From positions 4,768,001 through 4,832,000 of the forward strand of contig OZ257156.1 in assembly GCA_965279375.1 (NCBI GenBank): a stretch of 64,000 bases of DNA. Direction: 5' to 3'. Within the stretch, counting starts at the first letter, position 1. Each line of letters starts with the position of its first letter. Below are positions 1 to 64,000 of this stretch, in pieces. The notes beneath the pieces are model-generated. The model searched no databases, was not told the origin of the DNA, and was given only the letters and a program-made list of their open reading frames with translations. The stretch comes from Gemmatimonas sp. (GTDB taxonomy: Bacteria > Gemmatimonadota > Gemmatimonadetes > Gemmatimonadales > Gemmatimonadaceae). Position numbers and translations under genes: made by a program.

Positions 1-1964
1 TCGAGATCGCCGTCGGCAATCTTGTCGAGCTCTTCTTCCATCTGCGCGGTGAAGCCGACGTTGAACACGTCAGGAAACTTCTTCACCATGACTTTTTCGA
101 CCGTCTCACCGAGTGGCGACGGGAAGAAGCGACGCTGCACGAGTTCGACGTAGCGACGATCGGCAAGCACGGAGATGATCGACGCGTACGTGGACGGACG
201 ACCGATGCCCAAACGCTCGAGCTCCTTGACCAACGAGGCCTCGGAGAAGCGCGGCGGCGGCTCTGTGAAATGCTGCGTGGGCGTGATCGCCTTGACCGGC
301 ACCTTCTCGTCCACGTCGAGCATCGGCAGCGCCTGCTCGTCTTCGAGCGCCTTGCTGTCGCCCTCTTCGCGCGCCTCGCGGTAGAGCGCGAGGAAGCCCT
401 GGAACTTCACGACGGAGCCCGTCGAGCGGAACAGATACTGCCGCTCGCCGGCCTTCTGATCGAAGTCGACCGTCGTGGTATCGAACACGGCCGGCGCCAT
501 CTGCGACGCCATGAAGCGCTGCCAGATGAGCTGATAGAGCTTGAACTGGTCGGCGGTCAGCTTGCGTTCGATGTTGGCCGGCAGGCGCGCAGGATCGGTC
601 GGACGCACGCCTTCGTGCGCGTCCTGTGCGTTGGCCTTGCCGCTGGGGTAGAGCTGCGGTGTGGGTGCCAGGAACTCTTCACCGAACTGCTTGCGCAGCG
701 TATCACGCGCCGCGAGCGCCGACACTTCGGAGACGCGCGGCGAGTCGGTACGCATGTACGTGATGAGACCGACCGTGCCGTCTTCGCCACCGATGTCCAC
801 ACCTTCGTAGAGATCCTGCGCGAGACGCATCGTGCGCTTGGAACCGAAGCCCAACTTCTTGGCGGCTTCCTGCTGCAGCGTGGACGTGGTGAACGGCGCC
901 GACGGATTCTTGCGACGCTCGCGACGCTTGACCTCGGTGACGATGAATTCCTTTCGCCCCTTGAGATCGGCCAGCATGCGTTCGGCTTCGAGCGCCGTCG
1001 GGATCTCCGGCTTCTTGCCGTCGACCTGATGCAGCTTGGCAGTGAACGCCTGCGCGCCCTTCTGCAGATCGGCGGCAATCGTCCAGTACTCCACGGGCGT
1101 GAACGCGCGAATCTCGCGCTCACGCTCCACGATGATGCGCAACGCGACGGTCTGAACACGACCGGCGGAGAGCCCCTTCTTGACCGTCTTCCAGAGTACA
1201 GGGCTGGCCTTGTAGCCGACCAAACGATCGAGCACACGACGGGCCTGCTGGGCCTCGACCTTGTGCACGTCGATGTCGAGCGGATTCGCGATGGACGCCT
1301 TCACGGCGTCCTTGGTGATTTCGTGGAACATCACGCGACGGATCGGCGCCGTGACGGCGTTCCGCTTGGGTTGCGTGAAGAACTGTTCCACGTGCCACCC
1401 GATCGCTTCACCTTCGCGGTCCGGGTCGGTTGCGATGAACACTTCGTTCGCGCCGCGCGCCAGTTTCTTCAGATCGGCGAGGATGTCTTCCTTCCCCTCG
1501 ATCGTGACGTAGTCGGGCGCGAAGCCGTGCTCGATGTCGATGCCCAGCTTCTTGGCGGGCAGATCGCGCACGTGGCCAACCGTGGCCCGCACTGTGTAGC
1601 CGCTGCCCAAGTACTTGCCGATGGTCTTGGCCTTGGCGGGCGACTCGACGATCACCAAAGACGTGCCGCTGGCCGTTGGCGGAGTATCGTCGTCGCCGCT
1701 GTCGAAGCTGGCCGCTGCGGCGCGTGACTTGGCGCGCGTGCTGGTGGCCTTCTTGGCTGCGGTCTTCTTGGCGGCCGACTTTTTCGCGGCGGTCTTGGCG
1801 ACGGTCTTCGTCGCCGTTTTGGACGCGCTACGCGCCGGCGCTTTGGCAGCGCTCTTGATCGGAGCCACGTCAGCGGAAACCGCTGTCTTGGCCGCTTTTT
1901 TCGCGGTGGCGCTGGACGAACCGGCGCGCTTCGCGGGGACCTTCGTCGCCTTCTTGATTGGCAT
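1..1964 (-). CDS. topA: DNA topoisomerase I (3' end outside window), with Lys/Ala-rich N-terminal extension
   Basis: Manual translation from ATG 1964: MPIKKATK... then Toprim SLVIVESPAKAKTIGKYLG, ATDPDREGEAIGWH, SAGRVQT and active-site GLITYMRTDS. Absent from the ORF track because it runs off the window. Confidence 0.96.
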   Translation of the reverse strand, partial: MPIKKATKVPAKRAGSSSATAKKAAKTAVSADVAPIKSAAKAPARSASKTATKTVAKTAAKKSAAKKTAAKKATSTRAKSRAAAASFDSGDDDTPPTASGTSLVIVESPAKAKTIGKYLGSGYTVRATVGHVRDLPAKKLGIDIEHGFAPDYVTIEGKEDILADLKKLARGANEVFIATDPDREGEAIGWHVEQFFTQPKRNAVTAPIRRVMFHEITKDAVKASIANPLDIDVHKVEAQQARRVLDRLVGYKASPVLWKTVKKGLSAGRVQTVALRIIVEREREIRAFTPVEYWTIAADLQKGAQAFTAKLHQVDGKKPEIPTALEAERMLADLKGRKEFIVTEVKRRERRKNPSAPFTTSTLQQEAAKKLGFGSKRTMRLAQDLYEGVDIGGEDGTVGLITYMRTDSPRVSEVSALAARDTLRKQFGEEFLAPTPQLYPSGKANAQDAHEGVRPTDPARLPANIERKLTADQFKLYQLIWQRFMASQMAPAVFDTTTVDFDQKAGERQYLFRSTGSVVKFQGFLALYREAREEGDSKALEDEQALPMLDVDEKVPVKAITPTQHFTEPPPRFSEASLVKELERLGIGRPSTYASIISVLADRRYVELVQRRFFPSPLGETVEKVMVKKFPDVFNVGFTAQMEEELDKIADGDL

Positions 1965-1968
1965 CAGC

Positions 1969-2397
1969 TCAGTGTACCTGGGAGCGATCGCTGGCACTGG
2001 TGGGGTCGTCGAATCCGCCGTCTTCCGCAATCGCGCGGATTTCGGCCAAACCGATCCGACCTTCCACATGCACCAGCGCCCGCTCGACCAACTGCTCGAA
2101 ATCGTTGAGGCTCACCGCGCCGGATCCCCCTAGCATGACCAGGTACCCCCAGGCCTCGGCAGTGAACCTGCCGCGCTCGTGCGGCCCCTGCACTCGCAGG
2201 GGTGCCTCGCGCGAAATCAGTGCACCGTCCCACATCGGAGCGGGTGCAGTATCGCTATAAAGAAGTGAAAGAATCTCACCAATCTGTCGCCGGTCGTACC
2301 CCTGCGACGACAGATAGGCTTCGACCTCCACGACATCGGTATCGGCAGCGAACCGTTCGCGCAGATCCTCAATCAGCGGTGTCCAGCGATCGTCCAT
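1969..2397 (-). CDS. smg: Smg/DUF494 family protein
   Basis: 142 aa, LSSQGYDRRQI and LRVQGPHERGRF segments; canonical position upstream of topA. Confidence 0.7.
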   Translation of the reverse strand: MDDRWTPLIEDLRERFAADTDVVEVEAYLSSQGYDRRQIGEILSLLYSDTAPAPMWDGALISREAPLRVQGPHERGRFTAEAWGYLVMLGGSGAVSLNDFEQLVERALVHVEGRIGLAEIRAIAEDGGFDDPTSASDRSQVH

Positions 2398-2400
2398 TTC

Positions 2401-2952
2401 CTAACCTAGCCTCCGGGTCAAGTCGTGGGCAAGCGCAACGATGAGATCGATAACTCGTTGTGAATCATTAACTTCCGCATCTATCTCCAGATCAGCCTCC
2501 GCGTACAGGTGAGCGCGACGGGCCCAAAGTGCATCAAGCGCCGCGGCGGGATCGGGGCCGCTGAGGAGCGGTCGGGGCACTCGCGAACGGCTGAGTCGGC
2601 GCAGTGCTTCCGACGGCGAAATTCGCAGATGGACGAGACGTCCGGGCGGACGCAACAGCCCTACGACACCCTCGTTGGTGATCCATCCGCCCCCCGGTGC
2701 CATCACCATCGGTGAAGAGGACGCAAAGTCTTTTGTTACAGCGACTTCCATCTTCCTGAATGCCGCTTCGCCCAGCTCCGCGAAGAGCCGACTCACGGTC
2801 ATGCCGGTGCGACGCTCGATCTCCTCATCGAAGTCCAGTAGCGGACGCTTGAGCTGCTTGGCAAGCGCCCGCCCAACGGTGGACTTTCCCGAACCTGGAA
2901 GGCCAACCAAGATGATATGACCATGGATCTGGCCGCCCACCGACTGGGTCAC
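2401..2952 (-). CDS. aroK: Shikimate kinase
   Basis: GLPGSGKSTVG Walker A, DFDEEIE, GEAAFR, GGG, RPLL motifs; overlaps aroC stop. Confidence 0.93.
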   Translation of the reverse strand: MTQSVGGQIHGHIILVGLPGSGKSTVGRALAKQLKRPLLDFDEEIERRTGMTVSRLFAELGEAAFRKMEVAVTKDFASSSPMVMAPGGGWITNEGVVGLLRPPGRLVHLRISPSEALRRLSRSRVPRPLLSGPDPAAALDALWARRAHLYAEADLEIDAEVNDSQRVIDLIVALAHDLTRRLG

Positions 2953-4139
2953 CCCAGCCGCTCGTCGAGGTGCGCGAGATAGCCGTCGAGGTTGCGGCGG
3001 ATCTCGCCCAACGAGTCCCCGCCAAACTTCTCGAGCAGCGCGTCCGCCAACACGAAGGCGGCCATGGCTTCCGCGATCACGCCCATCGCCGGTACCGCGG
3101 TGACGTCGGAACGTTCGGCGACGGCCGCCGCGGCCTGTCCCGTGGCCATGTCCACCGTACCGAGCGGCCGCATCAGCGTGGAAATCGGCTTCATCGCAAC
3201 TCGCACGACGAGCGGCTCACCGGTGGTCATTCCACCTTCGGTACCGCCGGCGCGATTGGTACGCCGTTTCACGTGCCCCGCGCGCGTGCGTCCCGGTGCG
3301 GCATCGATTTCATCGTGGACATCGGCGCCGGTCCTCCGCGCCGTCTCGAAACCCAGCCCGATTTCCACGCCCTTCACGGCTGGAATGGAGAGCATTGCCT
3401 GGCCCAGACGTCCATCGAGACGGCGATCCCAGGAGACGTGCGAGCCGAGTCCGACGGGGAGACCTGTCACCACGACTTCGCAGATGCCACCGAGGGTGTT
3501 GCCCGAACGCTTGGCGGCATCGATGGCTTCGATCATTCGCGCTTCGGCGGCGGGATCGAGGGTGCGGAGCTGCGACGCATCGGAGGCCGCGTTGAGATTT
3601 GCGGGCAGCTCGTCAGGGCGCGCCGCATCGATACCGCCCAGATGTACGAGGTGCGACCCCACTTCCACCCCCACCTCCTTCAGCAGCACTCGACAGACAG
3701 CACCCGCCGCGACGCGTGCGGTGGTCTCGCGAGCGGACGCGCGTTCCAGAATATCGCGTGCGTCGATGCGGTCGTACTTGAGGATGCCCGTGAGATCTGC
3801 GTGGCCGGGGCGAACGCGCGTGACGCTGCGCTTGCGCGGGCCATCCGCGTCTTCGGCGCGAGGCGCGGGGTCCATGATCTCGACCCAGTTTTTCCAGTCG
3901 CTGTTGCGAATGAGCATGGCCAGCGGAGAGCCAAGCGTCTCGCCGGCACGCACGCCGGAAAGGAATTCGATGCGGTCGGTCTCGATCTGCATGCGACGTC
4001 CGCGTCCATAGCCCTGCTGGCGCCGCGCGAGATCGGTGTCCACGTCGGCGGCGAGGAGCGGCACGCCCGCGGGCATTCCCTCGAGAATGGAGACGAGCGC
4101 GGGTCCGTGGGACTCACCGGCGGTGGTGAAGCGAAGCAT
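2949..4139 (-). CDS. aroC: Chorismate synthase
   Basis: MLRFTTAGESHG start, RPGHAD, ERASARET, MKPISTL, RSDV motifs. Confidence 0.97.
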   Translation of the reverse strand: MLRFTTAGESHGPALVSILEGMPAGVPLLAADVDTDLARRQQGYGRGRRMQIETDRIEFLSGVRAGETLGSPLAMLIRNSDWKNWVEIMDPAPRAEDADGPRKRSVTRVRPGHADLTGILKYDRIDARDILERASARETTARVAAGAVCRVLLKEVGVEVGSHLVHLGGIDAARPDELPANLNAASDASQLRTLDPAAEARMIEAIDAAKRSGNTLGGICEVVVTGLPVGLGSHVSWDRRLDGRLGQAMLSIPAVKGVEIGLGFETARRTGADVHDEIDAAPGRTRAGHVKRRTNRAGGTEGGMTTGEPLVVRVAMKPISTLMRPLGTVDMATGQAAAAVAERSDVTAVPAMGVIAEAMAAFVLADALLEKFGGDSLGEIRRNLDGYLAHLDERLG

Positions 4140-4281
4140 GCGATGCCCGAAGTCGAGACGTGGAGCGCTCACCGGCGGCAAGTCGTGTGGCGAACGCGCT
4201 GTTCGCAACGTAGACAGCGATTGGCCGAAACGCACGGGTGGTGCGTCGCGGCGGTGGCCCGTCTTTGAAGGGAACGCAACG

Positions 4282-4319
4282 ACAAGGCGCCGCGTCCCGA
4301 GTGGGGCGCGGCGCCTTGT
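4282..4319 (-). terminator. Strong hairpin after the pilMNOPQ-lipoprotein operon
   Basis: ACAAGGCGCCGCG...CGCGGCGCCTTGT inverted repeat; weak U tract. Confidence 0.6.
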
Positions 4320-4382
4320 GGATGCCGAGTGTCGTGCAGCGGGTTGTGAGAGCGCGCCTGCGATCGGCGCGCTCGTTGTGGA

Positions 4383-6797
4383 TCAGCCGCAGTTCGTGGT
4401 GAAGTTGTCTGGCAGCGCGACCATCGTGACGCCGCGCTTGGTGGCGCCGATGAGCACGATCTGTCCGTTCGGGCGGATCGAGGCGCGCACCGGTCCGACG
4501 ATTGGATCGCGGATCGGGACCGTGGCGATCTTGCGGTAGCAGTAGGTATCGAAGATGTCGATCACGGCTTCGCTGGAGGCGACGAACGCCAGACGCGTCT
4601 TGAGCGGGGTCGAATTCATGCCCGTGTTGAGCGGGTGGAAATCGAGACCGCCGCCGCTGGAGCGTGACTGCAGGATGCCTTGCAACCGGAGCGACTTGTC
4701 GAGGATGTACGTGCTGTCGCCCTTAATCGCGCCGAGCTCACCGTCGAAGTTGATACCGACGCCCTGGACGCGAGCGAAGGTGTTCGCGATGAAGTCGCTG
4801 ACGTCCATCGGACGCGAGATACCGAGGTCGATCACGGGCAGCGGCGGATACAGATCGAAGCCCGTGGTTGCGTCATAGCCCATCGCTCGACTGCCGAGCA
4901 CCGGTCCGCCTTCACCGAGGATCGCGCGTCGGAAGTTGCCCGAGTTGCGAACGTAGGTGGTGTCGCGGAAGGCGAGTTCCGGGAGTCGGACGACAACCGA
5001 GTAGTTGAACCTCGTGCCATCGAGCGCAGTGATCGTCTGCTTGGCCGGGAGGAGCACGGAGTCACTGCCGAAGCCCTGCGCGGCGAAGCGCACGATTTCG
5101 AGCGTGTCTGCGCGTCCAGCGGTCTGTCCGATTGCCTGTTCGAAGAAGAAGTGCGAGGTGCGCTTCGTCAGGTTCTCCCAGCGGATCGTGCCCTGGTTGG
5201 GGAACGGCACCGACTGTCCGGGCGTGGGCGTTGTCGAGTAGACGAGCACCACGTCTTCGCACGGCGCGTTCAATGCGAGTCCGCCGGTGCAGGTAGTCGC
5301 GATGTACTGCGGGCGATCGCTGAAGTCGTATACCGTGCGCTGCGTGATCGGAAGGTCGGTGGTGGCCGACTTCACGGTGGTCACGCTGTATGCGAGGATG
5401 TTGGGCAGTGCATAGCGGAAGACTTCGCGCCCGGTGGTACCGGACTTGAGGTCGACGTAGCTGATGTTCGTACCGCCCGAGTTGGCGATGAGCAGCGTGT
5501 CACCCATGACGCCATCGCGATTGCGCGGCCACGGGCTGATGCCCCATGGGCGCGACCCGACGATGATCGGCGACTTGAACGAGGAGTCGGCCAGGTTGAA
5601 GACCTCAACCTGATTGCGCTCGATGTTCGTGAGGTAGAGCCGATCGTTGCGCGGGAAGTACATCGCGTCGGCGATCGTACCGCCGGCGGGCAGCGGATTG
5701 GTGAAGCCTGCGACGACTGACGCGGAGTCGAGCTTGATGGCGCCCGAGGTGTAGCGAGCGACGTCGCGACGACCGTTGGCGTTTCGTGCAAATCCGGCGA
5801 CGGTGACTTGCGTCGGGAAGACCGTGACGGGTAGTCGTGTCTTGAAGGTGCGAACCAAGGTGGAGAAGCTACCGGCCGAGGTACTGGAGTCGGCGACAAG
5901 GAGCTGTCCGCTGAGGGAGCGCACTTCGTATCCCAGGACCGTGACGCCGACTGGATCGGTGGCTTCGACGAAGATGGTGTCGCTGATTTCAAGGCGATCC
6001 ATGACGCCCGTCTTGACCACCGGGACCGTGTTAGCCGTGGTGGGGCTGAGCACGGCGTAGCTCACCGGCGTACCGAGCACACGCTGATTGAGCGAGTCGA
6101 CGATGAACGGCGTGACCGTGATGGCCTGTCCCTTGACCGTGTCCGGCACGACGAGCGTGTCGAGCATGGCGACCGAGTCCTTGAGCGGCGCACCGAGGAG
6201 TGCAGAGTCCTTGGTGACGTAGGCGCCGGTGATGGAGTAGCCGAGCGTGCGCACCTTGTAGCGGGCTTTCGCGGAGAGCGAGAGCACCAAGGACTTGCCG
6301 CTGACGACTGGAGAGCCGGCGCTGGGGCTGGTGATGACCACCGCAGGCGGTTCGAGATTGCCGACCGTGAGAACCAGACGAGCGGTGTCGGAGACGTTGC
6401 CGGCGCCGTCGATGACGATGGAGCGGACGTTGACCGTGGATCCGAGCGGCGCGGACGTCGGGACGCGGAACTTGAGCGCGACGTCCAGCGACTGGATGGC
6501 CGTGGTAATGGTCGTGTCGTACTGCGAGGTGACGCTGCCGCTCAGGAAGACGCGGAGTGTCTTGAGTCCGACGTTGTCCGTGGCGTTGACACGCATGGCG
6601 AGCAGCGTGTCGCTGAGGTCGGAGCTTTTGGAGACGACGACGCGCGGTGCGATGCCGTCGCGGAACGGCGGATCGATGACTTCATCGCCCGAGCAGGCCG
6701 CGGCCGTGGCGAGCGCGCCGAGGGCGAGCAGCGTCCGCGTGCGGGCGAGGAGTGATCGCCGCCGCATCGCTGCGGGGAGGTGAGTTGTCGCGTGCAT
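4383..6797 (-). CDS. Large lipoprotein, tandem Ig-like domains plus probable C-terminal beta-propeller
   Basis: Signal ending LATAAAC-S; repeated beta-rich units (ATDNVG, ATDPVG); YVTN-like segment RLYLTNIERNQVEVFNL...IIVGSRPWGI; 20 bp downstream of pilQ. Confidence 0.7.
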   Translation of the reverse strand: MHATTHLPAAMRRRSLLARTRTLLALGALATAAACSGDEVIDPPFRDGIAPRVVVSKSSDLSDTLLAMRVNATDNVGLKTLRVFLSGSVTSQYDTTITTAIQSLDVALKFRVPTSAPLGSTVNVRSIVIDGAGNVSDTARLVLTVGNLEPPAVVITSPSAGSPVVSGKSLVLSLSAKARYKVRTLGYSITGAYVTKDSALLGAPLKDSVAMLDTLVVPDTVKGQAITVTPFIVDSLNQRVLGTPVSYAVLSPTTANTVPVVKTGVMDRLEISDTIFVEATDPVGVTVLGYEVRSLSGQLLVADSSTSAGSFSTLVRTFKTRLPVTVFPTQVTVAGFARNANGRRDVARYTSGAIKLDSASVVAGFTNPLPAGGTIADAMYFPRNDRLYLTNIERNQVEVFNLADSSFKSPIIVGSRPWGISPWPRNRDGVMGDTLLIANSGGTNISYVDLKSGTTGREVFRYALPNILAYSVTTVKSATTDLPITQRTVYDFSDRPQYIATTCTGGLALNAPCEDVVLVYSTTPTPGQSVPFPNQGTIRWENLTKRTSHFFFEQAIGQTAGRADTLEIVRFAAQGFGSDSVLLPAKQTITALDGTRFNYSVVVRLPELAFRDTTYVRNSGNFRRAILGEGGPVLGSRAMGYDATTGFDLYPPLPVIDLGISRPMDVSDFIANTFARVQGVGINFDGELGAIKGDSTYILDKSLRLQGILQSRSSGGGLDFHPLNTGMNSTPLKTRLAFVASSEAVIDIFDTYCYRKIATVPIRDPIVGPVRASIRPNGQIVLIGATKRGVTMVALPDNFTTNCG

Positions 6798-6817
6798 GAG
6801 TCAGATTCCCCGTGGCG

Positions 6818-9100
6818 TTAGCGGCCCGGCGGCGGCGTGGCGCCGTCGTCGAGGATGTGCGGGGTGACCAAGATGAGCAGGTCGCGCTTCGTCTCGTTCT
6901 TCGTGTTCTGCGAGAAGATGCGGCCGACGAACGGCAAGTTCATGAGCACCGGGATGCCGCTGCGGAAGCGCGTCGTTTCGGTGACCGTGAGACCGCCGAT
7001 GACTGCGGCTTCTCCGTCGGCGACGAGCACCTGCGATTCAGCGCGCTGGCGATTGAAGATCACGCCGACGTCCGTCGAGGCGATTTCTGCGCTCGAGTTT
7101 TCGGCCTTGATGTTCATGAGCACCATGCGGTTGTTGGTGATCTGCGGGGTGACCGAGAGCTTGATGCCGGCTTCTTCCTTGGACACGGACGCGCGCGGGA
7201 AGAAGGCCTGGGCGTTGGGCGAGTTGCCCGCGCCACCGCCGCTGCCGCCACCACCACCGCCGCCCTGTCCACCCGAGCTCGCGTCGATGACGCGGATGGG
7301 GATTTCCTGACCGACGAAGATTTCCGCGGAGCGGTTGTTGAGGATCGTGATGCTGGGCTCGGACTGCACGTCGGCGAGCGACGAGGTCTGCAGTGCGTTG
7401 AGGAACGCGGTGAGCTGATAGCGACCGAGTGCGGTGCTGTAGATCAGGTTGAGCGCGTTCGGCTTGATCGCATTGTTGGCGTTGGCGATACCGGCGATCG
7501 CGTTGCCGCCGAGTGCGATGCGCGCGGGGCCTTCGTAGGGTGAGCCGCCGCCGATGGCGTCGGGAACGCCGTCGCCGTTGGTGTCGATCGGGCCCATCGT
7601 GTTCGGATCGGTGCGCGGCACGAGCTGCTGGAAGAACTGCTTGTTGCCGGTGCCCAGGTCGTAGGCGAGTCCGATGTCCTGGATGCCCGTGCGATTGACG
7701 AAGATGATCTTCGCCTTGATCGCGACCTGCTGGGTGCGGACGTCGAGTTCCTTGAGGCGCGAGATGATCTCGGGCAGGCGCGACGGGACGTCGGTGATGA
7801 TCAGCTTGTTCGTTGCGCTATCGGCGACCACCGAGCCGCGCACGACGCAGCCCTGACCAGCGCCCGGGTTGTTCTGCTGCGAGTTGCCGCTGGTCTGATT
7901 CTGCGGCACGCCTGACTGCTGCGAGGTGAGGCCCGTGCAATCGCGTCCAAGGAGCGCGAGGACCGTCTTGGCGAGTGCCGTCGCCTTCGCGTAGTTCACG
8001 TCGACGACCTGCGTGATCGTCGGCTCGAGCGCCTGATTGGAGGCGAGGTTCTTGTAGCTGTCGACCGTGATGATGCCGCTGGCGTCTTCGGTGGCGGCGA
8101 GGCCCTGCGACTGCAGGATCGCCTGGAGGGCGACGTCCCACGGCTTGTCGCTGATGTCGGCGGTGACGTCTCCCTTGACGTCCTTGCCGACGACGATCGT
8201 GCGACCGGAGAAGGTGGCGAAGGCGGCGATGACATCGCGGATGTCGGTGCCGTCATAGCTGACCGTGATGCGCGGCTTCTGCTGCTGGCGACGCGGCGCT
8301 GGTGCCGAGCTGGCGGCGGGCGTCTGCGGCGCGGGTGCTTCAGCGCGATCGGCGTCAACGCGAAGCTTCTGCGCTGGCGTTGTGTTGATCGGCGTGCGGT
8401 CTGCCTTGGCGTCGGCCTGATTGGAGGCGTAGCTGGCTTCGGCGCGTGCGGTTTCGGCCTTGGCTTCCGCCTTCGCCGTCGCCTTGGCCTCGACGGGCGA
8501 CGCGGGCTTCTCGTCGTTCATCTTGGGCTTGGGGCGCGTCGAATCCACCGCACTGAGTACGATGACCGAGGGCGTGGCATCGAGTCGGCCGGCCGCGGAG
8601 GCGACGACCGTGTTGGTCGTGTTGGTCGTGGCCCACGGTGCGAAGGCGACGCTGCCGCCGTTCACCATGAGATGCAGTTCGCCGCCGTTGCGCGTGACCG
8701 AGTACTGGCGCGAGCCATCGAGATCGATGACGAGGCGCACCGTGTCGGCGCGGTACTGCGAGAGGCGGACGTTCTTGATGGCGCCGCGGACGAGGCCATC
8801 GTAGTTGGTGTTGCGCATCGCGAGGCTGGCACCGCCCAGGTCGACGACGAGGCGCGTGGGCCCGTCGATGACGAAGTGGTGCACGCTGATGCCGGTGTCG
8901 ATGGCGATCGTGACTTCAGCGCCGGCCGTCGCGGGAGCGACGCTGATGCTGGAGACGCGACCGCGACCGGGGGCTTCATCGGTGGCGACGACGGGGTGTG
9001 CCTTGAACGACTTGGCAGATTCCGTGCGGACTGTGGCGCTTCCGTGCGCTGCGAATGCGAGTGCCGCGGTGATCACCGCAACGGTCGTCGGTCCCATCAT
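6818..9100 (-). CDS. pilQ: Type IV pilus secretin with AMIN domain
   Basis: AMIN (PTRLVVDL, VRLSQY..TVRLVIDL), N domain (DIRDVI..PWDVAL), secretin C-term GIKLSVTPQI, GIPVLMNLPFVGRIF, DLLILVTPHI. Confidence 0.93.
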   Translation of the reverse strand: MMGPTTVAVITAALAFAAHGSATVRTESAKSFKAHPVVATDEAPGRGRVSSISVAPATAGAEVTIAIDTGISVHHFVIDGPTRLVVDLGGASLAMRNTNYDGLVRGAIKNVRLSQYRADTVRLVIDLDGSRQYSVTRNGGELHLMVNGGSVAFAPWATTNTTNTVVASAAGRLDATPSVIVLSAVDSTRPKPKMNDEKPASPVEAKATAKAEAKAETARAEASYASNQADAKADRTPINTTPAQKLRVDADRAEAPAPQTPAASSAPAPRRQQQKPRITVSYDGTDIRDVIAAFATFSGRTIVVGKDVKGDVTADISDKPWDVALQAILQSQGLAATEDASGIITVDSYKNLASNQALEPTITQVVDVNYAKATALAKTVLALLGRDCTGLTSQQSGVPQNQTSGNSQQNNPGAGQGCVVRGSVVADSATNKLIITDVPSRLPEIISRLKELDVRTQQVAIKAKIIFVNRTGIQDIGLAYDLGTGNKQFFQQLVPRTDPNTMGPIDTNGDGVPDAIGGGSPYEGPARIALGGNAIAGIANANNAIKPNALNLIYSTALGRYQLTAFLNALQTSSLADVQSEPSITILNNRSAEIFVGQEIPIRVIDASSGGQGGGGGGGSGGGAGNSPNAQAFFPRASVSKEEAGIKLSVTPQITNNRMVLMNIKAENSSAEIASTDVGVIFNRQRAESQVLVADGEAAVIGGLTVTETTRFRSGIPVLMNLPFVGRIFSQNTKNETKRDLLILVTPHILDDGATPPPGR

Positions 9101-9621
9101 GGGTTCCTCAGTTTCGTCGTGTCGCTGCTCAGTTGCAGCGTTTCCTGCCGATTGAATCCGAACTCGTCCAGCGTGAACTGCACCGACTTCTGCTTGATGC
9201 CGGAGACGCGCAGGCGACCGAGCTGCTGGCCGACGCGAATCCGGTACTGCGCCTTGGAGAAGCTGTCGCGCAGGATGGCGACCGAGTTGTCACCATCGGG
9301 ATCGAAGGCGACGGCGGTGAGGCGAAGGTCCGAGAGGAGCGGTCGCACATCGCTCGTGCTCATGAGCGAGTGGTAGGGATCGCGACGGCCGGAGCTGTTG
9401 TAGTCGAAGACTTCACGCTGGATGGTGATTTCAGCGGGCATGCCGGCGGCGCGCTTGGGCGCGGCGTTCGGTCCGACCGTGCCAGCGGAGACCGCAGTCA
9501 CCGCGGGGGTGCGATCGGCGGCCGACTGTGCGGCGAGCGTGGTGCTGCCGATCGACGCGAGCAGGAGCGCGACAGCAGCGGGAGCGAGCTTCGCGCGATG
9601 ACGAATCATTTGTCGATTCAT
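9097..9621 (-). CDS. pilP: Type IV pilus assembly protein PilP-like
   Basis: Signal peptide, YNSSGRRDPY motif, LRLTAV, position between pilO and pilQ. Confidence 0.75.
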   Translation of the reverse strand: MNRQMIRHRAKLAPAAVALLLASIGSTTLAAQSAADRTPAVTAVSAGTVGPNAAPKRAAGMPAEITIQREVFDYNSSGRRDPYHSLMSTSDVRPLLSDLRLTAVAFDPDGDNSVAILRDSFSKAQYRIRVGQQLGRLRVSGIKQKSVQFTLDEFGFNRQETLQLSSDTTKLRNP

Positions 9622-10241
9622 GATGACTTCTCCCGGGGTGCGACGACTTTGTTCGGCGTCGTGCGTTCGACGTAGGTCTGCAGCATGATGGTGGACGCGA
9701 GCGCGCCCTTCTGTGCCGTCTTGATCGGCGACTGCCCGCGGATTGGCGATCCGCTGACGATCGAGAAGGAGACGGGTGCGACGATGCGCGGAAGCGAACC
9801 GACGTTGGCGAGGAAGGCGCCGAACTGGTGGTATCCGCCGATGATGGTGACGGTGTAGCGATACGTGTCGAAGCGATCGCCGGGGATGACCGCCTCGGGG
9901 GTGACGCCACCGACATCGAGACCGGCGCGACGTGCGGCGGTGGAGACTTCTTCGAGCAGCGCGGGGACTTCCTGATCGGTGGGAACGAGGCGGCGCATGA
10001 CGACGAGTGCGGAGCGGTTTTCGGCCGCCTGTCCGCGCAGCGTTTCGATGCTACCGGACTTGAATTCGCGGGCCGCTTTCTGATTGGCCGTTTCGAGTTC
10101 CGTCAGTCGCGCGGTGTCGAGCGCGATCTGTTCTGACTTGGCGGCGTGCGGATAGAGCACGTACGCGGCAGTGAGCGCGATCGCGGCGAAGGCGATTCCG
10201 AACTTGATCTGGTCGCGCTTGGTGGTCGGCAGGAGAGCCAT
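9618..10241 (-). CDS. pilO: Type IV pilus assembly protein PilO
   Basis: N-terminal TM, LVPTDQEVPALL, GGYHQFGAFLANVGSLPRIV. Confidence 0.88.
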   Translation of the reverse strand: MALLPTTKRDQIKFGIAFAAIALTAAYVLYPHAAKSEQIALDTARLTELETANQKAAREFKSGSIETLRGQAAENRSALVVMRRLVPTDQEVPALLEEVSTAARRAGLDVGGVTPEAVIPGDRFDTYRYTVTIIGGYHQFGAFLANVGSLPRIVAPVSFSIVSGSPIRGQSPIKTAQKGALASTIMLQTYVERTTPNKVVAPREKSS

Positions 10242-10254
10242 GGGATTCTCGAGA

Positions 10255-11019
10255 TCAGCGAACCGGGACGACAAGCGGCGAGGTCCGAACGACCCCAACC
10301 GGCGGCACTTCGTAGGCGGCGGTCAACTCGAACTGTGTGACGTCCTTGTTGTCGACCACGACGATCTCCGACTTGGTCAGCGCGACGCGCTGGATGAACG
10401 GAGAGCTTTCGAGCTGGCGCATGAACATCGTGAGCGCCTGGATGTCCACTGTCTGCCCGACGATGCGGAAGGCGATGTCGGGGTGGACGTTCACCGTGTC
10501 GGGCTTGGTCTTCGCGCTGTCCTTGGCGGCGGTCTTGGCGGCCGGCGTCATGGGCGTGCTGCCTGCGCGCGTGGTGTCGGCGCCTGGGGGCAGCGGTGCC
10601 TTGCTGGTCTGTTCCAGGATGGTGAGCCACGTGAACGCCGGGAGCGCGCGACTGACTTCGTCGAGGATGTGCGCCCAGTTGTAGCGATTGTCGTCGATGG
10701 TGCGGATGATCTGCAGCTGGCGGTGCACGGAGTCGCGTTCGGCGGTGAGCTTGCGTCGCGCGTCGAGCACCTTGGCGTAGCGCGTCGAATCACGCACGGC
10801 GCTTTCGAGCTTTCCGCTCAACTCGCTGGCGGCGGCCTGCTGCGACGTGAAGAGCACGCCGACCGTTGCAACCGCAACGATGACAGACGCGGCCGCGCCG
10901 ATGAGCCACGGATCGCGTACGCGTTCGGACACGCCGCCGACGAAGCCGGCGACGCTGACGGAGTTGCCGCCACGCGCGCTCTTCTTGGCGCCGGGCAGGA
11001 GGTTGATTTCTAGCATCAT
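10255..11019 (-). CDS. pilN: Type IV pilus assembly protein PilN
   Basis: INLLP PilM-binding motif, TM, coiled coil, FMRQLESSPF. Confidence 0.9.
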   Translation of the reverse strand: MMLEINLLPGAKKSARGGNSVSVAGFVGGVSERVRDPWLIGAAASVIVAVATVGVLFTSQQAAASELSGKLESAVRDSTRYAKVLDARRKLTAERDSVHRQLQIIRTIDDNRYNWAHILDEVSRALPAFTWLTILEQTSKAPLPPGADTTRAGSTPMTPAAKTAAKDSAKTKPDTVNVHPDIAFRIVGQTVDIQALTMFMRQLESSPFIQRVALTKSEIVVVDNKDVTQFELTAAYEVPPVGVVRTSPLVVPVR

Positions 11020-11030
11020 CGTCTGGGTCC

Positions 11031-12074
11031 TCAGGCGGCGGCGCGCAGTGCGAGACCGACCGGCAGCATCAGCAACGGTGCGATTTCGTCAGCGGAGAGA
11101 AACTCCATGGCCCCGTCGCGCACGCTGAGTCGGGCGAGCGAGTTGGCGGGCTCTACGGGAATGCGCAGGCGTTCGGAGAGCCACGGGAGCAGTCCCGGCA
11201 CGCGTGATCCACCACCGCAGGCGAAGACGGCGCGGATCTGGCCGAAGTTGCGTGAGGAGGTGGCGAGGAACGTGGAGGCGCGTTCGACACCGATGGCGAT
11301 TTCTTCACCGCGGAGTGCGACGGCGCCGTCGAGTTCGAGGGTGCGATCGTAGCCGCGCAGCATCTGCTCGCCTTCGTCGCCGCCGATTCCGTGTTCGCGC
11401 TGCAGGTCTTCGCGGAAGCGGCGCGTGCCGACCGTGAGATCGCGCGTGAGGATCGGTACGCCGTCGTCGAGGATGTTGAGATTCGTGACTTCGTTTCCGA
11501 TGTTGAGCAGGGCGACCGTGCCTTCCATCGCGTCGGGGTGATTCATCCCGAAGGCGTTGTGCAAGGCGAATGCATCGACGTCGATGATGGCGGGCGGTGC
11601 GCCGGCTTCATCGAGGAGATGACGACGTGCCTGCACGAGCTCGCGCTTGGCCGCAACGAGCAGGACGCTCATTTCGAGACCGTCGGCGTCGGGATCGAGG
11701 ATCTGGAAGTCGAGTTCGACGGATTCCATGTCGAACGGCACATGCTGTTCCGCTTCCCAGCGCATCAGTTCACGTGCCTGCGCTTCCTTGACTCGCTCGA
11801 TCGCGATCTTCTTGACGATGACATCGCGTCCACCGACGGCGGCGACGATGTGCTTCTTCTTGATGCCGGTTCCCTGGAGCGTCTGCCGAATGGCGTCGGC
11901 GACGAGCCCCGGGTCCATGACTTCGCCATCGACGATCGCCGTTTCGGCGAGCGGAGTGACGATGACCTTGGTGAGCTCGGGCGTGCCCGAGCTATGGTCA
12001 ATAACGGCAGCCTTAACGAGACCGGAACCGATATCGAGTCCGATGGTGATCTTCTTGCGGCCGAAGAGCTGCAT
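11031..12074 (-). CDS. pilM: Type IV pilus assembly protein PilM
   Basis: IGLDIGSGLVK, WEAEQHVPF, IIDVDAFAL, CGGGSRVPGL, GLALR. Confidence 0.93.
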   Translation of the reverse strand: MQLFGRKKITIGLDIGSGLVKAAVIDHSSGTPELTKVIVTPLAETAIVDGEVMDPGLVADAIRQTLQGTGIKKKHIVAAVGGRDVIVKKIAIERVKEAQARELMRWEAEQHVPFDMESVELDFQILDPDADGLEMSVLLVAAKRELVQARRHLLDEAGAPPAIIDVDAFALHNAFGMNHPDAMEGTVALLNIGNEVTNLNILDDGVPILTRDLTVGTRRFREDLQREHGIGGDEGEQMLRGYDRTLELDGAVALRGEEIAIGVERASTFLATSSRNFGQIRAVFACGGGSRVPGLLPWLSERLRIPVEPANSLARLSVRDGAMEFLSADEIAPLLMLPVGLALRAAA

Positions 12075-12309
12075 GGATCCCGGGGGTTGTGCGTGGTGGT
12101 CGTTGCGTCGCAAGGCAGCCGTGCGAGACACAGTTCGTGGGACACTTTGACCTGCCCCAATCGGACTATTCTCCCTCAAAACGACCGGCCCCTCACGAGG
12201 TAACGCCTCGTAGAGGACGAGCGCGGGCACGGCTGCCGACAGCGTGATAGTGTCGGCTCATGGGCTCCGGAACTGTTGCGCCGTTTCAGAGCGGGAGCAT
12301 TTCGTCGCG

Positions 12310-13350
12310 TCAGCGCTCGCTCCACTGGCGAAACGGACCGGTTTCCGGGGTTGCGATTGCCGCGATCGCGCGGCGCAGGGCGCATTGGTCGTAGCGAATG
12401 GTGGAGCCGCTACCGATGCGGGTGGCGCGTGTCGTCTGTCCGCGCACGAGCACGGCGCCGTCCACTTCGAGCCGCCCGCTCGAGGCGTCGAGCGCGCCGC
12501 GCACGAGCAGCATGCCTCGCAGGCGCAGCGTATCGTGCACGATGAGATCGTGATCGACGGCGAGCACGCCCTGATGCTGCCACAGGCCCGAGACGTGGAC
12601 GGCGGACGTATCGCGGAACAGCAGCGGCCGCCAAGGCGGCTCGACTGGGAGTGCCGCCGACGGTGGCGGACGAGACACGGCACGCGCCCTCACGAGTGGC
12701 CAGGCGCGATCGAAGTCGATGGCGTCTTGTGCGAGCGTACGCGGTGTGCTGGGCGCGCCGAGTCCGGAGATCGTCGCGGTGCTGTCGATGGTGGCCGGGT
12801 AGGCGCGCAGTCCATTGATCGACGCGGTGTCACGCCACGGGCCACATTCGTCATGTGGCGCCGAGTCGATGCCCGAGATGGTCGCGGTGCCCAGTACTCG
12901 CGCGGCGTCGATGATGAGTAGCGCCGAGTGGAGCGGTAGCGGCGGTGGTGCAAGGAAGAGGGCGCGAGCGGTGGTGCGTTGAGCGCGCGTTGGGGCGCCA
13001 TCGGTCTGGCTTTGGGCGTCGGCGGAGATGAGGGCAGCGAGGGGCTGTGTGCGCGTGACCGTGATGTCGACGTCGATCCCGGCGGCGGTGCGCTGGCGTG
13101 TGGTGCGAGTTGCGCCGATGCCGACTCGCGCGAACTGTTCGGCGGTCCACGCGGCGAAGGTGGTGGCGATGGCTTCGTCGGTGGCGAGCAGTGCGCGCTC
13201 GCCGTTCCACGCTTGACGTGCGGCGCGGGAGGCGCGCCATGCGGCGAATTGCGCGCTGGCGGCGAGGAGTGCGACGAGTATCGTGGCCACGATGACCAGC
13301 GGGAGCACGAACCCATTGCGGGCGCGATGCGCTCGAGGGTTAGGGTGCAC
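12310..13350 (-). CDS. PilX-like minor pilin
   Basis: Class III signal RARNG|FVLPLVIV lacking Glu5, typical of PilX/GspK; overlaps PilW-like gene. Confidence 0.7.
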   Translation of the reverse strand: MHPNPRAHRARNGFVLPLVIVATILVALLAASAQFAAWRASRAARQAWNGERALLATDEAIATTFAAWTAEQFARVGIGATRTTRQRTAAGIDVDITVTRTQPLAALISADAQSQTDGAPTRAQRTTARALFLAPPPLPLHSALLIIDAARVLGTATISGIDSAPHDECGPWRDTASINGLRAYPATIDSTATISGLGAPSTPRTLAQDAIDFDRAWPLVRARAVSRPPPSAALPVEPPWRPLLFRDTSAVHVSGLWQHQGVLAVDHDLIVHDTLRLRGMLLVRGALDASSGRLEVDGAVLVRGQTTRATRIGSGSTIRYDQCALRRAIAAIATPETGPFRQWSER

Positions 13351-14236
13351 GACCGATTCCTCCGCGCAATGCGACGACGAGCAGCACCGAGTCAGCGATT
13401 GCAGGGGGTCCGGCGCCGGCGCGCGGTGTCAGTGCTATTGGCGCGCGCAGTTCGATGCGGACCAACGCGGCCGTGGTGTCGCCGGGCGCGAGGAGGTTGT
13501 CTCTGGTGTCTCGCACGCTGATGAAGAGCCCGCGCGCGGTGGTGGAGCGGAGGGGGCCCGCGACCGGCTGCACGACGTCCCAGCCGGCGGGGCCGAGTTC
13601 TCGTCGGCCGAGGTACCATTGGGAGGCGCTGCGGTAGAGCAGGTATCGGGTGCGGCGGTGGAGGCGGACGGGGGTACCGACGGCGGCGTCGGCGGGGAGC
13701 GTATCGACGAGGCGGAGAAGAGTCGCGGGCGCGAGAGGCGTCGCGGAGCTGTCGAGGATCGGTGAGGAGAGGCACCCTGCCGTCGTTGAGAGCGAGCGGA
13801 GGTTGGAGCGGTATTCGTGGGGCGTGAGTGTGGAGTCGGTTGGCGCGAGGAAGAGGGAGACGTCGTCGTCTGGTTGCGCGGGTGTGCGCCAGCTCGTGTG
13901 TGCGCGAATGCTCGCGTTGGCGGGTGTGAGGATGATGCGATCGCGTGGTCCGCGTGCGGCGCAGACGATGCCCGTGCCGACCGTGGCGGAAAATTCGATG
14001 CTACTGTCGGTCCACGCGTGCAGGTCGGACGCTTGGAGGGAGCGCAACTCCGACGCGAGGACCGCGGCGGCGTGTCGGAGTTCGTGCGACGCGGCGAGAG
14101 TGCGGTCGGTGCGTTGCGCGACGCGCTGTGTACTGAGGAGGAGCAGGATGGCGAGTGCGGCGAGCAGCGCGAGGAGCGGAATCGCGATGACCAACTCGAT
14201 CACTGTCGAACCGCGGGCGCGTGTGGTCAGGGGCAT
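13340..14236 (-). CDS. PilW-like minor pilin
   Basis: MPLTTRARG|STVIELVIAI class III signal with Glu5. Confidence 0.72.
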   Translation of the reverse strand: MPLTTRARGSTVIELVIAIPLLALLAALAILLLLSTQRVAQRTDRTLAASHELRHAAAVLASELRSLQASDLHAWTDSSIEFSATVGTGIVCAARGPRDRIILTPANASIRAHTSWRTPAQPDDDVSLFLAPTDSTLTPHEYRSNLRSLSTTAGCLSSPILDSSATPLAPATLLRLVDTLPADAAVGTPVRLHRRTRYLLYRSASQWYLGRRELGPAGWDVVQPVAGPLRSTTARGLFISVRDTRDNLLAPGDTTAALVRIELRAPIALTPRAGAGPPAIADSVLLVVALRGGIGRAP

Positions 14237-14775
14237 TGGCGCGCGGTGCTGAGGGAGAGTTGTACGGAGTCGCGGATGGAGAGCGGCGACGGTGTGGCGC
14301 GCGCAGTGATGATCTGCGTCGGTGGAGTGTTGCGCGGCGTACTGCTGGTGACCGTGAGTCTTGCGCCGTAGAGGGGCGGCTGCGTGCGGAGCGTATCGCA
14401 GAGCTGTGCGATCGCGTGTTCGGCGACCGATGTCGCGGCGGCCTGTGCGTGTGCGACGAGAAGGGCGTCGTCGGCGAGGGTGGCCAGCGCTCGGGTGCTG
14501 GCGGTGACTGCGAGCCCCGCGACGCTCAGGAGTGCGATCGCGATCAGCGCGTCGAGAAAGAACCGGCCGTGGCGCGGCTTCCTGGTGCGGTTGTGAGGTG
14601 CGCCTACTCGCGCGCTGAGCGTTGCACTGCAATTTCGCGCCGGCGCGCTACGATTGAACGAACGGCGTACGCGCGATCGTGGCGTGGGCGCGCAACGTGG
14701 CCGTCCTGCAGTGGGCGCGAGGCGCGGCGTCGAAGATGTACGGTTGTCCAGCCAGCGGCGAGATGGGAAGCGCAT
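14227..14775 (-). CDS. PilV-like minor pilin (start uncertain)
   Basis: RKPRHG|RFFLDALIAIALLSVAGLAV prepilin-like segment; 3' end overlaps the PilW-like start; nearest in-frame ATG is 14775. Confidence 0.55.
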   Translation of the reverse strand: MRFPSRRWLDNRTSSTPRLAPTAGRPRCAPTPRSRVRRSFNRSAPARNCSATLSARVGAPHNRTRKPRHGRFFLDALIAIALLSVAGLAVTASTRALATLADDALLVAHAQAAATSVAEHAIAQLCDTLRTQPPLYGARLTVTSSTPRNTPPTQIITARATPSPLSIRDSVQLSLSTARQCP

Positions 14776-14832
14776 GGGCGCACGATGGTGTCGTCCGTGC
14801 GCCCGACCGTCACCCAAACGTTTCGCGCTGTG

Positions 14833-16005
14833 CTATTCGGATGCGACGCCGAGTAGGCCGCTGGAGGAGTGGAGCGGAAGGAGGATGACGAAGGCGGCGC
14901 CGCCTTCGCGGGCTCGCTGCACCCAGATCGTGCCGCCCAAATTTTCGATCGTGCTGGCGACGATCGCGAGGCCGAGTCCCGTGCCCTTCCCCGGTTGTTT
15001 GGTGGAAAAGAACGGTTCGAAGATGCGCTCTTCATCTTCGGGTGCGACGCCCGTACCCGAGTCGGCAATCACGATCTGCAGAAAGCGATCAGGCGATTCC
15101 GGCCGGGCGAGCCAGGCCAACGCTCTGCGACTTGGTCGATGCGTCCAGCGTTCGCCGGGGCTATCGGTACGACGCTTTTCGGAGACTTCGCCGAAGTCGG
15201 AGACGTCGTTGATGCGCGTGCGGATGACGACCAGTCCGTCGCGATCCATCGCGTCGGCCGCGTTCAGCAGCAGGTTGACGAATACCTGTTCGAGGTCGTG
15301 TCGCTCGGCGTATACGACGCCTTCCGGCGCTTCGAGCTGCGGCGCCATGCGGAAGCGACGCGTGATTCCCTGGTCAGCGAGGAGTCGGAGTACGTCCTTG
15401 ATGACGTCGTCGACGACGACCGGCTTGGGCGTGAGGCGGCGCGGACGCGAGTAGTCGAGCAAGCCGCGCATGATGCGATCGATGCGACCGATTTCTCGTT
15501 CGAGCGCGTCGAGCGCTTCCGTCGTGCCGGAGACGCCCTCGGTGCGCATTCTGAGAACGTGCGCGTAGTTGGCGATGGCGGAGAGTGGGTTGCCAATCTC
15601 GTGTGATACACCCGCCGCGATCCGCCCCATCGTGGCCAACTTTTCGACGCGCATGCGTAGCTGGTTGGCGGCGAGGAGCTGCTCGGTCATGCGATTGATG
15701 CTCGTGGCCAGCTGATCGAATTCCAACGTGGTGCCTGGCGGGACGCGCTTACCTGTTTCGCCGAGCGCGATCGCTTCAGCGGCCGCCACACACGCCGCCA
15801 AGGGATCCTCCACCACTCGCTCCACCTCTCGACGCATCACCATGGCCCAGACGATGGAGACGAGGGTGAGGAGGAGGAGGACAACCGGCCAGCGTGCGCT
15901 GCTGGGGAGGAACTCGGTAAGCCACATCGACGCGATGACGCCGACGAGGGCACTGAGGCTGGTCGTCGCCAGCACGTAGCTCAATCGCGCATGAATGCGC
16001 GGCAC
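14833..16005 (-). CDS. Sensor histidine kinase (2 TM, HAMP, HisKA, HATPase)
   Basis: SHEIGNPL H-box, NLLLNAADA, DSGTG, FEPFFSTK, GTGLGL; start approximate. Confidence 0.88.
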   Translation of the reverse strand: MPRIHARLSYVLATTSLSALVGVIASMWLTEFLPSSARWPVVLLLLTLVSIVWAMVMRREVERVVEDPLAACVAAAEAIALGETGKRVPPGTTLEFDQLATSINRMTEQLLAANQLRMRVEKLATMGRIAAGVSHEIGNPLSAIANYAHVLRMRTEGVSGTTEALDALEREIGRIDRIMRGLLDYSRPRRLTPKPVVVDDVIKDVLRLLADQGITRRFRMAPQLEAPEGVVYAERHDLEQVFVNLLLNAADAMDRDGLVVIRTRINDVSDFGEVSEKRRTDSPGERWTHRPSRRALAWLARPESPDRFLQIVIADSGTGVAPEDEERIFEPFFSTKQPGKGTGLGLAIVASTIENLGGTIWVQRAREGGAAFVILLPLHSSSGLLGVASE

Positions 16006-16091
16006 GGAAGAATTGGACACGGCCCACGATGCGCATTCGTCACGATGTCGGCAACCACCTGCTACTCGGCGATGCGCACTCGATGAGGCAA

Positions 16092-16125
16092 ATGAAAAAG
16101 GGGCCGAGCTTTCGCTCGGCCCCCC
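16092..16125 (-). terminator. Rho-independent terminator of downstream pilA copy
   Basis: Minus strand GGGGCCGAGC-GAAA-GCTCGGCCCC followed by TTTTTCATTT. Confidence 0.85.
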
Positions 16126-16165
16126 AGGCCCCGGCTCTGGAGAGCCGGGTGTGTTGCGATGGACC

Positions 16166-16543
16166 TTACTTGCAGGTCGCGCCGCCCGGCTCACCTTCGG
16201 CCTGACCAGCCGGCGTGGCGCTGCCGACACCGATGGCGCAGGTGGAACCCGTCGCGTTGGCGTGCGTGGCCTGACCCGACCAGCCCGTCGCCGTGGCGGC
16301 GGTCACGCTGAGGGCAACGCCCGACGAACCAGCCGGCGCCGTGAAGCCAGCGTACGTGTTGTTGTCCGAGAACCACGCTTCAGCGGCCGGGACGAGGTTC
16401 TTGAGGTCCGACTTCATTGCCGTGATGTAGGCCTTCTTCTTCGTGTCGGCGAACTTCGGAATCGCGATCGCGGCCAGGATGCCGATGATGACGACGACGA
16501 TGAGGAGTTCGATGAGGGTGAAACCCTTGCGAGTGCGCTTCAT
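16166..16543 (-). CDS. pilA: Type IVa major pilin, copy 1
   Basis: MKRTRKG|FTLIELLIVVVIIGILAAIAIPKF; C-terminal Cys pair; SD GGAG. Confidence 0.92.
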   Translation of the reverse strand: MKRTRKGFTLIELLIVVVIIGILAAIAIPKFADTKKKAYITAMKSDLKNLVPAAEAWFSDNNTYAGFTAPAGSSGVALSVTAATATGWSGQATHANATGSTCAIGVGSATPAGQAEGEPGGATCK

Positions 16544-16613
16544 GAGAGAAACTCCGAGACGGGGTGTTGATACGTCGCCGAAGCCCGTGTGGCTCAGCGC
16601 ATGCCTGATGCTA

Positions 16614-16630
16614 TGGCAAACGCCTTGCCA
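16614..16630 (-). promoter_or_regulatory. Sigma54 -24/-12 promoter of pilA copy 1
   Basis: TGGCAAGGCGTTTGC with GG-N10-GC spacing, about 70 nt upstream of ATG; sigma54 activator PilR encoded nearby. Confidence 0.75.
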
Positions 16631-16850
16631 GACTCATCCATTGAGTACAACGCGTTAATTTACATACACTTACGATCGACAACGGCGAAAATATCCGGGA
16701 CGAACGGCATGTCGCTTTGCAATTCCTCTTGCAGGATGCAATCCGCACCCACAGGGCTGGATCGGCACGCCACAAACGCAACGAGGGGCCGAGCTTTCGC
16801 TCGACCCCCCAAGCCCCGGCTCTGGAGAGCCGGGTGTGTTGCGATGGACC

Positions 16851-17228
16851 TTACTTGCAGGTCGCGCCGCCCGGCTCGCCTTCGGCCTGACCGGCCGGCG
16901 TGGCGCTGCCGACACCGATGGCGCAGGTGGAACCCGTCGCGTTGGCGTGCGTGGCCTGACCCGACCAGCCCGTCGCCGTGGCGGCGGTCACGCTGAGCGC
17001 AACGCCCGAGGAACCCGGCGGAGCCGTGAAGCCAGCGTACGTGTTGTTGTCCGAGAACCACGCTTCAGCGGCCGGAACGAGGTTCTTGAGGTCCGACTTC
17101 ATGGCCGTCACGTACGCCTTCTTCTTCGTGTCGGCGAACTTCGGAATCGCGATCGCGGCCAAGATGCCGATGATGACGACGACGATCAGGAGTTCGATGA
17201 GGGTAAAACCTTTGCGCGACTTCGACAT
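16851..17228 (-). CDS. pilA: Type IVa major pilin, copy 2
   Basis: MSKSRKG|FTLIELLIVVVIIGILAAIAIPKF; SD GGAGA; 125 aa. Confidence 0.92.
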   Translation of the reverse strand: MSKSRKGFTLIELLIVVVIIGILAAIAIPKFADTKKKAYVTAMKSDLKNLVPAAEAWFSDNNTYAGFTAPPGSSGVALSVTAATATGWSGQATHANATGSTCAIGVGSATPAGQAEGEPGGATCK

Positions 17229-17298
17229 TGTATCTCTCCGAGAGGGGGGCTGACGTTCAGTCGGGTGAGTGCCGACTGACTCGACGCCACCGTGATTG

Positions 17299-17313
17299 GC
17301 AGATTGCACGCCA
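17299..17313 (-). promoter_or_regulatory. Sigma54 -24/-12 promoter of pilA copy 2
   Basis: TGGCGTGCAATCTGC with GG-N10-GC, about 70 nt upstream of ATG, the same spacing as copy 1. Confidence 0.68.
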
Positions 17314-17399
17314 CGCGGGCGGATTCAATCAAAGTCGTTGCAGCGTCATCACTTCCATCAAATCCTTGCGCCGCAACTCGGCGCATCGCTCACCGTGTA

Positions 17400-17417
17400 T
17401 TGCACGATGTCGTGCAA
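17400..17417. promoter_or_regulatory. Candidate PilR upstream activator site
   Basis: Palindrome TTGCACGA-TG-TCGTGCAA about 90 bp upstream of the sigma54 box; IHF-like CATCAAATCCTTG between them. Confidence 0.5.
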
Positions 17418-17448
17418 CATGCGCGGGTTCATCGGGAGCGTTGTTCGA

Positions 17449-17847
17449 CTACTGGCACACCGGTTCGCTCGTCGCGCTGCCACCGTAGCTCAATGTGCAG
17501 GTGATGCCGGGAACGTTTGCATGCGTTGCCGTAGCAGCCCAAGTCGTCACACCAACGGTGATGTTGAGCGTGACACCCGCTGATCCCTGCGGAGCAACCA
17601 CGTTCGCATAGCTGCCATCCATCGCATACTTCGACTCGGCGGTCGACGCGAGGTTGCGAAGATCCGCCTTCATGGCCGTGATGTACGCGCGCTCCTTGGA
17701 GGCGGTGTACTTGGTGATGGCGATCGTGGAGAGAATGCCAATGACGACGACGACCGCGAGGATCTCGATCAACGTGAACGCTGCGCGTCGTCGTTTGGCG
17801 CGGTTTCGTGCCGTCCGCGAGGGATGCTGCGACTCGACCTGCGTCAT
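17449..17847 (-). CDS. Type IV pilin (divergent paralogue)
   Basis: RRRAA|FTLIEILAVVVVIGILSTIAI; AYITAMKADLRNL shared with pilA; C-terminal Cys pair. Confidence 0.85.
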   Translation of the reverse strand: MTQVESQHPSRTARNRAKRRRAAFTLIEILAVVVVIGILSTIAITKYTASKERAYITAMKADLRNLASTAESKYAMDGSYANVVAPQGSAGVTLNITVGVTTWAATATHANVPGITCTLSYGGSATSEPVCQ

Positions 17848-19233
17848 TCACGCCTCTCCGTATCGTACAAGTTTGCGATAGAGCGTCGAAGGATCGATGC
17901 CCAGCATTTCGGCGGCGCGGCTTTTGTTGCCACCTTCGTTTTGCAGCACCCACTGGATGTACGCGCGTTCGATCGCTTCGAGCGTTGGGCTCGTCGGTAC
18001 GCGCTCGGTCACCAGCGGCTCCGCGCGACGCTCCGTGATGCGTTCAGGCAGCGCGTCCTGGTGGATGACGGAACCTGCCGAGAGGATGACGGCGCGTTCG
18101 AGTGCGTTCTCGAGTTCGCGCACGTTGCCCGGCCACTGGTAGGCCATGAGGACATCGAGCGCGCCTTCGGAAAGTTGCTTGGGAGCGCCGCCGCGCAACG
18201 TGGCGGAGCGCTCGAGGAATGTTTCCGCGAGCAGCGGGATGTCTTCGCGGCGCTGTCGCAGCGGCGGCAGGTGCACCGCGATCACATTGAGGCGATAGAA
18301 GAGGTCTGCGCGGAAGCTGCCGCGCTTGATCTCCTCCTCAAGGTTTCGATTGGTCGCCGCAATCACGCGAGCGTCCACCGGCTGCGATTCCGTCGCACCG
18401 ACGGGAATGATTTCACGCTGTTGCAAGACGCGCAGCAGTTTCACTTGCGTGGACGCCGTCGTCTCGCCGATTTCGTCGAGAAAGAACGTGCCGCTCTGCG
18501 CGGCGGCAAAGAGACCCTGCTTGTCCTTGACCGCGCCCGTGAAGCTGCCCTTCACGTGACCGAACAGTTCGCTCTCGAGCAGCGACTCGGGCAGCGCACC
18601 GCAGTTGATCGACAGAAAGCTGTGATCTGCGCGTGACGACAGATCGTGCACGTATCTCGCGATGACTTCCTTACCCGTGCCCGATTCGCCAGTGATCAGG
18701 ACGGTGGAGTCCGTCGGCGCCACCGTTTCCGCGAGGCGCAGCACATCCAACCAGCTGCGACTGTTGCCAACCGGTCTCCCCGTTGTATTCCTCTCGCGTC
18801 GCTTGATCTCCTGCTTGAGCACCTGATTCTCTGCACGCAGCTTCCGATGCTCCGCGGCGCGGCGAAGAATTGCCAGCAGCTCGTCGTTGCGAAACGGTTT
18901 CTGGATGTAGTAGAACGCGCCTTCGTTGACCGCCTGAATGGCCGATTGCAACGTTGCTTGCGCGGTCATCAGAATGACGGGGATCTCCGGGTCCACCGAT
19001 CGCGCTGTGCTGAGCACCTGCACGCCACCGATGTCAGGCATGCGCACATCGGTGATGACGATGTCGGGACGCAGCTCGTTGATGCGCTCGACGCCCTGCT
19101 TTCCGCCGTGCGCGGTAAACGGGATGAATCCTTCGCCCTTGAGCAGGATGCGCAGCGAGTCAAGAATTCCGACTTCGTCGTCCACGATCAGGACGCGCGG
19201 CGCGGTCTCGCTCGGTGAGGCAGTGGCAATCAT
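17848..19233 (-). CDS. pilR: Sigma54-dependent response regulator (PilR/NtrC family)
   Basis: Receiver, GESGTGKE, GSFTGA loop, FLDEIGE, WPGNVRELEN, Fis-type HTH. Confidence 0.88.
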   Translation of the reverse strand: MIATASPSETAPRVLIVDDEVGILDSLRILLKGEGFIPFTAHGGKQGVERINELRPDIVITDVRMPDIGGVQVLSTARSVDPEIPVILMTAQATLQSAIQAVNEGAFYYIQKPFRNDELLAILRRAAEHRKLRAENQVLKQEIKRRERNTTGRPVGNSRSWLDVLRLAETVAPTDSTVLITGESGTGKEVIARYVHDLSSRADHSFLSINCGALPESLLESELFGHVKGSFTGAVKDKQGLFAAAQSGTFFLDEIGETTASTQVKLLRVLQQREIIPVGATESQPVDARVIAATNRNLEEEIKRGSFRADLFYRLNVIAVHLPPLRQRREDIPLLAETFLERSATLRGGAPKQLSEGALDVLMAYQWPGNVRELENALERAVILSAGSVIHQDALPERITERRAEPLVTERVPTSPTLEAIERAYIQWVLQNEGGNKSRAAEMLGIDPSTLYRKLVRYGEA

Positions 19234-21056
19234 GGCGCAGCTCCAATGGTTCGCGGTGCGACCGCCGGCAACGGCGGTGCATGTTTCGAGAAGATCGACG
19301 GTACGTCCGCGTCGGATTCGAGATGATCGTCCTGTGCATCGACGTGCTCGTGCGGCGCGCGCGAGACTTCCACCCGCGCGGAGACCGGCAGCACGATCGT
19401 GAATCGCGATCCACTCGGCAGGACATCCACGAGGATCGTGCCCTGATGCGCTTCGATCGCGCGATGCACTACGGGAAGTCCGAGTCCAGTGCCCCCGACT
19501 CGCCCACTCACGAACGGTTCGAAGAGGCGTTCACGGAGATCGGCCGGAATTCCGGGCCCATCGTCCTCCACCGAGATCGACACGTGCTCGCCGACGATGT
19601 TGCTCACGCTGCTGTTGGCGAGCGAGTTGGATAGCGAAGTTCCAGCACCGGCGCTCTTGGCTGCGCCGGCGAGGTACCGTTGCACCCGAACATCCACGCG
19701 CCCCGCCGAGCCGACCGCCTGCACAGCGTTGAGCACGAGATTGAAGACAGCGCGGTGCAGCAGGTCTTCGTCGCCATCTACCATCGGCAGATCCGGCTCA
19801 ACGGTGACCTGTACGTGCACAGCGTCCGCGCGATCAGGGTGCGTACTGGCCACCAGCACTGCCGCGCGCGCGAGCTCACCCAGATCCAGCGTCTCGACAC
19901 GCGTAACGCGAGCGCGCGCGAAATCGAGAAAGTCCGCCAGCAGCCGGCTGAGTCGATCAGTCTCGCGCATGACCAGGCCAAACAACACGCGCTCGTCGTC
20001 GTCGGGCTCGCTGTGCAACGCCTCGAGACCGCGCCGACGCGCCAGCTGCTCCGTCGCGCTGCGAATGGACGCCAACGGATTGCGAATCTCGTGCGCGAGC
20101 GACGCGCTCAGCTCCGCGACGGCCTGCAATCGCTCAGCACGCACGTGCAACGACTGCACACGCTTGCTGTCGGAGATATCCTGAAAGATCGCGGTCGCGG
20201 AGGTACCACCATCCGGACGCGTGCCTTCGGCGACGGTCGTGGTGACGCCAATTTCGATGTCCACGCCATCGCGTCGAATCACTCCCTCGGCGCGCGTCGT
20301 GCGCACTCCGTCGCGCGATGACTGCTCCAGCAATCGGGCGAGCTGCGGTGCCACGCCCGCAAGCGTTTGCGCCAGCGGACGTCCGACGAACTGCCGCAGG
20401 TTGATGCCCAACAGATCGGTTGCGGCGGGATTGGCGTAGACCAGAAGTCCGGCGCTGTCCACCGTGATGATGCCCGAGCGGATCGTGCGCAGAATGTCCG
20501 CGGCTTCGAGCTGCACCTTGACAAGCTGCGCGGCAAGCGCATCCTGCCCCATGCCAGCCTGGCGCAATCGCAGCGCCACAAGCCCGGATCCCACCGCCAC
20601 CACGATGAACACACCGATCTGCACGACCATGCCGATGGGCGACTCCGCTGGACGCAGCAACCCCACGTCCACGGCGTAAAGCAGACACGCGCCGCCCGCC
20701 ACGGCGAGACCGCCGCGGAACGGCAGCAGCAGCGCGCCGCTGGCGATCACGAGAATGTAGAGCGCGGCGAACTGCGAGCTCCAGCCGCCGGTGATGTGCA
20801 CGACCGCTGTGACCAGTGCGAGGTCCACCGCGCACTGCAGTCCATAGAAGGCATACCCCCGCGGGGAGCGACGGACTTCTCCGAACATCGCGGAGGCAAC
20901 CGTCGTCAGGACGGCGACGGCGAAGGCCAGCGTGGCGACCAGTGTGTCAGTCGGGTCCGCCCGGTTCCAGACGAAGACTGCCGCCAGCAGGATGGCACAG
21001 GCCAGCACGACACGGCCAAGCCAGACCCAGCGCAGCACCCGGCGCGGGTCCAGCAT
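19230..21056 (-). CDS. pilS: PilS-like sensor kinase (multi-TM, PAS, HisKA, HATPase)
   Basis: Several N-terminal TMs with TGGWSSQFAALY, AHEIRNPL, GTGLGL; overlaps pilR. Confidence 0.85.
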   Translation of the reverse strand: MLDPRRVLRWVWLGRVVLACAILLAAVFVWNRADPTDTLVATLAFAVAVLTTVASAMFGEVRRSPRGYAFYGLQCAVDLALVTAVVHITGGWSSQFAALYILVIASGALLLPFRGGLAVAGGACLLYAVDVGLLRPAESPIGMVVQIGVFIVVAVGSGLVALRLRQAGMGQDALAAQLVKVQLEAADILRTIRSGIITVDSAGLLVYANPAATDLLGINLRQFVGRPLAQTLAGVAPQLARLLEQSSRDGVRTTRAEGVIRRDGVDIEIGVTTTVAEGTRPDGGTSATAIFQDISDSKRVQSLHVRAERLQAVAELSASLAHEIRNPLASIRSATEQLARRRGLEALHSEPDDDERVLFGLVMRETDRLSRLLADFLDFARARVTRVETLDLGELARAAVLVASTHPDRADAVHVQVTVEPDLPMVDGDEDLLHRAVFNLVLNAVQAVGSAGRVDVRVQRYLAGAAKSAGAGTSLSNSLANSSVSNIVGEHVSISVEDDGPGIPADLRERLFEPFVSGRVGGTGLGLPVVHRAIEAHQGTILVDVLPSGSRFTIVLPVSARVEVSRAPHEHVDAQDDHLESDADVPSIFSKHAPPLPAVAPRTIGAAP

Positions 21057-21235
21057 GGCATGCACGGCGACTTGCGGGTACGCTGGTGTGTAACGCACGG
21101 CAATGGCTGGGGGACACGACACGACCCGCCGGCCAGACCGGAGGGGCTCGCAGAATGCAAGAGGCGCGGATCGCCCGCCGGTCTTGCAGATTGCAGTACC
21201 ATGACGACCGACCTGCCCGTCCGTTTCCCTTTGTG

Positions 21236-22588
21236 ATGATTGTCGACCCTGCTGTGATAGCCGCGCCCGAGCTCACGTTCAGTAGCGCGACCCTGCGCCT
21301 CCTGGCGGTTCTCCTGCTCGTGCTGCTGAATGCGTTCTTCGTGGCGGCGGAATTCGCGCTCGTGGCCGTGCGGCGGAGCCGCATCGACCAGATGGCGGCC
21401 GAGGGAGACCGCAGCGCGCTCGTGGTCCAGCGCGCGCTCAAGCAGCTCGACCGCTACATCTCCGGCACGCAGCTTGGCATCACCCTCGCCTCGCTGGCGC
21501 TCGGTTGGATCGGCGAACCGGCGGTGGCGGCGCTGGTGGATCGGGTGCTTCATGTGGCCGGCATCGAGCCGTCTCCTGGCGCGCTGCACACCGGGGCCGG
21601 CATCGCCGTGGCGTTTGCGGTCATCACCTTTCTGCACATCGTACTCGGCGAACTGGCCCCCAAGTCCATCGCGCTGGCCAAGCCGGAGGACGTCAGCCGA
21701 CTCGTGGTGCGGCCGCTGATACTCTTCTCGCGGGTGATGTCACCGTTCATCAACATGCTCAACGGCACCGCGAATGCCCTGCTCCGGCTGCTGGGGATTC
21801 AGCCCACGTCGGAAAGCGGCCATGTGCATTCGCCGGAGGAGCTTCGCCTGCTCGTGATGCAGGCGCGCGCGCACGGCACGCTCGACGAGTCCGACTCGGC
21901 GATGTTGGCCGGTGTGTTCGACTTTCACAACAAGAAGGCGCTCGACGTGATGCGCCCGCGCACCGACATGGTCGCGATTCCGGAAGACGTGGAGCTCGAG
22001 GAGCTGGTGCAGACGCTTCGTCGCGAGCGCTACTCCCGGTATCCGGTGTACCGCGAGACGCCGGACGACATCGTCGGCGTGTTCCTGGCCAAGGACTATT
22101 GGCTGCTGGAGGATCCGGCGTCGTTCGTTCTGGCGGAGCATCTGCGAGAACCGCTGTTCGTGCCGGCAACGCGGGCCGCCGAACGCGTGCTCGATGACTT
22201 GCGTCGCACGCGAGCGCACCTGGCGGTGGTGCTCGACGAGTACGGCGGGACAGCGGGCATCGTGACGATGGAGGATCTCGTCGAGGAAGTGGTGGGCGAC
22301 ATCGCTGACGAGTACGACCCGCTCTCGCGCGACGCGCTGCTTTTTGATGGCGTGCTGGAGCTGGCCGGTTCGATGTCATTGGTAGACGTGCGCTCCGATC
22401 ACAAGCTGCCCATTCCAGAAGGCGACTGGTCTACGCTTGGCGGATATGCGTTCGCGATGTTGGGGCGCTTGCCGCGCGTCGGGGATCGCGTGAGCTACAG
22501 CGAAGGCGAGCTGGAAGTGGTGGCGATGGATGGTCGCCGTGTGGCGGCGCTGCGCGTGCACCGCCGTCCGGAACCCAGCACGACGTGA
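21236..22588 (+). CDS. Hemolysin-family CNNM/CBS/CorC membrane protein
   Basis: NAFFVAAEFALV, QLGITLASLALGW, LGELAPKSIA, YSRYPVY, DEYGGTAGIVTMEDLVEEVVGDI. Confidence 0.93.
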   Translation: MIVDPAVIAAPELTFSSATLRLLAVLLLVLLNAFFVAAEFALVAVRRSRIDQMAAEGDRSALVVQRALKQLDRYISGTQLGITLASLALGWIGEPAVAALVDRVLHVAGIEPSPGALHTGAGIAVAFAVITFLHIVLGELAPKSIALAKPEDVSRLVVRPLILFSRVMSPFINMLNGTANALLRLLGIQPTSESGHVHSPEELRLLVMQARAHGTLDESDSAMLAGVFDFHNKKALDVMRPRTDMVAIPEDVELEELVQTLRRERYSRYPVYRETPDDIVGVFLAKDYWLLEDPASFVLAEHLREPLFVPATRAAERVLDDLRRTRAHLAVVLDEYGGTAGIVTMEDLVEEVVGDIADEYDPLSRDALLFDGVLELAGSMSLVDVRSDHKLPIPEGDWSTLGGYAFAMLGRLPRVGDRVSYSEGELEVVAMDGRRVAALRVHRRPEPSTT

Positions 22589-23460
22589 CGTCGTTTCCCG
22601 ACATGCCTACACCTCCCGTCGTTCGTTCCTTCGGCCGTTGCGCGTCGCTGCGCCCCATCGTGCGTCGCGCTTCCGTCTGGGGGACGCTCCTCCTTGCCCT
22701 TGCCTCGCCTGCGCTGGCTTGCACCGTCAGCGGCGACGCTTCGCGCGATGCGCAGACAGGTGGCGTGGCCGGCGCACAGGACTCCATTCGCCCCGCTGCG
22801 CCGCCGGGGGAAGCCGCGACATCGTTTCCCGCACCGTCGCGACGCATTGCGGATATCGTCGCGCCGCGTTGGACCAACGAGGACGCGCGCGACAGCGATG
22901 GCGAGTTCGAGCGCGTTGCCAAGCTCTCCAAGGTTCGCGCCGGACAGCGCGTTGCGGACATCGGCGCGGGCGACGGCTACTACGTCACGCGCCTCGCACC
23001 CATCGTTGGCGCGACTGGGCGCGTGTTCGGCAACGACATCATCGACGACTATCTCGTGCTGCTCAGCAACCGCGTGCAACGTGAGAAGCTGGCCAATGTG
23101 CAGGTCGTGCGCGGCGACCCGCATGATCCTCGGCTTCCGGCTGCCGACGTGGACATCGCCTACATGATTCACATGTACCACGAGATCGAGCAGCCCTTTG
23201 GCCTGTTGTGGAATCTCGCGACGTCCATGAAGCCCGGCGGGCGACTCGTCATTCTCGATCTCGAGCGGCCGACCTTTGCCCATGGTACGCCCCCGGCGCT
23301 GTTGCGCTGTGAGCTGCGCGCCGTGGGCTATCGCGAAGTGACGTTCACCCGGACGGGAGACGAGGAGTACGTCGCGATTTTCGAGGCCCCGTCAGCGAGT
23401 GCCCGACCGACTCCGGCCGCAATTCGCACCGCGCTGCAGTCCAAACCCTGCCGCGCCTGA
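22585..23460 (+). CDS. Class I SAM-dependent methyltransferase with export signal
   Basis: VADIGAGDGYY motif I, YHEIE, MKPGGRLVILD; hydrophobic LLLALASPALAC. Confidence 0.82.
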   Translation: MTSFPDMPTPPVVRSFGRCASLRPIVRRASVWGTLLLALASPALACTVSGDASRDAQTGGVAGAQDSIRPAAPPGEAATSFPAPSRRIADIVAPRWTNEDARDSDGEFERVAKLSKVRAGQRVADIGAGDGYYVTRLAPIVGATGRVFGNDIIDDYLVLLSNRVQREKLANVQVVRGDPHDPRLPAADVDIAYMIHMYHEIEQPFGLLWNLATSMKPGGRLVILDLERPTFAHGTPPALLRCELRAVGYREVTFTRTGDEEYVAIFEAPSASARPTPAAIRTALQSKPCRA

Positions 23461-23490
23461 TCGACTCATGAACCTCGAGGGAGCGCGCCA

Positions 23491-23958
23491 GTGAGCGACG
23501 AACCACACGACGAGTCGCTGTTGCCTCCAGAGCCCGAGTCGCTGGAAGTCACGCGTACGGTGCGCATTCCCGTGGCAGAGCTCGAGCTGCGTGCGATCAC
23601 CGGAAGCGGTCCTGGCGGACAGCACGTCAATCGCAGCGCCACTCGTGTTGCGCTTCGCTGGAATGTGCGCGCGAGTCGCGCGCTCTCAGATGAACAGCGG
23701 GCGCGCGTGCTGGGCAAGCTGGCATCGCGTCTGGACGGCGACGGTGCGTTGCGCATCGTGGCGGGGGAGTACCGTAGCCAGCAGCAGAACCGGCGCGCGG
23801 CCCTCGAGCGGCTGGTCGGCATCGTGGAGCGGGCGCTCGTCGTGCAGAAGTCGCGCAAAGCAACGAAGCCGACGCGCGGGTCTATCGAGCGCCGGCTCAC
23901 CGACAAACGTCAACGTGCGGATACCAAGCGTGGGCGCCGCAAGGACGCCCACGACTAG
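23491..23958 (+). CDS. arfB: Alternative ribosome-rescue peptidyl-tRNA hydrolase
   Basis: SGPGGQHVNR, RSQQQNR, basic tail KATKPTRGSIERRL. Confidence 0.94.
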   Translation: MSDEPHDESLLPPEPESLEVTRTVRIPVAELELRAITGSGPGGQHVNRSATRVALRWNVRASRALSDEQRARVLGKLASRLDGDGALRIVAGEYRSQQQNRRAALERLVGIVERALVVQKSRKATKPTRGSIERRLTDKRQRADTKRGRRKDAHD

Positions 23959-23978
23959 ATCAGCTCCCGGTCACGGCG

Positions 23979-24713
23979 TCAGTACACGACGACGTTCGCG
24001 CCCAGAAAGTACGTCACGAAATCAGCGCGACCGCGCAGTGGCACCGGATCTCGATTGTTCTGGAACGCATCCCGCACTCGCTGATCGTTCAGGTAGCGCA
24101 CATCATCGTGGCGCAAAAAGCGAGCGCCAAGATCGATACGTACCGGTCTGCTGCCGTTGTAGACGCGAAGCGTGCTGCCCACCGCGCCGCCGTAGGCAAG
24201 CACGGCGTCGCTGCTGTTGGTAGTGCGGGCAAAGGGCGTATTGTCGCTCTGCGTCCCTTCGACGGAACTCTCCGTCCAGAACACCGACATGCCGCCCAGC
24301 GCCGCGACGTAGGGAGCAACGGGTCCATTGCCGAACTGAAGCTGCGGTCCGGTGACCAGCGAGAAAATGTTGTTCGAGGTGCGGAGGTCGAGCTTGACGA
24401 GCCCACCGGTGCCGGCGAGCGGAATTCGGCGCGTCTCGTTGCCGTAGTTCAGAACGCCGAGATCGACGCGCCAGTTGGCAATGGACTGTGGATCGAGGCG
24501 CCAGATCATCGAGGCACCGACGCCGAAGCCGTTGCCGGTGTTCTGCCCGAAATCACCGCGTGGTTCAGTGACGAGGAAGTGCGCCGCTCCGGAGAATCGG
24601 CCAGTGAGTGCACGCGGCGTCGAGGCCTGTGCGGAGAGCGAGTGCGTGGCCACGAGGCACGCGAGAGTCGGCACGCTTAGTCGAGCGGCCCGTGACAGGA
24701 ATGCGGCGAGCAT
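23979..24713 (-). CDS. Outer-membrane beta-barrel protein
   Basis: Signal peptide, alternating beta strands, PYVAALGG, terminal aromatic residue. Confidence 0.7.
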   Translation of the reverse strand: MLAAFLSRAARLSVPTLACLVATHSLSAQASTPRALTGRFSGAAHFLVTEPRGDFGQNTGNGFGVGASMIWRLDPQSIANWRVDLGVLNYGNETRRIPLAGTGGLVKLDLRTSNNIFSLVTGPQLQFGNGPVAPYVAALGGMSVFWTESSVEGTQSDNTPFARTTNSSDAVLAYGGAVGSTLRVYNGSRPVRIDLGARFLRHDDVRYLNDQRVRDAFQNNRDPVPLRGRADFVTYFLGANVVVY

Positions 24714-24857
24714 GGGAATGGGGCTGATTGTGCAATCGGCGACGCAGCTCGCGTGGACTTCCGTCGCGAGTGGTCGATACTGGCTTTCGTACGCCAGTTC
24801 GTGCCAAAAGTGTCACGGCGTCGAGTCCTGCTATTCGCACGGATCGGTGGCGCTTTA

Positions 24858-24866
24858 TGCTAAGAT
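24858..24866 (+). promoter_or_regulatory. Candidate extended -10 promoter
   Basis: TG-C-TAAGAT upstream of the RAPP ORF. Confidence 0.4.
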
Positions 24867-24919
24867 TGCGGCCCGGACTTGAATCCCGAGTGATACGGTC
24901 GCAATCATTCGCCTCGCTC

Positions 24920-25336
24920 ATGCTCACGCTGCCCGTCTCCCGACTTGCCCGCACGATTTCGCTCGCGCTCAGCGCGGGGTTTTTGTGGTGCGCGCTCGTT
25001 GGGTTGTCCGAACCGAGGTTGTCGGCGGCGGTCGGCACCGCGGGCGTAGCGCAGCTGGCGGGTCACGGCCCTGATGTGGTGCTGCAGCACGTGCTGCGCG
25101 CGGATGACGGTGAAGACGCGTCCGGCACACAGCGGAGTTGGCGCCGCTCGTCGACACGGCGCACGTTACGATCGATTGCGGCACGCGTTCTGGTGTCCGC
25201 GTTGCCCGGGAACCCGCTGCCGTCGGTGTCGTATCCCGGCGGGGGCGTGTGCGTACGAAATAGGCTCGCGCGTCGTGGCGCGGTCGCGCTGCGCCTGCTG
25301 AGCGCGCCGACTCGCGCACCGCCCAGCCTCGCATAG
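24920..25336 (+). CDS. Putative leader/arrest peptide: N-terminal hydrophobic segment, C-terminal RAPP motif
   Basis: RLARTISLALSAGFLWCALVGL ... APTRAPPSLA-stop; start could also be GTG 24890. Confidence 0.6.
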   Translation: MLTLPVSRLARTISLALSAGFLWCALVGLSEPRLSAAVGTAGVAQLAGHGPDVVLQHVLRADDGEDASGTQRSWRRSSTRRTLRSIAARVLVSALPGNPLPSVSYPGGGVCVRNRLARRGAVALRLLSAPTRAPPSLA

Positions 25337-25508
25337 CATTTCGACGTCCGTCTCGTGTCGCGTGCACCCCCGGGTGCGCTGCGCGCGGTGCCACGTCGAG
25401 TAGCGTCGTTGGACATGTGACGCCGTCGCATGTCGTTTATCCTCGTGCTTCAGCTGTGCGGTCTCGACGCGCCGATGCGCGTCGCCGTTCACCCTACTTG
25501 CATACGCT

Positions 25509-27734
25509 ATGTCGGCTCAGGCCACGCGCGTCAATCAGATCGTCAGCTCTGCTCTTCATTTGGACGTTGACCAGGGTCGCTGGCGCGCACTCACGCGACA
25601 GCTCGATCCTACCGCTCCCATTGCCGCGCGAATCCGCTCCATCGGTGGCGCCGTTGATATCGGATATCTCGATCGGGAATTGCCGCTGGAGACGCTGCGG
25701 GAAGCGATCCGGGAGCGCACGACGCCGCTCGTTCTGCTGAACGATACGTCGGACGAGGCGGTCATCCTCTGCCGAGACGAGCGCGATGAGGTGCAGGCAC
25801 TGGTCGTCCGGCGCAACGGCAGCGATGAGACACTGCGCGAGAATGGGCAGAAGCTGGCCGATCAGATCTGGCAGCGGCTTGGGTCGCCCACCGTGGCGAC
25901 TGCGCTCGCGCCGTTGGCACTGCGCTCCGCGATCAGCGCCATGCCATCGTCTCGGCCGCACAGCCCCGCCAGCACCGGCACACACGACGACGAGCCCGAT
26001 CATCATCCATCGCCTGTCGAGCGCACGCTCACGCTCTTTGCGCGCGAGAAGCGCGAGATCCTGTCGATCTTCTTTTACGCCACGCTCGCGGGCGGGCTCA
26101 GTCTCGTGCTACCGCTGGCCGTCGGCGGCATTGTGCAACTGGTGCAGGGGCGACTGTTCCTGCAGCCGGTAGTTCTGCTCATCTCCTTCGTGGTGCTGGG
26201 CACCATCGTGGCCGGGGTGATTCAGGTCGGTTTGCTGCGCGTGGTGGAGCGCATCCAGCAGCGTGTCTTCGCGCGCATGGCACTCGAGTTCGCGTTCCGC
26301 GTGCCGCGCATGCGTTACAGCGCGTCGCTCGAGACCAACCTCCCGGAGCAGATGAATCGGCTCTTCGAGGCGATCGCCATCCAGAAGGGTGTGCAGAAGA
26401 TCCTGCTCGAGGTCCCGACGGCGCTTTTGACCATCCTGTTCAGTCTCGTCCTGCTGACGCTGTACAGCCCGTGGTTTTCAGTGTTTGCGATCGTGGTGAC
26501 GGCGCTGTTGTACGTCGTGATCCGCTGGACCGGGCCCGAGGGGCTCGAGACGTCCATCGTGGAGTCGAAGTACAAGTACAAGGCCGTGCACTGGCTCGAG
26601 GAGCTCGCGCGCGCCTTCCACGCGTTCAAGTACGCCGGCGACTCGATGCTGCCGGTGGAGCGCATGGATGACGTAGTCACCGGCTACCTCAAGTATCGTC
26701 GCAAGCACTTCGCGGTCATCGTCAAGCAGACCGTGGCACTGATCGGCTTCAAGACGTTCATCACTGCGGCGGTGCTCATCATCGGCGCCACGCTCGTGCA
26801 GACGAATCGACTCTTGCTCGGCCAGTTCGTTGCGGCCGAAATCGTGATCGTCACCGTGCTCGCAGGCGTCGAGAAGTTGATTTCGAGTCTCTCCACCGTC
26901 TACGACATCCTGACATCGGTGGACAAGTCGGGACACGTCGCCGACATCCCGCTGGAGCCGCGTGGGGGCCTCGCGCCGATCAACACACCGGGGGTGGGCA
27001 TCGCCATCGAAACCAAGGACGTGCGCTTCCGGTACGCCGGCGCGTCGAATCCGTCGGTTGACGGTATCTCGATCTCCGTTCGTCCGGGTGAGCGCGTGGC
27101 CATCATGGGTTTCGACGGATCCGGCCGCTCCACGCTCCTCAAGCTGCTGGGCGGGCTCATCGACGAGTACGACGGCACGATTCGCTTTGATGGCATCACG
27201 CTGCGCGACCTGGACCGCCCGGCACTGCGCGCGCGCATCGGGCAGATGCTGTCGTGGACGGACCTGTTCGAAGGCACCGTCGAGGAGAACGTCAGCGTCG
27301 GTCGTGCGCACATCACGCCCTTGCAGGTGCGTCGCGCGCTCGACGATCTGGCCCTCACCGACGAAGTGCAGCAGCTGCCGAACGGCATGCAAACCGAAAT
27401 CACCAACAGCGGTCGCACGCTGCCGGCACATCTCGCGAACAAGCTGCTCGTGGCACAAGGGATCGCGGGCGATCCGCGGCTGGTCGTGCTCGACGACTTC
27501 TTCCAGAATCTCGACGCCGGCTCACGAGCCCTGATCATTCAATTGCTCACGGATCGTGCGCGACCTTGGACGGTCGTCGCGGTGTCAAACGATCCCAATC
27601 TGCTCGCTGCGTTCGATCGCGTGATCGTGGTGCATGAGGGACGCGTGGTGAAGGAAGGACCCTTCGAAGAGTTGCAGCACGATCCGATCTGCCGCTTGTT
27701 GCTGCATGATCCCTCCAGCTCGGTGGAGGCGTAA
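25509..27734 (+). CDS. T1SS/peptidase-domain-family ABC transporter (N-domain, TMD, degenerate NBD)
   Basis: 6-TM domain, LGQFVAAEIV; NBD GFDGSGRST, LPAHL, LVVLDD, VSND. Confidence 0.88.
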   Translation: MSAQATRVNQIVSSALHLDVDQGRWRALTRQLDPTAPIAARIRSIGGAVDIGYLDRELPLETLREAIRERTTPLVLLNDTSDEAVILCRDERDEVQALVVRRNGSDETLRENGQKLADQIWQRLGSPTVATALAPLALRSAISAMPSSRPHSPASTGTHDDEPDHHPSPVERTLTLFAREKREILSIFFYATLAGGLSLVLPLAVGGIVQLVQGRLFLQPVVLLISFVVLGTIVAGVIQVGLLRVVERIQQRVFARMALEFAFRVPRMRYSASLETNLPEQMNRLFEAIAIQKGVQKILLEVPTALLTILFSLVLLTLYSPWFSVFAIVVTALLYVVIRWTGPEGLETSIVESKYKYKAVHWLEELARAFHAFKYAGDSMLPVERMDDVVTGYLKYRRKHFAVIVKQTVALIGFKTFITAAVLIIGATLVQTNRLLLGQFVAAEIVIVTVLAGVEKLISSLSTVYDILTSVDKSGHVADIPLEPRGGLAPINTPGVGIAIETKDVRFRYAGASNPSVDGISISVRPGERVAIMGFDGSGRSTLLKLLGGLIDEYDGTIRFDGITLRDLDRPALRARIGQMLSWTDLFEGTVEENVSVGRAHITPLQVRRALDDLALTDEVQQLPNGMQTEITNSGRTLPAHLANKLLVAQGIAGDPRLVVLDDFFQNLDAGSRALIIQLLTDRARPWTVVAVSNDPNLLAAFDRVIVVHEGRVVKEGPFEELQHDPICRLLLHDPSSSVEA

Positions 27735-27736
27735 CC

Positions 27737-29107
27737 ATGGCCAACAATCAAAGGCAATCCGATCTCGACCTCGAGCGCGAACTCAAGCGCCTGCCGCTCG
27801 AAACCACCGCACTGCTGGGCGAGGCCGACACCGGTCGTGTCGTCTCGCGCTGGTTGATCGGCATTCTGGTGACCCTCATCGTCATCCTGTTTCTCCCCTG
27901 GCAGCAGAACGTGCAGGGCGAAGGGAATGTGACGGCGCTGAGTCCTTCCGATCGTCCGCAGTCGCTCACGACGCGCATCGACGGTCGCATCGAGCAGTGG
28001 TTCGTGAGCGAGGGGCAGTACGTCAAGAAGGGCGACTCCATCGCGCGCATCTCGGAAATCAAGGATGACTATCTCAATCCGAACGTGCTGCCGCTCACGA
28101 CGCAGCAGCAGCAGGCCAAGGAATCGGCGATTGCGGAGAAGTTGAACAAGGCCGCCGCGCTCGAGACACAGATTGTGCAGCAGGAGGCGCAGCGCGACTT
28201 CAAGCTGCAGCAGACGCGCAACAAGGTGGAGCAGTATCGCGCCGAGATCCGACAGGCGTCGCTCGAGGATTCCGTCGCACGCGATCAGCTGCGTCGTCGC
28301 GAGCGGCTGTATCGCGACACGCTGGGACTCGTGTCGGTGAACGAGTTGCAGACGTTCCAGATCCGTGTGCAGTCTGCTGCGGCCAAGCTCATCGAAAAGC
28401 AGCAGATGCTGGCGATCACCGAAACCGACCTGCAGAGCATTCCTGCGGAGTACGGCGAGAAGATCGCCAAGGCTCGCTCTGATCGGGCGGCCACGCTGGC
28501 GGAGGTGAGCGAATCGCGCTCCGAAGTGGCCAAGCTCAAGGACAAGGTGGGCTCCCTCACCATTCGCAACGGCTTCTACCTCATCGAGGCGCCGCAGGAT
28601 GGCTATGTGGTGCGCGCGTCCAAGGCCGGCCAGGGTGAGATCGTGAAAGCGGGCGACGCGATCGTCACGTTGCAGCCGGCGCGTCCGCGCAAGGCTGTGG
28701 AGCTGTTCGTCAAGCCGATGGACGTCGCCCTGCTCAAGCCCGGGCGCCATGTGCGTGTGTTCTTCGATGGCTGGCCGGCACTGCAGATCAGCGGCTGGCC
28801 GCAAGTCGCCGTCGGCACCTTTGGCGCGCAGGTGGTGGTGATCGACCAGTTCCCGTCAAAGGGCGGCAAGTTCCGCGTGCTGTTGATCGAAGACATCACG
28901 CGCGATGCGCCTTGGCCGGCTCAGTTGCGACTTGGCACGGGCGCACAGGGATGGGCCATGCTCGACAACGTGACCGTCGGCTGGGAAATCTGGCGCACAC
29001 TCAACGGCTTCCCGCTCTCCATCAATCCGGATGAAGCGTTGCCGGGCACTGAAGTGGCGGGCGACAAGGGAAGCAAGGACGGCGCGAAGGGCGGAGGCAA
29101 GCCGTGA
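27737..29107 (+). CDS. HlyD-family membrane fusion protein
   Basis: TM, LPWQQNVQGEG, lipoyl halves (GRIEQWFVSEGQYVKKGD; IEAPQDGYV), coiled coil, FDGWPA. Confidence 0.9.
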   Translation: MANNQRQSDLDLERELKRLPLETTALLGEADTGRVVSRWLIGILVTLIVILFLPWQQNVQGEGNVTALSPSDRPQSLTTRIDGRIEQWFVSEGQYVKKGDSIARISEIKDDYLNPNVLPLTTQQQQAKESAIAEKLNKAAALETQIVQQEAQRDFKLQQTRNKVEQYRAEIRQASLEDSVARDQLRRRERLYRDTLGLVSVNELQTFQIRVQSAAAKLIEKQQMLAITETDLQSIPAEYGEKIAKARSDRAATLAEVSESRSEVAKLKDKVGSLTIRNGFYLIEAPQDGYVVRASKAGQGEIVKAGDAIVTLQPARPRKAVELFVKPMDVALLKPGRHVRVFFDGWPALQISGWPQVAVGTFGAQVVVIDQFPSKGGKFRVLLIEDITRDAPWPAQLRLGTGAQGWAMLDNVTVGWEIWRTLNGFPLSINPDEALPGTEVAGDKGSKDGAKGGGKP

Positions 29108-30624
29108 TGCGCCGAGCCGTCATGTGCATCGCCAGTGGACGCCGCACGACGTCGATGCTCCTCTCGTCGCTGCTCGTACCATCGCTGCTCGTCGCACAGC
29201 CGCGTCGCTCGTCCGACAGCACGGTCACCCGAACCGCGGAACTGGTGGGCGCACGCATCGATACCTCGGGCGTGCCGTTCACCTTCCCCGCGTTCGTCGA
29301 CCTCATCCTGCGGGAGCATCCGGTCGCGCAGCAAGCCAAGCTCGTCGCGGCTGCGGCGCGCAATGACCTGCGCACAGCGTGGGGCGCGTTCGATCCAACC
29401 ATCTCCGCGAGCTGGGATCAGAAGCGGTTCGGCGGCACGACGTACTACAACTACTTCGACGCCGAAATGAAGATTCCGCTCCCCGTTGGCGCGGATGTCA
29501 CCATCGCCTTCGACCGGACCGCGGGTCGCTACATCAATCCCGATCGCCGCACGAACGGCGGTGGCACCTTCGAGGCCGGGATCAGCATTCCCCTTGGCCA
29601 GCGCATCGTGACCGATGAGCGTCGCAACGCGCTGGTGCAGGCGCGTGCGGCTCGTGATGCCGGTGCAGCTGACCAGACTGCGATGATCAACAAGCTCCTG
29701 TACAGTGCCGCCAAGGACTACGGCGGCTGGTACGAGTCCTGGCGACGTCGCGCGGTGGCGCAAGAGGGCGAAGCGCTGGCCGACTTCCGCCTCACCGCGG
29801 TTCGCCGACGCGTGATCAACGGAGAGAGCGCGCCCATCGACACGATCGAAGCGATGCTGGAACTGCAGCGGCGACAGGTCACACGCTTCGAAGCGGAAGC
29901 AGCCTTCTATCTCGCGACGCTCGACGTCACGGCCTATCTCTGGGATGATGCCGGACGTCCAGCTCCGTTGCCGCGCGACGCCAAGCCGGTGCTCGATGGC
30001 ATCGAACGCAGCCAGGTGGACTCCACCCAGCTCGACTCGTTGCTCTCGCTTGCCACACGCCGCAATCCGGATCTGCTCAAGGTGCAGGCCCGCGTGAAGC
30101 AGGCGCAGGCGACCCGCCTCTTCACAACGCAGGGGCTGCTGCCGCTCGCCGAGGGCAAGCTGGCTGGACTGAGTGAGCAAGGCTCCGACGATGCGTTTCT
30201 CGATGGCGCGCGCCTCGATGACAACTACAAGGCCGGGCTGTCCATCAAGTCGCCGCTGCTGTTCCTCAAGGAGACCGGCCGTTTCGGTGCGGCGGGCCAA
30301 CGACTCGAATTCCAGCGCCTCGAGCTCGACCGGCTGCGGCGCAACACAGAGTTCGACGCGCGTGCGGCGATCTTCGATCTCGCCAACCTCGAGCGCATGC
30401 TCGGCCTGCAGCGCAACAACGTCCGGAACGCACGGCTACTGCGCGACGCCGAGCAGATCCGCTACGAGAACGGAGAAAGCACCCTGTTGATCGTGAATAT
30501 TCGCGAACGGCTGGTTCTCGACGAATCGGTCAAGCTCGCCGCCCTTGAAGCAAAGGTCGCCAGTGCGCGCGGAGCGCTGGTGGTCGCCACCGGCGAGCGT
30601 GCGCTGCTCACGCCCAAGCAGTAA
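29104..30624 (+). CDS. TolC-family outer-membrane factor
   Basis: Signal peptide, ILREHPV, GAFDP, GESAPIDTIEA, YENGESTLLIVNIRE. Confidence 0.88.
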   Translation: MMRRAVMCIASGRRTTSMLLSSLLVPSLLVAQPRRSSDSTVTRTAELVGARIDTSGVPFTFPAFVDLILREHPVAQQAKLVAAAARNDLRTAWGAFDPTISASWDQKRFGGTTYYNYFDAEMKIPLPVGADVTIAFDRTAGRYINPDRRTNGGGTFEAGISIPLGQRIVTDERRNALVQARAARDAGAADQTAMINKLLYSAAKDYGGWYESWRRRAVAQEGEALADFRLTAVRRRVINGESAPIDTIEAMLELQRRQVTRFEAEAAFYLATLDVTAYLWDDAGRPAPLPRDAKPVLDGIERSQVDSTQLDSLLSLATRRNPDLLKVQARVKQAQATRLFTTQGLLPLAEGKLAGLSEQGSDDAFLDGARLDDNYKAGLSIKSPLLFLKETGRFGAAGQRLEFQRLELDRLRRNTEFDARAAIFDLANLERMLGLQRNNVRNARLLRDAEQIRYENGESTLLIVNIRERLVLDESVKLAALEAKVASARGALVVATGERALLTPKQ

Positions 30625-30657
30625 CCTTGAGGAGACATTTCTCCAGACGGTACGAGT

Positions 30658-30936
30658 ATGCGTGAGCAGGACGAGTGGGAACTCCCGGAAGACCCCGATG
30701 ACGACGCGGAACTCGACGAGGAGTTTCCGCTCGGCGATGGTGTCGCCGATCGATCGAGCGAAGTGCATTGCCCGTATTGCGGCGAGGCCGTCGAGATCAC
30801 GCTCGATCCCGGATCGGGGTCCACGCAGGAGTACATCGAAGACTGCGAGGTGTGTTGTCGCCCGTGGCATGTGTCGGTGACATATCACGAAGACGGCAGT
30901 GCGGAGGTCTTCGTGGACGCGAGCGACGATACGTGA
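30658..30936 (+). CDS. CPXCG-motif cysteine-rich protein
   Basis: CPYCGE...QEYIEDCEVCCRPW; SD GGAG upstream. Confidence 0.88.
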   Translation: MREQDEWELPEDPDDDAELDEEFPLGDGVADRSSEVHCPYCGEAVEITLDPGSGSTQEYIEDCEVCCRPWHVSVTYHEDGSAEVFVDASDDT

Positions 30937-32435
30937 TGTCTGAGCTGCCGCCGACTGCAGAGGAGATTCGCCAGCTGTTGCCCGGTGCCCTGCACCGACC
31001 GGCCGCGGAAGGCGCTCGCATCGTGTCGCTCCACTGGCTGCACCAGCTGCATCAGGCACGACTCGCCTGGTCATTGGCATCGCTGCCGGGCGAGGGTGGT
31101 CTCAACGAGTCGGACCCGCCTCGCTCACCGCCGCGGCAGGCGATGCAGGCACTGCATCGTGCACGGGTCTCGCTCCGGCGCCTGCGTGCGTCATGCAAGG
31201 AGCATCGCGATCTGCTCGAAGGCAGCCGGCTCGGTCGTTTGCGGGCGGCACTCACGCGACTGCAGCGCGCGACGAATTCGGCGCGCGATGCCGACGTGCA
31301 ACTCGACTGGCTGAACGCGGAAGCCGATGGACTGCCTGAGCTCGCGCGCGAGCAGGCCGAATCGCTGCGCGAACAGATCGCGGCAAGCCGTACCAAGCAA
31401 CAGGAACGAGTGGCCAACGCGCTGCGTCGTCATCTCGATTCGACGTTCGAGCGCGCGTGCGAGCGGCTGTCGTTGATGCAGCAGACCATCCGCATTGGCG
31501 ACGATCGCGCACCGATGACGTTTGCCTCGCACCTCGCTTCGCGCATCGAACGTTCGGCAGTGTCGCTGCAGCGTGAGCTCGACACGCTGCCGACGCTTGA
31601 TGCCGACACGTTGCCGGCGGCGCTCCACCACATCCGCATTCACCTCAAGCGGCAGCGTGCGCTGTTGGCACCGCACACCACCGAGCATGCCGCGCTCGCC
31701 ACATGGTACGGCATGGCCACCCGCGGCCAGGATCTGCTGGGCGCAATGCGTGACGCGGCAGTGCTGGCCGCGCAGGCGCGATACGACGGCGCGGAGGAGC
31801 TTGCGCAGGTACTCGATGGGGTGGCGCTGGCGCACGAAGACGCATTTCGGCTGGGCTGGAGCGCCGACCGTGATGCCATTGCGCGTGCGCAGCTCGGCGC
31901 CGCGCAAGCGTTGCGGTCGATGAGCGTGGCTCCCACGCGCGACGGACTGCCGATGGAGTACGAGCGGAAGTATCTGCTGCGCGGCTGTCCGCCCGAGGGA
32001 AGCGCCGCACCTGGGACACTGATTTCGCAGGGCTGGCTGCCCGGAAAGGCGCTGCGCGAGCGGTTGCGTTGGTCCACCGCTGCCGACGGACAGGAACGCT
32101 TCACGCGCACCATCAAGCTGGGCCCGTCGCATGCCCGCATCGAGGTGGAAGAGGATACCGATCAGGCGCTCTTCGGTGCGCTGTGGCCGCTGACCGCGTC
32201 CGCCCGCATTCGCAAACGTCGCCATGTCGTGCCGCACGGAGATCATCGCTGGGAAATCGACGTCTTCCTCGATCGCGAACTGGTGCTGGCCGAGGTGGAG
32301 CTGTCGAGCGAGTTCGAGGCGGCGGAGATTCCGGACTGGCTGGCCCCGTACGTCGTGCGCGACGTCACCGGGGAAACGCAGTATCTCAATGCGGTGATGG
32401 CACAGCCTGACTCGTCGCACGGTGGTTCGGACTGA
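30936..32435 (+). CDS. CHAD-CYTH fusion protein
   Basis: LHRARVSLRRLRA, RDADV, LHHIRIHLKRQR, QDLLGAMRD (CHAD); EYERKYL, RIRKRRH, WEIDVF, LAEVEL, DVTGETQYLN (CYTH). Confidence 0.87.
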   Translation: MSELPPTAEEIRQLLPGALHRPAAEGARIVSLHWLHQLHQARLAWSLASLPGEGGLNESDPPRSPPRQAMQALHRARVSLRRLRASCKEHRDLLEGSRLGRLRAALTRLQRATNSARDADVQLDWLNAEADGLPELAREQAESLREQIAASRTKQQERVANALRRHLDSTFERACERLSLMQQTIRIGDDRAPMTFASHLASRIERSAVSLQRELDTLPTLDADTLPAALHHIRIHLKRQRALLAPHTTEHAALATWYGMATRGQDLLGAMRDAAVLAAQARYDGAEELAQVLDGVALAHEDAFRLGWSADRDAIARAQLGAAQALRSMSVAPTRDGLPMEYERKYLLRGCPPEGSAAPGTLISQGWLPGKALRERLRWSTAADGQERFTRTIKLGPSHARIEVEEDTDQALFGALWPLTASARIRKRRHVVPHGDHRWEIDVFLDRELVLAEVELSSEFEAAEIPDWLAPYVVRDVTGETQYLNAVMAQPDSSHGGSD

Positions 32436-32436
32436 C

Positions 32437-33660
32437 ATGGCAGGCGACGCACTGCTCGCCACGATGCCGCCGATTCGCGATCGACGCGAGCGCGTGATCG
32501 GCTATCTCGTGCACACCTGCCCCGCGACCGAGCGCCGCGGCACGGACGCTGGCACCGACGAGGCTCGAAAGACGGTCGACATGGTCGCCACGCTTTCGCG
32601 ACTGGCCGGCAAGAGCATCGTGGTGCCCGTCACGCCAACGCTCGTGCGCGACGGAGCGCTCAGCCGCTTCGCTTCGGCAGATGCCGTGTGGTTGCTCTCT
32701 ACCGACGCGCTCGATGATGCGCCCACGCGCAAGAGCGTCGACCGACTGCTCGGCGCGGGCTTCAACTTCGCGCTGGACGGTTTCCCCGAAGGCGCACCGC
32801 TGCTCCCATCGCTTGTCGGTGCAACCATCCTGATCGACGCGCAGCGCATCTCCGCCGCGCAGTTGGAGAATCGCGTGCGCACGCTTCTGGACGCTGGGCT
32901 ACGGCCTCTGGTGCGCAGTGTGGACGATCGCGCGATACGCCACCGCGTCATCGCGGCCGGGGCGCCGCTGCACACGGGGCGCCTGTTGACGCGAGCGGCG
33001 TCCACGCCCGTGGACCGACTGGCCGAAGCCAGTGTGCTGCGGGCGATCTCCATGCTCGCCGCATTCGCGGACGGACGGCCGGCGAACGCAGCGTTCGACG
33101 AGTACGTGCGCGATGATCCGCATCTGGCCGCGTCGCTGCTGCGGTCGATGCGCTCGGCGACCATGGGCGTGCGCGGGCCGAAATCGGTGGAGCACGCGCT
33201 CAACATGCTTGGGCGCGATGCGGTGATGGATCAACTCGTCGGCGTGGCGGCCTTTCTCATTGGCGAGACCGCACACGATCCGGAGTTGGCACTCATCGCG
33301 TTGCGCCGCGCACGCGTCTGTGAACAGGTGGGCGCCGCACTAGATCCGGCACCGCATCCACGCGCGCGCACCTTGGCCGGACTACTGTCTGTGCTCGAGT
33401 TTGCACTGGGCGTTCCGCCGAGCGTGCTGCTGTCACGCTTGAACCTGCCCAGCGTACTGGTGGACGCGCTGCTGGAGCGGCGCGAACCACTGGGACAATT
33501 ACTCGACGTGGTTGATGCCATGGAGTACGGCTGGTGGGATGACCTGCGAGCGCGCTGCGGCCGCCTTGGTATTGCGCCGTCCATCGTCGGCGACGCGTGG
33601 CTGGCCTCATGGCGTACGGCTCGCGAAGAACTGGGCTTCGCGCGAGCGGACACGACCTGA
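32437..33660 (+). CDS. Degenerate EAL plus HDOD domain protein
   Basis: PIRDRRERVIGY, FALDGF, DPHLAASLLR, SVEHALNMLG, GLLSVLE. Confidence 0.75.
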   Translation: MAGDALLATMPPIRDRRERVIGYLVHTCPATERRGTDAGTDEARKTVDMVATLSRLAGKSIVVPVTPTLVRDGALSRFASADAVWLLSTDALDDAPTRKSVDRLLGAGFNFALDGFPEGAPLLPSLVGATILIDAQRISAAQLENRVRTLLDAGLRPLVRSVDDRAIRHRVIAAGAPLHTGRLLTRAASTPVDRLAEASVLRAISMLAAFADGRPANAAFDEYVRDDPHLAASLLRSMRSATMGVRGPKSVEHALNMLGRDAVMDQLVGVAAFLIGETAHDPELALIALRRARVCEQVGAALDPAPHPRARTLAGLLSVLEFALGVPPSVLLSRLNLPSVLVDALLERREPLGQLLDVVDAMEYGWWDDLRARCGRLGIAPSIVGDAWLASWRTAREELGFARADTT

Positions 33661-33671
33661 CAGATTTCCGT

Positions 33672-34199
33672 ATGCCCCAGACCGCCCGCGCTTATCTGCT
33701 GGACCGATTCCGCTCTGACGCCGTCGCACTCCGCGCGCGCGCGGATACTCTTGGTGCAGCTCCGCGAAAGGCTGCGCCGACGCCTGGACCGGACGCAGCC
33801 ATGTCGCTTCGCATGGCGAACGCGTGCGATGCGGTCGTCGCGATGATCGACGCCGTGCCCGAGGCACCCGACGCGGCCCGCGCGCTCGGTGCCATCGCCG
33901 AGCTGATCCCGCTGCTCGAGCATCGCGCCGCGCAGGAGCAAGGCGCACCACCGGTGCGCGCGGTCTACCTCGGTGCCGCCACGCGCATTCGTGAAGTACA
34001 GGCCGCTGAGTCGAAGGCTGCAGAATCGGTCAACGCCTCCACTCATGACAAAGACGTCATCCACCACGATGGCGAGCAGGACCTGGACGACGAAGCGCTC
34101 AGCGGTGATCTCGAGGACGACATCGATGACGATTCGGATGACGAGACCGATGATGACGATGTCGACGACGACGAACTGCATCCGGGGACGCCACTGTGA
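33672..34199 (+). CDS. Hypothetical helical protein with long acidic tail
   Basis: ORF packed between neighbours; D/E-rich C-terminus. Confidence 0.7.
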   Translation: MPQTARAYLLDRFRSDAVALRARADTLGAAPRKAAPTPGPDAAMSLRMANACDAVVAMIDAVPEAPDAARALGAIAELIPLLEHRAAQEQGAPPVRAVYLGAATRIREVQAAESKAAESVNASTHDKDVIHHDGEQDLDDEALSGDLEDDIDDDSDDETDDDDVDDDELHPGTPL

Positions 34200-34636
34200 G
34201 CAAGCGGCACGGTGCGCCGCCCGCTGCAGAGCCGGATGACGACGACAACACACCTGCCGGTAAGGTGCGTCTCGACAAGTGGCTGTGGGCCGCGCGGTTC
34301 TTCAAGACGCGCGCGCTTGCGGCCGAAGCGATCGACGGCGGCAAGGTCGATGTGAACGGCGATCGTGCAAAGCGCGCCAAGCTCGTGCAAGCGGGTGATC
34401 ATGTGCGACTGCGCAACGGCCCCATCGAGTGGCAGCTTGAAGTGACGGGCATCGCCGAGCGTCGCGGCTCTGCGGAAACTGCGCACGGACTCTATCAGGA
34501 AACAGCCGCAGGTCGCGCACGCCGTGAGCAGGTGCAGGAGCATTTGCGCTCGATGCCAACGGCATTTGCATACGGCGAAAGCAAACCCGGCAAGCATGAT
34601 CGTCGCGCGATTCGACGACTCAAGGGTGACGATTGA
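34196..34636 (+). CDS. hslR: Ribosome-associated heat shock protein Hsp15 (S4 domain)
   Basis: VRLDKWLWAARFFKTRALA, GKVDVNG, RRGSA...LYQET, KPGKHDRR. Confidence 0.93.
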   Translation: MSKRHGAPPAAEPDDDDNTPAGKVRLDKWLWAARFFKTRALAAEAIDGGKVDVNGDRAKRAKLVQAGDHVRLRNGPIEWQLEVTGIAERRGSAETAHGLYQETAAGRARREQVQEHLRSMPTAFAYGESKPGKHDRRAIRRLKGDD

Positions 34637-34716
34637 ATTGATTGCAGCACTATCTATGCTGCATGACGTGACACATTGTTCTTTGTAGGAAGCGCGCTCT
34701 CTCGCGCACACGACTT

Positions 34717-34740
34717 GCGAATGAAAATCATTTCATTTGC
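34717..34740. promoter_or_regulatory. Fur-box-like inverted repeat
   Basis: GCGAATGAAAATCATTTCATTTGC; 13/19 match to GATAATGATAATCATTATC in an AT-rich intergenic region. Confidence 0.5.
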
Positions 34741-34899
34741 GCTACATTCGTAGGATGTGCATTTAACGCACGACCGACAGCAACAGCTGTGCTCGTCGCG
34801 CTGCGCGACCCACGGCACCCGCAGTTCTGCGCTGCTGCACCCGTCTCTTTAGCGGGCAGCGCCTGACAGCGCGGACGCTGTCCTCCTCCTGTGACAATC

Positions 34900-35577
34900 A
34901 TGCGCATCCTGATCATCGGCTCCGACGACGTCGGCGCCGCACAATTGGGTCGTTCGTTGGAACTCAGCGGCTGCAACGTGTCCACGGCGGCGCACGACTC
35001 TGCTGCGCGATCGATGGCCGTGTCCGACGCTATCGACGCCATCGTTGTGCACCGCAACGGGTCCGACGAGAGCACGCCAGCCTTTATCGCGTCGCTCCGT
35101 GCCGAGGGCGTGATTGCCGTGCTCTTCGCTGTCTGTGACCGCGACGCCACCGACCACGCCGTACAACTCCTCGACGCCGGAGCCGATGGCGTGCTGGACG
35201 CGCCGTACGTTGGTGTGCGCATGGCGGCGCAGATCCGTGCGGTCGTGCGACGCGCGTCGACTACCACCACGGAATCCGTGCAGGTGGGCGATCTGCTCAT
35301 CAATCGCGTGAGTCACCGCGTGTCGATCGCTGGAACGCCATTGCTGCTTACAGCTCGACAGTACGCGTTGCTCGAGTATCTCGCGCTGCGATCCGGCACG
35401 ACCGTCCTGCGCAGCACGCTCATCGCCCATGTGTGGAAGCTGCAATTCGACCCGGGCTCGAACGTCGTAGACGTGCACGTCGCACAACTACGCAAACGTC
35501 TTCGCGACGCCGGAAGTGTGACGTCACTGCGCACCGTGCGCGGCGAAGGCTACGCACTCGACGCCAGCGCCGACTAG
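34900..35577 (+). CDS. OmpR-family regulator with degenerate receiver
   Basis: Winged helix LTARQYALLEYL, VWKLQFDPGSNVVDVHVAQLRKRL, TVRGEGY. Confidence 0.87.
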   Translation: MRILIIGSDDVGAAQLGRSLELSGCNVSTAAHDSAARSMAVSDAIDAIVVHRNGSDESTPAFIASLRAEGVIAVLFAVCDRDATDHAVQLLDAGADGVLDAPYVGVRMAAQIRAVVRRASTTTTESVQVGDLLINRVSHRVSIAGTPLLLTARQYALLEYLALRSGTTVLRSTLIAHVWKLQFDPGSNVVDVHVAQLRKRLRDAGSVTSLRTVRGEGYALDASAD

Positions 35578-35933
35578 CTCCGCCGCGTGATCGACGAGAG
35601 TCGGGCCGCGGCAGCGTGCATCGCCTCGTCGTCGGCCGCGGCCGTTGCATCGAGCCACACTACCGGCAGCTCCGGCCGAAGCACTCGAAGCGTCTCCCGC
35701 ATGGCAGGCGCTTGCACCGCGACCACATAGATCAGCCCCGCATCGGCGAGGCACTTGGCCGCCTCGACCTCGCGTCCGCTCAGCAACACTCGAAGCCCGA
35801 GCGGCTGCAGGAACGTTCGCCACGCGCGTCTCCGTAACGCATCGTCGATGTGCACCAGCACGGCGGCGCGCGTCGTATCGATGCGACTCCCGTCCCCCGA
35901 CGCCGTCGACGGGCTCTCGTGACGATCAACCAT
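35574..35933 (-). CDS. Hypothetical protein, possibly a degenerate stand-alone receiver
   Basis: VLVHIDD, LPVVWLD alpha/beta pattern; overlaps the upstream hydrolase stop. Confidence 0.5.
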   Translation of the reverse strand: MVDRHESPSTASGDGSRIDTTRAAVLVHIDDALRRRAWRTFLQPLGLRVLLSGREVEAAKCLADAGLIYVVAVQAPAMRETLRVLRPELPVVWLDATAAADDEAMHAAAARLSSITRRS

Positions 35934-36657
35934 GCGGCTGTGCCAACAGTTCTCGCAGTAGCGAGCTGTCGAGTCGGTGTGCGCCCATGAACCGACGCTC
36001 CACCGGCGACGGATGCACTGCCTGCGCCGACGCGCGGAACTGCGCCAGCATCTCCGGCGTGGCGAAATGATCCTCGTCTCCCGCCACGAGGGTCAGCGCG
36101 CTGCGAGACAGTGCTGAACGCAGCACGACCGCATCCACATCGTGCGCGAAGCCTCCCGCCCACGCGATGACGTGAGTCGGGCGAACGCCGCCGCTAGCAA
36201 TCCAGCGCAACGCCGTCACCACTCCCTGCGAGAATCCCAACACGCCCACCGCCGGAGCGGCGCCGCGTGCGCCTGTGGAGCGCGAGATGACCTCGTGAGC
36301 CAGGGATGTCAGCCAGCGCATCGCATCGCGAATCTCCAACTCTCTCGCCTCTCGCGTGAGCCAGCTTGCGCCGACGCGCTGCAGATGACCGCCGTCGGTG
36401 CGCGGCGCTTCGAGGTAGAAACGCGACAACGCCTCCGGCGCGATGACACAGGTGTCGGGTGGCACCACGCCTTCGAACGGACGCACGAAGCGCGCGGCGA
36501 GCTGTCCGTACCCGTGAAGCACGAACCAGACGCACGCAGCGTCTTCAGGCTCAGCGCCCAGCGTCGCATAGCGTGCCGTACGCGTGGTCTCCCGCTCGAC
36601 CACGCGGATCGGCGCTCCATCGGAGGACGCGGCCGCACCGGCATCCGCAGCCGTCAC
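35926..36657 (-). CDS. Alpha/beta hydrolase (phospholipase/carboxylesterase-like)
   Basis: LHGYGQ, GFSQG nucleophile elbow, GDED, GAH. Confidence 0.88.
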   Translation of the reverse strand: MTAADAGAAASSDGAPIRVVERETTRTARYATLGAEPEDAACVWFVLHGYGQLAARFVRPFEGVVPPDTCVIAPEALSRFYLEAPRTDGGHLQRVGASWLTREARELEIRDAMRWLTSLAHEVISRSTGARGAAPAVGVLGFSQGVVTALRWIASGGVRPTHVIAWAGGFAHDVDAVVLRSALSRSALTLVAGDEDHFATPEMLAQFRASAQAVHPSPVERRFMGAHRLDSSLLRELLAQPHG

Positions 36658-37052
36658 GGGCAGTAGGCGATGGCCGATATCTCCACGAGAATGCCGCGGA
36701 GCGATGCGCCGACGACGGCACGTGTCGGATACGGCGGCGAGAATACAGTCTGATAGATCCGGTTCACCGTCCCCCAGTCATCTTCGTCCGTGAGGTAGAT
36801 CGTCACGCTCACGACGTCGGTCAGCGCCAGCCCACCGGCCTTGAGCACACGTTCAACGTTGGCGAGGGTGACTGCCGTCTGTTCTTCGATCGTGGTGCCC
36901 ACGATTTGGCCGGTCGCCGGATCCCTCGGCGTCTGTCCTGATACGAAATACAGGTTGCCGGCACGCACTCCGGGGGAGTAGGCTCCCGCAGGTGGTGGAA
37001 GGTCGGGCAGCGCCACGGGGGTCCAGTGGCGGTCGCTCGGGGCGGGGCTCAT
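36654..37052 (-). CDS. RidA/YjgF family enamine-imine deaminase
   Basis: GAYSPG, FVSGQ, YPTRAVV (catalytic Arg), LVEISAIA. Confidence 0.92.
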   Translation of the reverse strand: MSPAPSDRHWTPVALPDLPPPAGAYSPGVRAGNLYFVSGQTPRDPATGQIVGTTIEEQTAVTLANVERVLKAGGLALTDVVSVTIYLTDEDDWGTVNRIYQTVFSPPYPTRAVVGASLRGILVEISAIAYCP

Positions 37053-37078
37053 CGTGAAGGCTCACAGTCGGAGGCGGA

Positions 37079-38218
37079 ATGGCGACGTATCTCGAACAGC
37101 TCGAGACGCCGGTGCCGGTGGTCGATCTCGACCGGCTTGCACTGAATCTGGACCGGATGGCCGCATACGCCACCCTGCACGGGCTGCGATTGCGGCCGCA
37201 TGTGAAGACGCACAAGTCGCCGCGCATCGCCGCCGAGCAGATGCGACTCGGTGCTGTGGGCCTCACCTGCGCGACGTTGCGTGAAGCGGAAGTGATGGCG
37301 GAGACCTGCGACGATCTGTTGCTCGCCTATCCGCCCGTGGGCGCGGCCCGTCTCGAGCGGATGGCGCGGCTGCCGCGCGACGTGCGCGTGACCGTGGCCG
37401 CCGACGATGGACAGGCGCTTCAGGCCCTCGCACTCGCCGCCAAGCTTGGTCGACGCGAGATCGACGTCATGATTGAAGCGGACCTCGGCATGCATCGCGT
37501 TGGCGTGTCGTCGCCGGCCAAGGCGGTGGCGCTGGCCAGGCAGGTGGCCGAAATGTCCGCGCTCAACTTCACCGGTCTGCTCTTCTATCCCGGGCACATC
37601 CGCGAGTCCGTGGACCAGCAGCACGCGTCGCTCACGCAGCTCAACGCAGATCTCTCCGCTTTCATTGGCGCGCTGACGGAGGCCGGGCTTCCGCCGCAGG
37701 TCGTCAGTGGCGGTTCCACGCCCGCGGCCTGGCGCATGCATGAGGTGCCCGGTGTGAATGAGGTACGCCCCGGCACCTACGTCTACAACGACCGCACCAC
37801 CGCCAACATCGGTGCGTGCGATTGGGACGATTGCGCGCTCACCGTGCTGGCCACCGTCGTCAGTGTCGCGGTGAAAGGCCAAGCCGTGATCGATGCCGGT
37901 ACGAAGGCGCTCGGTCGCGAACCGCTGCGCGCAGAAGGCGAGGGCTTTGGTGCGCTGCTCGACCATCCCGAGGTGGTCGTGTCGCGCATGTCGGAGGAGC
38001 ATGGCATTCTCGATCTGTCCAAGACCGATTGGCGGCCGCGGCTGGGCGATCAGGTCCGCGTCGTCCCCAATCACGTGTGCATCGTCGTGCACCTGTTCGA
38101 CGAGATCGTCGGTGTCCGCGGACACGCCGTGGAAACGCGCTGGCCGGTGGCGGCGCGCGGACGTGGACCCGCGTTCGACACAGCCCCCGAAGGCCCCTCG
38201 CGACCGCGCGCCGTTTAA
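37079..38218 (+). CDS. DSD1/D-threonine aldolase family PLP enzyme (fold type III)
   Basis: ETPVPVVD, RPHVKTHK, SGGSTP, EVRPGTYVYND, SEEHG, PNHVC. Confidence 0.9.
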   Translation: MATYLEQLETPVPVVDLDRLALNLDRMAAYATLHGLRLRPHVKTHKSPRIAAEQMRLGAVGLTCATLREAEVMAETCDDLLLAYPPVGAARLERMARLPRDVRVTVAADDGQALQALALAAKLGRREIDVMIEADLGMHRVGVSSPAKAVALARQVAEMSALNFTGLLFYPGHIRESVDQQHASLTQLNADLSAFIGALTEAGLPPQVVSGGSTPAAWRMHEVPGVNEVRPGTYVYNDRTTANIGACDWDDCALTVLATVVSVAVKGQAVIDAGTKALGREPLRAEGEGFGALLDHPEVVVSRMSEEHGILDLSKTDWRPRLGDQVRVVPNHVCIVVHLFDEIVGVRGHAVETRWPVAARGRGPAFDTAPEGPSRPRAV

Positions 38219-38290
38219 CCACGCGGCGCGCGGAACCTCCGGTTCGTCCCCGCATTTGCGCCGCGCAGCAGCGAGCGGTACGCTAGGCGC

Positions 38291-38878
38291 ATGAGCGCAC
38301 CTTCAGGGGAGATAACGGCCGCATTGGCGGACCTGCGGCAGCAGGTCCCTGGCGCGGCCGATCGATTGGCCAGACTGGTGGTGCACGACCTGCATCGCAT
38401 CGCCGAAATCGCCATGCGGCGCGAAGTCCCCGGCCACACGCTGCAGCCGACCGAACTGGTGAACGAGGCCTTTTTGCGTCTGCTCGGCAGCGAACCGATC
38501 GCCTTTGCCGACCGTGCGCACTTCTACGCCATCGCGGCGCAGACCTTCCGTCGTCTGCTCGTCGACCATGCGCGTCGGCGGCGCTCGGTCAAGCGAGATG
38601 CCGGCGTGCGCGTGCCTCTCGACGATCACGTCACGGTCGTCGACGGTCCCTCGCTGGACTTGATCGCGCTCGACGATGCTCTGCAGGGGTTGGAACGAGT
38701 CGCCCCGCGCCAAGCGCGCGTCGTCGAGCTGCGCTACTTCGGTGGACTCACCGTGGAGGAAACGGCCGAGGTGCTCATCGCGTCGCCCGCGACGATCAAG
38801 CGCGATTGGGCCTTCGCGCGCGCCATTCTGCTGCGAGCGCTGGAACCCACCTTCCCGTCGTCCACCGACACGGCATGA
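38291..38878 (+). CDS. ECF sigma factor, kinase-associated type
   Basis: HTLQPTELVNEAFLRL, DRAHFYAIAA, RVVELRYFGGLTVEETA, TIKRDW. Confidence 0.92.
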   Translation: MSAPSGEITAALADLRQQVPGAADRLARLVVHDLHRIAEIAMRREVPGHTLQPTELVNEAFLRLLGSEPIAFADRAHFYAIAAQTFRRLLVDHARRRRSVKRDAGVRVPLDDHVTVVDGPSLDLIALDDALQGLERVAPRQARVVELRYFGGLTVEETAEVLIASPATIKRDWAFARAILLRALEPTFPSSTDTA

Positions 38879-41400
38879 CGCCCTTCGAGTTCACGGCGGA
38901 GCAGGCCGCGCAGTTGGAGGCGCTCTTCGATGCGGCGCTTAACACCGACGCCAACGGGCGCGCCGCGCTGTTGGTGGAGACCGCCTCGCGTGATCCACTC
39001 CTGGCATCCGAGCTCTCTGAGCTGTTGGCCGCGCATGACAGCGGACGCTCGCTCGGGATCTCGCCCTTGGCCTCTGCGCTGCGCGAGATGCATCACGAAT
39101 CGATGCGTCTCGGACCTTGGGCCGTGGGCCGGCAGATCGGCGCTGGTGGCATGGGCACCGTGCATGAAGCGGTGCGCGCCGATGATCAGTACCAGCAGCG
39201 CGTGGCCATCAAGTTTCTGCGTCGTATCGCCGACGGCGACGTGGCTGCGCAGCGCTTTCGCAGGGAACGGCAGATGCTCGCGTCGCTGCAGCATCCGCGC
39301 ATCGCAGCACTGCTCGACGGTGGCGTCACGCCCGACGGGCAGCCGTACTTCGTCATGGAACACATCGACGGCGTGCCCATCACGACATGGTGCGCCACGC
39401 AGCGACTCTCCGTGCGTGAGCGGCTTCGGCTCTTTCACGACGTCTGCGATGCCGTGCGCGCGGCGCATCGCCAGCTGATCGTCCACCGCGACCTCAAGCC
39501 GGGCAACATTCTCGTCACTGCTGACGGCGCCGTGAAGCTGCTCGACTTCGGCATCGCGCGGCTGCTCAGCGACGGCGACGAGGGCGCGCAAACGCACACG
39601 GCAGTCGGCGCTCGTGCCTTCACCCCAGAGTACGCCGCGCCCGAACAGATCCGAGGGGAGCGCACCGCCACCGCGGCCGATGTCTACGCGCTCGGCGTGG
39701 TGCTCTTCGAACTGCTCACCGGTCGTCGACCGCTCGCCGTGAGCGGACTCTCGATGGACGCGATGGAGCGCATCGTGCGCGAGCAGGAAGCACCGCGCGC
39801 CAGCAGTCAGCTCACGCAAGCCCACGCCGAGTCGCTCGGATTGCGGTCCATCGAACGCGCTCGCCGAGAGATTGCCGGCGATCTCGACGCGATCATCGGC
39901 ATGGCGCTGCGCAAGGAACCCGACCGACGGTACTCGTCCGTGGACGCGTTCATGGACGACGTGCAGCGGCATCTGGCGGGAGCGCCGGTCAGCGCCCGCC
40001 CCGATGGCGTCGGCTATCGGCTGGGAAAATTCGTGCGGCGGCGACGCGTGGAAACGGCGGCGGCAGTCATTGCAGTCGTGTCGCTGGTGGGCGGAACCGC
40101 AGCCGCAGTGCAGCAGGCCACGCGTGCCACGCAGGAGGCCGAGCGCGCGACCGAGGTGCTGTCGTTCCTCACCGACATGCTTGGCGCGGCCAAGCCCGAC
40201 GCGCTCGGGCCGGATACGAAGATCCGGGAAGTCATGGACACCGCCGCGTTGCGCCTCGATGCAGCGGCGCCGTCGCCCGCACTTGAAGCGGAGTTGCGAC
40301 GCATCATTGGCGGCACTTATCTCGCGCTGGGAGAGTACGCCACCGCCGACTCGCAATTCCAGCGCAGTCTCGCTGCGATGCAGCGTGCGTCGCGTCCCGA
40401 CGATGCGCAGCGTGCGCGTGTGCTCCTCGACGCCGGCATCGCACGATTGGAGCTCGGTCGATTCGCCGAAGCGGACTCCGTATTGCACGACGTGTCCAGA
40501 CTGCACGCGTCGCTGCGCAACATCACGCCGCTCGAACGATCGACGCTGCTCGACACGCGCGCACAGGTGCTGAGCCGACTCGGTCGCAACGCTGAGGCGC
40601 TGCCGCTCTTCCGCGAATCCCTCGTGCTGCACCGACAGTACTTCCCCGACGATGCGGAAAGCGCAGTGCCCACGTATGTGTCGGCGGCCGTGGTGGCCAG
40701 CGATCTCGGCTTCCACGCAGCCGCCGATTCGTTGCTGCAGCAAGCGCTCGCGCTCGAAGCTCGGGATCCCACATCCAACGGTACGCGCCGTACCGGCATT
40801 CTCTCGGTGCGGGCGGGCACCCTCGAGCGACTGGGGCAGATGGACTCTGCCGAGGCCACGTACCGCGAAGTGGTGACGCTGCGAGAGAAGTTGCTGGGCC
40901 CCGGGCATCCAGCGCTCGCGATGACCATGATGAACCTCGGTGACCATTTGCGGCGACGCGGGCGCTACGCGGAATCGGCGCAGTTCACTCGGCGCGTCGT
41001 AGCGCTGCGTGGTGGCTCCCTCGACGAAACGCACCCGGCGCTCGCGGCGGCGATGATGCAACTCGGCCTGGCCCTCGGCAAACTCGACTCGGCCGCTGTG
41101 GGAGAACGCTGGGTCCGGGAAGCGCTGCGCTTACGCACGGCGTCGCTGCCTGATGGACACTGGCTGCTGGCGTCAACGCGCGGCGCACTGGGTGAGGTGC
41201 TCACCGGCGCGGGGCGATATCCCGAGGCGGAGGCGTTGCTGTTGCCCGCGGAGCGTCAGCTCAGCGCCGAGCTGTCGCACAACAACCAGCCTGTGCAGGA
41301 CGTGTGGGGCCGGCTGATCGCGCTGTACAGGGCGTGGAAGCGCCCGGCTGAGGTCGCCCGATGGCAGGAACGCGTCGCGCAAGCGCGAAAGGCGGGCTAG
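38875..41400 (+). CDS. Hanks-type Ser/Thr kinase with TM and TPR sensor domain
   Basis: IGAGGMGTV, VAIK, HRDLKPGN, DFG, TPEYAAPEQ; TM then TPRs (LGPGHP, DETHP). Confidence 0.94.
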   Translation: MTPFEFTAEQAAQLEALFDAALNTDANGRAALLVETASRDPLLASELSELLAAHDSGRSLGISPLASALREMHHESMRLGPWAVGRQIGAGGMGTVHEAVRADDQYQQRVAIKFLRRIADGDVAAQRFRRERQMLASLQHPRIAALLDGGVTPDGQPYFVMEHIDGVPITTWCATQRLSVRERLRLFHDVCDAVRAAHRQLIVHRDLKPGNILVTADGAVKLLDFGIARLLSDGDEGAQTHTAVGARAFTPEYAAPEQIRGERTATAADVYALGVVLFELLTGRRPLAVSGLSMDAMERIVREQEAPRASSQLTQAHAESLGLRSIERARREIAGDLDAIIGMALRKEPDRRYSSVDAFMDDVQRHLAGAPVSARPDGVGYRLGKFVRRRRVETAAAVIAVVSLVGGTAAAVQQATRATQEAERATEVLSFLTDMLGAAKPDALGPDTKIREVMDTAALRLDAAAPSPALEAELRRIIGGTYLALGEYATADSQFQRSLAAMQRASRPDDAQRARVLLDAGIARLELGRFAEADSVLHDVSRLHASLRNITPLERSTLLDTRAQVLSRLGRNAEALPLFRESLVLHRQYFPDDAESAVPTYVSAAVVASDLGFHAAADSLLQQALALEARDPTSNGTRRTGILSVRAGTLERLGQMDSAEATYREVVTLREKLLGPGHPALAMTMMNLGDHLRRRGRYAESAQFTRRVVALRGGSLDETHPALAAAMMQLGLALGKLDSAAVGERWVREALRLRTASLPDGHWLLASTRGALGEVLTGAGRYPEAEALLLPAERQLSAELSHNNQPVQDVWGRLIALYRAWKRPAEVARWQERVAQARKAG

Positions 41401-41530
41401 GAGAGGCAGGCTGAGCAGCACGTGCAAAGAGCGGAACGGTGGCGAGCTGGCAGGAGGATGAGCCGGTTTTCACCCATTCTTCGCGAATACCGGTAGCGAT
41501 CCCACTACAACGCTCACCGGACTCTCTGTC

Positions 41531-43456
41531 ATGCCTCGATTCCTCGTTCGCCTACGCTCGCTGGCGCTTGGCGCCGTGCTGCTCGCTCCCCTCGCTTGCG
41601 GCGGCGGAGGCGACTCAGTCACGACGCCCACGCCGCCGCCGCCCGCCCCCACCGTACAGTCCATCGACGTCACCCCGGCTTCCGCGACGCTCATCGCCGT
41701 GGGGGAGGTCGCCACCCTCTCCGCGACGGTTCGCCTCTCCAACGGCACGACGGGCACGCAGACGGTGAGCTGGAGTTCGTCCAATCCGGCCGTCGCCACG
41801 GTCAGCGGCTCCGGGGCCGTGACCGCCGTCTCCTCGGGCCAGACCAGCATCTCGGCCACGACGAGCGGCGTCACGGGCACCGCAAGCATCACCGTCGCGA
41901 TTCCGGTCGTCCAAACCGTCACGGTGACCCCGACGACTGCGACACTCACCGCGGTCGGGCAGACGACCACGCTGACCGCGGCGGTCAGGCTCTCCAACGG
42001 CGCTATCGGCACGCAGACTCCCACGTGGACGTCGTCGAATCCTGCAGTGGCCACCGTGTCCTCTGCCGGTCTCGTGACCGCGGTGGCGTCGGGGCAGACC
42101 ACCATCAGCGCTGCGGTCGGCACGATCTCCGGACAGGCGGCGATCACGGTCGCGATTCCCTTCGTTCAAACGATCACGCTGACGCCTACCACGGCCACGC
42201 TGACCTCGCTCGGCGCGACCACCGCGCTGCGCGCCGAGGTGCGACTGTCGAATGGAGCGGTCGGCACGCAGACGCCGACGTGGAGTTCGTCGAATCCCGC
42301 CGTAGCCACCGTCAACGGCGGCACCGTGACCGCCGTCGGGAACGGCACCGCCACGATCGCGGCGAATGTGGGTACGGTGAGCGGCCAGGCGACGATCACT
42401 GTCTCTCAGGTGGTCGCGTCTGTGCGGCTCCTGCCCACCGACACCGTGGTCAAGACTGCCGTGCAATTGCGCGCGGCGGCTCTCGACGCCCGCGGCAACG
42501 TGATCGCTAACGCGCCGCTGCAGTGGTCCACCGTGTCGCCGACCATCACCTCGGTGAGTGCGACGGGCGGACTGACACCGCTCTCCACCGGTATCGCTCG
42601 CGTGACCGTGTCCGCCGGAACCTTCAGTGCCACGTCCGTCGTGCGCACGGTGTGGAACGTGAGAGTGCTGAGCGATCTGTTTCCGCTGTACGAGTTCTCT
42701 GCCTCGGCCGGTCAGCGTCGGGCATTGTCGGACGTCAGCCAGAGCCATGCCGACGCACGCGCGGCCATCATGGGACAGGTGTGGAGCTATCTCGAGACGA
42801 TTCTGCCGACGAGCGGTTCCCCCAACACCGACATGTACTTCACCAGCTGGACGCAGCTTTGGACGGAAGTCAGTCCGTTCTGCGGAGGCGTGCTCATCGC
42901 CAACTCGGACATCTACCAGTCATGCACCACTCCGAACTGGACACACTGGATGGTGCCCGGACTCAGCCCGAACGACTTCATCATCATCACGCGCTTCCTG
43001 AGCCGGCAGTTCCTGCTCAGTTCCATGACGACGGTGGGCGCGTTCCCGTGGTTCCTGGCGGGCTACACGCAGTGGCTGTCAGGTGGTGCCTTCCAGGGAT
43101 CCGTGCTGGCCGGCGCTCCCTCGCGCGCGGCCATCAACGACTTCCGCACCGGCGACTCGCTCAGGACGCTCGCGCCGCTGGATACCCTCGTGCTTCTGCC
43201 TTCTGCACGCTTCAGCGTCGGCGTTGAACTGCGCACGCCCGTGGCGGTCCGAATGGCGCAGAGCGTGATGTTCGTCGACTATCTCAACCGTCAGTATCCC
43301 GCGCTGATTCCGCTGATTCTGTCGCGCATCCGCGCGAGACCCGGCTCGCAGTACACCAACACGCTGTTGCTGGAAGAGATCACGTCGCATACGGGGCGCT
43401 CCATCCAGCAGCTGGATTCAGCGTACCTCGTCCACGCGCGAACGCTTCGACCGTAG
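41531..43456 (+). CDS. Lipoprotein with four Big_2 Ig repeats and a degenerate peptidase-MA-like domain
   Basis: Lipobox LACGGG; repeats starting at 41654, 41909, 42164 and 42413 (WSSSNPAVATV). Confidence 0.85.
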   Translation: MPRFLVRLRSLALGAVLLAPLACGGGGDSVTTPTPPPPAPTVQSIDVTPASATLIAVGEVATLSATVRLSNGTTGTQTVSWSSSNPAVATVSGSGAVTAVSSGQTSISATTSGVTGTASITVAIPVVQTVTVTPTTATLTAVGQTTTLTAAVRLSNGAIGTQTPTWTSSNPAVATVSSAGLVTAVASGQTTISAAVGTISGQAAITVAIPFVQTITLTPTTATLTSLGATTALRAEVRLSNGAVGTQTPTWSSSNPAVATVNGGTVTAVGNGTATIAANVGTVSGQATITVSQVVASVRLLPTDTVVKTAVQLRAAALDARGNVIANAPLQWSTVSPTITSVSATGGLTPLSTGIARVTVSAGTFSATSVVRTVWNVRVLSDLFPLYEFSASAGQRRALSDVSQSHADARAAIMGQVWSYLETILPTSGSPNTDMYFTSWTQLWTEVSPFCGGVLIANSDIYQSCTTPNWTHWMVPGLSPNDFIIITRFLSRQFLLSSMTTVGAFPWFLAGYTQWLSGGAFQGSVLAGAPSRAAINDFRTGDSLRTLAPLDTLVLLPSARFSVGVELRTPVAVRMAQSVMFVDYLNRQYPALIPLILSRIRARPGSQYTNTLLLEEITSHTGRSIQQLDSAYLVHARTLRP

Positions 43457-43542
43457 CCGCGCTCGGCGTTCAGCGAACTACGTTCGCCGTCGTGACAGAA
43501 ATTCTGTCGCGGCGGCGAATGTGTGTTTTCGGGCGATGCGAT

Positions 43543-44013
43543 CTACGCGCGCGCGAGCGGTGCCGTCCGCGCCTTCGCCAGCTTGACGAGATCAGCCGGC
43601 GCGAGTGCCAGCTCGAGGCCACGGCGTCCTGCGCTCACATGCATGAGCGGCAGCGTGAGCGCGCTCGCATCGATCACCACGGGAAGCTGCTTTCGCTGCC
43701 CAATCGGGCTGATGCCGCCCACCACATAGCCTGTCGCCCGTTCCGCAGCCGCCGGCTCGGCCATCCGCGCGCGACGCGCCCCGACGGCATCGGCCAACGC
43801 CTTGAGATCGAGCATCGCCGACACCGGCACCACGGCGCAGACGAGGCCAACCCCGTCCACGTCGGCGACCAGCGTCTTGAACACCGACGCCGGGTCCAGC
43901 CCCAGCACATCGGCCGCCTCGCGACCGAACGACTCGGCGGACGGGTCGTGTGTGTACTCGAGCACCTCATGGACCACACCGGCTTTCCGGGCGAGAAGAA
44001 TCGCGGGCGTCAT
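43543..44013 (-). CDS. ybaK: Cys-tRNA(Pro) deacylase
   Basis: MTPAI, VFKTLV, TGYVVGGISPIGQ, VSAGRRGL. Confidence 0.93.
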   Translation of the reverse strand: MTPAILLARKAGVVHEVLEYTHDPSAESFGREAADVLGLDPASVFKTLVADVDGVGLVCAVVPVSAMLDLKALADAVGARRARMAEPAAAERATGYVVGGISPIGQRKQLPVVIDASALTLPLMHVSAGRRGLELALAPADLVKLAKARTAPLARA

Positions 44014-44054
44014 GCGGCTAACTTTAATCGCTCACGCCTCACGCGATCGCCGCC

Positions 44055-45356
44055 GTGCACACGCCCTCTCCGCCTTCGCTGAACGCCACACCGCCTCGTC
44101 GCATTCTGCTGGTGGACGCCGACGCCTTCTTTGTGGCCGTCGCCCGCCAGGAGGATCCCGAGGGCGCGGGCAAGGCCGCGTTGCTCATCGTCGGTGGGCG
44201 CCCCGGCTCGCGGGGGGTCGTCTGCAGCGCGTCCTACGAGTGTCGTGCCTATGGCGTCCGCTCGGCCATGTCGATCTCGCGTGCCCTGCAGCTCTGCCCC
44301 AAGGCGATGTGCGTACCGGTACCACGGCACGCCTGCGGTCGGCGCAGCAAGGAGATTCAGCAGGTGCTCGCCCGCTTCACTCCCGTGCTGCAGGCCTCGA
44401 GCATCGACGAGTGGTACCTCGACATGGGGGGGACCGATGCGCTCTACGGTCATGAGTCGTTGACCGCGACGGCACATCGCATCCGCACGGCCGTGTTCGA
44501 GGCCACCGGTCTCAATGTGTCCATCGGCGGCGGCACGAGCCGCCTGGTGGCTAAGATGGCCGTGGAGCGCGGCAAGCCCAAGCCGGGATCTGGCGCCGAT
44601 GGGGTCTGTTGTGTGCCTCCGGGGGCCGAGGAGGCCTTTCTGGCGGGCTTTCGCCTCGCGGACCTCCCAATGGTCGGACCCAAACTCAGCGCGCGCCTGG
44701 AGGGGCACGGGCTGGTGACGATCGCGGACGCGCAGGCATGGAGCCGCGAGCGACTGGTGCAGACGGTGGGCGAACACACGGGGGAGTCGTTGTGGCGACG
44801 GGTACGCGGCATCGACGAGAGCGTCGTGTCTCAGCGCGACCACCAGAAGCAGGTGAGTCGGGAAGAGACGTTCGCGCGCGACCTTCACGACGATGACGTG
44901 GTGGAACGGGAGCTGTTGCGACTGGCGGTTCGCGTGGCCACGGATTTGCGCCGACAGGCGCTGCAGGCCCGGACGATCACGGTCAAGCTGCGGGACAGCG
45001 ACTTCCGCACGCGGTCAGCCCAGCGCACGCTGGCGCAGCCGATCGAGAGCGAGCAGTCGGTCGCCCGGGCAGCGCGCACGCTGCTGCGGGCCCTGCGCAA
45101 GCGCCGGCGGGTGGGCGTGCGGTTGCTGGGAATCGGGCTGTCGCACTTCGAGGATGACGTCGTGGTTCCGCCGCAGCTCGGCCTCTTCCCCGCTCCGCCG
45201 CCGGTACCCAATCCCGACGAGCCGGTGGAGGGAGACCGGGACCGCGCCTTGACCCGGGCACTGGATCGGATCCGGAACCGTTATGGACAGGGCGCAATCG
45301 TCCCCGCTCGGCTGGTGGATCCGTCAAACGATCCGGGGCCACGGGTCGAGGAGTAG
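44055..45356 (+). CDS. dinB: DNA polymerase IV
   Basis: VDADAFFVAV, SYECRAYGVRSAM, SIDEWYLD, KP, EETFARD, VRLLGI. Confidence 0.93.
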   Translation: MHTPSPPSLNATPPRRILLVDADAFFVAVARQEDPEGAGKAALLIVGGRPGSRGVVCSASYECRAYGVRSAMSISRALQLCPKAMCVPVPRHACGRRSKEIQQVLARFTPVLQASSIDEWYLDMGGTDALYGHESLTATAHRIRTAVFEATGLNVSIGGGTSRLVAKMAVERGKPKPGSGADGVCCVPPGAEEAFLAGFRLADLPMVGPKLSARLEGHGLVTIADAQAWSRERLVQTVGEHTGESLWRRVRGIDESVVSQRDHQKQVSREETFARDLHDDDVVERELLRLAVRVATDLRRQALQARTITVKLRDSDFRTRSAQRTLAQPIESEQSVARAARTLLRALRKRRRVGVRLLGIGLSHFEDDVVVPPQLGLFPAPPPVPNPDEPVEGDRDRALTRALDRIRNRYGQGAIVPARLVDPSNDPGPRVEE

Positions 45357-45470
45357 TCCGCCGCTTCCGAGTCGTCCGCAGGTCGCTTACCTTGCGTCCG
45401 GTCGAGTCCATCAGGGCTCAGTCTCCTTCTCGCCGGCATTTGCCGGTCGCGCTTTCGACGGGGTTTCCTC

Positions 45471-45701
45471 ATGAGCAGTGCTGCGTACGATCCGAACAAG
45501 CAGGGCTGGGGCTTCGCCAGCGTCGTCGTCATCATGACGCTCGGCTTGCTCTACACCGCCTATTCGATCCACTCGAGCACCTACATTCACCCGCGCGATC
45601 CCATGGCCGTGCAGGTCTATCATGAGCGCGACGCCAAGGGTGGCGAGAGCCATGAAGCGCCCAAGGGTGAAGCCGCCGCCGCACCCAAGGCCGAGCACTA
45701 A
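45471..45701 (+). CDS. Small single-TM protein of unknown function
   Basis: 76 aa, strong GC3 codon bias, own terminator. Confidence 0.75.
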   Translation: MSSAAYDPNKQGWGFASVVVIMTLGLLYTAYSIHSSTYIHPRDPMAVQVYHERDAKGGESHEAPKGEAAAAPKAEH

Positions 45702-45719
45702 GCCCAGTACCGTTCCGCC

Positions 45720-45759
45720 AAACGCCGCGTGGCCCCGAGCCGCGCGGCGTTTTTGTTTG
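45720..45759 (+). terminator. Rho-independent terminator
   Basis: AAACGCCGCGTGGC-CCCGA-GCCGCGCGGCGTTT followed by TTGTTT. Confidence 0.85.
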
Positions 45760-45771
45760 CCTGGTCAAATC

Positions 45772-45786
45772 ATAGATATTATCTAT
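45772..45786. promoter_or_regulatory. LysR-type operator (T-N11-A) upstream of sbtA
   Basis: Palindrome ATAGAT-ATT-ATCTAT in an AT-rich island; LysR gene ends the operon. Confidence 0.72.
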
Positions 45787-45889
45787 TGTTTTTCTCACTA
45801 CATTCAATTTGTGGATGGCACGGAAGTCGCTCAGCTTGCGGATCGAATGGCGCGTGCACACGGCGCGCGCAGATCACGCCGAGCCACGG

Positions 45890-46879
45890 ATGACCATGCT
45901 CTCAACGCTGCAGGCCAACCTGCTCTCCCCGATTCCGCTCGCGTTCGCGCTCGGCGTGATCGCGCGATCGATCAAGAGCGAGTTCTCGCTCCCGAAGGAT
46001 CTCTATGCATCGCTGTCGATCTACCTGTTGTTTGCGCTCGGGCTCAAGGGCGGCGCCGAGCTCGCGCATGCAACCTTCGACAGCATCGCACGGCCCGCTG
46101 CGGCGACGCTTTTGCTCGGCTGCATCACGCCGATTTCGGCCTTCCTGATCCTGCGCTCGGTCGGACGCTTCAGCAGCGCGGACTCGGCGGGCATCGCGGC
46201 ACATTACGGCTCGGTGAGCGCGGTGACGTTCATTGCGGCGCAGCAGTTCGTGCAGCGCGTGGGCGCTCCCCTCGAATCTTTCATGCCCACGCTGCTCACG
46301 CTGCTGGAGAGTCCCGGCATTCACATCGCGCTGGCGATCGGTGCCATTCAGCGCAACCGTGCGTTAGGTCGGAGTGGCGGTGCCGAAACCAGTTCCATCT
46401 GGCAGGTGCTGCACGAAGTGCTGACCGGTCGCACGATGGTGCTGCTCGTGGGTGGCCTGCTGGTGGGCTACCTGATGGGCGAGAGCGGTTGGAAAGCCGT
46501 CAGTCCGTTCTTCGACAGCGGGTTCAAGGGTGCGCTGATGCTCTTCCTGCTGGAGATGGGCATCGTGGCCGGCTCCCGCCTTGGCGACCTGCGCAAGGTC
46601 GGACCGTTTCTGATGGGCTTCGGCATCGCCGTTCCGCTGATGCACGGCGCACTGGGCGTGGTGCTGGGACACTGGGCCGGACTCTCCGTGGGTGGCTGCA
46701 CGGTGCTGGCCGCGATGGCCGCGAGTGCCAGCTACATCGCCGCACCGCCTGCCGTGCGACTCACGCTGCCCGAGGCGAATCCCACGTACTCGTTGACGGC
46801 GGCACTCGCCATCACCTTCCCGTTCAACATTCTGGCGGGAATTCCGATCTACTATCGCATCGCTCAGGCGCTCGCCTGA
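45890..46879 (+). CDS. sbtA: Sodium-dependent bicarbonate transporter (SbtA/DUF897 family)
   Basis: SIYLLFALGLKGG, YGSVSAVTF, LESP, FLLEMGIVAG, SASYIAAP, TFPFNI. Confidence 0.92.
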   Translation: MTMLSTLQANLLSPIPLAFALGVIARSIKSEFSLPKDLYASLSIYLLFALGLKGGAELAHATFDSIARPAAATLLLGCITPISAFLILRSVGRFSSADSAGIAAHYGSVSAVTFIAAQQFVQRVGAPLESFMPTLLTLLESPGIHIALAIGAIQRNRALGRSGGAETSSIWQVLHEVLTGRTMVLLVGGLLVGYLMGESGWKAVSPFFDSGFKGALMLFLLEMGIVAGSRLGDLRKVGPFLMGFGIAVPLMHGALGVVLGHWAGLSVGGCTVLAAMAASASYIAAPPAVRLTLPEANPTYSLTAALAITFPFNILAGIPIYYRIAQALA

Positions 46880-46894
46880 CGGGAGACAACGCAC

Positions 46895-47272
46895 ATGCAC
46901 ACCCCCTCGTTGTCCGCCTCCGCCATGAACGCGCCCACGACTGCGCACCCTCACACGTATCCGCTCAAGCTGGTGACCATCATCGCCGAGCCCGTGCTGG
47001 AGACGCGGCTCACCTCCGAACTGCGCAAGCTGGGCGCGACCGGCTGGACGATCGTGGACGGGCGCGGTGAAGGCTCGCGCGGCATTCACGCGGCAGAGAT
47101 TCCCGGCGTGAACATCCGGATCGAGACGATCGTCTCGCCCGACGTCGCATCGCGCATCGTGTCGCACATGGCCACGCACTACTTCACCGACTACGAAGTC
47201 ATCGCGTACGTAAGCGACGTCGCGGTGGTACGCAGCGAGAAGTACGTGGTCGCGCCCAAGGAGTCCCGCTGA
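46895..47272 (+). CDS. sbtB: PII-like regulator SbtB
   Basis: KLVTIIAE, GATGWTI..GRGEGSRG, NIRIETIV; adjacent to sbtA. Confidence 0.87.
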   Translation: MHTPSLSASAMNAPTTAHPHTYPLKLVTIIAEPVLETRLTSELRKLGATGWTIVDGRGEGSRGIHAAEIPGVNIRIETIVSPDVASRIVSHMATHYFTDYEVIAYVSDVAVVRSEKYVVAPKESR

Positions 47273-47994
47273 TGTGCGCGCCCGTGACGCCGGCAGCGAC
47301 TCGCCGTGCGGCGCTTGGCCGCCTCGCGCGCATCGGTGCAGGCGCGCTCGCGGCCACGCTTGTGCCGAGCGCACACGAGTCGCACGCGCAGGGGTCACCG
47401 CGAACCGAGCCGATTCCTGAAACGCCGGCGGAGGCGCTCGATGCCTTGTATCGTGGAAATCGCCGATTCGCCGAGGGAAAGGTGACCACGCCCCACAGGA
47501 ACATGGCGCGCCTGAAGGAGGTGGCCGCTGGGCAGAAGCCGTTCGCTGCGTTCCTTGGCTGCGCGGACTCGCGCGTTCCCGTGGAGATCGTGTTCGACCA
47601 GGGCTTCGGCGACGTGTTCGTCACGCGCATCGCGGGAAACGTGGCCGATCCGGCGATCATCGGCAGCCTTGAGTTCGGCATCGAAGTGCTGGGTGCCAAG
47701 GTGCTGTATGTGCTGGGCCACTCTCGCTGCGGCGCCGTGGCGGCAACGCTCACCGGCGATGCGGTGCCTGGACAGATCTCCACGTTGTATCAGCACATTC
47801 GTCGCGCGGCGAAGGAGTCGCACGGCAATCTGTCGACGGCGATTCGCCGCAATGTGCAGATTCAGGCGGAGATCCTGAGTGAGGCGTCGCCGGTGATTGC
47901 GAAACGGCTCGCGTCGAAGCAACTCATCATCGCCGGCGGCGTGTACGATCTCGATAGCGGACTGGTGTCGCCCATCGCGTTGCCGAGCCGCTGA
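47272..47994 (+). CDS. Beta-class carbonic anhydrase with Tat signal
   Basis: TRRAALG twin-arginine signal; GNRRF, CADSR, HSRCGA zinc ligands. Confidence 0.92.
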   Translation: MCAPVTPAATRRAALGRLARIGAGALAATLVPSAHESHAQGSPRTEPIPETPAEALDALYRGNRRFAEGKVTTPHRNMARLKEVAAGQKPFAAFLGCADSRVPVEIVFDQGFGDVFVTRIAGNVADPAIIGSLEFGIEVLGAKVLYVLGHSRCGAVAATLTGDAVPGQISTLYQHIRRAAKESHGNLSTAIRRNVQIQAEILSEASPVIAKRLASKQLIIAGGVYDLDSGLVSPIALPSR

Positions 47995-48013
47995 CTCGCC
48001 AGAAAGGAATACC

Positions 48014-48928
48014 ATGGCTACACCGACACTCAACACGCTCAACTACCAGCACCTGCTGTACTTCTGGGTAATCGCGCGCGAGGGAAGCATCGCGCGTGCG
48101 ACGACGGTGCTCAACCTGACGCAGCCAACGATCAGCACGCAGCTCAAGACGCTCGAGCGGTCGCTGGGAGCCGCGCTTTTCGAGCGACGTGGCCGCGGCC
48201 TCGTGTTGACGGACATCGGCCAGCTCGTGTTTCGCTATGCCGACGAGATGTTTCGCACGGGTCGCGAACTCACGCAGGCGCTGGCGCGCGGTAGTGGTGC
48301 CATGCCGACGCGCCTGGTGGTCGGGATTTCGGACTCGCTCCCCAAGCTGACCACGTGGAGACTATTGCAGCCCGCATTGGCGATAACGCCGCGTTTCCGA
48401 CTGACCTGCCGCATCGACAAGACGGAGCGACTGGTGGCCGACCTTGCCTCGCACGCGCTGGACGTGGTGCTGGCGGATACGCCAGTGTCGCCGTCGTCAC
48501 CCGTGCGCACCTTCAACCATCTGCTCGGCGAGTGCGGCGTGACCATCTTCGGAGCTGAGTCGCTGGCGAAGCGCTATCGGCGTGGCTTTCCCGAATCGCT
48601 GGATGGCGCACCGTTCGTACTACAGACGGAGAACACGGCCTTGCGTCGCAGCTTTGATGCGTGGTGCATCGCACACGACGTGCGCCCCGAGATCACCTGC
48701 GAGGTGGAGGACGTCGCACTGCTGCAGGTGTTTGGACAGGAGGGGATGGGACTCTTCGCCGCTCCCACCGTGGTGGAGGCGCAGATTCGCCGGCAGTACA
48801 GTGTGAGGGTGGTTGGGCGACTGCCCGATGTCCGCGAGCGCTTCTACGCGATCAGCGTAGAGCGCCAACTCGTGCATCCGGGCGTCGTCGCACTATCAGA
48901 GGCCGCGCGGACGCGGCTGTTCACCTGA
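48014..48928 (+). CDS. nhaR: NhaR-like LysR transcriptional activator
   Basis: LNYQHLLYFW, TQPTISTQLK, VGISDSLPK, FNHLLGECG, ERFYAISVER. Confidence 0.87.
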   Translation: MATPTLNTLNYQHLLYFWVIAREGSIARATTVLNLTQPTISTQLKTLERSLGAALFERRGRGLVLTDIGQLVFRYADEMFRTGRELTQALARGSGAMPTRLVVGISDSLPKLTTWRLLQPALAITPRFRLTCRIDKTERLVADLASHALDVVLADTPVSPSSPVRTFNHLLGECGVTIFGAESLAKRYRRGFPESLDGAPFVLQTENTALRRSFDAWCIAHDVRPEITCEVEDVALLQVFGQEGMGLFAAPTVVEAQIRRQYSVRVVGRLPDVRERFYAISVERQLVHPGVVALSEAARTRLFT

Positions 48929-48944
48929 CGACGAAGCAGACCCG

Positions 48945-50585
48945 CTACTTCGCGACCGGGAGCGTGAACCAGAATTCGCTTCCTTCGTTCACGGTGCTCT
49001 CCACGCCAATCTCGCCACCGTGCGCTTCCACGATGCCCTTGGCGATGAACAACCCAAGCCCCGATCCCGCGCGCAGCAGACGCGGCGCCTGCCAATAGCG
49101 CTCGAAGAGGCGCGGAAGATCCTCCGTGGCAATCCCCGGCCCGGTGTCCTTCACTGAAATGCGAACGACGCCGTTCAGTGGTTCGACGGTCAGCCGGACT
49201 TCACCACCGTGCGGCGTGAAGCGCACCGCGTTGGCGAGGAGATTCGAGAAGACCTGCAGCACCCGCCCACGATCGGCGATGATTGGCGGTGTATCGGGCT
49301 TGATCACGCGCACGAAGCGGATCGCCGCGTCTTCCATCACGTGCTCGAACAGATCGGCAGATTCGCACGCGAGCTCCACCACGTCCACGCGCCGCTGCTC
49401 GACGCGCAAACGTCCGGCTGAAATGCGCGACACGTCCTGCAGATCCTGAATCAGGCCGTCGGCCTGACGTGCGGCAGCGCGAATCGATTCCACCTGCTCG
49501 CGCTCCATCAGCCCGCGCGACTCCCCGTCGTCGCGACTGAGTACGGCACCGGTCAGCATGACGATGGCATTGACTGGATTGCGCAAATCATGCGAGACGA
49601 TGGCGAGCATCTCCTCACGCTCACGCACCGCCTGTCGCGCCGCCTGATAGAGCCGCGCGTTCTCCAGCGCGAGTGCGGCCAGACCGGCGTACTGATCCGC
49701 CAACTGCACCTCTTCGACCGCATGCACGGCGCCAGCGCGCGTACGAACGAGATGCAGTACGCCGATGGCGCGTCCGCCCGCGCGCAACGGTACGAGCAAC
49801 ACGGCAGACGCGCCCAACGACTCGGCGCGCGCGCGCTCGCCCGCGTCGTGGAAGTTGGCCTGCATCCACGCACTGATGTCGGTGATGCGTTGCGCTTCGG
49901 ACTCGTGCGCCACGCGACTGCCGCTGGCCGGATGCGGATCGGAGTCGAGCGGCAACTCGGTGCGCGTCATGAATCCGGCGGTGATCTCCTGCCGGATCGG
50001 ATCCATGTGCGTCGCGGCCGCACGGCGAATACCACCATCGGGCGAGAGCAGTTCGAGCATGCTCCACTCGCCGAGCAAGGGCACGGGAAGCTCGGTGACC
50101 GTGGCCATCGTGGACTCGAGGTCGAGCGATGCCGCCAACACCCAGCCGGCCGTGGCGAGCAAGCGTTGGCGCTCTTCGCTCCGCCGCCGTTCGCTCACGT
50201 CACGCAACGTCACCATGAAGGTGCGCTCGCCATCGATCGTTACGCGTGCGATCGACGCCTCAGCGGGGAATTCCGCACCTGAACGTCGCAAACCCGCGAT
50301 CTCGGCGCGCGTCGCCATCGGTCGCGCATCGGAGGGGCCTTCTGCGAATGTTCGAACGTGTCCGCGATGAATCGCTCGCGCCCCCATCGGCAGCAGGCGA
50401 TCGAGCGCCTGTCCGAGCATTTCGGTTTCCGTCCATCCGAAAATCTGTTCGGCGCCGCGGTTAAACCGGACGATGCGGAAGTCGTTATCGAGCGCGATGA
50501 TGGCATCGGCGGCGATGTCGACGATCGCGGCGAGGGCCGCATGCGAATGCGGGATATCGCGAAATGAATGTCTTTGCTCAGTCAT
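48945..50585 (-). CDS. Cytoplasmic PAS-GAF histidine kinase
   Basis: PAS (FNRGAEQIFGW, RRSGAEFPAE), GAF, SHDLRNP, NLLANA, GSGLGL. Confidence 0.9.
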   Translation of the reverse strand: MTEQRHSFRDIPHSHAALAAIVDIAADAIIALDNDFRIVRFNRGAEQIFGWTETEMLGQALDRLLPMGARAIHRGHVRTFAEGPSDARPMATRAEIAGLRRSGAEFPAEASIARVTIDGERTFMVTLRDVSERRRSEERQRLLATAGWVLAASLDLESTMATVTELPVPLLGEWSMLELLSPDGGIRRAAATHMDPIRQEITAGFMTRTELPLDSDPHPASGSRVAHESEAQRITDISAWMQANFHDAGERARAESLGASAVLLVPLRAGGRAIGVLHLVRTRAGAVHAVEEVQLADQYAGLAALALENARLYQAARQAVREREEMLAIVSHDLRNPVNAIVMLTGAVLSRDDGESRGLMEREQVESIRAAARQADGLIQDLQDVSRISAGRLRVEQRRVDVVELACESADLFEHVMEDAAIRFVRVIKPDTPPIIADRGRVLQVFSNLLANAVRFTPHGGEVRLTVEPLNGVVRISVKDTGPGIATEDLPRLFERYWQAPRLLRAGSGLGLFIAKGIVEAHGGEIGVESTVNEGSEFWFTLPVAK

Positions 50586-50627
50586 GACATGGGGAGCATA
50601 GCACGTCAGGCGTGTAAGTTTCCAGCC

Positions 50628-52532
50628 ATGCGCTTGTCTTCGATTCCTCGACTGCCTTTGGCAGCGGCGGGCTTTCTCGCGACGGGCGCCGTGATTGCGC
50701 TCGTTCCCGACGCCGCCGAATGGCGCGACCGGATTTGGCTTACCGGACTCGTGCTCACTGGCGTGCCGGTGTCCTGGGCAACACTGCGCGGGATGCTCAA
50801 GGGCAATTTCGCCTCTGACGTCGTGGCGATGCTGGCCATCGCCGGCGCGATCGCACTGGGACAGCCGCTGGCCGGCCTGGTCGTGGTCTTGATGCAAACC
50901 GGCGGAGAAGCGCTCGAGGCGTACGCCGTTACCCGTGCCAGCAGCGCGGTCGCCGCGCTCGAAGCGGACGCGCCGCGAATTGCGCATCGCCTGACGGGCG
51001 GGCGCGTCGCGGACATTGCTGCGACCGATATCGCACTCAACGATGAGCTTCTCGTGCGCCCCGGCGAACTCGTCCCATGCGATGGCGTGGTGGTTGCCGG
51101 AACCTCGCATCTCGATACGTCCCGACTGACGGGCGAGGCGATGCCCGTACGCGCGGTCCCGGGATCGACGCTCATGTCGGGCAGTGTGAATCAGGAAGGC
51201 GCGCTCACGATGAAGGCGCTCCGCACGTCGCAGGAAAGTCAGTACGCCAAGATCGTCGATCTCGTGCGAAGCGCGCAGGCGTCCAAGAGCCCCTTGCAGC
51301 GCACGGCCGACAAGTGGGCGGTCTGGTTCACGCCGCTGACGCTCGCCGCGTGCGCCAGCGCGTGGTTCGTGTCACACGAGTGGACGCGCGTGCTCGCGGT
51401 GTTGGTGGTGGCGACGCCCTGTCCGCTCATTCTCGCGGCGCCGGTCGCGATCATCGGCGGCATCAATCGCGCGGCGCGGCGATCGATCATCGTGCGCAAC
51501 GGCGGCGCGCTGGAGGCGCTGGCGGGGGTCACCACCGCGGTGTTCGACAAGACGGGCACGCTGACAATCGGCCAGCCGAGCATGCGCACCATTGTGAGTG
51601 ACAACGGCGTGCCGGGCGATCATCTGCTTGCACTCGCCGCCGCGGTGGAGCAAGGCTCGGGGCACCTGCTTGCGCGCGTGATCGTGCACGCGGCGACACA
51701 GCGCAACGAGGTTGCGGTGATCGCCACTGAACTGGTGGAGACGCCGGGGAGCGGTGTCGTGGGCACCGTGGAGGGCGATGTGGTGGCGGTGGGGTCCGCC
51801 GACTACGTGCGTCGCACGATGCCCGCGCTGGCTGATCGCGTCTCGACGCTGGACCGCGGTGCGGAGGGACTCCGAGCATACGTCGGTACCAAGTCGGGCG
51901 CGGTCGCGCGCATCGAGTTTGCCGACGAGCTGCGCGCCGATCTCGGCGCGTTCTTCTCGTCGCTGACGGCGCTGGGCGTCACCGATGTACAGCTGCTCTC
52001 TGGCGACAAGCCCGAGAACGTGGCCAAGGTCGCCGCTGCCGTGGGCATCAAGGAGTTTGCCGGCGATCTCTCGCCCGAGGACAAGGTCAATCGCGTACGC
52101 GCGCTCGAAGCAAGCGGCCATCGTGTGCTGATGGTGGGCGACGGCACCAACGATGCGCCAGCGCTGAGCTCCGCGACGGTTGGCGTGGCGCTCGCGGGTC
52201 ACGGCGGCGGCGTGGTCACCGAAGCGGCCGATGTGGTGCTGTTGATCGACGATCCGTCGCGCGTGGCCGAGGCCATCGAAATCGGCCGTCGCTCGCTCCG
52301 CATCGCCAAGGAAAGCATCGGCGTGGGGCTGGGACTCAGCTTCGTCGGCATGGGCATCGCCGCGAGCGGTCATCTCACGCCGATCACCGGCGCGCTGGCG
52401 CAGGAAGCGATCGACGTGGCGGTCATTCTGAATGCCCTGCGCGCGAGCTTCGATGTCGCGCGCAGGGATGGTGCAGCTGCTGTGCCGCTGGCAGCGCCGG
52501 CGGCGGCGCTGACTACGACGCGAGCTTCGTAG
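50628..52532 (+). CDS. Heavy-metal P1B-type ATPase (P1B-5-like)
   Basis: LTGE, ATPCPL, DKTGTLT, SGHLLA, GDGTNDAPAL, QEAIDVAVILNA. Confidence 0.92.
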   Translation: MRLSSIPRLPLAAAGFLATGAVIALVPDAAEWRDRIWLTGLVLTGVPVSWATLRGMLKGNFASDVVAMLAIAGAIALGQPLAGLVVVLMQTGGEALEAYAVTRASSAVAALEADAPRIAHRLTGGRVADIAATDIALNDELLVRPGELVPCDGVVVAGTSHLDTSRLTGEAMPVRAVPGSTLMSGSVNQEGALTMKALRTSQESQYAKIVDLVRSAQASKSPLQRTADKWAVWFTPLTLAACASAWFVSHEWTRVLAVLVVATPCPLILAAPVAIIGGINRAARRSIIVRNGGALEALAGVTTAVFDKTGTLTIGQPSMRTIVSDNGVPGDHLLALAAAVEQGSGHLLARVIVHAATQRNEVAVIATELVETPGSGVVGTVEGDVVAVGSADYVRRTMPALADRVSTLDRGAEGLRAYVGTKSGAVARIEFADELRADLGAFFSSLTALGVTDVQLLSGDKPENVAKVAAAVGIKEFAGDLSPEDKVNRVRALEASGHRVLMVGDGTNDAPALSSATVGVALAGHGGGVVTEAADVVLLIDDPSRVAEAIEIGRRSLRIAKESIGVGLGLSFVGMGIAASGHLTPITGALAQEAIDVAVILNALRASFDVARRDGAAAVPLAAPAAALTTTRAS

Positions 52533-53736
52533 CCAGCCCTTCGGCGATCGCCACGCGATCACGACCGTTCTGCTTCGCGCGATAGAGCGCCTTGTCGGCA
52601 CGCGCGATCCACTCCTCGGCAGTCTCGTACGGGTCGAGCTGCGCGACGCCGACCGACGCGCCGATCTGGAACTCCATAGCCGGATGCGGCGACGGCATGA
52701 GGCCGATCTGCTCCTGAAGTCGGCGAGCGAGCGTCTGCGCCATCTTCCAGTCGGTGTTGTGCAGAATGGCCGAGAATTCGTCGCCGCCGTAGCGGCAGAG
52801 CACATCGGACTGCCGCAGGAACACCTTGGAGAGCGCGTGGCCGAGCGTCGCAATTGCGGCGTCACCCGCCTGATGCCCGTACATGTCGTTGACGAGCTTG
52901 AGCTTGTCGAGGTCGATCATGAGCAGCACGACCGGCTGACGGCCGAGCGAGAACATCTGCACGGCGCGCGGCGCCATCATGTCGAACAGCTTGCGGTTGC
53001 CGATGCCCGTGAGCGGATCGGTGGTGTTCTCCTTGCGCGCCTCCTCGAGCTGACGACCGAGGCGATCGAGCTTGGTGGCCAACGAGACGTATTGCTCCTG
53101 CTGCTGATCGCGACGGCTCTGCAGCGCCCCTTCGATCGCTGAGACCGCCCCGAGCACTTCCTGCTTGATCGAACCCGTCTGCATGCGCTTGAGTGCATTG
53201 CGCGCGCGTTCCATCTGCTCGGCGGCGGTGGAATCGGCCGACTGATCGATGTTGACGGCCTTGTGCACCGTCTCCACGCACGCCCAGAGCGCGTCACGAA
53301 GTTCGTTGATCGACGACTCGACGTAGCGATGTTCATCGCGCCGTTGTGCCGTAACCGTGCGAACGACGCCGTCCCAATCGCGCTCCGTCACGCCGACTGA
53401 GCCCTGTGTTACTTCCTCATCCAGCGCGTAGCCGAGTGTCGCGTGACGATGCCACGCGCCGAGCTCCCGCGAGCTTTCCTCGCCGGACTTGTCCGGCAGG
53501 TCGATCGGATAGCGTGCGAGCGCGGTGAGCACCCCGCCCAACGCATCCAGCACCAGCCCGAGCCCGACGTCATCGTTCCCGCTGGAACTGGTGATGATCG
53601 GGTTGTGCTTGGGCGACGGATGCGATGTAGTCGCACCGCCTTGGATCGAGACCAGCTGTGGAGAGCCTGAGGCGCCGACCGAGCTGCTTCGCTCGGGCGT
53701 AGGGCGCGGCTCGGACGTGAGCTTTCGAAAGAACAC
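52513..53736 (-). CDS. Diguanylate cyclase (coiled coil plus GGDEF)
   Basis: DPLTGIGNR, KLVNDMYGHQAGD, I-site RQSD, RYGGDEF, ADKALYRAK. Confidence 0.92.
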   Translation of the reverse strand: MFFRKLTSEPRPTPERSSSVGASGSPQLVSIQGGATTSHPSPKHNPIITSSSGNDDVGLGLVLDALGGVLTALARYPIDLPDKSGEESSRELGAWHRHATLGYALDEEVTQGSVGVTERDWDGVVRTVTAQRRDEHRYVESSINELRDALWACVETVHKAVNIDQSADSTAAEQMERARNALKRMQTGSIKQEVLGAVSAIEGALQSRRDQQQEQYVSLATKLDRLGRQLEEARKENTTDPLTGIGNRKLFDMMAPRAVQMFSLGRQPVVLLMIDLDKLKLVNDMYGHQAGDAAIATLGHALSKVFLRQSDVLCRYGGDEFSAILHNTDWKMAQTLARRLQEQIGLMPSPHPAMEFQIGASVGVAQLDPYETAEEWIARADKALYRAKQNGRDRVAIAEGLATKLAS

Positions 53737-53875
53737 GGGAGTGGGGGAAGAGGGTTGCCTTTATCTTCGGCACGCATTCCCCCGGAGTTGAGTGTTGTCA
53801 CAGATTCAGCGCGTTTCGGGTGTCACAATGTGTGATCACCCGGGCGGAATCTGGGTACGAACCGCTGACTCCCGG

Positions 53876-55666
53876 TCAGAACTCCTCGGCGCTGAGAGAC
53901 ATGATCGGCGCGGAACCGCTCTGGATCGCGGCCAGCAGCGATCCCGCTTCCGGGAGCAGCCGTGCGAAATAGAAACGGGCCGTCTTGATCTTGGCCTCGA
54001 GGAAACGCGCGTCGCCGGTGCCGGCGGCCAGCTTTTCGCGCGCAACCGTCACCATGCGCAGCCACTGCCACCCGACACCCACGTAGCCCATCAGGTGCAG
54101 ATACTCCGTCGCGGCGGCCCCCGCCTCGTCCGGGTTGGCGAAGCCCCGCTCGGCCAGGAGCATCGTGGCTTTCTGCAGCTGGTAGAGCGACGCGGCGAGC
54201 GGCTTGGTGAACTCCTCGAGCGCTTCAGTGCCGTTGGCCTGATCGATGTCGGCCTTCACGATCTCGAAGAACCGGCGGACGAGTCCCCCACCCTTCATCG
54301 GGAGCTTGCGACCGACCAGATCGAGCGCCTGCACCGCGTTGGTGCCCTCGTAGATCTGGGCGATGCGCGCATCGCGGACGTACTGCTCGATGCCGTACTC
54401 CCTGATGTAGCCGTGCCCGCCGAGCGTCTGCAGCGCGATGTTGGTGTTGTCGAACCCCTTGTCCGTCAGGAACGCCTTGATGACCGGCGTCATGAGGGCG
54501 ACGATGTCCTCCGCGGCCTCGCGCGTGGCTGCATCCGGGTGGTGATGCTCCACATCGATGCGGATGCCCACCCAGTACGCGAGCGAGCGCATCCCTTCGT
54601 TGAAGGCCTTGATGCGCAGCAACCCTTTGCGCACGTCGGGGTGCACGAGGATCGGGTCGGCCGGACCGGAGGGATTCTTGGGGCCCGTGAGCGAACGTCC
54701 CTGCAAGCGCTCCTTGGCATAGGCCAGCGCGTTCTGATACGCGACCTCAGCGAGTCCCAAACCCTGCAGACCGACGGCCAACCGCGCGCCGTTCATCATG
54801 ACGAACATCGCGCGCATGCCTTTGTGCTGCTCGCCCACCATCCAGCCGGTGGCGTTGTCGAAATCCAGCACGCAGGTGGCGGAGGCCTTGATGCCCATCT
54901 TGTGCTCGATGGACCCGCAGGTGACGCCGTTGCGCGGGCCGTTCGAGCCGTCCTCGTTGGGGAGGTACTTGGGCACGAGGAACATCGAAATGCCCTTGGA
55001 GCCGCTCGGCGCGTCAGGGAGCTTGGCCAGCACCAGATGGATGATGTTGTCCGTCAGGTCGTGGTCACCGGCCGAGATGAAAATCTTCTGGCCCGTGATT
55101 TTGTAGGAGCCGTCGCCTGTCGGGATCGCCTTGGTGTTGATGATGCCCAGGTCCGTGCCGGCGTGGGCTTCGGTGAGGCACATCGTGCCGCCCCACGTGC
55201 CGTCGACGAGCTTGGGGAGGAACTTGTCCTTCTGTTCCTCCGAGCCGTGGCTCATCAACGCGCTGCAGGCGCCGTGCGAGAGGCCCGGGTACATGCTGAA
55301 GCTCAGGTTGGAGGAGCAGAGCATCTCCTCCATGACGAAGCGCACCGCCTCGGGGAGTCCCTGTCCGCCGTACTTTTTGTCGGAGACGACGGCCGTCCAG
55401 CCGTCGTTGCGGTACTGCTCGTACGCCTCCTTGAAGCCCTTGGGCGTGCGCACGATGCCGTTCTCGTAGCTGACCCCTTCGGCGTCGCCGCTCTGGTTGA
55501 TCGGGAAGAGCACGTCCTGGCAGATCGTCGCCCCGCCTTCGAGGACGGCATCGATCATGTCCGGCGTGGCGTCTTCGTAGCCCGGGAGCGCTGCAAGCTG
55601 CGACACGTCGTGCACGTCGTGCAGCAGGAACCGGATGTCGTCGAGCGGAGCCTTGTAGACGGGCAT
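53876..55666 (-). CDS. Acyl-CoA dehydrogenase
   Basis: GTMCLTEAHAGTDLG, GQKIFIS, EHKMGIKAS, GGHGYIRE, IYEGTN. Confidence 0.95.
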   Translation of the reverse strand: MPVYKAPLDDIRFLLHDVHDVSQLAALPGYEDATPDMIDAVLEGGATICQDVLFPINQSGDAEGVSYENGIVRTPKGFKEAYEQYRNDGWTAVVSDKKYGGQGLPEAVRFVMEEMLCSSNLSFSMYPGLSHGACSALMSHGSEEQKDKFLPKLVDGTWGGTMCLTEAHAGTDLGIINTKAIPTGDGSYKITGQKIFISAGDHDLTDNIIHLVLAKLPDAPSGSKGISMFLVPKYLPNEDGSNGPRNGVTCGSIEHKMGIKASATCVLDFDNATGWMVGEQHKGMRAMFVMMNGARLAVGLQGLGLAEVAYQNALAYAKERLQGRSLTGPKNPSGPADPILVHPDVRKGLLRIKAFNEGMRSLAYWVGIRIDVEHHHPDAATREAAEDIVALMTPVIKAFLTDKGFDNTNIALQTLGGHGYIREYGIEQYVRDARIAQIYEGTNAVQALDLVGRKLPMKGGGLVRRFFEIVKADIDQANGTEALEEFTKPLAASLYQLQKATMLLAERGFANPDEAGAAATEYLHLMGYVGVGWQWLRMVTVAREKLAAGTGDARFLEAKIKTARFYFARLLPEAGSLLAAIQSGSAPIMSLSAEEF

Positions 55667-55761
55667 GGACAGCGTCCTCGGGAGCGGGCGGGAGGTGGCC
55701 GGGCAGCCGCACCGGTCACACGTCTAAATCTTGGGGTCGACGCGGCCCGTCGGCAAGACGT

Positions 55762-55783
55762 AACACGACGGTACCGTCATGTT
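55762..55783. promoter_or_regulatory. 22-bp near-perfect palindrome, candidate repressor operator
   Basis: AACACGACGGTACCGTCATGTT between the divergent ACAD and sppA genes. Confidence 0.6.
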
Positions 55784-55957
55784 TTGAGCCACATTTGACG
55801 AGCCGGGCCGTTGGACCGTCCCCGGAGGACGACGCCGTGCTAAACTCCAGCGACGTGCGTTGCGTATGGCGGCGACGCGGTCGGTTCGCAGTGCGGCACT
55901 CGCTTGCACGGCGGCGTCCGCGAGTGGGTTTCCCGGAGTGTTCCTCGGAGCGTGTCA

Positions 55958-57862
55958 ATGAAGCAGTTCTTCACGGCGCTGGCCGCGAATCTCGTCACCA
56001 TCGCGCTGTGCGTCGTTGGCGGCATCATCCTGCTGATCGGTGTGGCCGCAGCTGCGGGACGCAGCGCACCGCCGAGCATTCGCACCGGTTCCATCCTCGT
56101 CATCGATCTCGAGCAGACGTTGTCCGACCGACCGGCCACGCCGGAGCGGCGATCGGCCCTGGATGACCTGCTCGATTCGCGTGGCGACAACACGATTCCG
56201 TTGCGCTCCGCGATGCAGGCATTGCACGCGGCCGCTGACGATGAGCGCATCAGCGGCGTACTGCTTCGCGGCAGCATTTCGGCCGACAACTACGGCTCGG
56301 GCTACGCGGCGCTGCGCGAGTTCCGTGCGGCAGTCGCGGATTTCCGCCGATCGAAGAAGCCGGTGCACGCGTTTCTGCTCAATCCATCCACACGCGACTA
56401 CTACGTCGCCTCAGCGGCGAGCGTGATCACGCTCGATCCGTTCGGATCGCTGGTGATGCCCGGCATGTCCTCTGAGCAGATCTTCTTCGCCGGCTTCCTC
56501 GAGAAATACGGCATCGGCGTACAGGTGAGCCGCGTCGGTCGCTACAAGGCAGCCGTGGAGCCGTACACGCGCAACAACATGAGCCCCGAAAACCGCCAGC
56601 AGGTGGAATCGTATCTGGGCGACATGTGGCGTGAAGTGAAACGCGGCATTGCCGAAAGTCGCGGAGTAGATACGACCGCGCTGCAGGCCGTCGTCGATTC
56701 GCAGGGGATCATTCTCGCCGCCGAGGCGAAGTCGGCCAAGCTGGTCGACCGTGTGGCCTACTTCGACGAAGTGCTGACGGACCTTCAGCGCTTGGCGCAG
56801 GTGTCCCCCACCGGTGCGGATGCCAAGGTCGAGGGCGGATCGGCGGCTGGAAGCGACTCGCGAATCAGCGAGCTGCTGGATACGCCGACCTTGCCGCAGA
56901 TCTCTCTCGACGAGTACGCGCCCATCGCGGCAGCGCGCGACCGCATTATCGGCGCGAGTCAGGCCGTGGCGATCGTGTACGCCGAGGGCGACATCGTGGA
57001 CGGGCTGGGTGGCAGCGGACAGATCGGCGGCGATGGACTGGCCAAGGAGCTCCGTCGCATTCGCGGCGATTCCAAGGTGAAGGCGCTCGTTCTGCGAGTG
57101 AACAGCCCCGGCGGCAGCGCGGTCGCGTCCGAGCGCATTCAGCGCGAGCTCGCGTTGTTCGGCAAGACGAAGCCGGTGGTGGTCTCGATGGGCACGGTTG
57201 CGGCGAGCGGCGGCTACTGGATTTCGACGGCGGCCACGCGCGTGTTCGCCGAGCCGAACACGATCACCGGTTCGATCGGTGTGTTCTCGCTCGTGCCCAA
57301 CATCGCCGGACTGGCGAAGAACCAGGGAATCACCTTCGACATGGTGAAGACGGGCAAGTACGCCGACATCTTCTCGCTCGCGCGTCCGCGCACGGCGGAC
57401 GAAATGGCCGTGCTGCAGCGGCAGACCGATGCGATCTATGGTGCGTTCATCGATCGGGTGGCCTCAGCTCGCAAGCTCACGCCGGACTCGGTGCGAGTGA
57501 TCGCCGAGGGGCGGGTGTGGTCGGGGAGCGAGGCGATTCGGATTGGCCTCGTGGACTCGATCGGCGGATTGGACGCGGCCGTGAAGAGCGCGGCCTCGAT
57601 GGCCAAGATCACCGGCGACTACGAAGTGCGGGAATATCCGCGACAGAAGTCGTCCACCGAGATGTTGTCGGAGTATCTCGAGCGTCGCTCCGAGCCGGTC
57701 GCCAACCTGACGAGCACCAAGGTGGCCGAGGGACTGTTGGCCGGCACTGATCAAGTGCACGTGCTGGCGCGTGATCTCGCGCGCGAACTGCGCGTGCTGA
57801 CCTCGTACAACGACCCGCGCGGCACATACGCGCGACTGCCCTTCCTGCTGCGGGTGCGATAG
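55958..57862 (+). CDS. sppA: Signal peptide peptidase SppA (67 kDa type)
   Basis: GRYKAAVEP, LRVNSPGGS, SMGTVAASGGYW, ITGSIGV, GRVWSG. Confidence 0.94.
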   Translation: MKQFFTALAANLVTIALCVVGGIILLIGVAAAAGRSAPPSIRTGSILVIDLEQTLSDRPATPERRSALDDLLDSRGDNTIPLRSAMQALHAAADDERISGVLLRGSISADNYGSGYAALREFRAAVADFRRSKKPVHAFLLNPSTRDYYVASAASVITLDPFGSLVMPGMSSEQIFFAGFLEKYGIGVQVSRVGRYKAAVEPYTRNNMSPENRQQVESYLGDMWREVKRGIAESRGVDTTALQAVVDSQGIILAAEAKSAKLVDRVAYFDEVLTDLQRLAQVSPTGADAKVEGGSAAGSDSRISELLDTPTLPQISLDEYAPIAAARDRIIGASQAVAIVYAEGDIVDGLGGSGQIGGDGLAKELRRIRGDSKVKALVLRVNSPGGSAVASERIQRELALFGKTKPVVVSMGTVAASGGYWISTAATRVFAEPNTITGSIGVFSLVPNIAGLAKNQGITFDMVKTGKYADIFSLARPRTADEMAVLQRQTDAIYGAFIDRVASARKLTPDSVRVIAEGRVWSGSEAIRIGLVDSIGGLDAAVKSAASMAKITGDYEVREYPRQKSSTEMLSEYLERRSEPVANLTSTKVAEGLLAGTDQVHVLARDLARELRVLTSYNDPRGTYARLPFLLRVR

Positions 57863-57963
57863 CGCAGGCACATGCGGCTGGTATAGCGCGCGACACCGTA
57901 CGATGTCAAACGAGCCAGTGCATCCGTGAGGACGCACTGGCTCGTGTCGTACAGCCGATGCGT

Positions 57964-58311
57964 TCAGCTCGCGAACGGCGACGTCTTGGGGGCGGTCGGC
58001 GTGCGCTTGCGTGCGGCCTCGAGACGGCCGGCCTGTGCTTCCCACACGGCGAGATCAGCCTTGGCGGCGGCGAGATTGCTTTCGGCGCGCGCGATGCAAT
58101 TCGTCGCGCCACGCGTGGTCACGTCGGCGAGCGCCCACTGGCTCACCTGCACGCGCGAACGCGCTTCGCGCAGCCGCGTGACGCAGCGTTCGGCGTGATA
58201 GCCGCTCCACATCGCCACCGGGCGGTTGTCGTCGAAGCCGTACAAGCCCCAAATGCCATCGTGATCGTTGACGGCGGTCACGATGATGCTGTCGATGTCG
58301 GTCTGGCTCAT
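57964..58311 (-). CDS. Hypothetical protein
   Basis: 115-aa ORF filling the gap; no recognisable motif. Confidence 0.5.
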   Translation of the reverse strand: MSQTDIDSIIVTAVNDHDGIWGLYGFDDNRPVAMWSGYHAERCVTRLREARSRVQVSQWALADVTTRGATNCIARAESNLAAAKADLAVWEAQAGRLEAARKRTPTAPKTSPFAS

Positions 58312-58371
58312 TGCTGATCTCGCACGAAAGAGAAAGAGTCCACACAGGGTGACGTCGCTAATATACGTCAA

Positions 58372-59454
58372 ATGACGTCATCACTTCTCTTGTGCCCACG
58401 CGTAGCGCCCTCAGTGCGCCACGTCCGATCCTTGGCGACCATCTGCCTGCTGGCGACGGCGCTCACCTCCCTGGCGGCTGCTCAGTCCGCGCCGCAGGCA
58501 AAGCCCGCAAAGCAATCGAAGCCGAGCGCACAAAAGCCGGCGAAGAAGACATCCGCCAGCGCGAAGGATTCCACCCACGCGTATCCGGTGAACGGCACCT
58601 CGGCCGCGTCGCGCGCGCTGGCGGGAAAGCCTGCGCCCACGTGGCCCGTGCCGGGTCCCAAGCCGCTCGCGGGGAGCATTCTTCCCGAGCAGCGCATCGT
58701 GGCGTACTACGGCAATCCGTTTTCCAAGCGCATGGGCGTGCTGGGCGAGTATCCCAAGGAGGAGATGCTATCGCGTCTCGATCGCGAAGTGGCGGCATGG
58801 CGGAAGGCCGACCCGTCGACTCCGGTGAAGCCCGCGCTACACCTGATCGCCGTGGTGGCGCAGGGCGACAGCGGCAAGGACGGTCGTTATCGCCTGCGGC
58901 ACAGCGATGCGCTGCTGCAAAAGGTGCATGGATGGGCGCGCGAGAAGAATGCGCTGCTCTTCCTCGACGTGCAGGTCGGTCACTCGACCATTCAGGACGA
59001 ACTCCCACGGCTCGAGTCGTTTCTCTCGCAGCCGGATGTGCACTTTGGCATGGATCCGGAGTTCGCCATGCACAACGGCGTCAAACCGGGCAAGAAGATC
59101 GGCAGCTATGACGCCGCCGACGTGAACTGGACCATCGATTGGCTCGCCAAGCTGGTCACCGCCAAGGGACTGCCGCCCAAGATTCTCGTGATCCATCGCT
59201 TCACTCGGCCGATGCTCACCAACGCGTCGAAGATCAAGCTGGATCCGCGCGTGCAGGTGGTGATCGACATGGATGGCTGGGGCCCGCCGAGTCTCAAGCG
59301 CGACTCCTACGCCGCATACGTGTACGCGGAACCGGTGCAGTTCACCGGCTTCAAGCTGTTTTACAAGAACGACATCCGAAAAGGCTCGAAGATGATGACG
59401 ATTGCGGACGTGCTGCGCCTGACGCCGCGCCCGCTCTATATCCAGTATCAGTAG
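58372..59454 (+). CDS. Conserved exported hypothetical protein
   Basis: Signal peptide, RIVAYYGNP, MGVLGE, LDVQVG, DPEF, HRF, DMDGWG, GFKLFY. Confidence 0.8.
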   Translation: MTSSLLLCPRVAPSVRHVRSLATICLLATALTSLAAAQSAPQAKPAKQSKPSAQKPAKKTSASAKDSTHAYPVNGTSAASRALAGKPAPTWPVPGPKPLAGSILPEQRIVAYYGNPFSKRMGVLGEYPKEEMLSRLDREVAAWRKADPSTPVKPALHLIAVVAQGDSGKDGRYRLRHSDALLQKVHGWAREKNALLFLDVQVGHSTIQDELPRLESFLSQPDVHFGMDPEFAMHNGVKPGKKIGSYDAADVNWTIDWLAKLVTAKGLPPKILVIHRFTRPMLTNASKIKLDPRVQVVIDMDGWGPPSLKRDSYAAYVYAEPVQFTGFKLFYKNDIRKGSKMMTIADVLRLTPRPLYIQYQ

Positions 59455-59481
59455 GCATCCTGCTCGAGCGCCTGCGTGTGT

Positions 59482-61665
59482 CTACCGCAGGCGCGTGCGC
59501 ACCGCCAAGTACACGCGTCGCGTGAGGCCGGGCTCGAAGTAGCGATTGCGCGTGGCGTTGACCACCACGCTGCTGGCGAAGTGGCGATCGAAGACGTTGT
59601 CGAGCCCGATCACCGGCTCGATCGCGATGCGCGACGTGGCGCGTGTTCCGGCAAAGCCCGCGCGGATGTTCCACGTGGCAAAGCCCGACGCAAAGACCGA
59701 GGCCGCGTCGTTGGCCGTTACACGCGACGCGGCCGTGGCCTCGACGGTGGCAAAGAGCCCGCGACGACGCAGCGTCGTCCACGCCTGAAGCTGATGTTCG
59801 GGTACGCCCGGAATGCGCTTGCCCGCGTAGCTCGTGGTGCCCACGACGTACTGATCGAAGCGGAAGCGCGACCAGGAATACGCACTGCCGAATTCGCCGA
59901 CCGGCAGCGCAATCTGCACGCTGCTCTCGACACCGGTGCGCGTGGTGCGGCCGGCATTCCGATAGGCTCGGCGCCCCGCCTGCCCCGGCACGTCGAACGG
60001 CACCAGCTCGTCCTGCACGCGTGCGCGAAAGCCGGCGAGTTCGAGCCTCACGTGACCACCCACGAAGGCATTGACGCCCGTCTCCACCGTGCGCGTCAGC
60101 TGCGGCGCGAGCGAACGATTGAGCCCTGCCGCGCCGTTGTCCTGATTCGTGAGCTCGGTGATGGTGGGCGTCTCGAAGGCCGTCGCGATGTTGGCATAGA
60201 ATGACAAGAGCGGACGCGCGCGCCAGACGATGCCGAACATCGGGCTCGTCGCGGAGAGCGTACGATCACCGGAGTCGTCGGCGTTCGTGCTGGTGATGAA
60301 GGCATCGCGCACGTGAAACGCGACGCGATCGGTGCGCAACGCGGCGCTCAGAAAGAGCTGATGCGGTGCCTCGACTTCGGCGCGGGCAAACGCACCAAGC
60401 CCGGACACCTCCTCGCGCTGATTGAGGCGATACGCACCGCGTTCGGCGCCTCGCGTGGGGCAGCGCGTCGTCACCGGCGCGGTGACCGCAACGTCGGCGC
60501 AGTTTTCGAAATTGACGCGATCGTCGCCCTGATTCTGCGCATCCGCACCAACCGTCAGCCGCAGTGGCCAGCTGTGCGACATGGTGCGAATGCCGGCGCG
60601 CAATGAGCCGCCGCGAACGCTGCGTTCCACACCGACAATCGCGAACGGAAGTGGATTGTCGAGCGAGCGTGTGCCGGCGAAGACGTTGGCCGAAAACTCG
60701 TGCACCGTGCCGCGGCGTGATACGAGGCTGCGCGACGCGAGCAGCGCGACCTGCGATTGCCGCACCGCCTTGCGCGAGTGCTTGGTGATGTTGAGCGAGT
60801 CGGGCAGCGACGGATCGCGCGACAGTTCGGCCGCCGTGAGCGCACCGGTGTTTTCGGCGCGCGGCGTGTCGTAGTGCGTGCCCTGCAGCTCGAGCTGTGT
60901 ACCGGCGACGGTCGCGAACGCGCGGGCGAACGCACTCGCCGCATCGAGTCGCGCCCAGGTGCGCGGCCCATCTCCATTGGTGCGCGTGAAAGAGGCGAGC
61001 CAACCGCCATCGCGCACGACCGAGCCGTCCCGCGGCACCGTGCCGGACGCGATGACCGAGGCGCGCTGCAATCCGCCTCCGCCCCAAAGGCGCGCGTCCA
61101 CCGTGCCGCGTCCAGCGACCGGCGTACGTGAACGAAAGTCCACCACGCCACCGGCCGCGTTGCCGTACAGCGCCGCCGCCGTGCCGCGGACGAGTTCGAT
61201 GCTGCCCACGCTTTCGAGGTCCAGCCAGTCGATAGGCGTCTGCCCGTCGGGGAGGCTGAGCGGAATGCCGTCGCGCATGACGCGCACGCCACGGACCCCG
61301 AAGGCCGATCGCGCGCCAAAACCGCGAATGGCGAGCCGCGGGTCCTGCGACGGATTGCCGCGATCCTGCACCTGCACGCCGGCCACCCCGAAAAGCAGCT
61401 CGCCGATGCCACTGCGCCGTTGCGCCGGCCGCGACGCATCCACGGTCAGACGCGCGGCGGCGAAGGGAAGTTCGAGCGCGCTGCGAGCGGCGTCACGCGT
61501 CACGCTGACGGAGAACGGCCGCAGCAGTGCGGCCGAATCGCGAGCGCTTTTCGTACGAGCGGAGTCGCTCGCCGCGGACTGGGCATGAAGTGGGTGCGCC
61601 GCGAGGGACAGCACGAGCATGGCGGCAGCGCGGAGCGCAAAGACTGAGGCAGGGGAATTGAGCAC
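59482..61665 (-). CDS. TonB-dependent receptor, YncD/PqqU-like
   Basis: Plug IRGFGARSAFGVRGVR..DGIPL..PDGQ, LYGNAAGGV, FETPTITEL, NVFD, RYFEPG. Confidence 0.88.
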   Translation of the reverse strand: MLNSPASVFALRAAAMLVLSLAAHPLHAQSAASDSARTKSARDSAALLRPFSVSVTRDAARSALELPFAAARLTVDASRPAQRRSGIGELLFGVAGVQVQDRGNPSQDPRLAIRGFGARSAFGVRGVRVMRDGIPLSLPDGQTPIDWLDLESVGSIELVRGTAAALYGNAAGGVVDFRSRTPVAGRGTVDARLWGGGGLQRASVIASGTVPRDGSVVRDGGWLASFTRTNGDGPRTWARLDAASAFARAFATVAGTQLELQGTHYDTPRAENTGALTAAELSRDPSLPDSLNITKHSRKAVRQSQVALLASRSLVSRRGTVHEFSANVFAGTRSLDNPLPFAIVGVERSVRGGSLRAGIRTMSHSWPLRLTVGADAQNQGDDRVNFENCADVAVTAPVTTRCPTRGAERGAYRLNQREEVSGLGAFARAEVEAPHQLFLSAALRTDRVAFHVRDAFITSTNADDSGDRTLSATSPMFGIVWRARPLLSFYANIATAFETPTITELTNQDNGAAGLNRSLAPQLTRTVETGVNAFVGGHVRLELAGFRARVQDELVPFDVPGQAGRRAYRNAGRTTRTGVESSVQIALPVGEFGSAYSWSRFRFDQYVVGTTSYAGKRIPGVPEHQLQAWTTLRRRGLFATVEATAASRVTANDAASVFASGFATWNIRAGFAGTRATSRIAIEPVIGLDNVFDRHFASSVVVNATRNRYFEPGLTRRVYLAVRTRLR

Positions 61666-61730
61666 GCTGCGAGATACGCAGCGGCGGCCTCACTCGCTAG
61701 GGCGAGTCTGCGTTGCAGCGCCCGAAGCGG

Positions 61731-62285
61731 CTACTCGTTCCCCGGGCGGCATACCGCTTGGCGTTCACTTCCGCTCTCGTCCCAGAGTTCGCCGGTCCGA
61801 TCGCAGATCAGGTTCGTGTCCTGATCGCGGATGGACATGAACCAATGCGAGGCGTCCGCGTTCGACGCGGTGACCCGCTGGCGCGGCGGCAAGGTGGCGC
61901 CGGACGCCTTGAGTTCCGGCCATGACGCAAAGCGATTGTTGATCATGCGAAAGCTGCGTTGCTGCGTGTGCATCCGGACAAATGTCGCGTCCATCACGAC
62001 TTTCGCGCGGTCTCGCTTGACGCTGTTGACCATCATGAAGATGGCCAGCCCACCGACCACGGTGAGAAACGCGATGATGCTGGTGAGCACGACGCGCTGA
62101 TCGCCGTCCGCCTTGGCCGCCGCACGGGCCACCATGCGCGCATCCCGCGGCACGCTGACCTCAGGCGCGCGCACCGGCTCTGGCGCTTGCACCGTGCGGC
62201 GCACGTGCGAGACGCGCACGCGTTCGGCGGCCCGCGCGCGTCGTGCGGCAATCGCCGCTTCGCTGGGGTTCGGTTGGTTCGTCAT
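61731..62285 (-). CDS. Single-TM protein with pilin-like C-terminal domain
   Basis: Basic N-region, one TM, globular domain with Cys pair that aligns by eye with PilA. Confidence 0.7.
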   Translation of the reverse strand: MTNQPNPSEAAIAARRARAAERVRVSHVRRTVQAPEPVRAPEVSVPRDARMVARAAAKADGDQRVVLTSIIAFLTVVGGLAIFMMVNSVKRDRAKVVMDATFVRMHTQQRSFRMINNRFASWPELKASGATLPPRQRVTASNADASHWFMSIRDQDTNLICDRTGELWDESGSERQAVCRPGNE

Positions 62286-62436
62286 TGGCAGCTCCCCGAA
62301 CAGACGAACCAGCGGCGGCGGCGCATCATCGCGCGCTCGTCGCGGCACGTCTCATCTCCGGCACGCCGTGTCACAACGCCTGCACGCGAAGCTCGGGCGC
62401 AGTACAACGCCAGTCCAGACCCGATATATTCGTCCC

Positions 62437-63864
62437 ATGTACTTACGTCAGTTCTACGACGACGGGCTCGCACAGGCGAGCTACATGATCGGCTGCCAGG
62501 CGACCGGCGATGCCATCGTCGTCGATCCGCTGCGCGACATCGCCCCGTATCTCGAGGCCGCGCGCGCCGAAGGTCTCCGCATCACGCACGTCACGGAGAC
62601 ACACATTCACGCGGACTTCGTGTCCGGCAGCCGTGAATTGGCCGCGCAGACGGGCGCGACGCTGTATCTCTCCGCCGAGGGCGGAACAGACTGGCAGTAC
62701 GCGTATGCGGCCGGTGATCACGCGGTGCTGGTGCACGACGGCGATCGCATCCAGGTTGGCAACATCCGCCTCGACGTGATGCACACGCCGGGACATACGC
62801 CGGAGCATCTGTCGTTCGTGGTGCACGACACTCCACGCGGCGTCGGTCCAATGGGCATCCTCACCGGCGATTTCGTCTTCGTCGGCGACGTGGGCCGCCC
62901 TGACTTGCTCGAACGCGCGGCGAAGGTGGCAAACACGATGGAGGCGAGCGCGCATACGCTCTTCCAGTCGCTGCGGCGCTTCCGCGAGTTGCCGGACTAT
63001 CTGCAAGTCTGGCCGGGGCACGGCGCCGGCTCCGCCTGCGGCAAGGCACTCGGCGCGATTCCCTCCAGCACCGTGGGCTACGAGAAGCGGGCGAACTGGG
63101 GCGTCGCGGAAACCGACGAAGCCGCGTTCGTTCAGGCGGTGCTCGACGGCCAGCCTGAGCCGCCCAGGTACTTCGCGCAGATGAAGCGGATCAATCGCGA
63201 GGGACCGGCGATTCTTGGCGGCCTGCCCACACCCGTCGAGCGGCCGGCGGCCAGCATAGAAGCGTTGGTCGCGGCGCGCGCCTGGATCCTCGACCTGCGC
63301 GCGGCGGATGCATTCGCAGCGGCGCACGTGCCGAGTTCGATTTCGTTGCCGACGTCGCGCAGCTTCTCGACGTGGGCCGGGTGGCTCGTTCCCTACGACG
63401 CGGACATCACGCTCCTCGTCTCCGGCGAGAACGCTGCCGTCACTGCAGCACACGCCGCGCGGGAACTGGCGATGATCGGACTCGATCGCGTCGTGGGCTA
63501 TCTCGACGCGGATGCGGCCGTCGCCGCGTGGCGCGAAAGCGGGCACGAGCCGAGCTCGATCACGCAGATCACCGCAACCGCGCTGGCGGCCGGACTGCAG
63601 GATGGCTCGCTGTCCGCGGTGGACGTGCGCGGGCAGAGCGAATGGGTAGCCGGCCATCTGCCGAACGTCGCCAACATTCCGGTGGGCTATCTCAGCGATC
63701 ACCTGCCGTCTTTGCCAGTGGGCCCGTTGGTGGTGCACTGCCAAGCGGGGGCGCGGTCAGCGATCGCGGCCAGCCTGCTGCACCGACTCGGCCGGACCGA
63801 CGTCCAGAACCTGGTGGGTGGCTATCTCGGCTGGACCGCCGCCTCGCTCCCCGTGCAGCGATAG
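62437..63864 (+). CDS. MBL-fold persulfide dioxygenase-rhodanese fusion (CstB-like)
   Basis: THIHADF, HTPGHTPEH, GDVGRPDL, GHGAGSACGK, C-terminal rhodanese HCQAGARS. Confidence 0.9.
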   Translation: MYLRQFYDDGLAQASYMIGCQATGDAIVVDPLRDIAPYLEAARAEGLRITHVTETHIHADFVSGSRELAAQTGATLYLSAEGGTDWQYAYAAGDHAVLVHDGDRIQVGNIRLDVMHTPGHTPEHLSFVVHDTPRGVGPMGILTGDFVFVGDVGRPDLLERAAKVANTMEASAHTLFQSLRRFRELPDYLQVWPGHGAGSACGKALGAIPSSTVGYEKRANWGVAETDEAAFVQAVLDGQPEPPRYFAQMKRINREGPAILGGLPTPVERPAASIEALVAARAWILDLRAADAFAAAHVPSSISLPTSRSFSTWAGWLVPYDADITLLVSGENAAVTAAHAARELAMIGLDRVVGYLDADAAVAAWRESGHEPSSITQITATALAAGLQDGSLSAVDVRGQSEWVAGHLPNVANIPVGYLSDHLPSLPVGPLVVHCQAGARSAIAASLLHRLGRTDVQNLVGGYLGWTAASLPVQR

Positions 63865-63887
63865 CTGCCACGCGGCCGGAGTGGCCC

Positions 63888-64000
63888 TCAGGCGCCCGCT
63901 GGAGCCCAGAGCACGCGCTCACCCAGGGCATCGCCCACGATGCGGCGCTCGCGCGTTCCGCCGGCGCGGATGGCGTCGACGTACGACAGCAGTTCGTGCA
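63888..64000 (-). CDS. C-terminal fragment of a gene starting beyond the window
   Basis: Reads ...HELLSYVDAIRAGGTRERRIVGDALGERVLWAPAGA-stop. Confidence 0.55.
   Translation of the reverse strand, partial: HELLSYVDAIRAGGTRERRIVGDALGERVLWAPAGA

Follow-up and report, generated by a model that had tools for sequence, protein, structure and literature searches.

A conserved candidate RAPP arrest-peptide leader with an arginine patch precedes an ABC-MFP-TolC operon in Gemmatimonas

Upstream of an ABC-MFP-TolC operon of Gemmatimonas sp. lies an open reading frame of 138 codons which, judged from its sequence and its conservation, probably encodes a translated RAPP arrest peptide that regulates the operon. 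We put the probability of this reading at about 85%. All positions refer to the window, i.e. the complete stretch of 64,000 nucleotides of contig OZ257156.1 (assembly GCA_965279375.1) that was analysed. The features of the locus, from the promoter to the last gene of the operon, are as follows.

24879..24908, + strand: sigma-70-like promoter/operator element, TTGAAT-CCCGA-N9-TCG followed by a -10-like hexamer (putative function, from conservation)
24920..25336, + strand: candidate RAPP leader ORF, 138 aa (conserved frame, synonymous-biased change)
24935..25003, + strand: N-terminal basic-then-hydrophobic helix, residues 6-28 (AlphaFold and hydropathy)
25139..25171, + strand: arginine patch W74-x-R76-x3-R80-R81-x-x-R84 (conservation in 31 sequences)
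25313..25324, + strand: RAPP motif, R132-P135 (R, P and P invariant in 31/31)
25337..25508, + strand: intergenic region, 172 nt (93-267 in homologues), with hairpins in the window copy and C-rich near the ABC start (folding, Rfam)
25509..27734, + strand: ABC exporter subunit, 741 aa, with C39-like N-terminal, transmembrane and degenerate nucleotide-binding domains (Pfam, NCBIfam)
27737..29107, + strand: HlyD-family membrane fusion protein (MFP), 456 aa (PF13437, PF16576; TIGR01843 below cut-off)
29104..30624, + strand: TolC-family outer membrane factor, 506 aa (PF02321; start overlaps the MFP stop)

The original prediction had described the 138-aa frame, RAPP at 25313-25324 and a gap of 172 nt, and all three are as described: three codons and a TAG follow the motif, and the ABC gene begins with an ATG at 25509. 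The basic-then-hydrophobic N-terminus of that prediction is also borne out. Two arginines precede a hydrophobic stretch whose best 12-residue Kyte-Doolittle (KD) mean is 2.02, from residue 16, and the AlphaFold model (mean pLDDT 61) contains a single helix at residues 6-28 and no other secondary structure. In all 30 full-length homologues the hydrophobic peak (KD 2.0-3.1) falls inside the first 31 residues, and RAPP lies 1-5 residues before the stop. By its appearance in hydropathy and model, the N-terminus is a Sec signal peptide or signal anchor. About 100 residues separate this signal-like region from RAPP, in keeping with the localisation signal and the spacer of more than 30 residues that characterise RAPP peptides.

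The stretch in between had been taken for a low-complexity spacer. It is not featureless, since it contains a second conserved element that was overlooked, the arginine patch W74-R84. Against a mean column identity of about 28% in the 31 leaders, R80, R84, R132, P134 and P135 are invariant, and R76, R81 and A133 are conserved to at least 90%. The patch carries a net charge of +4 to +7 within 15 residues. Arginine is favoured over lysine throughout the leaders (606 R vs 11 K over the 31 sequences, from GC-rich genomes, which favour arginine). The distance from the RR of the patch to RAPP is 50-52 residues in 29/30 full-length leaders (SD 0.85), whereas the distance from the start to RR ranges from 77 to 111 (SD 8.0); counted from the P-site proline, the patch spans residues 60 to 50. 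A reading of the patch as a Tat (twin-arginine) signal was rejected, as most homologues, judged by eye, have no hydrophobic region after it.

Substitution patterns follow this anatomy. In ten pairs of leaders, pN/pS is lowest in the patch (0.20) and in RAPP plus the six residues upstream (0.23), intermediate in the N-terminus (0.52) and highest in the spacers (0.67-0.71). Synonymous codon variation occurs at all RAPP and patch positions. For the complete leader, dN/dS is 0.32-0.74 (17 pairs), while the other five reading frames of the region are open in just 3-8 of 31 loci. On these substitution data, selection on the leader acts at the protein level. An indel test at the DNA level was uninformative on frame-keeping, with 8/20 gaps being multiples of three in the leader and in the intergenic gap alike. 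The ORF scores near zero with a home-made codon model and has no match in Pfam or NCBIfam. Its neighbours in the Atlas are unnamed clusters at 0.96-0.97, and weak named ones at 0.91, among them SecM and CzcI, are leads only.

How much weight can be given to the motif itself depends on its background frequency. A six-frame scan of the genome for ORFs (70 aa or longer) with RAPP within 8 residues of the stop gives 53, compared with 9-66 for 11 control 4-mers; when an intergenic position and a downstream gene are also demanded, the numbers are 3 for RAPP and 0-4 for the controls. RAPP near a stop is thus common by chance in this genome, and the evidence has to come from conservation and not from a motif count in a single genome. 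Within the predicted proteins (4268 home-made gene calls), RAPP is the most depleted of all X-APP motifs, with 5 observed vs 34.4 expected, as would be expected if it impedes the ribosomes of the host. RAPP and RGPP have been reported to cause arrest in many contexts, to be purged from proteomes and to cluster near the C-termini of small signal-bearing proteins (PMC12992588), and 7/7 tested S. lividans proteins with C-terminal RAPP or RGPP arrested (PMC12992588 section 14). At the alanine position of ApdA/ApdP, glycine is fully and proline partly tolerated (PMC12992588 section 7), so that the RGPP and RPPP variants among the leaders (in P0155 and L056, respectively) match substitutions that keep or partly keep arrest. 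The Gemmatimonas leader has the sequence traits of the RQH class of RAPP/RGPP arrest peptides, namely a length below 300 aa and a conserved RAPP-like motif near the C-terminus. By sequence, its setting also agrees with that class: it is flanked by a conserved promoter-like element upstream and by the ABC gene 93-267 nt downstream.

To assess conservation, ABC orthologues were collected from 41 relatives (17 matches), a genome collection (79 loci), 201 genomes of the phylum (9) and metagenomes (79 loci). In the close set (relatives and genome collection, ABC identity at least 65%, at least 330 nt of upstream sequence), RAPP near a stop was found within 300 nt of the ABC gene in 37/54 loci. Removal of 9 duplicates left 45 distinct close loci, all from Gemmatimonadaceae, of which 32 carry the leader (31 with RAPP, 1 with RPPP) and 13 do not. 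Control 4-mers upstream of the ABC gene occurred only inside the same leaders, or once. The 37 more distant loci gave two RAPP matches, both in other frames of the upstream gene; the matches before distant ABC genes in L083, L084 and L171 were discarded as other frames of the 3' end of the upstream gene. The metagenome set was first cleared of 18 duplicates and of 23 loci whose flanks were short. The leader was present in 14/16 further close loci, some near-identical to earlier ones, and RAPP in 2/22 distant loci, of which L167 alone looks real. The original prediction was to be given up if RAPP were not conserved upstream of orthologues; it is conserved in both the close and the metagenome set.

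A profile of the 31 leaders, searched over 401 genomes of the phylum, produced 7 strong matches, all of them before the gene for this same ABC protein, and 4 weak partial ones elsewhere. Protein searches with the leader returned 11 and 35 matches, and nearly all of the 22 that were inspected are built alike, RGPP replacing RAPP in one and RPPP in two (by sequence, genomic context aside). CxxC is absent from all 31 homologues and none of them matches DUF2946 up to E = 1, in agreement with the earlier suggestion that the leader, having no CxxC, is probably not a copper sensor.

To trace the history of the leader, 183 loci were filtered by length and identity; the 161 that remained gave, once exact duplicates had been merged, 135 distinct ABC proteins for a FastTree phylogeny. 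The close clade comprises 72 tips with a support of 0.965, of which 46 have the leader, 17 lack it and 9 are undetermined; outside this clade the leader is found in 1/62. Assuming a single gain, seven losses are needed. One of these left a relic: in L030 (239 nt from promoter to ABC), a deletion has joined the promoter to roughly the final 56 nt of the leader. RAPP has become QGPP there and the stop is lost, and the sequence aligns end to end with L051. In pairs of loci that lack the leader, the ABC gene is under purifying selection (dN/dS 0.08-0.17). Given about seven losses of the leader in which the pump was retained, the leader appears to be an optional control cassette, and not a subunit or an essential cargo. 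In the distant locus L167 (positions 985-1329), where the ABC protein is 42% identical, the promoter core recurs with a signal-bearing RAPP leader that is shorter (114 aa) and whose W-L-R-R patch is much nearer to RAPP. Going by its sequence, this leader reflects either an older origin or an independent gain.

The promoter-like element is present in 43 loci, some of which have the leader and some not; in four of them the ABC genes are only 47-48% identical. In most loci that lack the leader, this promoter is retained at a distance of 90-240 nt from the ABC gene. With a matrix built without the window site, that site scores 31.2 vs 14.6 for the next site and is unique in the genome; a strict consensus promoter scanner made no call at 24879-24908. 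The inner palindrome CGA-N9-TCG, kept in 39/43 loci, predates the leader in this clade and could be the operator of a regulator. In the window the leader starts 41 nt from the -35 hexamer, and in 28/29 homologues the first ATG (searched from 30 to 70 nt) lies at 37-41 nt. This fixed spacing implies a very short 5' untranslated region or none at all.

We did not find a conserved RNA switch at the ABC start codon, based on accessibility in 31 loci and pairing in 11. A terminator-like hairpin in the window gap (25412-25434) is not conserved, terminator-like hairpins being found in 2/31 loci, and the gap folds more strongly than shuffled sequences (z below -2) in just 7/31. Rfam searches of the gap gave no element or riboswitch up to E = 1. 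When the footprint of the stalled ribosome is masked, the accessibility of the start site changes by +0.023 on average (above +0.05 in 7/31 loci, below -0.05 in 2/31, calculated without shuffles). Pairing between the RAPP region and the gap was clearly above shuffles in 1/11 loci. A translational coupling hairpin of the SecM type is, with this pairing and these small changes, unsupported. The 3' half of the gap contains more C than G in 31/31 leader loci; this skew is not specific for Rho, because it is also seen in loci that lack the leader and upstream of genes generally. Rho is encoded in the genome.

For the way in which the leader might work, we propose release by the Sec machinery, gated by an arginine brake and coupled to Rho-type attenuation, a scheme drawn from analogy to which we give even odds. 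The shared promoter would start a nearly leaderless mRNA at the leader ATG, as the conserved spacing suggests, and the ribosome would stall with P134 in the P site and P135 in the A site, as expected from the motif class. The N-terminal signal would dock the stalled ribosome on SecYEG. At 50-60 residues from the peptidyl transferase centre, the patch would then sit at the mouth of the channel and resist translocation like Arg-85 of VemP, so that release would need a strong pull (SecA/SecDF, membrane potential or lipid state). In the last and least certain step, the stalled ribosome would keep Rho-type termination from acting in the long intergenic region, in the manner of CruR. The pump would thus be produced in cells with impaired export or an impaired envelope, and turned down once the peptide has been pulled free. 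The sign of this regulation, in which a stall turns the pump on, is borrowed from CruR, SecM and VemP, and Rho-type attenuation is taken as the default output step because Rho is present and the gap of 93-267 nt resembles that of CruR.

Nascent chains reach SecYEG at 40-50 residues from the peptidyl transferase centre, and arginine patches either slow the passage of the chain against the membrane potential or associate with anionic lipids (PMC7886326). In VemP of Vibrio alginolyticus, an exported arrest peptide, Arg-85 is conserved, lies outside the tunnel and brakes translocation, which renders release dependent on SecDF/PpiD (PMC7793623). We favour Sec-driven, patch-gated release because the distance of the patch fits contact with SecYEG and because of this precedent. 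The analogy is functional and implies no sequence kinship: VemP has another arrest motif and one arginine instead of a patch of four or five, and controls secDF2 (PMC7793623). Against an arginine brake it counts that AlphaFold gives the patch no structure and that the patch is altered in the L119 leader and displaced in L167. Moreover, a fixed spacing between sensor and RAPP in a peptide with a signal does not single out Sec, because CruR has the same layout and its signal is dispensable.

CruR in fact provides the model for the best of the alternatives, which we consider possible but clearly less probable than the Sec brake. The leader would again be a RAPP arrest peptide, with the Trp/Arg patch binding an anionic partner just outside the tunnel (an acidic lipid, a fatty acyl compound, a nucleotide, polyphosphate or the ribosome surface). 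Binding or folding would supply the force, the signal would be secondary and the ligand would be related to the cargo of the pump. CruR (Bp2923, DUF2946) of Bordetella pertussis, for which arrest has been demonstrated (PMC12992588 section 14), resembles the leader in its length of ~140 aa, its predicted export signal and its RAPP three residues from the C-terminus; a motif precedes RAPP by about 50 residues in both (in CruR, CXXC at 90-93 and RAPP at 139-142), the gaps are similar (162 nt, compared with 172 nt in Gemmatimonas) and both head envelope-transport operons (PMC9426467). A sensor motif at conserved spacing from RAPP is typical of CruR/CutF-type leaders, and the Gemmatimonas leader has one, although the motif is different. 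Specific binding would also suit the near absence of replacements of arginine by lysine and the retention of the tryptophan. In addition, a TetR regulator heads a distant, Bacteroidota-type copy of the operon (L095:5293-5964, where the ABC protein keeps the Walker A lysine), which hints at control by a small molecule. However, the patch is not predicted to fold, and a pN/pS of 0.52 points to selection on the signal region as well, which is present in 30/30 full-length copies.

The differences from CruR are equally plain. Instead of CXXC and DUF2946 the leader has the Arg/Trp patch, its target is an ABC-MFP-TolC exporter and not a TonB-dependent copper importer, and Rho dependence, a property of CruR, is for the Gemmatimonas leader a proposal. 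Since regulation by CruR needs no signal peptide (PMC9426467), the original prediction was mistaken in grouping it with peptides that are released by pulling. Signal and ligand can both matter, as in CutF (PMC9973294). The Gemmatimonas genome also contains an ordinary CruR-like arrangement, in which a second, His/Cys-containing RAPP leader of the CxxC type (G000:C1:4448503-4448830, - strand, L198) lies 83 nt before a gene for a TonB-dependent receptor.

It is unlikely that the leader is translated but senses nothing, acting either as a fixed damper on the operon or, after release, as a small exported peptide such as a cargo. The repeated loss of the leader without loss of the pump and the lack of an evident RNA switch would be compatible with this, and the proline-rich tail of CutF alone is not a strong staller (PMC9973294). 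On the other hand, a fixed distance from patch to RAPP combined with a free length from start to patch is the mark of a geometry set on the ribosome. The mature part is disordered in the AlphaFold model and ~28% conserved, and the cargo variant is weak because an indispensable cargo would not have disappeared on seven occasions.

The original prediction had the leader monitor the T1SS-like machine itself. The ABC, MFP and TolC-family genes abut or overlap and form the gene set of a type I secretion system (T1SS). As in HlyB/HlyD/TolC and the C39-peptidase bacteriocin exporters, C39-like, transmembrane and nucleotide-binding domains are joined in one chain with HlyD- and TolC-family partners. 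The best NCBIfam matches of the ABC protein are T1SS and bacteriocin exporters, but all are below cut-off. No solved close relative was found by sequence search, the best matches being P-glycoproteins. In an alignment with P-glycoprotein, the motifs that we take to be Walker A, Q-loop, signature, Walker B and H-loop read K->R, Q->W, LSGGQ->LPAHL, E->D and H->N, respectively. The Walker A lysine is kept in 7/135 distinct homologues, all distant, and replaced by R in 55, Q in 54 and E in 15 (other or unscored in 4); signature motif and catalytic glutamate are lost in the homologues as well. By its motifs, the protein thus departs from the intact ATPases of HlyBD-TolC type I secretion and looks like a pseudo-ATPase across Gemmatimonadota, with a nucleotide-binding domain at dN/dS 0.05-0.19. 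Judged by gene order and these motifs, the exporter is T1SS-like in layout with a degenerate ATPase. No close ABC paralogue turned up in the genome and no cargo gene next to the operon, and none of the 4268 home-made gene calls contains two or more RTX-type repeats, a search pattern that covers cargo of the RTX type.

With such a pump, we regard direct capacity feedback, in which the exporter engages the nascent leader (e.g. via its inactive C39-like domain) and pulls, as quite unlikely. The prediction is upheld in so far as a conserved RAPP leader is tied to the ABC-MFP-TolC operon, and the strong profile matches in the 401 genomes lie only before the ABC gene. The C39-like domain of HlyB binds unfolded substrate, and the N-terminal domain of the Gemmatimonas ABC protein resembles C39 peptidase-like domains among its Atlas look-alikes, with a single cysteine, at position 92. 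Yet constraint on the ABC protein is weakest in this domain, whether the leader is present or absent. Type I secretion reads uncleaved C-terminal signals, whereas the signal of the leader is N-terminal and Sec-like. An ATP-driven pull is doubtful because the ABC motifs are lost and there is no close partner ABC in the genome. Since the signal looks Sec-type and the ABC protein has no Walker A lysine, signature motif or catalytic glutamate, it is unlikely that the pump supplies the pull, and this part of the prediction, for which the gene calls gave no RTX-type substrate either, finds no support.

Finally, a chance open frame in GC-rich intergenic DNA, for which one could cite the abundance of RAPP near stops in six frames, the codon score near zero, the missing Pfam match and the empty strict promoter scan, is highly improbable, as frame, start position, motif and spacing are conserved across 46 distinct ABC lineages with synonymous-biased change.

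Several observations were made in the neighbourhood of the operon. The ribosome-rescue genes arfB and an Hsp15-like gene (window 23491-23958 and 34196-34636) flank it here and in many relatives, and in one distant clade an S4-domain (Hsp15-like) gene directly precedes the ABC gene; simple synteny could account for this. The two Gemmatimonadaceae clades (L077-L093 vs the window) have the ABC-MFP-TolC block in opposite orientations with respect to shared neighbours. An unannotated gene of 244 aa without a Pfam match (window 23979-24713) is adjacent in many loci of both clades. Further away, at 16166-17953, three tandem type IV pilin-like genes, two of them nearly identical, lie beside a sensor kinase and a sigma-54-type regulator.

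Other arrest peptides to which a candidate RAPP leader of this kind can be compared are ApdA/ApdP and the RQH family, with which it shares the N-terminal localisation signal, the variable spacer of more than 30 residues, the C-terminal RAPP and RGPP/RPPP as variants (PMC10987492, PMC12992588). Unlike ApdA/ApdP, it is not located upstream of secDF, secA or yidC; secD lies elsewhere in the genome and no RAPP leader was seen before it. The S. lividans secDF leader lacks a conserved internal motif (PMC12992588), whereas the Gemmatimonas leader has one. With ABC, MFP and TolC as its downstream genes, the leader falls outside the Sec/YidC monitors (SecM, VemP, ApdA, ApdP) as these are defined in PMC10987492.

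The original prediction had not recognised the pairing of such a leader with an exporter as described, which is correct in part. Upstream ORFs (uORFs) with RAPP outnumber those with AAPP before TolC genes (530 vs 380) and RND adaptors (620 vs 148; PMC12992588 Fig. 4B source data), and both classes are in the top 30 of the downstream genes listed there; an ABC class is not among these 30, although longer lists may include one. These uORFs and the CutF/CzcI-like leaders are likewise small signal-bearing RAPP ORFs at the head of tripartite export operons (PMC12992588, PMC9973294). Most rows inspected are His/Cys-rich like metal sensors and the pumps are RND-type (PMC12992588), in contrast to the Arg-rich leader and ABC-type pump of Gemmatimonas. 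The part of the supplement text of the same study that was searched contains neither 'ABC transporter' nor 'type I secretion' nor 'Gemmatimona'. A literature search over titles and the first parts of abstracts, with most subscription journals outside its range, returned no RAPP leader before an ABC/T1SS exporter, none with such an arginine patch, no account of the degenerate ABC family and no work combining Gemmatimonas with an arrest peptide. RAPP leaders before TolC/RND pumps are thus already catalogued, at least in the source data of PMC12992588, while the ABC exporter as a target and the arginine patch are unfamiliar.

The general principle that RAPP leaders precede diverse envelope genes is already published, and the range of the present leader is narrow, being mainly confined to Gemmatimonas. 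Its value lies in being a compact test case for questions that PMC12992588 leaves open, namely what triggers release and where the force comes from for RAPP leaders before genes other than sec/yidC. The characterised examples considered here are metal sensors; in this family the sensor candidate is an 11-residue Arg/Trp patch at a near-fixed distance from RAPP, natural variants that lack the leader are available behind the same promoter, and the genome is complete. Study of the leader would also open up an exporter that is conserved and uncharacterised, with an ABC subunit that seems incapable of ATP hydrolysis. A bolder idea, which we regard as rather doubtful, is that the patch acts at the mouth of SecYEG as a sensor of the inner membrane (its electrical or its lipid state) and switches on an ATP-independent 'pseudo-ABC' exporter, which would make the family the first member of a class of RAPP sensors for something other than metals. 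If true, Gemmatimonas would possess a sensor of its energy state coupled to an ATP-independent 'pseudo-ABC' envelope channel under strong selection.
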